The translations under genes were made by a program, and so were the position numbers. A stretch of DNA of 42,375 nt, from NCBI GenBank assembly GCA_001004005.1, contig LCQF01000009.1, forward strand, positions 1 to 42,375, given 5' to 3'. The notes beneath the pieces are model-generated. The model was not told the origin of the DNA and made no database searches. It saw only the letters and a program-made list of their open reading frames with translations. How positions within the stretch are numbered: position 1 is the first letter of the stretch; each line of letters starts with the position of its first letter. The stretch is from Parcubacteria group bacterium GW2011_GWA2_49_9 (lineage in GTDB: Bacteria; Patescibacteriota; Minisyncoccia; Phycocordibacterales; UBA10002). Of the stretch, positions 1 to 42,375 are shown in pieces.

Positions 1-152
1 CTTGAAGCGATGGAAAAAGAAAAAGGAATGAAAAAAGATGTGACTTTGTTACAATGTAGCGTATTAACAGAAAGGTTCGGATTAGGGGTTTAATGTGGGA
101 TGGACTCCGCTTGCAACGGTATCACTAAATACAGTCTTTGTCAACTTTCACT

Positions 153-190
153 TTTTAGCAAACACTGACGGCCGTCAGTGTTTGCTAAAA
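153..190. repeat. Perfect 38-bp palindrome with 30-bp core AGCAA-acactgacg-gc-cgtcagtgt-TTGCT
   Basis: ttttagcaaacactgacggccgtcagtgtttgctaaaa equals its own reverse complement; lies just past the recR stop. Confidence 0.9.
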
Positions 191-204
191 TCTATAGGAG
201 GAGG

Positions 205-813
205 CTATACGGAACGGTTTTTGAGGGCTGATTTGAGCGTTTCTTTGTCGGCGTATTCAAGTTCGCTTCCGGTGGAGAGGCCTCTGCCGAGCGTGCTGAC
301 TTTGACCGAGAGGGGAGCGAGTAATCGTTTGAGTTCATCCGCGGTGTGTTCGCCGTCTGGGTTGGCGGAGAGGGCGAGAATGATTTCTTTTAGCGTTCCG
401 TTTTTTGCTTCCTTCGCCACACGGGTCTGAATCTCGGCAAGGCGCAATTTCTCGCCGTTCTTTTTCTCAACCAGCGCGATAGTCCCTCCGAGTACAAAAT
501 ATTTTCCGAAGTACGTATTGCTTTTCTCCAACGCTTCAAGGTCAGTGTCTTTCGCCACCACCATAAGCTCGCCCGTATCGCGGTTCGGGTCGGCGCAAAT
601 AGGGCAGAGGGTGGAGCCGTTTTTCTTTTGAAAAAAGCGGAAACACTCCTTGCACTGCACGATATGGTCCTTAAGATTGGCGACCAGCGTGTTCAACTCC
701 TCAAGATATTCTTTATCACGCGATAACAGAAAAAAGACAAACCGCTTGGCTTGGCGTGGCCCGATGCCGGGAAACTGACGGAAGAGGTCACTAAGCTTAT
801 TGAAGGAATCCAT
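205..813 (-). CDS. recR: Recombination mediator RecR
   Basis: FPGIGPRQAKR HhH motif, C4 zinc finger (CKEC...CPIC), Toprim domain, ELEYADKETL; ATG at 813 preferred to TTG at 819. Confidence 0.95.
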   Translation of the reverse strand: MDSFNKLSDLFRQFPGIGPRQAKRFVFFLLSRDKEYLEELNTLVANLKDHIVQCKECFRFFQKKNGSTLCPICADPNRDTGELMVVAKDTDLEALEKSNTYFGKYFVLGGTIALVEKKNGEKLRLAEIQTRVAKEAKNGTLKEIILALSANPDGEHTADELKRLLAPLSVKVSTLGRGLSTGSELEYADKETLKSALKNRSV

Positions 814-817
814 AAGC

Positions 818-920
818 AATTTCTAATTGTCTAATTTCTAATTCACCTAATAAAATTTCCAATCCGAAATCTAGCTTTAGACATTTTATTAGAAATTAGG
901 TGAATTAGGTAATTAGGAAT
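818..920. repeat. CTAATT-unit imperfect inverted-repeat element, copy 1
   Basis: aatttctaattcacctaataaaa...ttttattagaaattaggtgaattaggtaattag; near-identical copies at 7908, 30843 and 36924. Confidence 0.85.
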
Positions 921-926
921 TCCGCC

Positions 927-2318
927 CTAGAAAGGTTCTTGGGCTGTTTTCGCTGTCCGCTCAAAGTCACTGAAGTCGCTCTTTTCAAGCGACTGGAATG
1001 TCGCCTTCTTCTCATCAAAATAGAGTTCCACCTTACCCGTGGGGCCGTTGCGGTGCTTCTCTATCAGAATCTCGGCGATGTTCGGCCGGTCGGAATCTTC
1101 TTTGTACTTGTCTTCACGATGAATAAACATCACGACGTCGGCGTCTTGCTCGATGGAGCCCGAATCGCGAAGGTCGGAGAGACGTGGACGCCCTCCACGT
1201 TGCTCAACGGCACGCGAGAGTTGTGAGAGTGCGAGTACCGGTACATCCAATTCACGAGCAAGATGCTTCAGGGAACGCGAGATTTCCGTCACTTGCTGGA
1301 CAAGGTTGTCCGAGTGACGCGCTTGCGTCGGCGCCATAAGCTGGAGGTAGTCAACAATAATCATACCAAGACCCTTCTCGCTCTTGAGACGTCGCGCTAC
1401 CGAGCGCATCTTGAGAATGTTGTTGGCAGGTTGGTCGTCTATATAAATCGGAGCCTTGGACAGACGGTCAAGCGAATCGCGGATTTTACCAAACTCGTCT
1501 GAAGCGTTCAGTTTGCCGGTGCGCAATTTCCACGCGTCAACGCGGGACTCTGCCGCGAGCATACGGTCTACAAGTTGCTGTGAACTCATTTCAAGCGAGA
1601 AAATGCCGACAGGAACATTGTGATTGGTCGCGGCCTGTCGCGCAATATCGAGTGCGAGCGAGGTCTTTCCCATACTCGGACGGGCGGCGAGGATAATCAG
1701 GTCCGACTTCTGGAAACCGGCAAGCTTGCTGTCGAGGTCTTTAAAGCCGGTCGGCACACCGCGCAGTTCGTCCCCCGACTTGTGTAGACGGTCAAGACGT
1801 TCCCACGCTTCGCCAAGCGTGTCCTTCAGTTCAATGAACTTATGCACACCCGAGCGCTGGGTGATTTCAAAGATGCGCTTTTCCGCGCGTTCCATCAGAT
1901 TCTCCAAATCCTCTGCGTCATCGTAGCCGAGTTCGCCGAGATACTGCGATGCCTCAATAAGTCCGCGCATCAAATGTTTTTTTTGAATAAGTTCCGCGTA
2001 GTGCTTAAGGTTTGTGGAAGAGGGGACGGAGGCGGTAAGTTCGGCAAGGTAGCTGGAACCACCCGCCGCCTCAAGCTCGCTCTTTTCGGTAAGGCGTGAG
2101 GAAAGAGAAAGGAGGTCAATCGGAATATTTTTCGTCCCAAGCTCAACCATCGCTTTCCAAATAAGGCGATGCCGGCCGGAGTAAAAAACCGCCTCGGTAA
2201 TCACATCAAGCACTTCAGAAAGACCGTCGGGGCGGAGCATAATAGAACCAAGAAGCGCTTTCTCGGCATCCAAATTTTGCGGAGGGACCCGAAGACCGGT
2301 TGGTTTCTTCTCTGTCAT
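927..2318 (-). CDS. dnaB: Replicative DNA helicase DnaB
   Basis: PPQNLDAE N-terminus, Walker A AARPSMGKT, IIVDYLQL, LSQLSR, DLRDSGSIEQDAD, KHRNGPTG. Confidence 0.98.
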   Translation of the reverse strand: MTEKKPTGLRVPPQNLDAEKALLGSIMLRPDGLSEVLDVITEAVFYSGRHRLIWKAMVELGTKNIPIDLLSLSSRLTEKSELEAAGGSSYLAELTASVPSSTNLKHYAELIQKKHLMRGLIEASQYLGELGYDDAEDLENLMERAEKRIFEITQRSGVHKFIELKDTLGEAWERLDRLHKSGDELRGVPTGFKDLDSKLAGFQKSDLIILAARPSMGKTSLALDIARQAATNHNVPVGIFSLEMSSQQLVDRMLAAESRVDAWKLRTGKLNASDEFGKIRDSLDRLSKAPIYIDDQPANNILKMRSVARRLKSEKGLGMIIVDYLQLMAPTQARHSDNLVQQVTEISRSLKHLARELDVPVLALSQLSRAVEQRGGRPRLSDLRDSGSIEQDADVVMFIHREDKYKEDSDRPNIAEILIEKHRNGPTGKVELYFDEKKATFQSLEKSDFSDFERTAKTAQEPF

Positions 2319-2390
2319 AGTTTTGTCATTGTAACACTGCGCCTTTCTCGGTCAACGAAGGCAGTTCACAAGATGTGGGTAGCAAGGGGA

Positions 2391-2421
2391 AAACAAAAAG
2401 AGAACCGATTACACGGTTCTC
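2391..2421 (-). terminator. Putative intrinsic terminator
   Basis: Minus strand gagaaccg-tgtaat-cggttctc followed by tttttgtttt. Confidence 0.55.
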
Positions 2422-2468
2422 GTATCATACATTACATCTAGTGTCCTTTTTTCTCCAATCGCGCTTGT

Positions 2469-2738
2469 CTAACGGCTGCACAACCAAAGAAGAAAGTTGA
2501 GTATGCACAGAACTGCAACAATCTGCAAAACGACCCAAATTGGACCACCGATGGCAGTGAGTCCCAGTACCGGCCAAAAGGTCAGCGGCGTTCTGTACCA
2601 GAGAGCAATGTACAGTCCTGCGGGAATGAGTACAACGACGAAGGCAAGAGTAACGCCGATTACATAACCGGCCCAACGAAGAGGAGCCATTAGAGTTTTC
2701 ACTGCAATAAGACTGCCACCTGTCGGCAACAACGTCAA
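2469..2738 (-). CDS. Small hypothetical membrane protein
   Basis: 89-aa ORF with two long hydrophobic segments, followed by a terminator; start codon uncertain. Confidence 0.45.
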   Translation of the reverse strand: MTLLPTGGSLIAVKTLMAPLRWAGYVIGVTLAFVVVLIPAGLYIALWYRTPLTFWPVLGLTAIGGPIWVVLQIVAVLCILNFLLWLCSR

Positions 2739-2781
2739 TAATACGTAATATATACAAGGCTAAAAAGGTTATACTTATACT

Positions 2782-3465
2782 ATGCAAGACGTTATTTTAG
2801 CCGCGGGACTCGGGACCAGGATGCGCCCACTGACGAACACGGTTGCCAAATCGCTCGTGAAGATTGCTGGCCGCCCGCTTTTAGAATACACCTTTGACGC
2901 GCTTCCCGATGAAGTAGATGAGGTCATCATTGTCATCGGTTATCTCGGTGAACAAATCAGGGCATATCTCGGCGACATGTTTAGAGGTCGCTGCATCAAG
3001 TATGTTGTTCAGAACAAACTGGAGGGCACAGCGAAGGCGCTCTGGGAAGCAAAACCCTTTTTGAAGGGCAGGTTTGTGGTGCTTATGGCCGACGATATTT
3101 ATGGGAAAGAAGATATTGAAAAATGCCTGCAGCACGAACAGTCGATGCTTGTGTACCGGCAAAAACGCGAATCTCCCGGTGGAGAGGTGGTATTGAACAA
3201 AAAAGGCGAACTTGCTGAAGTGCTCGAAAAAAATTCAATCCCAATCGGTGCGCTGGTTGCCACCAATGTCTATGTGCTCACGCCGGCGTTTTTCCAGTAT
3301 GAACCGGTAAAAAAGCATCCCGATTCGCCCGAATACGGCCTTCCCCAAACTGTTGTAGAAATGTCCCAAGACCACCCCGTTTTTGTAGTGGAAGCCACCC
3401 GTTGGCTCAAAATCACCACCCCCGAAGACCTCATTCTCGCCGAAAAAAGCCTTAACCTAGGCTAA
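2782..3465 (+). CDS. Sugar-phosphate nucleotidyltransferase (NTP_transferase family)
   Basis: VILAAGLGTRMRPLT...KSL signature, GTAKAL, MADD. Confidence 0.9.
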   Translation: MQDVILAAGLGTRMRPLTNTVAKSLVKIAGRPLLEYTFDALPDEVDEVIIVIGYLGEQIRAYLGDMFRGRCIKYVVQNKLEGTAKALWEAKPFLKGRFVVLMADDIYGKEDIEKCLQHEQSMLVYRQKRESPGGEVVLNKKGELAEVLEKNSIPIGALVATNVYVLTPAFFQYEPVKKHPDSPEYGLPQTVVEMSQDHPVFVVEATRWLKITTPEDLILAEKSLNLG

Positions 3466-3483
3466 AACTTCAGTTGTCCCATT

Positions 3484-3517
3484 TCAGCAATAACAAGCGG
3501 TCGCTTGTTATTGCTGA
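3484..3517. repeat. Palindrome abutting the stop codon of the PaaX/Cas2-like gene
   Basis: tcagcaataacaagcg-gt-cgcttgttattgctga; core 3486-3515 identical to 4156-4185. Confidence 0.95.
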
Positions 3518-4132
3518 TTATACTTCTTGATTCATACCAAAGAAATCTTTTAGCATTTTTTCGTTATCGATATGAACGGCAAGAATATAACGGATGTATT
3601 TCCCAACATTATAGAGACCAGCGATAAATTGTATTTCGCTCAAACACTCATAGGGATAGATAAAGACTGATTTTTGTAGTTCGTAAAAACCGAGCCGAAA
3701 GAGGTGCTCTCTTAGCGAATCACGAGCGGATTTTTCATCCTCGGGGACATCAAAGGAAACGATTCGCCACAGCCTGTCCCATCGTGAAGGAACAGGTATT
3801 TTCATCCTCACGATATCGTATGTTAATGCTTTCTTACGGCCTTTCTCGGAAAGGGTGAGTGTTGCTGTCCCATCCGCGTTTTCCTTCGCCTCGACAAGCT
3901 CCGAGGCATAAAGAGAATTCACTACTCGCTCGGCGGCCTGTCGTCCCAGTTCCTTCCACTCCTTGTTCATACCTTGCACGATTTTCCACGAGGTGCGAGG
4001 CGAACCCGAAAGACCAAGAGTAAGACCGCCGAGCAACAGAAGAAGCGCTTTTCTTTTAGCGATTCCTATCCGGCAATCTTTATGCCGTGCTAGTTTATCG
4101 CGCACCTCTTTCATTTTTTCCTGTTTACTCAT
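3518..4132 (-). CDS. PaaX-like protein (winged helix plus Cas2-like domain)
   Basis: wHTH region ending LTLSEKGRK, then WDRLWRIVSFDVPE...RDSLREHL..LGFYELQKSVF, typical of the PaaX central / Cas2-like fold. Confidence 0.85.
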   Translation of the reverse strand: MSKQEKMKEVRDKLARHKDCRIGIAKRKALLLLLGGLTLGLSGSPRTSWKIVQGMNKEWKELGRQAAERVVNSLYASELVEAKENADGTATLTLSEKGRKKALTYDIVRMKIPVPSRWDRLWRIVSFDVPEDEKSARDSLREHLFRLGFYELQKSVFIYPYECLSEIQFIAGLYNVGKYIRYILAVHIDNEKMLKDFFGMNQEV

Positions 4133-4155
4133 GGTAAGTAGGGGACGATAATCTA

Positions 4156-4185
4156 AGCAATAACAAGCGGTCGCTTGTTATTGCT
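4156..4185. repeat. 30-bp palindrome upstream of the PaaX/Cas2-like gene
   Basis: agcaataacaagcg-gt-cgcttgttattgct, identical to 3486-3515. Confidence 0.95.
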
Positions 4186-4192
4186 AAAAGGC

Positions 4193-5465
4193 TTACAGTT
4201 TTTTGCGGATGATGGGGCCGAAGTCGGTGTCCATCACCTCGTAACCTTCCTTTTGAATTTGGTCGCGGAGTTCGTCGGATTTTTTGAAGTCTTTGACTTT
4301 GCGCGCGTCTTCGCGTGCCGTGGCAAGTTTTTTTATAGCTTCGGGAATAGGTTTATCTGAGGTTATCAAATCTCTTTTGTCCAGTTCAAGCCCTAGGACC
4401 TTATCGAAATCTAGAATTGTAGCTCGCTTTTCTTCTGGAGATATCTTTAAATCATCCCGTACAGCAAAGAGCACACTAAGACCAACTGCCGTATTTAAGT
4501 CGTCATTAATTGCATCCAGAAACCTGTCTTTGTAACTCTGATTTATTCTTCCACCTTCAGGTAATTCGCAAATTTCTCTTCTTAGCGATTGCAGACCAGC
4601 TCCAAGTAATACAGGCAGTCCAACATATTTAATTGGCGTGCTATATTTTGCCAGAAGTAAAAAGTATCGATACGCAAGTGAGTGAATACCCTCGTCTTTT
4701 AATGTCTGCAGAGTAATAAAATTTTCCCCGGACTTTGCCATCTTGGTGTCGCCCATATTGACGAACTCATTGTGAAGCCAAAAGTTCGCAAGGGGAGTGT
4801 CGTAGGCCGCTTCGGACTGGGCGATTTCGTTTTGGTGGTGCGTCGGAATATGGTCGATACCTCCGGTATGAATATCAAACGGTTGCCCGAGGAATTTGCG
4901 GGACATCGCGGAACATTCGATATGCCAGCCGGGGAAACCTTTGCCGTAGGGCGGGAAATCCCAGCCTAAATCAGTCGAGGAAAACTTCCACAGAGAAAAA
5001 TCGCGCGGATTTTTCTTTTCCGCGTTTATCGCAATGCGCGCACCCTCTCGCAGGTCGCCGAGCTTAAACCCTCCCCGTGTTCCGTATGAAGGGAACTTGG
5101 ATGTATCAAAATAAATACCGTCACTCGTCTTGTAGGCGCTTCCTTTCTCCAACAGTTTTTGCACAATCTCAATATCTTCCGCGATATTGTCGCTCGCGCG
5201 AGGCATCGCATCGGGCAGTTCGATATTGAGTGCCTTCAAATCTTCCGTAAACGCGGTTTCGTATTTCCGCGCGATTTCCTGCATTGCTTCAAACGTAAAG
5301 GGTTTTCCTTCGCGCTTCAGCGCCTTTATCATCTTGTCGTCGCCGTCATCGTTATCGGAGGTGAGGTGGCCGACGTCGGTGATGTTCATTACGTGCTTTA
5401 CCTTGTAGCCGTTGTATTTGTTTGAATTCCTCTTTTTTGCCAGTGAGGGTGTTGTAGAGAAGCAT
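4193..5465 (-). pseudogene. cysS: Cysteine--tRNA ligase with internal deletion and frameshift near the 5' end (or a local assembly error)
   Basis: MLLYNTLTGKKEEFK from ATG 5465 joins out of frame at ~5420 to KYNGYKVKHVMNITDVGH...GFPGWHIECSAM...DIHTGG...KMAKS; the CGPTVY and HIGH segment is absent. Confidence 0.8.
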
Positions 5466-5558
5466 AGCTTATAGCGTATAGCGTATAGCGTATAGCGTAT
5501 AATTTCCAGAAAGATTCTCCTTTCTTTCCTAAAAGCTATAAGCTAACAGCTATCAGCT
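5466..5558. repeat. 7-bp-unit tandem/inverted repeat (TATAGCG x4, AGCTA units)
   Basis: tatagcg x4 at 5470-5497; aaaagctataagctaacagctatcagct at 5531-5558; related tract in opposite orientation at ~9332-9368. Confidence 0.75.
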
Positions 5559-5561
5559 TTT

Positions 5562-6476
5562 TCAGAACCACTGCTTCCGTCTGGCGAGCCAGAACAGAAA
5601 CGCGGTACCAAAAAGGGTGAGCGACACAATAATAAGCCAGTCGTATGGCCCGCCGATTATCGGCGTATGAGCAGTACTCATCTGGAAAAAGTTGGTCACT
5701 ACCGACGCGGGGAGCGTCAAGAACGCGATAACGGTAATGATACGCATTGTTTCCGTCTCCTTGGTATCAAGGAGCGAGTTATTCGTCTCGCGGAGTTCCA
5801 CCAGGAGTGCGAGGTTGCTGTCAACCGCGTTTCCCACGCGGCCGAAGCTTCCGATAAGCGTCTGTAGCTGGAACGCGAAGCTCTCGCCAAACAGTATTCG
5901 TCCAGCTACGGCGAACGACTGGAGGACATCGCGGTGAAGCGCGAGTGCCCGCTTGGTTTCCAAAAGGTTACGGGAAAGTTTGGAAAGGGCGACGACCATC
6001 TGCCGCTCCTTACCGTCAAAAATTTTCTGCTCAATATCGCGCATACTATCACTCCCGACCGAAAGCTCATTCAGGACGGACTCATACAATTTCTCAATCA
6101 TATGCGCGAACACAAAACCGGCATGAGTGCCGAAATCCTCTTTACCCAACACCGCGCTTGCCTCAAAGAGTTTGGCGAACACGTGCAAGACCTCATTTCC
6201 GCTGTAGCGAACCGTGATAAGAAACTTTTTACCGACGATAAAATCTATTTCCTGACTTTGCTCGCTGGTACGGTCGCGACGGAAACGGGGGAAATGAAGA
6301 ATCAGGTAAATGAAGTCTTTATATAAATCCACCTTCGGCTTTACGGACGGAGCGGAGAGCTCATGAACGACGAGAGGATTGAGGTCATACTCCTTCGCGA
6401 GCGCGCGTATTTCGTCCTGTGTTGGGGATTCCGCGTCAATCCACGTGAGTTTGCGGTTCGTGTGCTTTGTTATCAT
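5562..6476 (-). CDS. CorA-family divalent cation transporter (QMS in place of GMN)
   Basis: MITKH..LTWIDAESPT, LILHFP, EIDFIVGKKFLITV, two C-terminal TM helices; ATG 6476 lies 6 nt after TATACT. Confidence 0.9.
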   Translation of the reverse strand: MITKHTNRKLTWIDAESPTQDEIRALAKEYDLNPLVVHELSAPSVKPKVDLYKDFIYLILHFPRFRRDRTSEQSQEIDFIVGKKFLITVRYSGNEVLHVFAKLFEASAVLGKEDFGTHAGFVFAHMIEKLYESVLNELSVGSDSMRDIEQKIFDGKERQMVVALSKLSRNLLETKRALALHRDVLQSFAVAGRILFGESFAFQLQTLIGSFGRVGNAVDSNLALLVELRETNNSLLDTKETETMRIITVIAFLTLPASVVTNFFQMSTAHTPIIGGPYDWLIIVSLTLFGTAFLFWLARRKQWF

Positions 6477-6483
6477 CTGAACA

Positions 6484-6530
6484 GTATACCCCCACACCAA
6501 CTTTGCGACAAAGTTGGTGTGGGGGTATAC
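6484..6530. repeat. CCCCCACACCAA/TTGGTGTGGGGG palindromic element, intergenic copy
   Basis: 22-bp perfect arms with 3-nt loop; TATACC direct repeat at 6485-6490 and 6526-6531. Confidence 0.9.
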
Positions 6531-6614
6531 CGCAAACTGTGACGGCGGGAAATTGTGCGCGAATAACCGCAGCAGTTTGTAAATCTTTTTCCGGAATGAG
6601 ATAATGCGAGGGTT

Positions 6615-7901
6615 ATGGAACCCACACACGGAAGAGGAGCGCAGTTCTATGTGACGGCCATCATCGTCTTCGGGGCGATTTTTTTCGCCGGTTTTGCCGT
6701 GGGTGAACGTTTCGTGTCTCCGGTACAGAAAATCAGCACGCTCGAGGGCAAGGAAGCCTCGGCGGGAGTCAAAAACACAGCCGATTTCACTCCCTTCTGG
6801 ACCGCGTGGAATGTGCTCAACGAGAAATATGTTCCCGCGACGACGACTGCCGTGGCGAGTGACCAGCAGAAGGTGTGGGGAGCCATTGAAGGGCTTACCT
6901 CTTCGGTCAATGACCCCTACACGGTATTCTTTCCGCCCGACGAGGCGAAAATGTTTGAAAGTGAAATCAGCGGACACTTTGAAGGTGTCGGTATGGAAAT
7001 CGGCGTGAAGGACGACACGCTTACCGTCATCGCTCCGCTTAAGGGCACTCCTGCAGAACGCGCGGGTATTCGCCCCGGTGACAAGATTTTGAAGATAAAT
7101 GAAGAGGTGAGCACTACTCTGCGCGTAGATGAGGCGGTGAAGCTCATCCGCGGCAAGAAGGGAACAGAAGTCACCCTCACCCTGTATAGGGAAGGGAGGA
7201 AAGAGCCGTTTGACCTCAAGGTGATGCGCGACGTGATTAATACGCCGACACTTGAGACGGAGGTGAAGCAAGGGAAAACGGCTTCGTCCGACGGCACGAC
7301 GGAAACGGGAAGCGGACTCCTTAGGAGCGGTATATTCGTGATTCGGCTCTTCAGTTTTTCAGCCACCTCACCTCGTCTTTTCCGCGACGCCCTCCGAGAG
7401 TTTGTGGAAACCGGCTCTAATAAACTCCTCCTTGATCTCCGTGGTAATCCGGGAGGCTATCTGGAAGCGGCGGTAGATATGGCGAGCTGGTTCCTGCCTC
7501 CGGGGGCGACTATTGTTACCGAAGACGCGGGAGCGAAGGGGGCACGAAATGTGCATCGGAGCCGCGGCTACGACGTATTCAACGACAGTCTCAAAATGGT
7601 TATTCTGGTCAATGGCGGTTCCGCTTCCGCATCCGAAATTTTGGCGGGAGCGCTTCAGCAGCACGGCATAGCGAAACTTGTGGGTACACAAACGTTCGGC
7701 AAGGGTTCGGTGCAGGAATTGGTCAAGATTACACCCGATACATCGCTCAAGGTGACGGTGGCGCGCTGGCTTACGCCCAACGGAATATCCATATCGCTGA
7801 AAGGCATTACTCCCGACATAGAGGTAAAACTTACTCCCGATGATGTAGAGAAAAAGCGCGACCCGCAGATGGATAAAGCGATTGAATTGCTCACAAAGTG
7901 A
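6615..7901 (+). CDS. S41 carboxyl-terminal processing protease (CtpA-like, PDZ domain)
   Basis: DPYT, GVG PDZ entry, LDLRGNPGG, SASASEI, TFGKGSVQ, GITPD. Confidence 0.95.
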   Translation: MEPTHGRGAQFYVTAIIVFGAIFFAGFAVGERFVSPVQKISTLEGKEASAGVKNTADFTPFWTAWNVLNEKYVPATTTAVASDQQKVWGAIEGLTSSVNDPYTVFFPPDEAKMFESEISGHFEGVGMEIGVKDDTLTVIAPLKGTPAERAGIRPGDKILKINEEVSTTLRVDEAVKLIRGKKGTEVTLTLYREGRKEPFDLKVMRDVINTPTLETEVKQGKTASSDGTTETGSGLLRSGIFVIRLFSFSATSPRLFRDALREFVETGSNKLLLDLRGNPGGYLEAAVDMASWFLPPGATIVTEDAGAKGARNVHRSRGYDVFNDSLKMVILVNGGSASASEILAGALQQHGIAKLVGTQTFGKGSVQELVKITPDTSLKVTVARWLTPNGISISLKGITPDIEVKLTPDDVEKKRDPQMDKAIELLTK

Positions 7902-7907
7902 GCAATC

Positions 7908-8010
7908 AATTTCTAATATCTAATTTCTAATTCACCTAATAAAATTTCCAATTCCTAGTTTGGTATTTGGCCTTTTATTAGAAATTAGGTGAATTAGGTA
8001 ATTAGAAATT
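7908..8010. repeat. CTAATT-unit inverted-repeat element, copy 2
   Basis: Near-identical to 818-920. Confidence 0.85.
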
Positions 8011-8072
8011 ACGAATGTTGATATTCTCTCCCAAATACGTTACTCTCTCTAAACACAGTTAACTAACAAAAC

Positions 8073-8516
8073 ATGAAGGTAGTCTTATTGAAAGACATTC
8101 CCGGCGTGGGCCGGAAGAACGAAGTGAAGAACGTATCCGATGGATACGCGCTTAACATGCTTATTCCGAAGAAGCTTGTGGTTCCGGGGACTCCCGCTTC
8201 GATAGCGCACGCCGAGCGTCTGAAGTCCGAAGAAGAAACCCAGCGTAAAATTCAGGAGGACCTGCTCTTTAAGAACCTAGCTTCCATGCAGGGCCTGATG
8301 ATAGAGATTTCAGGGAAGGCTAATGAGCAAGGGCATCTCTTCGCGAGCATTCACCCCGAGACGATTATCGCCGAGCTTAAGAAGCAGAAAGGGGTAGACC
8401 TTTCTCCCGAGTTTCTGCAACTGGAAAAGCCTCTTAAAGAAGTGGGGGAGCACAAGATTCCCGTAAAGGTGCAAGGGAAAACTGGAGGCTTCACTGTTCT
8501 CGTAAAAGCGGCATAA
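8073..8516 (+). CDS. rplI: 50S ribosomal protein L9
   Basis: MKVVLLKDIPGVGRKNEVKNVSDGYALNMLIPK, GHLFASI, KPLKEVGEH. Confidence 0.97.
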   Translation: MKVVLLKDIPGVGRKNEVKNVSDGYALNMLIPKKLVVPGTPASIAHAERLKSEEETQRKIQEDLLFKNLASMQGLMIEISGKANEQGHLFASIHPETIIAELKKQKGVDLSPEFLQLEKPLKEVGEHKIPVKVQGKTGGFTVLVKAA

Positions 8517-8529
8517 TTCTTGAAGCACA

Positions 8530-8566
8530 AACAAAAACCCCTTCCGAAGCGGAAGGGGTTTTTGTT
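8530..8566. terminator. Bidirectional intrinsic terminator between convergent rplI and rpmA
   Basis: aacaaaaaccccttccg-aag-cggaaggggtttttgtt. Confidence 0.9.
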
Positions 8567-8586
8567 AGTAGAAATTATAGTAGAAA

Positions 8587-8859
8587 TTACGCTACGTTTA
8601 CTTGTTTGCGCACCGTCATACTGCCGTCGAACTTTACCTTGCGCTTGTTTTTGAATGAGACAATGCCGTCCTTCTCCGCGAAGAGGGTGTGGTCTTTCGC
8701 GACGGAAACGTTTTTCCCCGCCACGAATACCGTTCCGCGCTGGCGTACGAGAATGTTTCCGGTCTTTGCTTTCTGACCCGCGTGCAATTTAACCCCAAGA
8801 TATTGAGGGTTCGATCCTGTGAGATTTTTTGCTGTCCCTCCGGCTTTTTTATGTGCCAT
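8587..8859 (-). CDS. rpmA: 50S ribosomal protein L27
   Basis: MAHKKAGG, LGVK, GNILVRQRGT, KDHTLFA. Confidence 0.97.
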   Translation of the reverse strand: MAHKKAGGTAKNLTGSNPQYLGVKLHAGQKAKTGNILVRQRGTVFVAGKNVSVAKDHTLFAEKDGIVSFKNKRKVKFDGSMTVRKQVNVA

Positions 8860-8964
8860 GTGACTGATTTTTAAGGAGTGTAACGACTATAAAAATCGTC
8901 ATCCCGTAAAAACCGACTGAAAGGAGGTTTTATACGGGAGCTCCACTTGATATACTTATGTCTA

Positions 8965-9335
8965 ATGACTATACCCGAACTCCACTTAAAAATCAAGGAG
9001 CTTCAAGAACGGCTTAATACAAGGGAAATCTACACCGTTTTGCTCATTCTGGTCGTCGGTTTCGGCTCATTCGGGCTCGGCCGGCTCTCAAAACTACAAG
9101 AAGGGAAGTCGTCTATTCGAGTAGAGCAAGCAGTGGCCGCGGTTGCCTCGGTTCCTCCCCTCCTTTCCAAGCCCGCCCGAACGGCTGTTCAGTCGGGCGG
9201 GGAGGGGACGGGAGGGGTGGTGGCGTCTGTAAAAGATGAAGGATTAAAGATGAAGGATTCCGGTGGTTTACTTCGGTTGAAGAAGCACGGAAGGCAGGAT
9301 ATACGCCGGCGGCTAACTGCAAAGGACTTAAATAG
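8965..9335 (+). pseudogene. Membrane-anchored Ada-type metal-binding-domain protein, frameshifted
   Basis: TM helix (SFGLGRLS) then GGVVAS; C-terminal WFTSVEEARKAGYTPAANCKGLK* is in another frame (9261-9335); junction holds aaagatgaaggatt x2 (9232-9259). Confidence 0.7.
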
Positions 9336-9374
9336 CTTATAGCTTTTAGCTGATAGCTTCTAGGAAAGACAAAC

Positions 9375-9635
9375 ATGAAGAATATAGTCATAACCGTCTT
9401 GGCGTGGGCATTTATTATTGTAGGTGTTATCGGTGTATTCCTGCCGTTCTTTCAGGGTATCCTGTTTATCATTATCGGGCTCTATCTTCTCTCAATCGGT
9501 TCGCCCAAGGCACACAGAGCATTGCAGCTGGCGTATTTCGCGTTTAAGGTTCGTTTTCCCCGTGTCGCGTTTACACTGGTAAAAATTGAAAAAAAGTGGG
9601 AGGATATGATTTCCCGCTGGCGTCGTCATCCGTGA
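9375..9635 (+). CDS. Small membrane protein (YbaN/DUF454- or PGPGW-like)
   Basis: GVIGVFLPFFQGILFIIIGL hydrophobic hairpin. Confidence 0.7.
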   Translation: MKNIVITVLAWAFIIVGVIGVFLPFFQGILFIIIGLYLLSIGSPKAHRALQLAYFAFKVRFPRVAFTLVKIEKKWEDMISRWRRHP

Positions 9636-9766
9636 CGGTTGTTCTTCCTCTCTCCCAGCTCCCCTGCCAGAGGGGAGCTCCCGAGTCTGCGAGGGTGAGG
9701 GGTGGGAGCAAGGGAGAGATTGTGAAATAGTCGTAGACTAAGAGGGGGTTATGAAGAATAAATTTT

Positions 9767-9840
9767 GCGCGTTTAGCTCAGTTGGTTAGAGCGTGCGATT
9801 CACATTCGCAAGGTCGCAGGTTCAACTCCTGCAACGCGCA
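9767..9840 (+). tRNA. tRNA-Val(CAC)
   Basis: Acceptor gcgcgtt/aacgcgc, anticodon arm tgcga-ttCACat-tcgca, T arm gcagg-ttcaact-cctgc, discriminator A; CCA not encoded. Confidence 0.93.
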
Positions 9841-9853
9841 TAAATATAAGTCT

Positions 9854-10603
9854 ATGACAGCAAAAGATTTGAATGACCGGATAAATAATTTCTGGGGATA
9901 TGGCAGTTTAGAGTCACCCACATGGCTTGTGGGTATGGAGGAGGGGTTTTGTGTCACCTCGGATACAGCGGCTGATAGAAAAATGCTGGAGCGGCAGTTT
10001 TTGCTACCAACGGCAAACGGGATGTTTGACGCAAGCCGTCCGATTGACAAAGATATATGCGACTTAACTAATTTGTCGCCATTTTTACCGAACGCAAAAT
10101 TACAAAGAACGTGGGAATTTCCTATTACGTTATATATGTTTCTTCGTAAGGGAAAAGTGTCGCATGGAGATGAAGTCGTAGATTTTCAGCGTTCTACCCT
10201 TGCAGACGGAAAAAAAAATGAAGTAGCAACCCTAGAACTTATGCCACTTCCTTCGCCAAGTACTTCGGCTTGGCTCTATGGCGATATTCAGGGATTTGAA
10301 ACGCGGAAATCATATCTCAAAGCATATAAAAGGGCACGAGCCCATGGGTTGAGAGAACTTGTAGAAAAATATTCTCCCAAGTTGGTTATCTTCTATTCCG
10401 TTGGATATCTGCGCGACTGGGAGGTGGTGAACGGGAAAATGTTCGAGGAAGTTATGCATCAAATGTACTTTTCAAAAACGGAAAAGACATCTCTTTGTGT
10501 TATTCCGCAACCACGGTATCTACCACGTGCGTATGAACGTTTATACGAATATGCAGAAAAAATCAAGGGAAGGATTGATTTTCCCGATAGTTTGCGTATA
10601 TGA
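9854..10603 (+). CDS. Hypothetical protein, possibly uracil-DNA-glycosylase-like fold
   Basis: 249-aa AT-rich ORF from ATG 9854; motifs FWGYG..WLVGMEEG, ELMPLPSP, PKLVIFY; fold assignment is inference. Confidence 0.7.
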   Translation: MTAKDLNDRINNFWGYGSLESPTWLVGMEEGFCVTSDTAADRKMLERQFLLPTANGMFDASRPIDKDICDLTNLSPFLPNAKLQRTWEFPITLYMFLRKGKVSHGDEVVDFQRSTLADGKKNEVATLELMPLPSPSTSAWLYGDIQGFETRKSYLKAYKRARAHGLRELVEKYSPKLVIFYSVGYLRDWEVVNGKMFEEVMHQMYFSKTEKTSLCVIPQPRYLPRAYERLYEYAEKIKGRIDFPDSLRI

Positions 10604-11340
10604 AAATCCTTATTTTTCAACACGTTCCGCATGAATCTCCCGGATATATTGCCGACTACGCGAAAGAGAAGGGAATAACCCTTACCGTTTTGGAGCTATG
10701 GAAGCCCTATACGATGCCGGAAGCGGCGAGCTATGACGCGCTTATTGTGCTTGGAGGGCCGATGGGCGTGTACGACGACTTTCCGTCCAAAGAAGATGAA
10801 TTGCGAGTGATTCGGGACACTATGGGTAAAAAACCGCTTCTTGGTATTTGCCTCGGAAGCCAGCTTCTCGCGCGCACGCTCGGCGCTAAAGTATACAAGA
10901 ATTTCAAAGACGGAAAGCGCGCCAAAGAAATCGGCTACTACGATGTCACACTGACGAAAGAGGGAAGTGAGTCACCTTTGTTCAAGGATTTTACTTCTTC
11001 GTTTAAGGTGCTCCAGTGGCATGGCGATGCATTTGATTTACCCCCACACCAATCCGCCGAGGATTGGTGTGGGGGCGTACCGCAAGGAGCGACTCTCCTT
11101 GCCTCATCGCCTCTCTGCGACAATCAGGCATTCTTGTACAAGAGCGCGTATGGGACTCTCTTTCATACAGAATTCACGGTGGATATGGTGAAAAATCTGG
11201 CTGACATTGACCGCGCATGGACTCACGAAGATTTTAATCTGGATGAGCAAAAACTTTTGGCGGAAGCTGAATCTCTCGCACCGCTTATGAAAAAACAGTG
11301 CTACCGACTGTTGGATAATTTTCTTGTGAAGGCCAAATAA
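10600..11340 (+). CDS. Type 1 glutamine amidotransferase with a 13-aa palindrome-derived insertion
   Basis: QHVPHESPG, LGGPMGV, catalytic GICLG, WHGD, FHTE; ATGA overlap with upstream gene. Confidence 0.92.
   Translation: MKILIFQHVPHESPGYIADYAKEKGITLTVLELWKPYTMPEAASYDALIVLGGPMGVYDDFPSKEDELRVIRDTMGKKPLLGICLGSQLLARTLGAKVYKNFKDGKRAKEIGYYDVTLTKEGSESPLFKDFTSSFKVLQWHGDAFDLPPHQSAEDWCGGVPQGATLLASSPLCDNQAFLYKSAYGTLFHTEFTVDMVKNLADIDRAWTHEDFNLDEQKLLAEAESLAPLMKKQCYRLLDNFLVKAK
11039..11081. repeat. CCCCCACACCAA/TTGGTGTGGGGG palindromic element inserted in frame
   Basis: cccccacaccaatcc-gccga-ggattggtgtggggg flanked by TACC direct repeats 39 bp apart. Confidence 0.88.
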
Positions 11341-11351
11341 TGCATGTTGCT

Positions 11352-11381
11352 TATAGGCTAATTCGTGCGAATTAGCCTATA
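11352..11381. repeat. 30-bp intergenic palindrome
   Basis: tataggctaattcg-tg-cgaattagcctata (14+2+14). Confidence 0.8.
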
Positions 11382-11415
11382 TACATAAGACAAATCTTGT
11401 GATTATCTTAATGGT

Positions 11416-12402
11416 ATGAAAATGCGGTTTTTGCGTGGAGTTGTCCTGCTGGTTATCACCGTCGCCGGAGCGTATATTGCCACCACCTCCGGCCGGCATA
11501 TTTCCGTTGAGAATACCGCAGCGCTCCCGCTCGCTGTACCGAAAGTATCGCAGGAAGTAACAATGGTATTCGCGGGAGATATTATGCTTTCCCGTAAGAT
11601 AGGGGAGCTTATAGCTACTAATGAAGATGGTACGTTTCCATTTGCTTCTACCACCGAGCTTATCAGTTCCGCCGACATCGCGTTCGCGAATCTGGAAAAT
11701 CCCGTTTCTACGGGCGGAATACGGTCGGGCAGTATCTACTCGTTTCGCGCCGACCCTAGCGTGCTTGAACGCGTACAGAAAGCGGGCTTTAAGGTAGTAT
11801 CCATCGCGAACAATCACATCTGGGATTACGGGAGGCAAGCATTTCTGGATACACTCGCTCATCTCTCCGAAAGCGGGATAGCGGCGGTTGGCGGAGGAAT
11901 GAATTATGACGAAGCACACGAACCAAAGATGTTCACTGTGGGGGAGACAAACATTGCCTTTCTCGCGTATACCAATCTGCTTCCCGCTTCGCTCGGACTC
12001 GCAAGTTCCACTCCGGCGGTGGCGCGGTATGACGACGATGTTCTGCAGAAAGATATTAAACACGCCAAGGGGTTGGCGGGTTTAATTGTGACCTCATTCC
12101 ATTGGGGCGAGGAGTACCAGACGAAACACAACGCCGAGCAGGAGCGTATCGCGAAGCTCGCGATTGATTCGGGGGCGAATCTCGTCATCGGGCACCACCC
12201 ACACGTCGCACAGGAGGTTGAAGAATACAATGGCGGCTGGATTGCGTACAGTCTCGGCAATTTCGTCTTTGACCAGAATTTTTCGGACGATACCAAACAC
12301 GGCCTTGCGTTACTCGTGACCGTAGTGGACGACAAAATCACCGACGTTACGCAAAAACAAGTCGCCTTTACTGACGACTATCGGCCGTATTTTGAAAATT
12401 AA
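11416..12402 (+). CDS. CapA-family metallophosphoesterase (poly-gamma-glutamate synthesis protein-like)
   Basis: FAGDIM, NLENP, ANNHIWDYG, HWGEE, GHHPH, YSLGNFVFDQ; N-terminal TM anchor. Confidence 0.93.
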   Translation: MKMRFLRGVVLLVITVAGAYIATTSGRHISVENTAALPLAVPKVSQEVTMVFAGDIMLSRKIGELIATNEDGTFPFASTTELISSADIAFANLENPVSTGGIRSGSIYSFRADPSVLERVQKAGFKVVSIANNHIWDYGRQAFLDTLAHLSESGIAAVGGGMNYDEAHEPKMFTVGETNIAFLAYTNLLPASLGLASSTPAVARYDDDVLQKDIKHAKGLAGLIVTSFHWGEEYQTKHNAEQERIAKLAIDSGANLVIGHHPHVAQEVEEYNGGWIAYSLGNFVFDQNFSDDTKHGLALLVTVVDDKITDVTQKQVAFTDDYRPYFEN

Positions 12403-12681
12403 GATAAATAACCCTCATAACGAGTTCTACTATACTCTGTAGTATGAGAGAACTCGAAATCGGGAAATTTGATACAACAACAAGTTGATGTTCAGTCTTT
12501 TTTATATGCAGTGAATGCTTTTGTCGAAATGCCGAGAACTTCACTGCTCGCTGTGCTGCGCTCTACGAACCCTCGGTTCTCAGCACTCGAAGACTCGTTG
12601 CTCTCCTACACGGGGAACTCCCGTTTCCCGACCCCTTCCCTAGTTCAAATCTCGCCACCTCTCATTTCGCTAACGCTTCAA

Positions 12682-12752
12682 TCGGGATGCCGAGATTTGA
12701 ACTCGGACCCTACGAACCCGAATCGTAGATACTACCGTTATACTACATCCCG
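12682..12752 (-). tRNA. tRNA-Pro(CGG)
   Basis: Acceptor cgggatg/catcccg, anticodon arm tacga-ttCGGgt-tcgta, T arm ccgag-ttcaaat-ctcgg. Confidence 0.92.
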
Positions 12753-12798
12753 TTTACCACGAAATAGTAGCAGATTTTCCCGATTGAGCAACAAAAAC

Positions 12799-13566
12799 CT
12801 ATTCCGTACTTAGGGTGCGGTCCTCCTTAATTGAATTCCAAACCATAAGGAAGACTTTTTTCTGCATCTCCGCCACTTCCGCCGATTCAATAATGAAGGC
12901 GTGTGGGTTTTTCTTGTCCACGTAAAAAAATATGACTTTGTCGCCGTAGATGCTCATTTCACCGGGAAATGCATAGTCCTCGGGGGTATACTTTATCTTC
13001 CTTCGCGGACTGGCAGGTAAATCCTTTACCGTCTTTTGGTTGCAGGGAAGTATCAAATTTACCGTAACCGGCTCCGCCACCTCTTTCTTCAGCCAATCAG
13101 GAAAGTATCGAGGTAAAAGTTCATTAAGCGCATCTAGGTTGGAAAAGGCATAAATTTCTCGAAGCCCATCTTTATACGCTTCCAAAATATCTTCCCAGAT
13201 GGATTGTACTCCGTCCTTTCCTTTCACGAGGCGGATACTAACTCCTTGCTTAGCGCTTGCGGAAAGATTTTTAATAAAGGGGAGGGCATGCGTAATGACC
13301 TCTTCTTTTTCACGTAGCTTCGTCACCAACTTATTAAGGCTCTCGGCCGTAAAGTAAGCTACGCCATTCTTCCTTGATTTACTCACAAATCCATCACGCT
13401 CCAATGATTGGAGGTCAAGGTATACGGTAGCGCGCGCAATTCCCGTATCTTTCACCAGGTCTGTAGCCGAGGCCTCAAGCCGTCTCACAAGTGCTAAAAA
13501 GATGCGGGATTTTCGCTCGCTCATCCCATACGTTATAAGTGCTTTTTTTGCATCAATTTCATTCAT
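12799..13566 (-). CDS. TrmB-family transcriptional regulator
   Basis: YGMSERKSRIFLAL, TGIARATVY..L..L...GFV wHTH; C-terminal IYGDKV..F...IIES effector domain. Confidence 0.9.
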   Translation of the reverse strand: MNEIDAKKALITYGMSERKSRIFLALVRRLEASATDLVKDTGIARATVYLDLQSLERDGFVSKSRKNGVAYFTAESLNKLVTKLREKEEVITHALPFIKNLSASAKQGVSIRLVKGKDGVQSIWEDILEAYKDGLREIYAFSNLDALNELLPRYFPDWLKKEVAEPVTVNLILPCNQKTVKDLPASPRRKIKYTPEDYAFPGEMSIYGDKVIFFYVDKKNPHAFIIESAEVAEMQKKVFLMVWNSIKEDRTLSTE

Positions 13567-13699
13567 GTGTCAATGATAACATAATTCCTGACAAATGCAA
13601 GTGGTATAAATATAGCCATTTATAACACTATATCTGCATACAGGACTATCTTAGTCATCTTCTATGACTGCAGCTTAAGGCTGTGATAAAAATAAGACC

Positions 13700-14875
13700 A
13701 TGAAGAAAGTTATATGGTCAATAGTTGGAGTTGCGACACTTTTATTTCTAATTGTAGTCGTTGCGGCTCAAAGTGAAGTGATATCAAAAAGCCTTGGTGC
13801 GGCGACACAAGGAACTGATAAAGGTGTCGATGGTCCCATTAAGATAGGTGGAGCCTTCGGGCAGACGGGTATTTGCGCCGAGTTCGGCGAGGGGGAATTT
13901 CGAGGCGCAACGCTTGCGGTTGAGGATATCAATATGGCGGGAGGAATAGATGGGAAAAAGTTAGTCCTTGTTGCCGAGGATACGCTCTGTGAAAACAAAG
14001 GAGTAGCCAATGCTACTCAGAAGCTCGTAAGTATTGAAAAAGTCTCGGCCATTATCGGCCCCACGTGGGGAGATACGTTCCAAAGCGGATATCCCATTTC
14101 TCGTTCCGCGAATGTTATTTCTATCGGAGCATCTTCAGCCCTTGAGTCTCTTGTTTATACCGGGGCATCAAACGCGCTTGTATTCTCGACGTGGTTTCCA
14201 CAAAACCTTGAAATAGACGCCTTGGAAGCATACATCGCTTCGCAGGGTCTCAAGACGGTCTACATCATCCATGACCAAGATCCGTTCGGCGCCATGATGG
14301 GCATGCTTTTTAGAGATCAGGCTTCCCGTAATGGCCTCAGTATCATCGGCGAGGAGGTTGTTGCTACGGACATTTCTGATTTTCGCACACACATCACAAG
14401 GATGAAAAGCAAAAAACCTGATGCGGTATTCGTCTCGTTCGTCAGCCCCGACCACAAGGCTATTTTCTTTAAGCAAGCGAAAGAGCTCGGCTTCGCCACA
14501 CGTCTCTTCGCGTCCGCGGATACTGAAAATCCTGCCTTACTTGCATCGTTTTCGGATGCTCTCGACGGAGTCGTGTTTACTTCGCCGAAAGGTGCGACAA
14601 GGTATGACGAGTTTGCGCAAAAGTACGAGAAGCGCTTCGGCGAAAAACCACGAGTTTCTTCCAGTCATGCCTACGATGCGGTACGTGTTCTCGCGGCAGC
14701 TATCAAGGAAGCGAAAACGACAGATGGTTCTGATCTTGAACGAGCGCTTCTCTCTGTCGAAATTCCCGGCGTGACCTACAACACGCTCAAGTTTTCTGAC
14801 AAGCACCAGATTGTCGGTGGAGAATTCGTAATAAAAACAGTCCGGAACGGAAAGTTCGTAATAATCAGTAAATAA
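13700..14875 (+). CDS. Branched-chain-amino-acid-type substrate-binding protein (LivJ/K-like)
   Basis: N-terminal TM, PIKIG, INMAGGIDGKKLVLVAED, IIGP, AYDAV; no permease or ATPase adjacent. Confidence 0.9.
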   Translation: MKKVIWSIVGVATLLFLIVVVAAQSEVISKSLGAATQGTDKGVDGPIKIGGAFGQTGICAEFGEGEFRGATLAVEDINMAGGIDGKKLVLVAEDTLCENKGVANATQKLVSIEKVSAIIGPTWGDTFQSGYPISRSANVISIGASSALESLVYTGASNALVFSTWFPQNLEIDALEAYIASQGLKTVYIIHDQDPFGAMMGMLFRDQASRNGLSIIGEEVVATDISDFRTHITRMKSKKPDAVFVSFVSPDHKAIFFKQAKELGFATRLFASADTENPALLASFSDALDGVVFTSPKGATRYDEFAQKYEKRFGEKPRVSSSHAYDAVRVLAAAIKEAKTTDGSDLERALLSVEIPGVTYNTLKFSDKHQIVGGEFVIKTVRNGKFVIISK

Positions 14876-14896
14876 GTCATTCTAAAAAGGCAGTCA

Positions 14897-14928
14897 GAAG
14901 AGAGCGGTCATTAGAGGCCGCTCTTTTC
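14897..14928 (+). terminator. Putative intrinsic terminator
   Basis: gaagagagcggtc-attaga-ggccgctcttttc. Confidence 0.6.
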
Positions 14929-15039
14929 GTCTGCGTATTTCAAGTTACAACACGCTTTGTGGGTTGCATTGAAACGGGATGCTTTTTATACTTAGGTAGA
15001 TTACCTTTCGGGTGGTCTATTGTCAGCTAATTTTTTAGT

Positions 15040-16155
15040 ATGGTAAAACATGTAACAAGTTCAGGAGGAGTCGCGTTTGCCGTCGCGGCGTTCGCGCTCT
15101 TTACGGCAACCGGAGTGTCGGCGCAGACAGAGAGACTGGCTCCGAAACCGGCGGCGGTTCGCGCCGAGGCACGGGTTGAAGCACAAGTGAACCGTCAGGA
15201 GGTACGGACGGATGCGCAAGCGGCACGGCAAGAAGCGCGACAGGATGTTAAGACAATTCGCACGGAGGCGCAAAATGTTCGCGGGCAGGCTGTAGAGGAC
15301 ACTCGCGCCGAGGTGAAGACTATCCGACAGGAGGCAGTGACCAACACTCAAAATCTCCGACAGGAGGTTCGTAAGGAGGCGCAGACGGTACGGCAGGATG
15401 CTCGCGCCAACGCCGTAGAAGTTCGCGCGAACGTGGGGGCGGAAATTAACGCAATTCGGGCGGACGGCTCCAAGACGGCGGAAGAAATCAAGACTGCGGT
15501 CATGGAAAAGAGGGAAGAGGCACGCAAAGTGCTTGAAGTAAAACGAGCCGAAGTACAGGCGACCGTTACCGCAAAACGCGAAGAATTTAAACAGAAGCTT
15601 GACGAGCGCAAGGAGGCCGTGAAGGTGCAAATTGAGCAAAAACGAACGGTACTCAAAGAAAAACTCGCCACGATTAAGGATGAACGGAAAAAGAGTGTCG
15701 TTGAGAAAGTTGACGGCCAACTTGACGAAATTAACGCCAAGCAAACGGGAAACCTCGCAAATCTGCTGAACAACATAGAAGAAGTCCTGAAGAAGATTAT
15801 TTCCCGAACCGAAAAGGCGGAATCTTCAGGCCGAACCGTGGCAAGTGTACGAACCGCTGTCAGCGCGGCAGAGACGGCAATCGCCTCGGCCCGCGCAAGC
15901 GTTACCGCTCAGGCGGCGAAGACGTATGCTATCAGTGTTACGACGGAAGCCGAACTTAAGGCGTCGGTTGAGGCGGCGAGGCAGGCGCTCCGAGCCGACC
16001 TTACGGCTGTGCAGACTTCGGTAAAGTCGGCGCACGAGGCAGTACGCGTGGCCGCGACATCGCTTTCGGGTATCCCCAGCATTAATAATTTGGAAGTGGA
16101 GGCCGAGGCCACGACGGAAACCGGAGCTTCAGCATCCACGGAGACGGCTAACTAA
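15040..16155 (+). CDS. Secreted coiled-coil protein with internal RQE/RAE repeats
   Basis: Signal peptide (..GVSA/Q), long charged Ala-rich helical body with ~11-aa repeats. Confidence 0.85.
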   Translation: MVKHVTSSGGVAFAVAAFALFTATGVSAQTERLAPKPAAVRAEARVEAQVNRQEVRTDAQAARQEARQDVKTIRTEAQNVRGQAVEDTRAEVKTIRQEAVTNTQNLRQEVRKEAQTVRQDARANAVEVRANVGAEINAIRADGSKTAEEIKTAVMEKREEARKVLEVKRAEVQATVTAKREEFKQKLDERKEAVKVQIEQKRTVLKEKLATIKDERKKSVVEKVDGQLDEINAKQTGNLANLLNNIEEVLKKIISRTEKAESSGRTVASVRTAVSAAETAIASARASVTAQAAKTYAISVTTEAELKASVEAARQALRADLTAVQTSVKSAHEAVRVAATSLSGIPSINNLEVEAEATTETGASASTETAN

Positions 16156-16167
16156 CCCCTTGCTACT

Positions 16168-16380
16168 ATGAAAAAACTTTTACTACTCATTGTACTTATC
16201 GCTCTTGTTGTCTTCGGAGTTATGTATTTTGGAGTACCCAAGGCTGCGGCTCCGACCGAAACCGAGGTTGATGCGTCAGCGGATACGACCGACAGCATCA
16301 CCGATGACCTTGATTCGTTGAATCTGGATGAATCCAATGCAGACCTCAATTCACTTGATGCAGATATCAACAGTCTTTAA
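16168..16380 (+). CDS. Small membrane-anchored acidic protein
   Basis: MKK + hydrophobic helix, Asp-rich tail; directly followed by terminator. Confidence 0.8.
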   Translation: MKKLLLLIVLIALVVFGVMYFGVPKAAAPTETEVDASADTTDSITDDLDSLNLDESNADLNSLDADINSL

Positions 16381-16390
16381 GAAGCAAACG

Positions 16391-16428
16391 AAAAACACCC
16401 CTTCGGCAAGAGCTGGAGGGGTGTTTTT
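16391..16428 (+). terminator. Intrinsic terminator
   Basis: aaaaacaccccttcggc-aaga-gctggaggggtgttttt. Confidence 0.85.
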
Positions 16429-16480
16429 GTTGCGTTTTTCTTGCTACTATCTACTAGCTACTTACTATTTACTTTTTCAA

Positions 16481-17080
16481 ATGATTATCGTTGACGTAGA
16501 ATCCACCGGCGTAGATGCCAAACTACATTCGCTCCTTTCTGTCGGGGCGCTTGATTTTGATAACCCCACCAATCAATTCTATATGGAGTGCAGGGCTTTT
16601 GACGGCGCGCACGTAGAAGATGAGGCACTTGTGGTTGCTGGATTCAACAAAGAACAAATTCATGACCCGAAGAAGAAAACCGACAGGGAAGTGGTTGAGG
16701 CATTTTTGGGGTGGATGAAAACCTGCAAGGAATGGACACTGGTCGGGCAGAATCCATCCTTTGACCGCGACTTTCTCCAACAGACGGCACATCGGTATCA
16801 CCTGAACTGGCCACTTGCGCAACGCACGATTGACCTGCATACGATTGCGTATTTTCTCCGTCTTAAAGCGGAGAAGGAGATACCACTCCGAAATAATCAC
16901 TCCGCGCTTAATTTGGACAGTATTTTGAACGACGTTGGACTTCCAACGAGAACCGAAAGCCATAATGCGCTTGATGATGCGAAGCTTGAAGGGGAAGCGT
17001 TCTCGCGGCTTCTTAACGGAAGGGGACTTTTGGCTGAATATAAAGGTTTTCCAATACCCCAAGGTATCGGGGTGTCATAG
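16481..17080 (+). CDS. DEDDh 3'-5' exonuclease
   Basis: ExoI IVDVESTG, ExoII GQNPSFD, ExoIII HNALDDA; ATG at 16481. Confidence 0.92.
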   Translation: MIIVDVESTGVDAKLHSLLSVGALDFDNPTNQFYMECRAFDGAHVEDEALVVAGFNKEQIHDPKKKTDREVVEAFLGWMKTCKEWTLVGQNPSFDRDFLQQTAHRYHLNWPLAQRTIDLHTIAYFLRLKAEKEIPLRNNHSALNLDSILNDVGLPTRTESHNALDDAKLEGEAFSRLLNGRGLLAEYKGFPIPQGIGVS

Positions 17081-17111
17081 TACGGCTAAGAATAGAGCTT
17101 GTGGAAATCCT

Positions 17112-17139
17112 AAAAGACGGCCTTACTAGGCCGTCTTTT
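17112..17139 (+). terminator. Intrinsic terminator
   Basis: aaaagacggcct-tact-aggccgtctttt. Confidence 0.8.
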
Positions 17140-17173
17140 CGCATTGACGCAACGCCGAAATCGTTGGATAGTA

Positions 17174-17202
17174 TTGACAGGGAAGTCAAACTGTGATAGT
17201 AT
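17174..17202 (+). promoter_or_regulatory. Sigma70-type promoter
   Basis: TTGACA (17174) - 17 bp - TAGTAT (17197) with extended TG. Confidence 0.7.
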
Positions 17203-17453
17203 GTATCTACCAATCAGACGAGAGTCTGGTTGTTGTTTTTAACGAAAAATCAAGGAGCGAAGCGGCTACCCAAGCAAATTTCTAAAGGAATTTGAACGGG
17301 CAAGTAATTTTCGTTATCCAGCCGTAGTTTTGAAGAATTTTTGAAAACTACGGCTGGATGATGATTTTTATGGTCGCAAATATCACATAGGTATTTCCCA
17401 ACTTCTTAACTCTTTTACTCGTGAGAAATTGGGTTGCTCCCTAAAAATCAATC

Positions 17454-17927
17454 ATGATGGAATTAACAACCACCGCGCTTTTCCTTTTTTCTACGTTTTA
17501 CGGCGGTGTGCCGTCAGACGTGAAGAATTCGGAACGTGCCGCACTTCCCGCCGCATCGTCGGCCGTGGCGCACGTCGTGGACCAACCTTTGACATTGGAG
17601 GAATACATCCGTGACTACTTCAGGGATACACCTGTCATGGCGGAAATCGCAAAATGCGAGTCTCGCTTCAGGCATCTCGGGAAGAACGGCAAAGTACTCC
17701 GTGGTGAACTGACCGCCGAAGACACGGGTGTGATGCAAATAAATACATTCTTCCACGAGGACACCGCCACCGTACTCGGTCTTGACCTTCACACGTTGGA
17801 CGGCAACTTGGCCTACGCCAAGTGGCTCTACAAGAAAGAGGGCACAGCGCCGTGGTACTCATCCGCGAAATGTTGGCAGAAGTCGGATGTTCTGGCTAAA
17901 GCAATCATAAAGACGACATCCAACTAA
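17454..17927 (+). CDS. Lysozyme-like / lytic transglycosylase (SLT-like) protein
   Basis: IAKCES (catalytic Glu), GVMQIN, N..YAKWLY..EG..PW; N-terminal signal-like segment. Confidence 0.85.
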   Translation: MMELTTTALFLFSTFYGGVPSDVKNSERAALPAASSAVAHVVDQPLTLEEYIRDYFRDTPVMAEIAKCESRFRHLGKNGKVLRGELTAEDTGVMQINTFFHEDTATVLGLDLHTLDGNLAYAKWLYKKEGTAPWYSSAKCWQKSDVLAKAIIKTTSN

Positions 17928-17960
17928 CAAAAAACCCTCCTTCGGAGGGTTTTTTGTTAG
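17924..17960. terminator. Bidirectional terminator
   Basis: ctaacaaaaaaccctcc-ttc-ggagggttttttgttag. Confidence 0.9.
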
Positions 17961-17969
17961 TGCAAATCT

Positions 17970-18392
17970 TCACTTGTTTGGAGTCGGATGCGCTTCCTCA
18001 TATTCGTCTAGGATTTGATTAATAAACGCCGTATTATTACCTCGCTTCAAGACGGCCATATTCACCAGAGGGTACAGCTCATCTCGAGGACAGTCACTTG
18101 GCTCCTCGGCTGTCCGGATAACGCTTAATTTGCGTCCGTTTGCTGTTTCGGCCTCTGCGTATCCCCACCAATACTTTTTGTACAGCGCGTTACAAAGCGG
18201 CCGGTTTCCAGTAAGAAACTCAATAGCCGCAGGTTCCCAATCTTCTTGTTTCAGGTCCTTGAATTCCGCAGCCGCTTTAGTGGCGGCCCGACTTTTGATT
18301 TCTACAATCTTATCAATGGCAACCTGCCATAATTCCTTCGGTTTTTCAACAGCGGATTCGTCGGCAGGCTGAGGGATTTGATTGGGATTCAT
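17970..18392 (-). CDS. Hypothetical protein
   Basis: 140-aa ORF from ATG 18392 preceded by TGcTACAAT; no recognisable family. Confidence 0.7.
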   Translation of the reverse strand: MNPNQIPQPADESAVEKPKELWQVAIDKIVEIKSRAATKAAAEFKDLKQEDWEPAAIEFLTGNRPLCNALYKKYWWGYAEAETANGRKLSVIRTAEEPSDCPRDELYPLVNMAVLKRGNNTAFINQILDEYEEAHPTPNK

Positions 18393-18437
18393 ATGGCAAA
18401 ATTGTAGCACAAACCTATAAAAGGCAAATCCTCTCTG

Positions 18438-19394
18438 CTATTTTGTCAGCTTTTTAAGCGGGTGGAACTCCTTATGTGTGCTCTCGGCATACTTATCCGA
18501 AGCGTGGACGTAGCGGGTGGTTGTCTGGAGCGACTCGTGTCCGAGGAGTATCTGGATGGCGGCCGGATTGGCGCCTTGCTCGGCCAAATAGGTAGCAAAG
18601 CCGTGGCGAAACGAGTGAGCGGAGGTCGGAACAATGATGCCGAGTAGCTCTTTGTATCGCTTTATCTTCATTTGCAAATAATTCGGGGAAATGCGGACCT
18701 TCGCTGCTCCGCTGTTTTTGCCACTGTAGGGAATAAAGAGCGCCGGATTGTCGTCGTCGCGCGTGAGCAAATAATCCTTGAGAAGTGCCTTGGCGCGGTC
18801 TGTGAGATACACAAAACGTTCTTTTTTGCCTTTTCCACGGATAAAGATTTTACCCGTCTCGTTAATCTGGTCGCGGTTAAGAGACAGAAGCTCGGAGATA
18901 CGCATTCCAGTCGCGAACAACACTTCAAGCATCATCCGGTTACGGAGCGCGATGCGTTTATCTTTCTCGAATTTGACCGGAGATTCTATAAGCTGAACCA
19001 ATGATTCAAGTTCAGCGACCCGTGCGTGCGTACCGGGCATTTTAAGCAGTTTAATCGCGCTTGGCGATACCGGAACCCTATAATCCATATCCACAAGGTA
19101 CTTGAAGTAGCTTCGGAGGCTCGAGAGCGTTCGGTTGATTGAACCAGCGGAAAGCTTCTCTAGACTTTTCGCTCCCTGGGCAGTCTTGCGATTCGTTGAA
19201 ATTGAATGCGCTTTAAAATCCTCAATAGTCTGATTAGAGATTTTATCAAAAGGGCAGGAGCGTTCACCTAGGAATCTACTAAACATCGACAAGTCGCGCT
19301 CATAATTAAGAACTGTCTCAGTTGAGTAGTTCTTCACTGAAAGCGAGGAGAGAAAATCATCTGAGTAAGGAATTCCTTTAGATAGGTTTGCCAT
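18438..19394 (-). CDS. XerC/D-family tyrosine recombinase (second of pair)
   Basis: N-terminal core-binding domain; catalytic TGMRISE, RGKGKKER, HSFRH, LGH, TTRY. Confidence 0.95.
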   Translation of the reverse strand: MANLSKGIPYSDDFLSSLSVKNYSTETVLNYERDLSMFSRFLGERSCPFDKISNQTIEDFKAHSISTNRKTAQGAKSLEKLSAGSINRTLSSLRSYFKYLVDMDYRVPVSPSAIKLLKMPGTHARVAELESLVQLIESPVKFEKDKRIALRNRMMLEVLFATGMRISELLSLNRDQINETGKIFIRGKGKKERFVYLTDRAKALLKDYLLTRDDDNPALFIPYSGKNSGAAKVRISPNYLQMKIKRYKELLGIIVPTSAHSFRHGFATYLAEQGANPAAIQILLGHESLQTTTRYVHASDKYAESTHKEFHPLKKLTK

Positions 19395-19941
19395 ATTGGT
19401 CCTTTGTTACAAACTCAATCGCTCCAAATTCAGTTGGGACAAAAAGGAATATTGCACCAGGCATTGAAGAAAGATTTCTCCAGAGTTTAAATAGGGAAGT
19501 TGTACCTACTTCAACGTACAAATTTTGGTAATTCGGTTTATAGACCCCCAAGTCTGCTCTACCGAAATTAAGATATGGTTCATTTATTACCTCAAAACCA
19601 TCCCGCTGAAAGTGCTTTTTGATTATATCCATCATGGCTCTGTGCCACTCCTCTCCGTGCCGCTCAGTTTTACTCGCCACAAGTACTTCCTGGTCAGACC
19701 ATAATACGTTTGCTTTTTCTGTTACAATTTCCTTTGCACTGGTACTTCCTCCTACCAAGGCGATACTTATCTGTCTAAGCATCTGATAATTTTCAATCCC
19801 TAATTGACTTGCGACTTCATCTTGTTCCTTTGCCCTCTGCCCGAAATCAAGCACTTTGTTCAGCCATGCGTGTTCTCTCGCAATGGCTCTTTCCACAGTG
19901 TGCCAAGGAAGCCCGTTTTGATCAGAGTCCTTCTCCTCCAT
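19378..19941 (-). CDS. Hypothetical protein with PD-(D/E)xK-like nuclease motifs
   Basis: 187 aa from ATG 19941; H..EEWH..., EPYLNFGRADLGV...LYVEVG; overlaps both flanking recombinase genes. Confidence 0.75.
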   Translation of the reverse strand: MEEKDSDQNGLPWHTVERAIAREHAWLNKVLDFGQRAKEQDEVASQLGIENYQMLRQISIALVGGSTSAKEIVTEKANVLWSDQEVLVASKTERHGEEWHRAMMDIIKKHFQRDGFEVINEPYLNFGRADLGVYKPNYQNLYVEVGTTSLFKLWRNLSSMPGAIFLFVPTEFGAIEFVTKDQYGKPI

Positions 19942-20869
19942 GGAATTTCTTATGAATATCTCGTAAATGCTTTGAAGTGACGTGTGTATAAATTTGGGTG
20001 GTTGCAATGTTGCGATGGCCTAAGAATTCCTGCACAATACGCAAATCAACGCCCTTATTCATCAGATCGGTTGCGAATGAGTGGCGAAGCGTGTGGGGAG
20101 TCGCCAAGAAAGGGATTCCAGCCATTTTAGAATACTTTTCTACAATCATCTCAATACCACGTACGGAAATACGCCTAGAATCCTTTTTAGGGCCTTTAAA
20201 GTTTATAAAAAGAGCCTCATCGTCATCTTTACGTTTCTGAATGTATTTCTTGAGCCAATGGAGCGCTCGGTCTGAGAAATAGACTACCCGAGGATATCCG
20301 CCTTTACCAACCACTCCTAACTCAAAGTCATCTCTGTTCAGAGCACTTGCTAGTTGCTTTGTATTAAGCGCGGCAAGCTCTGCAACACGAAGTCCTGTAC
20401 TAAAAAGCGCCTCCAGAACCGCACGGTCACGAAGTCCACTCACTGTTTCGGTATTCGGCGACTCGAAAAGTCGACGAAGCTGTTCTATATCCAAAAACTT
20501 GATAAGACGCTCCTTGCGGTCCTTCGGGAGTTTAATTTTCTCCGTAGGAAGCGTTGGGATATTCTTCTCATGAAAATAAGAAAGAAATGACCTGAGTGCT
20601 ATGAGATAGCGTATCTGAGTAGAGGGATGGAGGGTTGGAAAGGCGTGACGGACGATATTAGGACGTCTAGAGAGCCACACGCGATACTTGGATACGTGAC
20701 TTTCAGTTAAGTCTTCGGGGGAAAGTCGCTCCAATTTTTGTTCCTTCAACCACGAAAAAAATTTCTGCACGAAACGAGAGTAACTCTTTACTGTGTTCAA
20801 GGAAAGTCCTTTTTCCACCTCACAGTACTCAAGAAAATCATTCAGATGTTGGGGGAATGGTTTACTCAT
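19922..20869 (-). CDS. XerC/D-family tyrosine recombinase (first of pair)
   Basis: FLEYCEVEKGLSLNTVKSY; catalytic TGLRVAE, VGKGG..R, HTLRHSFAT, LGH, TTQIY. Confidence 0.95.
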   Translation of the reverse strand: MSKPFPQHLNDFLEYCEVEKGLSLNTVKSYSRFVQKFFSWLKEQKLERLSPEDLTESHVSKYRVWLSRRPNIVRHAFPTLHPSTQIRYLIALRSFLSYFHEKNIPTLPTEKIKLPKDRKERLIKFLDIEQLRRLFESPNTETVSGLRDRAVLEALFSTGLRVAELAALNTKQLASALNRDDFELGVVGKGGYPRVVYFSDRALHWLKKYIQKRKDDDEALFINFKGPKKDSRRISVRGIEMIVEKYSKMAGIPFLATPHTLRHSFATDLMNKGVDLRIVQEFLGHRNIATTQIYTHVTSKHLRDIHKKFHGGEGL

Positions 20870-20969
20870 ATTCTTCGGCCAAGACGTGGATTAACCTACA
20901 TTATACGGGGTATAGTATATACTGACAATGGGTGTTATCCACACCCACTGACCCTATTCCCTCTTCTAG

Positions 20970-21194
20970 CTAATCAAAAAGTCCTTGAATTTTATCCCAC
21001 AACCACATCGCGGGTTCGACGATAATCGTATTCCAAACTTTGACGACTAAATCCCAAACGTACACGAGATTATCGTGCACGGTCGGCGAGCTTACGATAT
21101 CTTTGAGGTTATATCCAAAAAAGCCGAGTACGATAAGCGCGATAACGATAAGGAGTACCATTTTGATAAGTCCTGTTTGCCTATTTTGAGTCAT
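20970..21194 (-). CDS. Small membrane protein
   Basis: 74 aa; GLIKMVLLIVIALIVLGFFG TM followed by an amphipathic Trp-rich helix. Confidence 0.75.
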   Translation of the reverse strand: MTQNRQTGLIKMVLLIVIALIVLGFFGYNLKDIVSSPTVHDNLVYVWDLVVKVWNTIIVEPAMWLWDKIQGLFD

Positions 21195-21198
21195 GATT

Positions 21199-21744
21199 TT
21201 AGTGTCGTATTTCCGCCTTTCTATATTGGGGCAGAAGCACTTCCCTATTAAGAGTTAGTAAGTATAAATCTGCCTCAACCGCCTCGTTTTCCTCCTTAAG
21301 AATTTGTTGATGGGCGACAAGTTCCCAGAGGGGATCAAAGAAGTCATTCCGATCAGTTGTCAGAAGGTAAACTGTGTCGTTCGGATAAAATAAGATTGTA
21401 GCTCCTAGTATGAGGTCTGGTATTGGAAATATTCGGTTGTAGCTCCTTGCTAGGCGCTTACACTCATTGGATAAAACAGCGGCATTTTGAAATATGGCTT
21501 GGTTTACAGGGTGGTTACGGACGCCATTGACGAATTTGAGATATTTTTCTCGTCGTCTGTCTTTCGGGTCGCAATTCAACAGTTCAAAAGCAGTAATATG
21601 CGACACTGTTAGAAGATTTTTATTCTGATGCAATATCCTTAGTATGTTTCCGCTTCGTTCAGCAAATCCTTCCGCCGCGTAGTGGATAAGAATATTTGCA
21701 TCCAATAAAATATTGCTATTGCGAATTTCCCGCAACTCTTTCAT
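21199..21744 (-). CDS. PIN-domain (VapC-like) nuclease / toxin
   Basis: ILLDANILI, ITAFELL, IPDLILGATIL, LLTTDRNDF: the four acidic PIN positions. Confidence 0.85.
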   Translation of the reverse strand: MKELREIRNSNILLDANILIHYAAEGFAERSGNILRILHQNKNLLTVSHITAFELLNCDPKDRRREKYLKFVNGVRNHPVNQAIFQNAAVLSNECKRLARSYNRIFPIPDLILGATILFYPNDTVYLLTTDRNDFFDPLWELVAHQQILKEENEAVEADLYLLTLNREVLLPQYRKAEIRH

Positions 21745-21919
21745 GTATGGGCGGATTAAGTATAAGTTCCCGTTCTGTCTCGTTCAATCTAATAGATGTT
21801 AGTACCTGAAGTGCTTTTTCAGTGTTAGTATTTTGTCCTTGCACTGCTTTTGCAAATGTCGTACTCTCTGACGACCTAATCCCCAGTTTACTAACCCTTT
21901 TTTGTTTGATTCTAGCCAT
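21716..21919 (-). CDS. Putative antitoxin (VapB-like)
   Basis: 67-aa ORF upstream of and overlapping the PIN gene; role inferred from position. Confidence 0.55.
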   Translation of the reverse strand: MARIKQKRVSKLGIRSSESTTFAKAVQGQNTNTEKALQVLTSIRLNETERELILNPPIHERVAGNSQ

Positions 21920-21989
21920 GTCTTTATTATAACATTGTTTATCTGAATCCCGCCTATTTTCGTTTTAGAGCAGGATTCGCTATGTGAAA

Positions 21990-22217
21990 TTAAGAACCCC
22001 TTTTTTCCACTAGAACACCAAATGCTAGTATCCAGAACACTACAAAAAGCCACCAGATCGGTTCTTCTTTTGAAATAAATAATCCTATATTTATTACAAT
22101 TGGCAACAAAAATAAAATCCAAAACCCGAATTCATTTTGAGTTGGTTCCCGTTTCTTCCAGATGAAGAATACTATTAAGATTGGAATTACAATCAAAAGA
22201 CTGGCCATATTCCTCAA
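21990..22217 (-). CDS. Small membrane protein
   Basis: Three hydrophobic segments in 75 aa; AT-rich. Confidence 0.6.
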   Translation of the reverse strand: MRNMASLLIVIPILIVFFIWKKREPTQNEFGFWILFLLPIVINIGLFISKEEPIWWLFVVFWILAFGVLVEKRGS

Positions 22218-22275
22218 TTCCTACTAAACCTACCACATTTCTCTTGCTCGAAATTATATCAAATGAAAGGAGATT

Positions 22276-23547
22276 TCACAAATACTTAAGCGGGTCCAAG
22301 TACGCCTTCAGGTCCGCAATCGGCATCGTGTAGGTGCCCTTACAGACGGCACTTTTACGCTCCATCACGCGGACGCCTTGGGTGGCGTAGACGGTTAAGT
22401 GCAGATGCGGGCCGGTTGAGTAACCGGTGTCTCCACTGTAGCCAAGGAGTTCTCCCGTCCCGACATACTGTCCCTGCGCGACTTTGATAAGTGAGAAATG
22501 AGCGTACAGAGTTGAAAGCCCGTTCGCATGCTCCACAAGTACCCATTTACCGTATGAAGCTCCGGGACAGACCGCATCGGTATCTCCGGTCCCTCGTACG
22601 ACTCCGCTAAGCGCCGACTTAACGCGAGTGCCGGTAGGCGCGCCGAAGTCAACGCCGTTGTGCCCTTTGCCATTGTACGCGCCGCTCTTGGCAAAGGCCG
22701 TATCGCCGAATTTTTGCGTAATGCGGATGCTGTCAAGCGGCCATTTCAGAACGCCGGAGCCTGCCGCAGGAAGAAGTGAGGGGTCTATGGCAAAACGAAG
22801 TTCCGATTCAAATTGTAAGAGTTCCCGTTCAAACGCGTCACGCTTGGCTACTTTCTCGGCGAGAATTTTTCGGTACTCCGTTTCCTTACTTTTAGTTGAC
22901 GCGAGTAGCGTATTTTTCGCTTTCCGGTTCTGGACAAGTAAGATGTTTTGGTCCGACAGGTCGGTGCGTAGCGTCACCAGCCGCTCCCTGTTCTTCTTTG
23001 TTTCGGTTTGCACGCCCTCAAGGTTGGCTTTCAGTGCCCTTGTTTTATTCAAGTCGTCCTCCAAATTTTTCTGGAATCGCTGCAGGTCATCAACCACTCC
23101 CCACATGGTGGAGAGTGTCGCTCCCGAGAGTATCGTTTCAACAAGTGTTTGCTGTTCCGCTCCGTTGAGATTCCGTATGGTCTGTCCGAGTGCGCTCCTG
23201 CTTTCGCCGATTTTGTTTTCCTTCACGTCTATGGCGTCCGCGAGCTCCTGCAAACGGAGATTCACGGCGGAAATTCTGTTTTCCGTAAGTTTGATTTGTG
23301 CCGAAAGTTTTTTCTGTTCAAGGTCTATGCTTCGTATCGTGTTCTGAAGAGTTTTAGTTTCCTTTCCCGTTGTTTCCAACTGTTCCTGATAGCCGGCAAT
23401 TTCTTTCTCAAGGTCTGCAATGGCAGTGTTCCGTTCGGTAATTTTGTTTTTGAGGTCGGTTATCGTGTCGGCACGCGCAGAAAATGTGTGAAAAGCTAAG
23501 AAAAGCAGGATTAAGGTATATAAAAAAACAGCACGAAATTTAGGCAT
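22276..23547 (-). CDS. M23 peptidase with long N-terminal coiled coil (EnvC-like architecture)
   Basis: Signal peptide, coiled coil, intact HNGVD and GPHLH zinc motifs; ATG 23547 lies 6 nt after TGTTATAAT. Confidence 0.93.
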   Translation of the reverse strand: MPKFRAVFLYTLILLFLAFHTFSARADTITDLKNKITERNTAIADLEKEIAGYQEQLETTGKETKTLQNTIRSIDLEQKKLSAQIKLTENRISAVNLRLQELADAIDVKENKIGESRSALGQTIRNLNGAEQQTLVETILSGATLSTMWGVVDDLQRFQKNLEDDLNKTRALKANLEGVQTETKKNRERLVTLRTDLSDQNILLVQNRKAKNTLLASTKSKETEYRKILAEKVAKRDAFERELLQFESELRFAIDPSLLPAAGSGVLKWPLDSIRITQKFGDTAFAKSGAYNGKGHNGVDFGAPTGTRVKSALSGVVRGTGDTDAVCPGASYGKWVLVEHANGLSTLYAHFSLIKVAQGQYVGTGELLGYSGDTGYSTGPHLHLTVYATQGVRVMERKSAVCKGTYTMPIADLKAYLDPLKYL

Positions 23548-23566
23548 TTCCGAATTATAACACAAC

Positions 23567-23683
23567 CACCCCTCTATCCCCTTCTTACAGAAGCTATACA
23601 CCTTCCGCTCTCTCCGAAGACGGAGCGCTCAAGGTCTTGCGAAGCTCCACGTATTCGCTTCTCACCTTGGAAAGGAGGGGAGA
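23567..23683. repeat. Structured ~120-bp element, copy A
   Basis: Homologous to 26071-26187, with compensatory stem changes. Confidence 0.8.
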
Positions 23684-23689
23684 TAAAAA

Positions 23690-25009
23690 CTAACCAAGTA
23701 ATTTTACCGCGCTTTGAAGGCGTGCCAGTGTTTCCTCTTTTCCCAGTATGGCGGCAAGCGTAAATGGGTCGGGGGATTGCTCCTTTCCCGAAAGTGCTAC
23801 TCTGGTTGGCCACAGCACATCCCCCTTCCCTTTCGCCTCGGCGTAAGGGAACAGAGCCTCCTTAATACCCGAAACGGTATATGCATCCGGAGAAATCTTT
23901 TCTACAAGTGAGCATACATTTTCAAGATGCTCCTGCGGTTCACTTTTCGCCTTTTTCCACCGAAGCATTTCTTTCGGATATACCGGTTTTTTCAAGAGAT
24001 AGTCATATTCTCCGGCCGTGAGCTCGGTCTTCATGTCGCCGTATACACTGATTCGTTCCAAAAGCATTTCGGCGAGCGCTTGTATTTGCAGTTCCGACTT
24101 CCCTTTTGTAAGTTCGGCGGGTATATACGGTATGACTGCTTTTACCCCCGCTTTTTTCAGGTACTCCTTATTTACCCAACGCAACTTTTCTTCGCTGAAG
24201 ATTGCCCCGCCTTTTTGCACCTTCGCAAGGTCAAATTTTCCTATGAGTTCTTCAAGCGTAAACAGCTCTTGGTCGGTACCCGGATTCCACCCGAGAAGTG
24301 CGAGATAGTTAATAATCGCTTCGGGAAGATATCCTTTTGTTCGGTACTCTGTCACGCCGACAGCGCCGTGACGTGCCGAAAGTTTAGAGCGGTCTTCCGC
24401 AAGGATCAGCGGAACATGCGCATACAGTGGTCGTGGCGCTTCGATAGCTTCTTGAATAAGAATCTGACGCGGAGTGTTGGAAATGCCGTCCTCACCGCGG
24501 ATAACATGCGTCACCCCCATCTCGAAATCGTCCACCACAACGGAAAGGTGGTAAATCGGTTCCTCAAGACTTTTCGCAATCACAAAATCGCCTAAATCGG
24601 TTGTATCGAAAGAAACCTCGCCACGTATAATGTCAGTAAAGGTGACCACCTTTTTGGGGTTTTTGAAGCGAATTACCTCGGCGCGCTCCCCCTCCTTCTC
24701 CGGTGTTTCTTTCGATAGGTACGCGTTTCCATCGGCTATGATTTTTTGGAGATACTTTTTGTAGATTTCATTCCGTTCGGACTGGCGTGCAATAACCGCG
24801 TTGTCCCAGGTGATGCCGAGCCACCGCAAACCATCGATGATATCTTTTTCGTACTCGATTTTCGAACGTTCTTTATCCGTGTCCTCGATGCGGAAAACAA
24901 TTTTCCCGCCATTCTGCCGCGTGAAAAGATAATTAAAAAGAAACGTCCGGGCGCGCCCGATGTGAAAAAATCCAGTCGGTGATGGGGGGAAACGGGTGAT
25001 AACAGTCAT
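23690..25009 (-). CDS. gltX: Glutamate--tRNA ligase
   Basis: TRFPPSPTG..HIG, RIEDTD, THVIRGED, KLSAR, anticodon-binding domain RVALSG..SP. Confidence 0.96.
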   Translation of the reverse strand: MTVITRFPPSPTGFFHIGRARTFLFNYLFTRQNGGKIVFRIEDTDKERSKIEYEKDIIDGLRWLGITWDNAVIARQSERNEIYKKYLQKIIADGNAYLSKETPEKEGERAEVIRFKNPKKVVTFTDIIRGEVSFDTTDLGDFVIAKSLEEPIYHLSVVVDDFEMGVTHVIRGEDGISNTPRQILIQEAIEAPRPLYAHVPLILAEDRSKLSARHGAVGVTEYRTKGYLPEAIINYLALLGWNPGTDQELFTLEELIGKFDLAKVQKGGAIFSEEKLRWVNKEYLKKAGVKAVIPYIPAELTKGKSELQIQALAEMLLERISVYGDMKTELTAGEYDYLLKKPVYPKEMLRWKKAKSEPQEHLENVCSLVEKISPDAYTVSGIKEALFPYAEAKGKGDVLWPTRVALSGKEQSPDPFTLAAILGKEETLARLQSAVKLLG

Positions 25010-25017
25010 ATGCAAAA

Positions 25018-25377
25018 CTATATCTCAAACGATATGCCGGTTTTTTTCGCTATTTCTTTGAACCATCGCTCGTGGCGGGTTAGCTGGACGCTGATTGCCG
25101 CATGTTCCTCCTTGAGGTCAAGCGCTATCTTCATAAACTTATCAACAGTTATCGCCATTTCTTGAACAGTTTCCCGAAGGGCCTTCATGTCGCTCTTCAG
25201 CTCACTCATGTCCGACCGCAAGACTGTCATGTCGGCTTTAAGGTCTAGAACATCAGAAGTGACCCCTAAGAGATCCTTTTTCGTGGCCAGAGTCTCATGC
25301 AAGCGTACAAGCTCTTTTTTCGTTGCGAGAGGAGCAAGCAGACCTTTCAGTTTTTTTATGTCGGTGTCAGTAAACAT
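25018..25377 (-). CDS. Coiled-coil hypothetical protein with LATKK repeats
   Basis: LATKKEL/LATKKDL, heptads LKADM/LRSDM/LKSDM; ATG 25377 lies 6 nt after TGCTATACT. Confidence 0.8.
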   Translation of the reverse strand: MFTDTDIKKLKGLLAPLATKKELVRLHETLATKKDLLGVTSDVLDLKADMTVLRSDMSELKSDMKALRETVQEMAITVDKFMKIALDLKEEHAAISVQLTRHERWFKEIAKKTGISFEI

Positions 25378-25574
25378 ATTGAGAGTATAGCATACGATGT
25401 TTGTACTAATCAAAATCAGGATTATGTTGCAAAACTTGACTTTTTCTTAAGAGAAGGTTACTTTGAAATTGAAAAGAAGCGGTGTTCCTTGCCAAAAAGT
25501 TGGCACAGAACTTGGAGGCAGAAACTCGTTTTCTCCTCACAAACTGTACTAACCTCAACTGAAAGGGATAGCGC

Positions 25575-26030
25575 TTGAATACGAAAATATTTGGAACCGA
25601 TTGGGGACGGGTGCTCAAGAAATCGGTGCCCAACAGTAGTTGCAACTCTCTTGAGAACCCAAAGCTGGACGCAAAGGGATACCTCCGGGTAAAACCATTT
25701 GCTGGTGCACTGCAAACCCTAAGGTGGGTTAGGGAAAACGGTTTCTCCTCGGTGCATCTTGTGTCAAAGGTTGATACGCAAGGGTTTATGGAGCCGCGCG
25801 TTCGTAGATGGCTTCGCCACCACGGATTTGAGTCGGTCATGCCAAGCGAGAATATGCACTTTTGTACCGACTTTCGGGACAAGGTGCGGATTTGCCAAGA
25901 GGTTGGCATCACTCACTTCGTGGATGACCGATTGGAGGTGTTGCGGCATATGGTGGGACAGGTAGAGAACCTTTTCCTTTTTTGCCAAGGGGAGCCTCAA
26001 GATACCCATTTGTGGCATCTTGTTATTTAG
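25575..26030 (+). CDS. HAD-like hydrolase family protein, possibly degenerate
   Basis: GTDWGRV (motif I-like), LVSK, K..IC...GITHFVDDR (motif IV-like). Confidence 0.6.
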   Translation: MNTKIFGTDWGRVLKKSVPNSSCNSLENPKLDAKGYLRVKPFAGALQTLRWVRENGFSSVHLVSKVDTQGFMEPRVRRWLRHHGFESVMPSENMHFCTDFRDKVRICQEVGITHFVDDRLEVLRHMVGQVENLFLFCQGEPQDTHLWHLVI

Positions 26031-26070
26031 CAATAGTATACGTTCGTACACTAATGCTAAATCGCGGAAA

Positions 26071-26187
26071 CACCTCACCCAACCTCCCTACGGGAGCTGT
26101 ATACTTTTCGCCTTTTGAAGACAAAACGCTCAAAGTCTTGCGAGGCTCCAGGTGTTCGCTTCTCACCCTCTAAAGAGTGGGAGGAGG
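26071..26187. repeat. Structured ~120-bp element, copy B
   Basis: Homologous to 23567-23683. Confidence 0.8.
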
Positions 26188-26260
26188 AAAAATCCTCCGG
26201 CTCCCTGCCCGCCGATTGGCAGGCGGGGAAGACTCGCCACCTCCCTTAGCAAGGGAGGAA

Positions 26261-27388
26261 TTAAGACTTTTCGTGCTTAAGGGCAATTTCAAGAATTTCA
26301 CGGGCGATAACGTTTGCCGCGTCCAGCTTGGCGAAATGGCGCGCCCGCTCCGACATCAGTTTGTAGCGGTTCTCATCGGCAAAAATTTTATCAATCTGAT
26401 TTTTAAAAAGGGTCGTCGTTAGGTTGCTTTCTTCCAGCACATCCGCGGCACCATTTTCCGAATACGCGTACGCATTTTCACGTTGGTGGTCGCCGTTTGA
26501 GTCGGTAATGGGTATCAAAATTGAAGGCTTTCCCCACGCGGCAATCTCAAAAATGGTTGAACCCGCCCGCGAGATGATAAGGTCGGCAAGTCCGCCCGCG
26601 GCGGCGACCTGCCGCGTAGAAAGATACCCGAACGGATGGTACCGGCGTTGGAGAGGATTGTTCTGTAAAAGAACCTTCGCCCGTGCGGTCATATCCGTAA
26701 GATTTGCTTTTCCCGTCTGGTGCACTATTTCATAGTCGCGTACCAATTCGGGAAGACTTTGGAGTACTGTTTCGTTCAGTGTTACCGAACCAAGCGAACC
26801 GCCAATAACGAATATAACTTTGGTGCCCTCTTCAAGGCCAAAGTCGCTTCGTTTTGGTATTTCTGGAGATACAATGTCATGCCGAAGAGGATTCCCCGTG
26901 TAGGCCACTTTCTCCTTTTTAAATGAATTGGCGGCATCCGCGAATGAGACGGCGACGCGTGTGGCGAATTTTCCCGCCCACTTGTTCACTTTTCCCGGCA
27001 CCGAATCGGACTCGTGGATGATGACGGGGATTTTCCAAAAGTGTGCCGCGAACAGCGCTGGGAAACTACCGAACCCTCCCTTCCCCACTACGACGTCTGG
27101 ATAGATGCGGAACATACTAACCGTTGCCTTAAGAATTGCCCACGCAGTCTTAAACATATCGGTAATGTTTTTTACCGAAGCATAGCGGCGGAGTTTACCC
27201 GTAGAAACCTTAATAAACGTAATCTGGTGGTCAAAAAGTAAACCCTCGTCGTAGGGTTCGGGTGCCATAAAAAAAAGCTCCGGCGCGATAAGGCGCTCCT
27301 CTTTGGCGAGAGCAATAACCTCCTCCGCAATCGCGATAAGGGGATAGAAATGCCCGCCTGAACCGCCGCCAGTAAAAAGTATTTTCAT
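26261..27388 (-). CDS. murG: Lipid II GlcNAc transferase MurG
   Basis: TGGGSGGH, GKGGFGS, HESD..PG, TGNP, GGSLG, SRAG, DHQRENA. Confidence 0.96.
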   Translation of the reverse strand: MKILFTGGGSGGHFYPLIAIAEEVIALAKEERLIAPELFFMAPEPYDEGLLFDHQITFIKVSTGKLRRYASVKNITDMFKTAWAILKATVSMFRIYPDVVVGKGGFGSFPALFAAHFWKIPVIIHESDSVPGKVNKWAGKFATRVAVSFADAANSFKKEKVAYTGNPLRHDIVSPEIPKRSDFGLEEGTKVIFVIGGSLGSVTLNETVLQSLPELVRDYEIVHQTGKANLTDMTARAKVLLQNNPLQRRYHPFGYLSTRQVAAAGGLADLIISRAGSTIFEIAAWGKPSILIPITDSNGDHQRENAYAYSENGAADVLEESNLTTTLFKNQIDKIFADENRYKLMSERARHFAKLDAANVIAREILEIALKHEKS

Positions 27389-27489
27389 ACCATAATGCGA
27401 ATACTACTAATGCCGAATGCAAATACAGCGAATACTACGAATATGACTCCCATTTGCGGCATTGGCATTCTTCATTCGCGGTATCCGCA

Positions 27490-28623
27490 TTATGATTTTT
27501 GGTAACGAGAGATATTCAACAATATCCCCGCTTCAAACAGTGTAATAACTAGTGACGTACCTCCGTGACTGACAAAGGCAAGCGTCAGGCCCGAAAGCGG
27601 GATAATCGCGAGCATTGACGCGATATTCATAAACGCCGAGGCACCTATGAGTATAACAATACCGATAGAGAGCAGTCCACTAAAAAGGTCGGGTGCGCGA
27701 GAAGCGATACGGAGTCCCCGCAGGAGAAGCGCGAGAAACAGCAAAATCAGTGTGACGGTACCGATAAAACCGAATTCTTCCCCTGCGACGGCAAAAATAG
27801 AATCGCCGATTGGTTCGGGAAGGTAAGAAAATTTCTGCACACTTTGGCCGAATCCTTTCCCTGTGAGGCCGCCCGAACCGATGGCAATCAGTGATTGCTG
27901 AACCTGCCAGCCGGTGCCTTGCGGGTCCGCCGCAGGGTTCAGAAATGTCGTGACACGATTCATAAGGTAGGGCTTTGAGGCGATAAGGAGGCTTATGGCG
28001 ATAACGCCGACAAGCAACATAAGGCCGATGTGCCGGAGCCGTCCTCCCGCCGCGAGGAATATCGCGAACATCGCCATAAAGAGCACCACAAACGTATCGG
28101 TGTCGGGCTGAAGCAGGAGCAAGAAGCCCGCGATGCCAAGAAGTGCGAACAGTGGAAGAAGTCCGTAGGTGAATGTTTGCACTTTGTCTTTGACGGTGGC
28201 GAAGAACGCGGCGGTGTAAATAACGAAGGCGATTTTCAAGAATTCGGCCGGCTGGAACCAAAAACCAAATAGCGATATCCATCGGCGCGCTCCCCCATGC
28301 TCCTGTCCGATTCCCGGAATAAAGACAAGCGCGGTAAGGACAATGGCCGCAAGAAGTATCGCAAGTGTATATCTCCGCAAATGTTTATAATGAAATACGG
28401 AAGCGACGTACGCGACCCCAGCGCCAAGTATCGTCGCGAGGAGGCGAGTCGTGGCGATATTTCCGAAGCTCGCTCCGTCACGCGCGAGGAGGCCGAGTGA
28501 AGCGGATAAAAAGATGAGAAGTCCCGAGACGACAAGACAAACCACGATGGAGAGAAGCCACGTGTCCGGTTTATTTGAAGCGGTAAAATATGTGCGGATG
28601 ATTCTTTGTGCGAATTGCTTCAT
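27490..28623 (-). CDS. ftsW: SEDS-family peptidoglycan polymerase FtsW
   Basis: GARRW, FQPAEFLK, LQPD, AIGSGG, YLPEPIGDSIF...GEEFG, SHGGTS; located between mraY and murG. Confidence 0.9.
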   Translation of the reverse strand: MKQFAQRIIRTYFTASNKPDTWLLSIVVCLVVSGLLIFLSASLGLLARDGASFGNIATTRLLATILGAGVAYVASVFHYKHLRRYTLAILLAAIVLTALVFIPGIGQEHGGARRWISLFGFWFQPAEFLKIAFVIYTAAFFATVKDKVQTFTYGLLPLFALLGIAGFLLLLQPDTDTFVVLFMAMFAIFLAAGGRLRHIGLMLLVGVIAISLLIASKPYLMNRVTTFLNPAADPQGTGWQVQQSLIAIGSGGLTGKGFGQSVQKFSYLPEPIGDSIFAVAGEEFGFIGTVTLILLFLALLLRGLRIASRAPDLFSGLLSIGIVILIGASAFMNIASMLAIIPLSGLTLAFVSHGGTSLVITLFEAGILLNISRYQKS

Positions 28624-28678
28624 AGTGGATACGCTTGGCGAATAGCGCATGCGAATAAGAACATCATGCGCGGGTACC

Positions 28679-29737
28679 TTAGCTGACCAGCGTTACGATA
28701 AGGCCGAGGAGTGCGAAAATAACCGAAAGTACCCAGTAGCGCATCGTTACCTTGTAGGACGGCCAGCCGATGGCCTCAAAGTGGTGGTGGAGTGGTGAAA
28801 TAATGAAGAGCTTCTTCCCGAAGAACCGTTTCCACAGTTTTTGTAAAATTACCGAGGCGCTGGTCGCAAAGAGTGGAAAAGCAATAATGGGGAGGACGAA
28901 TAACCCTTCTCCCTCGCCAAGAGAGTCGGTCATAAACGCGACAATCGCGAGTGTAAGTGTGAGTGCCATACTCCCCGTCTCCGACATATAAAAACGGGCG
29001 GGTGGGATATTAAACCACAGAAAAGCGAGGATGCCGCCAAGAAGCGCCGCGCAGAACGCGGCGAGGTTTATTTGGCTTTGGAAGAAAGCGATAACGCCAT
29101 ACGCGCCGAAAATGACGGCGAAAATACCTCCTGCGAGCCCATCAATCCCGTCAATAATTCCGCCCGAGTAGACCGCGAGCATTACGAGCGCGAATAGAGG
29201 AATGATAAGCCATCCGAGGGCGAGTGGTCCGAAGTACGGGATGCCGATACTCGTCACATCAAGCTTATAGTGGAACCACAGACCTGCCAGTAAGCCAACC
29301 ACGCCGACGATAAGCAGACGCTTCCCGAGTGAAAGCCCTCCAGCCTTGTAGTCGCCTGTTCCACGCACCTCAAAAAGGTCATCAATAAGGCCGATGCACG
29401 CGCCGATAAAAAGCGCCGCGAACGGAATCCACGTCTGGTTTCTGTTCAGGAAATCCAATTTTTCTATAAGCGGGAAATTGGAAAGACTGGCCAGTACGTA
29501 AATACCCACAATCGCGATAGTGGCGGAAATCCAGATAATCACCCCGCCCATTCGTGGCGTACCCGTCTCGCGGGTTTCGTGTAGCTTGTTGAACAGAGGT
29601 GTTCCCTCTCCCTTCCCCACTTTTTTCTTCCACATCTTGTGTGTGTAGAGGTAGTGGCTGATGACCGGCGTAATACCGATACCGAGCGCGAAGGCCAGCA
29701 GCGCGGGAAGAAAAACTTTGATTAAATCTAGGAGCAT
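28679..29737 (-). CDS. mraY: Phospho-N-acetylmuramoyl-pentapeptide transferase
   Basis: GTPRMGG, IGLIDD, DGIDGL, FNIPPARFYM, PLHHHFE. Confidence 0.95.
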   Translation of the reverse strand: MLLDLIKVFLPALLAFALGIGITPVISHYLYTHKMWKKKVGKGEGTPLFNKLHETRETGTPRMGGVIIWISATIAIVGIYVLASLSNFPLIEKLDFLNRNQTWIPFAALFIGACIGLIDDLFEVRGTGDYKAGGLSLGKRLLIVGVVGLLAGLWFHYKLDVTSIGIPYFGPLALGWLIIPLFALVMLAVYSGGIIDGIDGLAGGIFAVIFGAYGVIAFFQSQINLAAFCAALLGGILAFLWFNIPPARFYMSETGSMALTLTLAIVAFMTDSLGEGEGLFVLPIIAFPLFATSASVILQKLWKRFFGKKLFIISPLHHHFEAIGWPSYKVTMRYWVLSVIFALLGLIVTLVS

Positions 29738-29746
29738 AAAGAAGTA

Positions 29747-29836
29747 TCAATTTACAATTATCAATTTTCAATCAAGGTAGCAATGTTTAAATTCTTAAAT
29801 CGGATTTTGAAAATTGGAAATTGGAAATTGAAAATT
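29747..29836. repeat. 7-bp-unit (CAATTT/AAATTG) inverted tandem repeat
   Basis: tcaatttacaattatcaattttcaa...ttgaaaattggaaattggaaattgaaaatt. Confidence 0.7.
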
Positions 29837-29850
29837 CTCGCGTATCACAA

Positions 29851-30810
29851 CTAATTATTCTGGAGATACGCGAGGGCTGCCCACACCAGCGCTTCCGCGT
29901 CGGTGAACCGACCGTCAATAGTGGAACCGAGAACGGAAACGATAATCGGATGATTGAAACCTGCGTCAAACGCGATAACAAGATTTCCGCCGGCAAGGTC
30001 AGTGTATCCCGTCTTAGAGGCGATAAGCAAGGGGAACGTATCGGTTTCCTTGTTGGTGTTTTTCGCTTCATGGTCCTCTCTATCTCCGGCAAGTAAGAGC
30101 TCGCTCCATCGTGTCTCCGAAAAAATTGAAGGAAATTTCTCAAGGCCGTACGCGAGCATATGCGACGTTTCCTTGGCGGTGCTGTACGCGCCGGCGCGCT
30201 CCGTATCAAGGTCTAGTCCGCTCTCATTCAAGAAACGTGTTGAGGAAAGTCCGATAAGCTCCGACAATTTGTTCATCTCTCCGACAAACAATGCGCGACT
30301 TTCCTCATTGCTTTGCGTGCTCGTGGCCAGAATGCCACCAACTGAAGATGAAACAGCTACCGCTCCATCGTTGGACGATTCAATCAACGTGAACTTCAAC
30401 AGGTTGCGTAGTAGCCAGCGTTCGCCCACCGTAAGCCCGCTGTTCCCTTCCGCTCGTATGGCCTCGGCGTCAATCGTGATGTAGGTAGTTTCGGGGAGAA
30501 AGGAAAGGGCGGTTGCCGCGGTCATAATTTTGGTAACCGAAGCGAGAGGTAACACCTCATCTTCGTTTTTCGCAAACAGAGGTTTTCCAGCTTTTACGTC
30601 ATACACATACGCGGCTTTGGCCGAAAGCGAAACAGAGTCAAACGGATTTTCTTTCGGCGCGGTAACTCCTCCAACCGCGGCAACCGCAGTGGAGGGGACT
30701 GTCGGGTTCGGCGCACTAATCAAAAAGAAAAATGAGCAAAGAGTAGCCGCCCAGAAGAAATACTCCGGGCGAATGATGTGGCTATGTTGCTCGTACCATT
30801 TTTGAATCAT
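29851..30810 (-). CDS. D-alanyl-D-alanine carboxypeptidase (peptidase S11)
   Basis: SxxK (ASVTK), SxN (SSND), KTG motifs. Confidence 0.93.
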   Translation of the reverse strand: MIQKWYEQHSHIIRPEYFFWAATLCSFFFLISAPNPTVPSTAVAAVGGVTAPKENPFDSVSLSAKAAYVYDVKAGKPLFAKNEDEVLPLASVTKIMTAATALSFLPETTYITIDAEAIRAEGNSGLTVGERWLLRNLLKFTLIESSNDGAVAVSSSVGGILATSTQSNEESRALFVGEMNKLSELIGLSSTRFLNESGLDLDTERAGAYSTAKETSHMLAYGLEKFPSIFSETRWSELLLAGDREDHEAKNTNKETDTFPLLIASKTGYTDLAGGNLVIAFDAGFNHPIIVSVLGSTIDGRFTDAEALVWAALAYLQNN

Positions 30811-30842
30811 AGAGAGATGACTGCTCCCAATCTAACCTACTA

Positions 30843-30895
30843 AATTTCTAATTACCTAATTCACCTAATTTCTAATAAAATTTCCAATTTCTAAA
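30843..30895. repeat. CTAATT-unit element, copy 3 (mainly the left arm)
   Basis: aatttctaattacctaattcacctaatttctaataaaatttccaat. Confidence 0.75.
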
Positions 30896-30959
30896 TTCAG
30901 CATGTAACCTTTTATGAGGTGTTACTTGTCCTAGCGCAGCTTAGGGATTAGAAATTAGA

Positions 30960-31532
30960 CTAATTTTCATCCTCATCATCAAGTGGTGTCTCGGCCGCCA
31001 CAGCAGTAGTTTGTGCCACGGAAAGTTCCGTGCGGATTTCCTTAAACTCGGGAAGCTCTTCAAACGAACTAATTCCAAGGAGGGAGAGGAGGTCAATTGT
31101 AGGGCGGTAGAGGAACACTCGTTCATCGTCCTCGCTCTGACGTCGCTCTATAAGGCCTCGGATAAGCAGACTTCGGAGTATCGCGGTTGAATTGACACCA
31201 CGGATATATTCAATATCTCGCCGTGATACCCTCTCTTTATACAGTACGATGGACAGGGTCTCAAGTGCCGCTTTACCGAGGTCTCTTGCGAGTTCTTCTT
31301 TGCGCAGACGTTCAATAAGTTCGTGTGTATCGGGGGCGGTCGCGAACGCGTATTCGTCCTCGGTTTGGATAAGCGAAAGTCCACGTCCCTGCAATTTCTC
31401 CTTGAGACTTTGCAGGCCTTTCTTCACATCCACTGAAGGAAGTTTGAGTGCGCGGCAAAGCTCGGGGAGCGTCATCGGTTCTCCGCGCCAAAAGAGAACA
31501 GCCTCTAGTATCTTTTCCAGTTCAGTGTTCAT
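30960..31532 (-). CDS. scpB: Segregation and condensation protein B
   Basis: LEAVLF, AALETLSIVLY, IEYIRGVNS, LLIRGLI. Confidence 0.95.
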   Translation of the reverse strand: MNTELEKILEAVLFWRGEPMTLPELCRALKLPSVDVKKGLQSLKEKLQGRGLSLIQTEDEYAFATAPDTHELIERLRKEELARDLGKAALETLSIVLYKERVSRRDIEYIRGVNSTAILRSLLIRGLIERRQSEDDERVFLYRPTIDLLSLLGISSFEELPEFKEIRTELSVAQTTAVAAETPLDDEDEN

Positions 31533-31571
31533 TTAGGTTGTACTTATAAATAAGTGTCTTCTTGCGCGGCA

Positions 31572-31625
31572 ACTGTTAACTTTTGACTTTTAACCGTTAA
31601 CGGTCAATGGTTAAGAGTTAACAGT
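31572..31625. repeat. 7-bp-unit inverted repeat
   Basis: actgttaacttttgac...ggttaagagttaacagt. Confidence 0.65.
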
Positions 31626-32347
31626 CAGTAGCGTGGTACGTCCACGCTTCCTGTCTCCATCATAATATCTCCGTGCGGAGTTTCCTGTGTCGCGTGGAGG
31701 AGTCCATCTTTCACGAGTTCAAGCATCGCGAGGAAACCGACAATCACGTTAACACGCTCGCCTTTTTGCATAGCCGCAAATTCTTTGAAGCTCATCCGGA
31801 GGGCGGAGGTAATGCGCTCCTTCAAATTCTCAATCATCTTTTCAAGGCTTATCACTTTCTTCACCGCTACCTTTGAAAGTTCTTCAACTTTCGGTATGGA
31901 GGCAAGCACGGAGCGAATCCCCAGAAGAAGCGATGCCACGGAAACGTCTTTCGGCGGGGCGAATATCGGCACCACTTTTCGTTCCAGTGGAAGGTACATC
32001 GCGGACTGTCCGAATCGTGTCCGCACGTGGCGAGACAACTCGCGGAAACGCTGCAGGAGCTTCAGCCGATTCTGGAGGTCCTCCATGCTCTCCTCTTCTT
32101 CACGAGAGAGTGAAAGTTGCGGCAGAAGCGCTTTTGACTTGATAAGCAGAAGCGTGGAAGCGATGTACGCAAACTGCGCGCTTTCGGCAATCGGGAAGTC
32201 AATAAAATCCTTTGAATAGTTCAGGAAGTCATCCGTCACTTTTGAGAGCGCGATATCGCCGATATGAAGCTGGCGGCGCTCAACCAGTGTCAAGAGGAGG
32301 TCCAGTGGGCCTTCAAATTTCTCTTGTTTTACCTCAAAGGGAGTCAT
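31625..32347 (-). CDS. scpA: Segregation and condensation protein A
   Basis: FEGPLDLLL, LLLIKSKALLP, GFLAMLELVK. Confidence 0.96.
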   Translation of the reverse strand: MTPFEVKQEKFEGPLDLLLTLVERRQLHIGDIALSKVTDDFLNYSKDFIDFPIAESAQFAYIASTLLLIKSKALLPQLSLSREEEESMEDLQNRLKLLQRFRELSRHVRTRFGQSAMYLPLERKVVPIFAPPKDVSVASLLLGIRSVLASIPKVEELSKVAVKKVISLEKMIENLKERITSALRMSFKEFAAMQKGERVNVIVGFLAMLELVKDGLLHATQETPHGDIMMETGSVDVPRY

Positions 32348-32411
32348 CGCAAAACTATACCACTTTTACGGCTGTGTAGAAAGGTATTCTTGTGAAAACG
32401 GGTACTAAACC

Positions 32412-33815
32412 CTACTTTTCCTTCGCAATTTTTATCCCCAGCTCCAGAAGCTGTTCGGGGGCAACCTCGGACGGCGCGTCCATCATAAGGTCACGCCCGT
32501 CGCCCGTCTTGGCGAAAGCGATAACTTCACGAATGTTCGGCTCGTTCTCCAGAAGCGTGACGAAGCGGTCTAGCCCCCACGCGATACCGCCGTGCGGAGG
32601 CGTGCCATGCGCGAACGCGGTGAGCATATGACCGAAGTTTCGCTCTATATCCTCCGCTTTGTGTCCCATAATCTCAAACACTTTCCGAAGTGCTTCGGGC
32701 TGGTGGTTACGGATACTGCCGCCACCGATTTCATTGCCGTTTAGCACGACGTCATACTGCGTCGTCAAAATCCCGCTAATATCTTCTTTTTTCAGCAGAC
32801 GCTCCATATGCTCATTTTGCGGGCGAGAAAAAGGGTTATGCGTGAAGGTCCAGCCTCCTTTGTCATCCTTTTCAAAAAACGGGAAATCAATCACCCATTC
32901 AAAGGCGAGCAGGTCGGGGTCGTTCTTGTCGGTCCGAATATCAGGCTTGTCGCTTCCGTATTTTTCCATCGCTTCTTTGTACGTGAGGCGCGGGAACGGA
33001 AGCGTTTGGATTCTTTTATTCGGGTACAGCGTCTTCACGATATCTATGAGTAGTCGTTCATTGAGCGCCATAACTTCCTCACGCTCCACGAAGCTCATTT
33101 CAAGGTCAAGCTGGGTGAATTCCGGCTGACGGTCTCCTCTGGTGTCTTCGTCGCGGAAACAGCGGGCAATTTGGAAATACTTTTCCATTCCGGCGGCCAT
33201 CAAGAGCTGTTTGTACTGTTGAGGTGATTGCGGAAGCGCGTAAAACTTTCCTTGGCTGATGCGGGACGGTACGATGAAGTCGCGCGAACCCTCCGGCGTA
33301 GATTTGGTAAGATTCGGGGTTTCGATTTCCACGAAACCCTCTTTGTCCAGAAAGTCGCGGATATATTTGATAATTTTATGGCGGTTGCGAATATTCTTCT
33401 GCAAACGTGGTCGGCGAAGGTCCAAATAGCGGTATTTCAGCCGAGCCTCCTCCCCTATTTCCTTTCCATCGCTACGCACGTCAATCGGCGGGGTGAGTGC
33501 CTCGTTCAGTACTTCAATTGAGAGGATTTCAAGTTCAACCTCCCCGTTCGGTTCGTTTTTGTTTACCAATTTTTCCGGGCGCTGATTTACCTTGCCGGAT
33601 ACCGAAATGACCCACTCGGGACGGACCGTACCCGCCAGCTTATGTGCCTCGGCGTGGCTGGGGAGTGCAATCATTTGGACTTTGCCCGACGCGTCGCGTA
33701 GGTCAATGAAAATGAGCTTGCCGTGGTCGCGCCGAATATCCACCCAGCCTTTGATGGTGACTTCCTGTCCGACCATTTCCTTAAGTTTTGCGATAAATGT
33801 TCGTGTAGGGCTCAT
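32412..33815 (-). CDS. aspS: Aspartate--tRNA ligase, short form without GAD domain, probably non-discriminating
   Basis: RRDHG in OB fold, RYLDLRR, LPQSPQ, CFRDED.RGDRQPEFTQ, PPHGGIAWGLDR; 467 aa. Confidence 0.96.
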   Translation of the reverse strand: MSPTRTFIAKLKEMVGQEVTIKGWVDIRRDHGKLIFIDLRDASGKVQMIALPSHAEAHKLAGTVRPEWVISVSGKVNQRPEKLVNKNEPNGEVELEILSIEVLNEALTPPIDVRSDGKEIGEEARLKYRYLDLRRPRLQKNIRNRHKIIKYIRDFLDKEGFVEIETPNLTKSTPEGSRDFIVPSRISQGKFYALPQSPQQYKQLLMAAGMEKYFQIARCFRDEDTRGDRQPEFTQLDLEMSFVEREEVMALNERLLIDIVKTLYPNKRIQTLPFPRLTYKEAMEKYGSDKPDIRTDKNDPDLLAFEWVIDFPFFEKDDKGGWTFTHNPFSRPQNEHMERLLKKEDISGILTTQYDVVLNGNEIGGGSIRNHQPEALRKVFEIMGHKAEDIERNFGHMLTAFAHGTPPHGGIAWGLDRFVTLLENEPNIREVIAFAKTGDGRDLMMDAPSEVAPEQLLELGIKIAKEK

Positions 33816-33861
33816 AATAGAAAATTAAAATAATAAACTGTGAATTACTAAACTCTTGTCT

Positions 33862-33934
33862 TGTCATTCCTGCGGAGGCAGGAATCCAGAATAGAGAGCC
33901 AGAAATCTGGATTCCAACTTTCGTTGGAATGACA
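33862..33934. repeat. REP/dRS3-like double-hairpin element
   Basis: tgtcattcctgcggaggcaggaatccag...ctggattccaactttcgttggaatgaca. Confidence 0.85.
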
Positions 33935-33971
33935 GAAACCGGTGTTATGCGGAGTTTCGTAATTCAAGGTA

Positions 33972-34297
33972 ATAAAAATAAAATCGCCCTTACAAAATCA
34001 CCCCGAAGGATGGTTTTGTAAGGACGTTCTTTCCGCGTCAATCTGCGTGTTATCCGCATCTATCCGCGTCTAGTCGTGGTGCCACCTTACTGCGCCCTGC
34101 GTAGCCTTGGCGAAGCAGGGCTTTGCCTGTCGTCAAACTCACAAGACCTTAATTCAAGCTGTAACGGGCTTTCCCGAAGGGGTCTACTGTGGGCGAACAG
34201 TTGTCTGCAACTGTTGTAGCCCTGTTCTTCCCTTAGCCTGCCCCGACAAGTCTTCTTCGTCGGGACCAAGCCGTGTCATCGGCTTCATTGCTTTCTC
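33972..34297 (-). promoter_or_regulatory. T-box riboswitch (Asp), transcription-attenuation type
   Basis: Antiterminator gtaagg-TGGCACC-acg...cgtccttac; terminator 33985-34026 plus U tract; Stem II GAA/AGUA; Stem IIA/B cgggaaagcccg-ttac-agctt; GAC in the first hairpin loop. Confidence 0.92.
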
Positions 34298-34337
34298 ATA
34301 CTGTACCACAGGCAGGAAAAAAGAAAAGCCGGTTATG

Positions 34338-34634
34338 TCAACGACCTACACCAAGTACCAGATGAGCAAAGGGTAGGAAATAACTCTTTAACGTTTCTTG
34401 ATTAATTGAAAGTAGAGGGTTAGGACTTACAAGGTCGTCCAAGACGGTTCGCAAAACGACCGACTCTTGCCTTCCACCTTCATTAGTCGTGATTGTAAGC
34501 TCTTCCACGATACCACACGCTCTCTCGTACGCTCCACGCATCCTTTCGACGTTGTGTTCTGATCTGGCATGCAAAAGCCGAGTTACCTCGCTCCCGAGGT
34601 TTGCAACAAGAAAAATATCTCGGCTTTCATTCAT
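34338..34634 (-). CDS. Small helical hypothetical protein
   Basis: 98 aa (ANLGSEVTR...YFLPFA); ATGA overlap with the upstream DUF5674-like gene. Confidence 0.75.
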   Translation of the reverse strand: MNESRDIFLVANLGSEVTRLLHARSEHNVERMRGAYERACGIVEELTITTNEGGRQESVVLRTVLDDLVSPNPLLSINQETLKSYFLPFAHLVLGVGR

Positions 34635-34975
34635 GGTATAAGTCGGTCAATAATAACGCGCATCTTTTCACGTATCATTGCATCTTCAATATACATATCG
34701 CGATTGCCGAGTGCCGGGCGAATATTGATGAGCGCCACATACTCAACGCGCTCTTCTCCGTTCGTTTCGGGATACAGGTTGAAGCCCCATACCATATTCT
34801 GTTTTGAACCGTTTTCCGTAAGCTTTGTGTTCGCGTCCATATGCCACTTGCCTCCAAGTGCGATAACTCCTCGCTCTATATCGGCAACCCCTTTAACCAT
34901 AGTGCCGTATACTTCCATCGCAATCTCCTTTGCCTCGGCTCTCGTGATTGGCTCAGTGATAATCTCTATCCGCAT
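34631..34975 (-). CDS. DUF5674-like protein
   Basis: MVKGVADIE..IALGG.WH.D...GS.Q..VWGFNLYP...INIRP..GNR; family recognised from memory. Confidence 0.75.
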   Translation of the reverse strand: MRIEIITEPITRAEAKEIAMEVYGTMVKGVADIERGVIALGGKWHMDANTKLTENGSKQNMVWGFNLYPETNGEERVEYVALINIRPALGNRDMYIEDAMIREKMRVIIDRLIP

Positions 34976-35202
34976 ACACAAGATGTTACCAAAAATCCGG
35001 CTCTGTGGATAGGCGATATTTTGTAACCCCTCACACTCGTCTGTGTCTCCCCTAGCAAGGGGAACACTCCGACGTGACGTCGTAGGAGGGGTGTTCTACA
35101 CAACCCCCGGCGCATAAGAATGCGTCCACCCCCTTTGATAAGGGGGATGTTAAGAGAGCGTGAGGAGTTACGATATTTTTCGGTATACACTGGTTTACCA
35201 TT

Positions 35203-35592
35203 TTATTTAATTTTGCCCCACGCATCCTCGCTAGATTTTATAAGGCTGTCTAATTTCTCGTCCTCTTGTTTAAGCATAATATTCTTTAATTTGGGAGTAT
35301 TTTTCCAGACAACATTAGGAAACTCTTCAACCTCTTTTCGTGAAAATATAAAGTAACGAACAGTGTCTAAATCCTTGTCAAACGCAACACAGACACAGTA
35401 GTCAAATTTTTTCGGGTCAAGCCTATTCCATCCCGGGCCGGTTTTTTGAGCCATTCCGTTGTTGATATTACACCCTCGGACATTTATTCGCTTTCCCCTA
35501 ACTATAAAATCGCGGCCGTTTTGTATAACAGTAAAACCCAACCTTTTCATCTTATCCGATGCGACATTTCGCGCGAAGGTGTTGGTGCTCAT
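35203..35592 (-). CDS. Hypothetical protein, possibly a degenerate restriction-endonuclease-like fold
   Basis: AT-rich ORF: LGFTV....DFIV..KRINVR...FDYCVCV...YFIF. Confidence 0.6.
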   Translation of the reverse strand: MSTNTFARNVASDKMKRLGFTVIQNGRDFIVRGKRINVRGCNINNGMAQKTGPGWNRLDPKKFDYCVCVAFDKDLDTVRYFIFSRKEVEEFPNVVWKNTPKLKNIMLKQEDEKLDSLIKSSEDAWGKIK

Positions 35593-35674
35593 TTTTGAAT
35601 TTGAACTATACACGATGGACTATTGCAGCACCCTTAGATTTCTTTTCTTTTATTTTTCCTTGTCGACAGATTTT

Positions 35675-35884
35675 TTAAATCATTTTCCGCTTAAAAATCA
35701 AAACAAAACTTGTGGTACTGCTTCCCCAACTTGAAGCACTGGTACCCGCAAGCGGAGTTATTGCGACAAGCTCCCATCCTTGATTGCCCAACTCATTTAA
35801 TGACGGCTCCGCACTAGAATCAATCTTTCTATTAAGCCAGCCCCTAACATTCGGTTCTATAATTTTGTATTCCCATTTTTCCAT
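35675..35884 (-). CDS. DUF4177-like small protein
   Basis: KWEYK...LNELGNQGWELV...LIFKR. Confidence 0.85.
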   Translation of the reverse strand: MEKWEYKIIEPNVRGWLNRKIDSSAEPSLNELGNQGWELVAITPLAGTSASSWGSSTTSFVLIFKRKMI

Positions 35885-35908
35885 AGTTTTTAGGGTTAAT
35901 CTAGGAAA

Positions 35909-36895
35909 TTAATACAACTTCACCCCCACTTTTTCCCGCACCTCCTCCATCTTTGCCGAGGCTTTGGCGCGGGCACGGAGGCCACCTTCCTTTAACATTT
36001 TGAGTACGGCTTCCTTGTCTTCGGCAATCGACTTACGCTTCTCCCGAAGCGGGCGGATAAATGTTTTGATATCTTCAATAAGCGCTTCCTTCAATATTTT
36101 ATATTTGCCCTCGTTCTGTGCGTAAAAGTCATCGAGACGGGCACCGTCCGACAAGCTTGTCGGACGGTGCCCGTCTAACGCAAACAACGTATGGATTTCG
36201 TGGACATTTTTTGGGATTCCACCCGAAGAGTCTGTCACAATACTCATCACACACTTTTCAATCTCGGCATCTTCGGCAAAAAGCGGAATCGTATTTCCTT
36301 TACTCTTGCTCATCTTCTCTCCGTCAATACCCGGCACTACGCTGACGTCGGAAAGAATCATCGGTTGCGGAAGTTTGAATGTCTCTCCATAGACACGATT
36401 AAACTTCTCCGCGGTATCGCGGGCGATTTCTACGTGCTGTTTTTGGTCCTGCCCTACCGGTACGACATCCGCGTCATACAGTAAAATATCCGCCGCCATA
36501 AGTAGCGGGTAGTTAAACGTGCCGACATTTACCTCGCTCCGCTTCGCCTGCGCGTCCTTGAACGCGTGCGCGCGCTCCAGATACGGGACGGTGGTCAGGC
36601 ACTCAAATATCCATGCAAGCTCCATATGCTCGGGAATGTCGGACTGCTTGTAGAGCGTGACATTCTTCGGGTCAAGACCGATGGCGAGGTAATCAATTGC
36701 CACATTCAGGATATTCTGTTTGAGCTCCTTTGGATTTTGAAGTGTCGTCAGCGCGTGATAGTCGGCAATAAAAATAAACGTCTCGTGTTCCTTCTGGAGT
36801 TCCACGAATTGCTTCATCGCGCCGAAATAGTTCCCGATGTGAGGTCGGCCTGAAGGTTGGATACCGGATAGCAGTATTTTGCGGTCTTTAGACAT
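35909..36895 (-). CDS. trpS: Tryptophan--tRNA ligase
   Basis: SGIQPSG..HIGNYFGA, YPLLMAADILL, VPVGQDQKQH, KMSKS. Confidence 0.97.
   Translation of the reverse strand: MSKDRKILLSGIQPSGRPHIGNYFGAMKQFVELQKEHETFIFIADYHALTTLQNPKELKQNILNVAIDYLAIGLDPKNVTLYKQSDIPEHMELAWIFECLTTVPYLERAHAFKDAQAKRSEVNVGTFNYPLLMAADILLYDADVVPVGQDQKQHVEIARDTAEKFNRVYGETFKLPQPMILSDVSVVPGIDGEKMSKSKGNTIPLFAEDAEIEKCVMSIVTDSSGGIPKNVHEIHTLFALDGHRPTSLSDGARLDDFYAQNEGKYKILKEALIEDIKTFIRPLREKRKSIAEDKEAVLKMLKEGGLRARAKASAKMEEVREKVGVKLY
36135..36176. repeat. Perfect 42-bp palindrome inside trpS
   Basis: agacgggcaccgtccgacaag|cttgtcggacggtgcccgtct. Confidence 0.92.
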
Positions 36896-36923
36896 AGCGG
36901 TACTTTAGCAGGAATTCAATAAA

Positions 36924-37030
36924 AATTCACCTAATTACCTAATTTCTAATTCATCTAATAAAATGCCATCAATGTCCAATTCAGAAATTTGGAATTTTAT
37001 TAGAAATTAGGTGAATTAGGAATTAGAAAT
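36924..37030. repeat. CTAATT-unit inverted-repeat element, copy 4
   Basis: aattcacctaattacctaatttctaat...ttttattagaaattaggtgaattagg. Confidence 0.85.
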
Positions 37031-38683
37031 TTACTTCGTTGGTAACTCCACGAAGAACGTAGACCCTTTTCCTTCACCATCCGACTCGGCCCAAACCTTT
37101 CCCTTTTGCGCCTCAATAAGTTGGCGAGCTACATAGAGTCCAAGGCCGGTACCGAGAATATTCGCTTTGCTCGCATCCTCCGCGCGGCTGAATTTTTGAA
37201 ACAGCCTCGGCAGTACTTCCGGCTTGATGCCGACGCCCGTATCCTTGACCGAGAGCTGTACCGTTCCCGCACCAGTTCGCTTCACGGCGACAAGGATAGA
37301 GCCCTTCGGCGTGTATTTAAGTGCGTTATCAACAAGATTTTCAATCACCTGCCGCACTTTTCCGGCATCAGCATGAACGGTTATGGACGGCGCGATATCA
37401 AGCGTGAGCGAAAGATGTTTACGCTCCACATTCGGTGTAAGTTCCTTCGCCACATCGGATACCAGTGTGCTGAAATCAACATCGGAGAAATCATACTTCA
37501 TCTTTCCCTGCTCAATGCGGGAGACATCCAAAAAGTCCTGCACGACGACCGCAAGCGCGTTACTGGAGTTGGAAATAGTTTGTATAATTTCTTTAAGATT
37601 TTCGGGGACGACGCCATAATCCCCCTGCGTCATCATTGAGGCGTACCCTTTGATGGCGGTCAGCGGTCCTCGGATTTGATGTGAGGCGAGCGACACGAAT
37701 TCGCTTTTCAGGTGGTCCAGTTCCTTTAAACGCGCGTTGGCACTTTCCAGCTCTCTTGCCAGTTTTTCTATACGTTCTCGTTGTTCAACTTCCCGCTTCA
37801 CCGACCAGATAAGATAGATACCGACTATGAGGAGCAGGATGGCGGTGAACGAAACGATGATCCGTACCGTCTCGATGGTTCGGAGGAAAAGGAGGGAGAC
37901 CACGAGCATCCAGAGCGCTCCGACGAGCACCTGTGTTCCGAGGAGCTTCACGTTGAACATCTTGTATCGCACGACAAGGTATCCGATGAACGCGGCAAAA
38001 ATCGGAGTGCCAAAAAGCCCGAATTGCGAATTCACCCAATCGTCGGTAAAGCTTCCGAAGATATTGCCCGACGCCCACATAAGGAGGAACAGAATAACGC
38101 CGGTCGCAAGAAGCGCTATCTCTCTTTTGGTGTCGGCACTCTTCTCTTGTAGGAAACGGCGTATGGCGTAGGTAGCGATGCCGATGATGGAGAGGAGCTC
38201 AAGGACATAGGTATAGTAGGCATAGAATGATTCGATCGGGATGCAAAGCGAGAGATCGAATCCTTCGAGGCTATAGATGGTCGGGGTGATGAGGATGAGC
38301 GGGGTATAAACGATGGCCGCGATAACCTTCGCGTTGAGTGGAGCGTCATGTTTGTTTACGAACACATAGACGAGATAGAACATCCCGATATAGGTGAGTG
38401 GCTCGAGCATTATCTGGAGCGACCAGAGGAACATGATAAGGTCGCTTCGGTTGCTTGCCCAAATGATGACATTGAAGAACACCCACAGCAGGAATGGGAC
38501 GAGGCTCCAGAAGAGTATCTTGTTCGTCAGACTCCTGCGGTCCTTGAAGTAGACGAACAGGCCGATGACAAGCGAAAGAGAAAGCGCGGTAAGGTGCGTG
38601 TAGTAGATGAACTTCGGCACGTGGCTGGAAAGCACGAGGTATCTCGCGGCTTCAGCGAAGCAAAGTGCAGCTTGAGCTTGCAT
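37031..38683 (-). CDS. Multi-TM sensor histidine kinase (HisKA_7TM-like input, HisKA, HATPase)
   Basis: H-box ASHQIRGPL, N-box NLVDNALKY, G1 DTGVGI, G2 GTGLGL; about 300-aa hydrophobic N-terminus. Confidence 0.95.
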   Translation of the reverse strand: MQAQAALCFAEAARYLVLSSHVPKFIYYTHLTALSLSLVIGLFVYFKDRRSLTNKILFWSLVPFLLWVFFNVIIWASNRSDLIMFLWSLQIMLEPLTYIGMFYLVYVFVNKHDAPLNAKVIAAIVYTPLILITPTIYSLEGFDLSLCIPIESFYAYYTYVLELLSIIGIATYAIRRFLQEKSADTKREIALLATGVILFLLMWASGNIFGSFTDDWVNSQFGLFGTPIFAAFIGYLVVRYKMFNVKLLGTQVLVGALWMLVVSLLFLRTIETVRIIVSFTAILLLIVGIYLIWSVKREVEQRERIEKLARELESANARLKELDHLKSEFVSLASHQIRGPLTAIKGYASMMTQGDYGVVPENLKEIIQTISNSSNALAVVVQDFLDVSRIEQGKMKYDFSDVDFSTLVSDVAKELTPNVERKHLSLTLDIAPSITVHADAGKVRQVIENLVDNALKYTPKGSILVAVKRTGAGTVQLSVKDTGVGIKPEVLPRLFQKFSRAEDASKANILGTGLGLYVARQLIEAQKGKVWAESDGEGKGSTFFVELPTK

Positions 38684-38700
38684 AGATAAGGTAAGGTTAG

Positions 38701-40098
38701 TTATGGCTTTATACTAACATGGATACTCTCGAAGCCTCCTCCGAAAGCATAGCGGATAGAGAGCTGTACGCGCTGTCCGGCACTTACAGTAGTTTCCGGG
38801 AGAGGCACCACAACCGGGCCGTTCAGCGAGTCGGTATCTCCAAGCGAGATATTTTGTGTGAGCATTGTAACGCTAGTGAGACGTACGGAGTTGATAACAC
38901 CGTCGGCGACGATATCGATGTCCAAAACCGCTTCGCAGTGTTCCAAAGACGTTTGGGAGAATTCCACTGTATGGACCAGCGTCTTATTTGAAAAGGCTGT
39001 GAATGAGCGCAGAGCGGGGTCGTAAAAACGCCAAGTATGACGAATGAACGGGACATTGAGTCCGTAACAGCTAAAATCAAAATTCCCAAGTGCTACAAAG
39101 GTATCCTGGCTGGACGGGATGAAAACGGTGTCCCTATTCACGGCCCCACGTCTATGCAGGTTGTTCACAGCACTCACTTGATATTCTTCGATCATTCCGG
39201 TCGTGAGCATTTCCATGATCACCGCATCGAACACAAGTCCGGGCTCGAAATCATATCGTCGCCCGTCGCCGATGCGGACCTCCACATTGTGTGCGCCGTT
39301 CGCCTCGATGACCTTCTGTGCGGCATCGGAGATGAAGGGGTCGTATTCGAGCGAGATGACTTTTTTCGCACCCGCACGGGCGGCAAAAAGCGCAAGTATC
39401 CCCGAACCGGTACCCGAATCGAGGACAGTGCTCCCCGCACGGACTTTCTCGCTTATGGCCTTTTGGAATGCGCTCGTGCGGGGGATGTCGGAAAGGCACT
39501 GGCTTACGATATCTATGGAGCTGAAGGCCGTTCCGCCGCGCTTTCTGAATTGCAGAGCGAATATCGCTCCATTGGTAATGATCATATAGATCGGATACAC
39601 CAAGATGGAGAATAATGCTTTTTCAACGGCGAACAGGTTGAGAAGCTGTCCGAAGAAAACGAACCCCCACGCTTTTTTATCCTCATGTTCGGGACGGTGC
39701 AAAGACTTCTTGATCGTCGGAATGGCTGCCATGAAGTCGGTGAAAAGGTAGAACACGAGCCCTACTATCGCCGAGCTGGTGAACCACCAGAAAAATGTTC
39801 CGATGAGTGCGCCGAAGATGCACCACTTATCGAGCCTCGTCCAGCCCCCCTCGCCATATTTAATGGAGAGCAAAGCAATGATAACGGGCCCTATCGCCTC
39901 GCTAAGCGGCACCCAGATAGTCTCCCGCGCCCCGGAGGCGTAGTAGCTGCAGACGATGAGTATGCCTACCCCGCCCCATATCCACCATGATGCACGGCTC
40001 GGCCTCGTTTTGCCCGCCAGGATAGCGGGAATGTAAAAAAGATACGAACAGAGGGCCAAAATGCCCGACGCGATGCCTATAAATCCGGTGAACGTCAT
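38701..40098 (-). CDS. Fusion of a PQ-loop-like membrane domain and a PRMT-like SAM-dependent methyltransferase
   Basis: N-terminal ~185 aa TM domain (YIPAILAGKTRPSRASW, AAIPTIKK); C-terminal LSDIPRT..F, VLDSGTGSGILALFAARAGAKKV, FDAVIMEML...EE, IP, beta-rich tail; ATG 40098. Confidence 0.85.
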   Translation of the reverse strand: MTFTGFIGIASGILALCSYLFYIPAILAGKTRPSRASWWIWGGVGILIVCSYYASGARETIWVPLSEAIGPVIIALLSIKYGEGGWTRLDKWCIFGALIGTFFWWFTSSAIVGLVFYLFTDFMAAIPTIKKSLHRPEHEDKKAWGFVFFGQLLNLFAVEKALFSILVYPIYMIITNGAIFALQFRKRGGTAFSSIDIVSQCLSDIPRTSAFQKAISEKVRAGSTVLDSGTGSGILALFAARAGAKKVISLEYDPFISDAAQKVIEANGAHNVEVRIGDGRRYDFEPGLVFDAVIMEMLTTGMIEEYQVSAVNNLHRRGAVNRDTVFIPSSQDTFVALGNFDFSCYGLNVPFIRHTWRFYDPALRSFTAFSNKTLVHTVEFSQTSLEHCEAVLDIDIVADGVINSVRLTSVTMLTQNISLGDTDSLNGPVVVPLPETTVSAGQRVQLSIRYAFGGGFESIHVSIKP

Positions 40099-40099
40099 A

Positions 40100-40270
40100 C
40101 TATTCGATGGAAGGAAGCGGAATGATGACTGCTCGCTGCTCTTCTTCCGGCGGCGCTTCACCCTCGACAAGGTAATCATGCAAAACCATATAGCAATAGT
40201 ACGAAAGCGCGGTCGCCGTACCGAGTGCGAGCAGGAATATACAAAAGAATATCCTTGAAGAAAGGCTCAT
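40100..40270 (-). CDS. Small single-TM protein (56 aa, absent from the ORF track)
   Basis: MSLSSRIFFCIFLLALGTATALSYYCYMVLHDYLVEGEAPPEEEQRAVIIPLPSIE*; starts 2 nt after the speD stop and ends 1 nt before the next ATG. Confidence 0.7.
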   Translation of the reverse strand: MSLSSRIFFCIFLLALGTATALSYYCYMVLHDYLVEGEAPPEEEQRAVIIPLPSIE

Positions 40271-40272
40271 GT

Positions 40273-40659
40273 TTAGGCGAGATTATGCTCGGGGTATCGT
40301 GTTCCGCGCTTAACAAAGTCTTGCTCAACATCCTGCAGTACAAACTTACTTGTGAAGAAATTGATAATACGTTCCGTATCCATACCATTCCTACAGCTAT
40401 AGACATCGGCAGTGAGAAAACGGCGCTCGGTAAACGTGTGAATGCTGATATGGCTCTCGGCAATGAGAACCACGCCGGAAACTCCGCCTGGGTCCTTACC
40501 GTCGTTCCCGTGGAAAACAACGAGCTGCGGTTCCGCTATCTTGTGCATGCCGAGAAGTTCGGGAAGTTCATTCAGGCACCTTAAAACAAGCTCTTTGTCC
40601 CCGAGTTTTTCTTTATCTCCGCCGTATCCGTCAATCATTAAATGTTCTCCGAAGTGCAT
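40273..40659 (-). CDS. speD: Pyruvoyl-dependent S-adenosylmethionine decarboxylase family proenzyme
   Basis: GEHLMIDGYG, GGVSGVVLIAE/SHISIHTF self-cleavage site, DVYSC. Confidence 0.88.
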   Translation of the reverse strand: MHFGEHLMIDGYGGDKEKLGDKELVLRCLNELPELLGMHKIAEPQLVVFHGNDGKDPGGVSGVVLIAESHISIHTFTERRFLTADVYSCRNGMDTERIINFFTSKFVLQDVEQDFVKRGTRYPEHNLA

Positions 40660-40734
40660 GGAATACCAATTACACAATCAGTACGAATATACGAATAACA
40701 AAAGCATACGAACTGTAACGACAGTATAGCATAT

Positions 40735-40866
40735 AAAGAAAAATCCCGCCCTTGGGTCGCCACAGCGTGGTGAACCAGAGGCGGGATTCCTCATAAATTA
40801 AAAATCGGTCGCATACGCGACCAACTAATCTGGAGGATTCACCGCTGTGTGAGAACAATCCTCCGC
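40735..40866 (-). ncRNA. Candidate structured RNA (attenuator/riboswitch or sRNA)
   Basis: Follows a consensus promoter; hairpins ggaggatt/aatcctcc and ggtcgc/gcgacc; terminator aatcccgcc/ggcgggatt plus U tract; competing antiterminator pairing. Confidence 0.6.
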
Positions 40867-40867
40867 A

Positions 40868-40896
40868 AGTATATTCATTGGTGACGCTTCAGTCAA
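40868..40896 (-). promoter_or_regulatory. Sigma70-type promoter
   Basis: TTGACT - 17 bp - TATACT on the minus strand. Confidence 0.75.
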
Positions 40897-40932
40897 TTTT
40901 TCTGTGGACAGTAATGACAATGACGCGTGAAA

Positions 40933-42207
40933 TTATGTCTTATGTCGAGCACGATGTGGTTTTTGAGGAATAACAGAAAATGGTAAGTGCTTTTTCCCGT
41001 GTCTTCCGATAACGAGCTGATAGAACGCCCAGGTGATAAGGATCGGCACGGCGCTTATGACGATTGTCCACGACGGACCAACGAGGGTGTAGGCGATACC
41101 GGCAAGAATCGGGCCGATAGCCCAGCCGAGGTCCTGAAACAGCGTAATAACACCTGCTACAACGCCGTCACTGTCGTGCTCTCTATCAAGTGAGTGGAGC
41201 CACGACCAGAGCGAAATACTCGCCATTTCGTCGCCCGATGTCGCAAGGAAGCCGAATAGCAGAAACAACCATCCGAAATTAAAACCCAGGAGCATTCCCG
41301 AAATTGAGAAGAGGAGTAGACCGAAAAAGATAAGAGCGCGCTTGTCGCTTTTGTCCGCGAGATTACCAAGGAGAAAACCGAGGACGACTATGGAAAAATC
41401 GAAAATGCCTAGGCCAAGCCCAAGAAGTCCCGCATTCGCTTGATGCGCGATAATCAACGGCACGACAAACCAAATACAGCCGTAAAAGATTGAACTGGAG
41501 AAGGAAACGAGAAGTAGCATTCCGCTCGCGGGGTTCAGACGTTTCAGGGCTCGGAGAGTCGTGGGAATAAAATGTCGCCGGATGTAGTGGTGCTGTGTAG
41601 GAAGTTTTTTCTCGGCATGCACCGAGGTGTGGTCCTTCGGGCTGAAATACAGAAGGAAAAGCGAAATAAGAAGTAAAAGGAAAATCGCGGTACCCATAAT
41701 TTCCGGACGCTGTGTGAGGATAAATGGAAGCAAGGCGCTTGAAAGCACGACTCCGATAGAACCGAACACATCGCGCACCGACATAAATCTTCCTGCCGTT
41801 TCCTTCGGTGCGTGGGAAAGCACATATGCATTCAGTCCAGGACCGAAGAACAGCCAGCCGAAGATACTGAAAAGTAGGCTCAAGAGATAGGTAAGCTTTG
41901 TAAGACCGAAGGTGAGTGTCAGCGCCGCCAGCAAAAAAAGAGCGGTAGTTATCTTGAGAAAGCGAAGGTAGCCGTATCGGTCAAGAATATGCCCCGCCGG
42001 AACGTCCAGAAGAAGCTGGACCACGGAACAGCCTCCCATAAGGAGGCCAACCACCCACAGCGGAAAGAACTGCTCGCCGAGCGGGGAAATCAGTGAATAG
42101 TGTAAACCGCCTCCGAACTTAAATAACAGTAAAAAAAACCAAAACGGGAGAAAGCCCGTGAAGATATACGCAAGCGAACGAGTTTTGGCTACTGTTGTTG
42201 AAGGCAT
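40933..42207 (-). CDS. MFS transporter
   Basis: About 12 TM; motif A PAGHILDRYG and its repeat GNLADKSDKR; GWAIGPILAG. Confidence 0.93.
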   Translation of the reverse strand: MPSTTVAKTRSLAYIFTGFLPFWFFLLLFKFGGGLHYSLISPLGEQFFPLWVVGLLMGGCSVVQLLLDVPAGHILDRYGYLRFLKITTALFLLAALTLTFGLTKLTYLLSLLFSIFGWLFFGPGLNAYVLSHAPKETAGRFMSVRDVFGSIGVVLSSALLPFILTQRPEIMGTAIFLLLLISLFLLYFSPKDHTSVHAEKKLPTQHHYIRRHFIPTTLRALKRLNPASGMLLLVSFSSSIFYGCIWFVVPLIIAHQANAGLLGLGLGIFDFSIVVLGFLLGNLADKSDKRALIFFGLLLFSISGMLLGFNFGWLFLLFGFLATSGDEMASISLWSWLHSLDREHDSDGVVAGVITLFQDLGWAIGPILAGIAYTLVGPSWTIVISAVPILITWAFYQLVIGRHGKKHLPFSVIPQKPHRARHKT

Positions 42208-42232
42208 CAGTGTGTCCGTCTAGTATACCAAA

Positions 42233-42304
42233 TGCCCTTGGTGGGAATCGAACCTACATCATCTCCTTCGGAGGGAGATATCCTATCCATTGAACGACAA
42301 GGGC
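42233..42304 (-). tRNA. tRNA-Arg(CCG)
   Basis: Acceptor gcccttg/caagggc, anticodon arm tctcc-ctCCGaa-ggaga, T loop ttcgatt. Confidence 0.92.
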
Positions 42305-42375
42305 GAATTAACATTGCGGATGTATCATACCGTGGAATGACTAGTTTGAGAACATCTACACTATCTTTGCGACCG

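Follow-up and report, generated by a model that had tools for sequence, protein, structure and literature searches.

A PaaX/Cas2-like gene boxed by two copies of a private palindrome belongs to a large and apparently undescribed gene family in Patescibacteria

The window, which is the whole 42,375-nt stretch of contig LCQF01000009.1 (GCA_001004005.1) from Parcubacteria group bacterium GW2011_GWA2_49_9, carries a gene for a 204-aa protein between an NTP-transferase gene and cysS, and this gene is boxed by two copies of the 30-bp palindrome AGCAATAACAAGCGGTCGCTTGTTATTGCT (Table 1). Both copies (3486–3515 and 4156–4185) matched on the + strand with 0 mismatches, as the original prediction had reported, and because the - strand reading gave 2 mismatches, they share the orientation of the central GT. 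The count expected by chance was none (100 shuffles). The palindrome had been described as 11-bp arms plus an 8-bp core; the arms are instead 14 bp long around the GT, and extend to 16 bp in the 3′ copy. The 5′ copy lies 7 nt past the cysS stop codon and 23 nt ahead of the ATG, and the 3′ copy lies 2 nt from the stop codon of the boxed gene and 20 nt from that of the convergent NTP-transferase gene, being scored as terminator-like for the + strand gene. RNA folding of the two copies gave −23.2 and −18.9 kcal/mol (z about −7), and no Rfam match came near any gathering score.

Table 1. Coordinates of the boxed unit and of a solo palindrome in the window
Feature	Position	Strand	Remarks
Solo palindrome TTTTAGCAAACACTGACGGCCGTCAGTGTTTGCTAAAA, same family, other type	153..190	.	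14 nt past the recR stop codon
Downstream (3′) palindrome copy, 16-bp arms	3484..3517	.	Convergent spacer with the NTP-transferase gene
204-aa gene, winged helix-like N-terminal part and Cas2-like (PaaX_M) domain	3518..4132	-	ORF, profile matches, model
Short leader from the upstream palindrome to the ATG	4133..4155	-	Family median gap 22 nt
Upstream (5′) palindrome copy, 30 bp, private type	4156..4185	.	Exact match; candidate operator at the gene's promoter

In the source genome of the window (G000, 92% complete), a third exact copy of AGCAATAACAAGCGGTCGCTTGTTATTGCT was found on another contig (C31:21571–21600), bringing this type to three copies. A half-site search of the genome with up to 2 mismatches returned 27 matches, comprising 6 exact ones (the arms of the three known sites) and 21 isolated 2-mismatch ones, and thus revealed no degenerate copies of the type. 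The solo palindrome TTTTAGCAAACACTGACGGCCGTCAGTGTTTGCTAAAA has an identical copy at C25:17881–17924, and no cognate gene for it was found in the G000 assembly; in G010, its type boxes a paralogue (L082).

The 204-aa protein matched the PaaX_M profile (PF20803; E = 1.4e-20, 73.6 bits against a cut-off of 24) over residues 116–190. Among the Cas2 profiles, PF09827 scored 21.4 bits, under its cut-off of 23.8, and TIGR01573 (cas2) scored 29.2 bits against a cut-off of 24.5, covering model positions 3–40 of 96; PADLOC Cas2 models also matched, the Cas2 matches being weak and confined to residues 123–159. Residues 1–115 gave no Pfam match at E up to 1, including to the N-terminal PaaX profile (PF07848), and are modelled as three helices and a beta hairpin. 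PaaX_C was not matched, the protein stopping at residue 204, and the PaaX equivalog TIGR02277 reached 22 bits against a cut-off of 264.55. An HUH/Y1 (IS200-like) transposase domain was absent, PaaX_M and Cas2 being the only profiles matched. The FDVP and QKSVF motifs pointed out in the original prediction are present, and D128 (motif FDV) and S155 are invariant across 53 aligned relatives. Likewise in line with that prediction, no Cas1 (PF01867) was found in the 92%-complete genome, and repeat scans showed no CRISPR array next to the gene. No paa catabolic genes lie beside it, its neighbours being the NTP-transferase gene and cysS.

An AlphaFold (AF2) model built from the 53 relatives had a pLDDT of 81.5, with values of 92–98 in ten-residue blocks over the Cas2-like domain (residues 111–200). 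The best Foldseek match was E. coli PaaX (8A39; E = 2.9e-4, 171 columns), the phenylacetyl-CoA-responsive repressor of the paa operons; Cas2 and VapD chains came next, for the C-terminal domain. Searching the PDB by sequence gave no match at E up to 1. The homodimer model scored 0.42, against 0.01 for the best control, a pass that may rest on likeness because solved Cas2 and PaaX dimers exist; a score of 0.42 was attained by 20 of 30 proteins whose solved structures are pairs of one chain and by 1 of 23 with single-chain structures. Three runs shared 100% of the contacts, with a partner pLDDT of at least 80, and the modelled interface comprised residues 121–128, 152–156, and 181–190, with D128 at the dimer axis.

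Relatives of the protein are named 'hypothetical', 'Cas2' or 'PaaX' in the databases, and some records read 'CRISPR-associated endonuclease Cas2'. Such names, together with the TIGR01573 score above the cut-off, the PADLOC matches, the structural matches to Cas2 and VapD toxins, and the invariant D128, favour a reading in which the protein is a fused toxin/antitoxin-like or orphan CRISPR-type Cas2 nuclease, its Cas2/VapD-like domain acting as an RNase or DNase and its winged helix solely autoregulating. According to the model, the protein shares with CRISPR Cas2 and VapD the ferredoxin-like Cas2 fold, the aspartate after strand 1, the Q-SVF motif, and same-sheet dimerisation. It differs from them in the predicted winged-helix fusion, in the lack of a cas1 gene among those found in the genome, and in a sequence match of about 37 residues, far surpassed by that to PaaX_M. 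The nuclease reading would also leave both the 3′ palindrome and the solo copies unexplained, and we consider it very improbable; the Cas2 label on members of this family is misleading.

G000 encodes seven paralogues in all, of which the six others are 29–49% identical to the query, and several of them are boxed by their own, differing palindromes. With no two gene copies above 49% identity, recent transposition of the gene, as envisaged at the outset, is not supported, and an insertion sequence or transposon was rejected because near-identical copies are lacking in G000. The family was found in 36 of 61 related genomes (1–10 matches each, many of them close to contig ends), in 20 of 20 searched genomes of the same genus, and in 75 of 301 sampled genomes of the phylum. 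Flanks of 200 nt or more on each side were available for 70 family genes; of these, 51 had palindromes on both sides, 14 on one side, and 5 on neither. Under a strict rule, 44 of the 51 two-sided pairs matched each other; most of the remaining 7 failed on register only, and the two flanking palindromes were truly unlike at L091 and L095. As controls, 260 other G000 ORFs of 150–260 aa yielded 9 with palindromes on both sides, 2 of them matched, one of these being RAYT-like. The pattern was weaker in 20 distant members of the phylum, with 2 boxed genes, 9 one-sided, and 9 without palindromes. In the protein tree, clades carry their own palindrome types.

The boxed layout thus recurs in a large gene family, each member with a different palindrome, and the view that protein and palindromes belong together is upheld: the palindromes are specific to paralogue and orthologue and the copies match each other, as against 2 of 260 among the controls. 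Homologues generally lacking flanking palindromes, an outcome named beforehand as telling against the idea, were clearly not what we observed (51 of 70 two-sided). Literature searches on PaaX/Cas2-like modules, palindromic repeats of Patescibacteria, and PaaX structure, which had subscription journals mostly outside their scope, returned no description of the module, and the family is apparently undescribed.

The downstream palindrome follows the stop codon at a median distance of 9 nt (25 nt or less in 43 of 52 cases) and overlaps the end of the ORF in 9 of 52, and the upstream palindrome ends a median of 22 nt before the estimated start. The outer motif TTTAGCA...TGCTAAA is common to most types, and a C at position −3 from the centre is kept in all of them. 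The central 6-mers were CGGCCG (32), CGATCG (22), CGGTCG/CGACCG (22), CTATAG (10), CTATCG/CGATAG (7), CATATG (4), CACGTG (4), and CGGGCG (1), and the central 4-mer was self-complementary in 72 of 102 palindromes, as expected of a duplex site with two-fold symmetry and not of a hairpin loop. Where the centres are asymmetric, the two copies share their orientation in 7 boxes and are opposed in 5. In the palindromes, the T-run is 5′ and the A-run 3′, opposite to the order found in an intrinsic terminator.

Arm positions differing between the copies around one gene numbered 81, and in 40 of these both arms had changed with pairing kept; some of the differences are conserved across species (L105/L106 and L077/L081). 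Such compensated changes may reflect either selection for pairing or template-switch correction of quasipalindromes. Sense-strand mismatches were of the G.T type in 22 cases and of the A.C type in 9, a bias that is a hint only because the counted genes are related to one another. Covariation between residues and bases over 66 protein/half-site pairs reached a top normalised mutual information of about 0.6, spread over many columns and positions; no clean residue/base pair emerged, the signal being that of clade.

At its end facing the gene, the upstream palindrome together with the bases after it formed an extended −10 motif (TGnTAnnnT) in 34 of 64 cases, 19 of which had at least 5 of 6 matches to TATAAT. 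The same motif occurred at 15 of 64 outer ends of the upstream palindromes and at 10 of 62 and 13 of 62 of the two ends of the downstream palindromes. The gene-side −10 holds over clades with unrelated arms, such as TGCTAAAAT, TGGTATAAT, and TGGTAATAT. In the query itself, the upstream copy does not conform to the strict TGnTAnnnT and is followed by the weaker −10-like hexamers TAGATT and GATTAT, and a sigma-70 scan predicted no - strand promoter there. Overall, the asymmetry of the −10 signal is consistent with an operator that overlaps the promoter of the gene itself.

The palindromes could alternatively act mainly as RNA or DNA hairpins, serving as bidirectional terminators or stabilisers of mRNA 3′ ends independently of the protein, with the gene association as a by-product. 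Their folding is stable (−19 to −23 kcal/mol, z about −7), the 3′ copy is terminator-like for the convergent gene, and solo palindromes stand in convergent spacers on contigs C2, C14, and C42; the pairing kept in 40 of 81 differences and the predominance of G.T over A.C mismatches (22 versus 9) point the same way. However, hairpins would not need the same sequence at both ends of a gene or a different one for each paralogue, and both the self-complementary centres (72 of 102) and the run order opposite to that of an intrinsic terminator are at odds with this role. Moreover, the upstream copy would stay outside the gene's transcript because the −10 lies at its inner end. We regard the hairpin explanation as quite improbable.

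The explanation that we favour, with slightly better than even confidence, is that the protein, as a dimer, is an autorepressor of the PaaX type whose private operator lies at its own promoter, with a further site where its gene ends. In favour of it are the generality of the boxed layout, the clade-specific palindrome types, the unchanged palindromes of a unit shared by G000 and G020, the asymmetry of the −10 signal, the PaaX-like fold, the modelled homodimer, the symmetric centres, and the precedent of PaaX itself. The unit would form a compact, self-enclosed regulator module, in which the 204-aa protein would be a shortened PaaX-type protein with a winged helix and with a Cas2-fold domain through which it dimerises in two-fold symmetry. 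We infer that this dimer would bind its own private palindrome (about 30–36 bp), with the two winged helices reading the outer arms. Since the upstream palindrome is predicted to overlap the −10 of the gene's promoter, the protein is proposed to repress its own gene. The 3′ copy, which adjoins the stop codon within the spacer that separates the gene from a convergent neighbour, would be a second binding site; it could form a loop with the first, stop antisense transcription from entering, and provide a hairpin at the mRNA 3′ end. It lies between convergent genes in all 5 G000 paralogue units with both flanks mapped, a placement indicating that it controls no downstream promoter. The family would have radiated into many paralogues with separate specificities, and extra palindromes lie in other intergenic spacers.

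Passages of a review (PMC9493321) describe E. coli PaaX as binding TGATTC(N27)GAATCA and repressing its own Px promoter, and canonical PaaX as dimerising through its Cas2-like domain. Canonical PaaX binds half-sites about 33 bp apart, and a site of 30–40 bp therefore suits this fold. Like PaaX of E. coli W (8A39), the present protein appears to place a winged helix ahead of a Cas2-like domain for dimerisation, and the proposed dimer on a long inverted repeat with wide half-sites, repressing its own promoter, would resemble PaaX as these passages portray it (PMC9493321). Unlike PaaX, the protein has 204 rather than 305 aa, without the C-terminal ligand (phenylacetyl-CoA) domain, and stands outside any paa context; its site is a full, perfect palindrome of 30–36 bp instead of two hexamers with a free spacer. 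It is also set apart from PaaX by the second copy at the 3′ end of the gene and by the large number of paralogues in a genome, all with sites of their own. In the lambda immunity region, the repressor gene cI lies between the OL and OR operators, which can loop together. The boxed gene would likewise be a repressor gene between two sets of its own, putative operators, but those of lambda control outward promoters, whereas the 3′ site here faces a convergent gene.

Several observations stand against the autorepressor. A promoter operator leaves the 3′ copy unexplained, the query's upstream copy has neither the strict −10 motif nor a predicted sigma-70 promoter, and the paired arm changes (40 of 81) are not by themselves required for dimer binding. 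Furthermore, only 2 of the 20 distant members of the phylum were boxed.

Regarding inheritance, the gene order dnaB, NTP transferase, boxed gene, cysS is common across the genus. Between the NTP-transferase gene and cysS, the gene is present and boxed in six genomes (G000, G001, G002, G009, G010, and G014), with inner palindrome arms that vary by species among these orthologues, and two G008 contigs ending in the same palindrome suggest the same arrangement in that genome. In G017 and G020, the NTP-transferase gene and cysS abut, leaving the site cleanly empty with no leftover palindrome, and other inserts occupy it in G004, G013, and G015; in G004, this is an unrelated ORF of 89 aa, and the palindromes that box it are those of a paralogue located on another contig. 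The query clade of the protein tree (10 rows, support 100/99) corresponds to the genes at this site, and nested in it are the second-locus genes G001:C52 and G017:C125, the latter from a genome in which the site itself is empty. The closest genomes by NTP-transferase identity were G009 and G002 (74% each), yet their proteins were among the least query-like within the clade (55–58%), which implies either fast co-evolution of gene and site or cassette exchange. For a paralogue, the G000 unit on C8 is colinear with that on C34 of G020 over 3.2 kb (76.8% DNA identity); the two proteins of the family are 88% identical, and both 36-bp palindromes are 100% identical. This colinearity with unchanged palindromes indicates that the unit is stably inherited and its palindromes strongly constrained, and argues against a recently mobile cassette.

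The original prediction had reasoned that a simple operator would not need a perfect 3′ copy and had proposed a possibly mobile cassette, with lox/dif-like sites and Xer-type recombinases as candidates. A one-gene cassette whose palindromes would recombine site-specifically, as in Xer/dif or lox systems, for excision and integration is suggested by the emptiness of the site in G017 and G020, by the other inserts in G004, G013, and G015, by the common orientation of the query's two copies, and by the presence of one protein clade at two loci (G001:C52 and G017:C125 versus the query site). However, each paralogue has private sites, where a common recombinase would use shared ones, and with 72 of 102 centres symmetric and the asymmetric ones divided between same (7) and opposite (5) orientations, the sites lack the shared, asymmetric core in fixed orientation of pdif-type Xer/dif or lox cassettes. 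The unit is vertically stable, being syntenic in six genomes, and the C8 paralogue is colinear at 77% DNA identity; synteny and vertical inheritance had been named in advance as speaking against mobility. Empty sites of the kind anticipated do exist, but not with the single leftover palindrome expected of them. Contigs from four metagenome runs contained neither joins across the cassette nor a circle junction, which says little because the contigs are short. Recombination between the palindromes is in our judgement highly improbable.

Palindromes of the family also occur away from boxed genes. Those of the AGCAATAGTATGCTATAGCATACTATTGCT type, counted with up to 2 mismatches, occupy 21 sites in 8 of 21 genomes (1–6 copies per genome); four of these box genes in G001 and G017, one lies by a gene remnant (G001:C30), and only two syntenic pairs were found among the 17 sites outside boxes. 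Three exact copies occur without a cognate gene in G013, a 100% complete genome whose single family gene belongs to another clade, and G000 has two copies, also with no cognate gene. Of the 15 genomes in which both pgk and HIT were found, 6 have a family palindrome in the spacer between them, with types differing by species; this spacer contains a solo palindrome in G000 and a whole cassette in G037. The 3′ end of recR and the region downstream of pth similarly hold differing types by species. At the site of the third query-type copy (C31), compared in five relatives, the region after pth was variable, and G009 has two other family palindromes downstream of pth, not of its own type at the NTP-transferase/cysS site. 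A first synteny search of the G000 solo palindromes against 29 loci gave palindrome-length matches only, the pgk/HIT case coming from wider searches. In the four metagenome runs, contigs matched the palindrome alone, with flanks unlike on both sides. This spread, with its orphans and hot spots, is the behaviour of REP-type repeats. A fixed regulon of an autorepressor would not predict the scattered copies of one type, including the three in G013, and the changing types in the same spacers (pgk/HIT, the recR 3′ end, and downstream of pth) also count against it.

RAYT-like genes boxed by their own palindromes are present in G000 itself (C35:11927–12535 and C8:32100–32858), and the likeness to REP/RAYT modules drawn in the original prediction is apt. 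It is conceivable, although rather unlikely, that a REPIN/RAYT-like partnership with a different enzyme is at work, in which the dispersed palindromes would be copied or maintained by their cognate wHTH/Cas2-fold protein. To the same degree of doubt, this protein may cut DNA by means of the invariant Cas2-type aspartate, with the boxed gene as a vertically inherited master copy and with autoregulation possibly coexisting. The architecture shared with the RAYT-like genes, the few syntenic pairs among the unboxed AGCAATAGTATGCTATAGCATACTATTGCT-type sites, the orphans of G013 and G000, and the hot-spot spacers with changing types, where a solo palindrome in one genome corresponds to a cassette in another, all favour this reading. 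It is also favoured by the boxing of the 89-aa ORF in G004 with the palindromes of a paralogue elsewhere, the ORF ends that overlap the 3′ palindrome (9 of 52), D128 at the modelled dimer axis, and the metagenome contigs matching the palindrome alone. According to abstracts on REPIN-RAYT systems, these are single-copy and vertically inherited, and synteny is therefore no argument against a REP-like reading. Against it stand the 1–6 copies per type and genome, as compared with the hundreds reported for REPINs, the absence of an HUH/Y1 domain, and the lack of target-site duplications or of fresh insertions with defined borders among the cases found. The palindromes are moreover unchanged across species at syntenic loci, and the compensated arm changes could come from template-switch correction. 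The nuclease activity is only putative, and canonical PaaX, as described in the review passages, dimerises through the same domain (PMC9493321).

REPtrons and REPIN-RAYT systems, as characterised in the abstracts, thus resemble the present family in a gene flanked on both sides by cognate extragenic palindromes, in paralogues with different palindrome families, in further copies in intergenic spacers, and in vertical inheritance of the gene. The family differs from them in having no HUH/Y1 domain, in its 1–6 copies per type instead of tens to hundreds, in the absence of REPIN-like doublets as a rule, and in an upstream palindrome that bears the gene's −10. Unlikely, but with wider consequences, would be a second, independent REP-type system, in which a winged-helix Cas2-fold protein recognises, maintains, and occasionally disperses its private palindromes and also represses itself.

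The size of the family is notable: Patescibacteria have few recognisable regulators, and it has 1–10 members in genomes of about 0.5–1.1 Mb. The protein/site pairs are naturally orthogonal and the sites long and perfect, making the family a test bed for the evolution of DNA specificity in dimers. A textbook repressor accounts for neither the 3′ copy nor the REP-like spread of the sites, and the two may reveal a new form of gene insulation or propagation in compact genomes. If a second REP-type system does exist, a Cas2-fold protein would be reading palindromic repeats outside CRISPR, which would bear on the origin of repeat handling in CRISPR adaptation.

The cysS gene on the 5' palindrome side of the query PaaX_M/Cas2-like gene appears to have a disrupted reading frame. 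Its N-terminus (MLLYNTLTGKKEEFK..., at about 5480-5540 of the window) lies in a different frame from the remainder (from ...YKVKHVMNITDVGH on), and approximately 50 residues are absent, which carry the HIGH motif in relatives (the product in the related genome G017, taken for comparison, has 468 aa). The break reflects either a frameshift or deletion or else an assembly error.

Besides its two copies in the window, the query palindrome occurs a third time on contig 31 of the same assembly (G000), 27 nt after the end of a DUF2283 gene. An ORF of 292 aa begins 37 nt downstream of this copy; its N-terminal part includes a hydrophobic stretch, and a Pfam search returned no match for it. Gene content in this region, downstream of pth, varies among relatives. 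The pgk/HIT spacer, which holds palindromes of the winged-helix PaaX_M/Cas2-like family in other species, is occupied in the related genome G004 (contig 15, locus L138) by a small GIY-YIG-like ORF that has inverted repeats (CTGTCATTCCCGCG...) on either side, and a 59-bp palindrome in G000 is similar to these repeats.

Overall, the 0.91 Mb of G000 contain 157 palindromes whose arms are 11 bp or longer. Further long palindromes in the window belong to other families (GTATACCCCCACACCAAC..., AGACGGGCACCGTCCGACAAGC...) and were found again on other contigs. Two RAYT/IS200-like genes each carry their own palindromes on both sides, and a related palindrome family (TGTAGAAGTTAAACCTCTACAG...) is scattered over contigs C8, C17, C25, C26, and C31. 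Palindrome GACCAGCCGTAGTTTGCGGCAAACTACGGCTGGTC, present in three copies around a DUF559/Vsr-like endonuclease gene, also occurs on C3, C20, and C31. An ORF of unknown family is flanked on both sides by identical 63-bp repeats containing palindrome ATCTATTCGCCAATTCGCGCGAATTGGCGAATAGAT.

Coordinates of the genes and palindromes described (C, contig of G000)
Feature	Position	Boxed unit or repeat span
ArsR-like gene, 86 aa	C17:22498-22758	C17:22442-22844
Relative of ArsR-like gene's palindrome	window 11352-11381	
RAYT/IS200-like gene, 202 aa		C35:11867-12571
RAYT/IS200-like gene, 252 aa		C8:32070-32873
DUF559/Vsr-like gene, 138 aa	C23:29702-30118	C23:29458-30280
ORF, 174 aa	C10:14163-14687	C10:14029-14764
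Third query-palindrome copy	C31:21571-21600	
Locus around that copy (L003)	C31:20071-23100	
59-bp palindrome	C25:20739-20797	
Other-family palindromes	window 6484-6530, 11041-11075, 36135-36176	
cysS (- strand)	window 4193-5620	

The ArsR-like gene is enclosed by two identical 30-bp palindromes (TATAGGCTAATTCGCACGAATTAGCCTATA), relatives of which occur in the window and on contigs C10 and C16. The boxed layout is thus also found in a second, unrelated regulator family.
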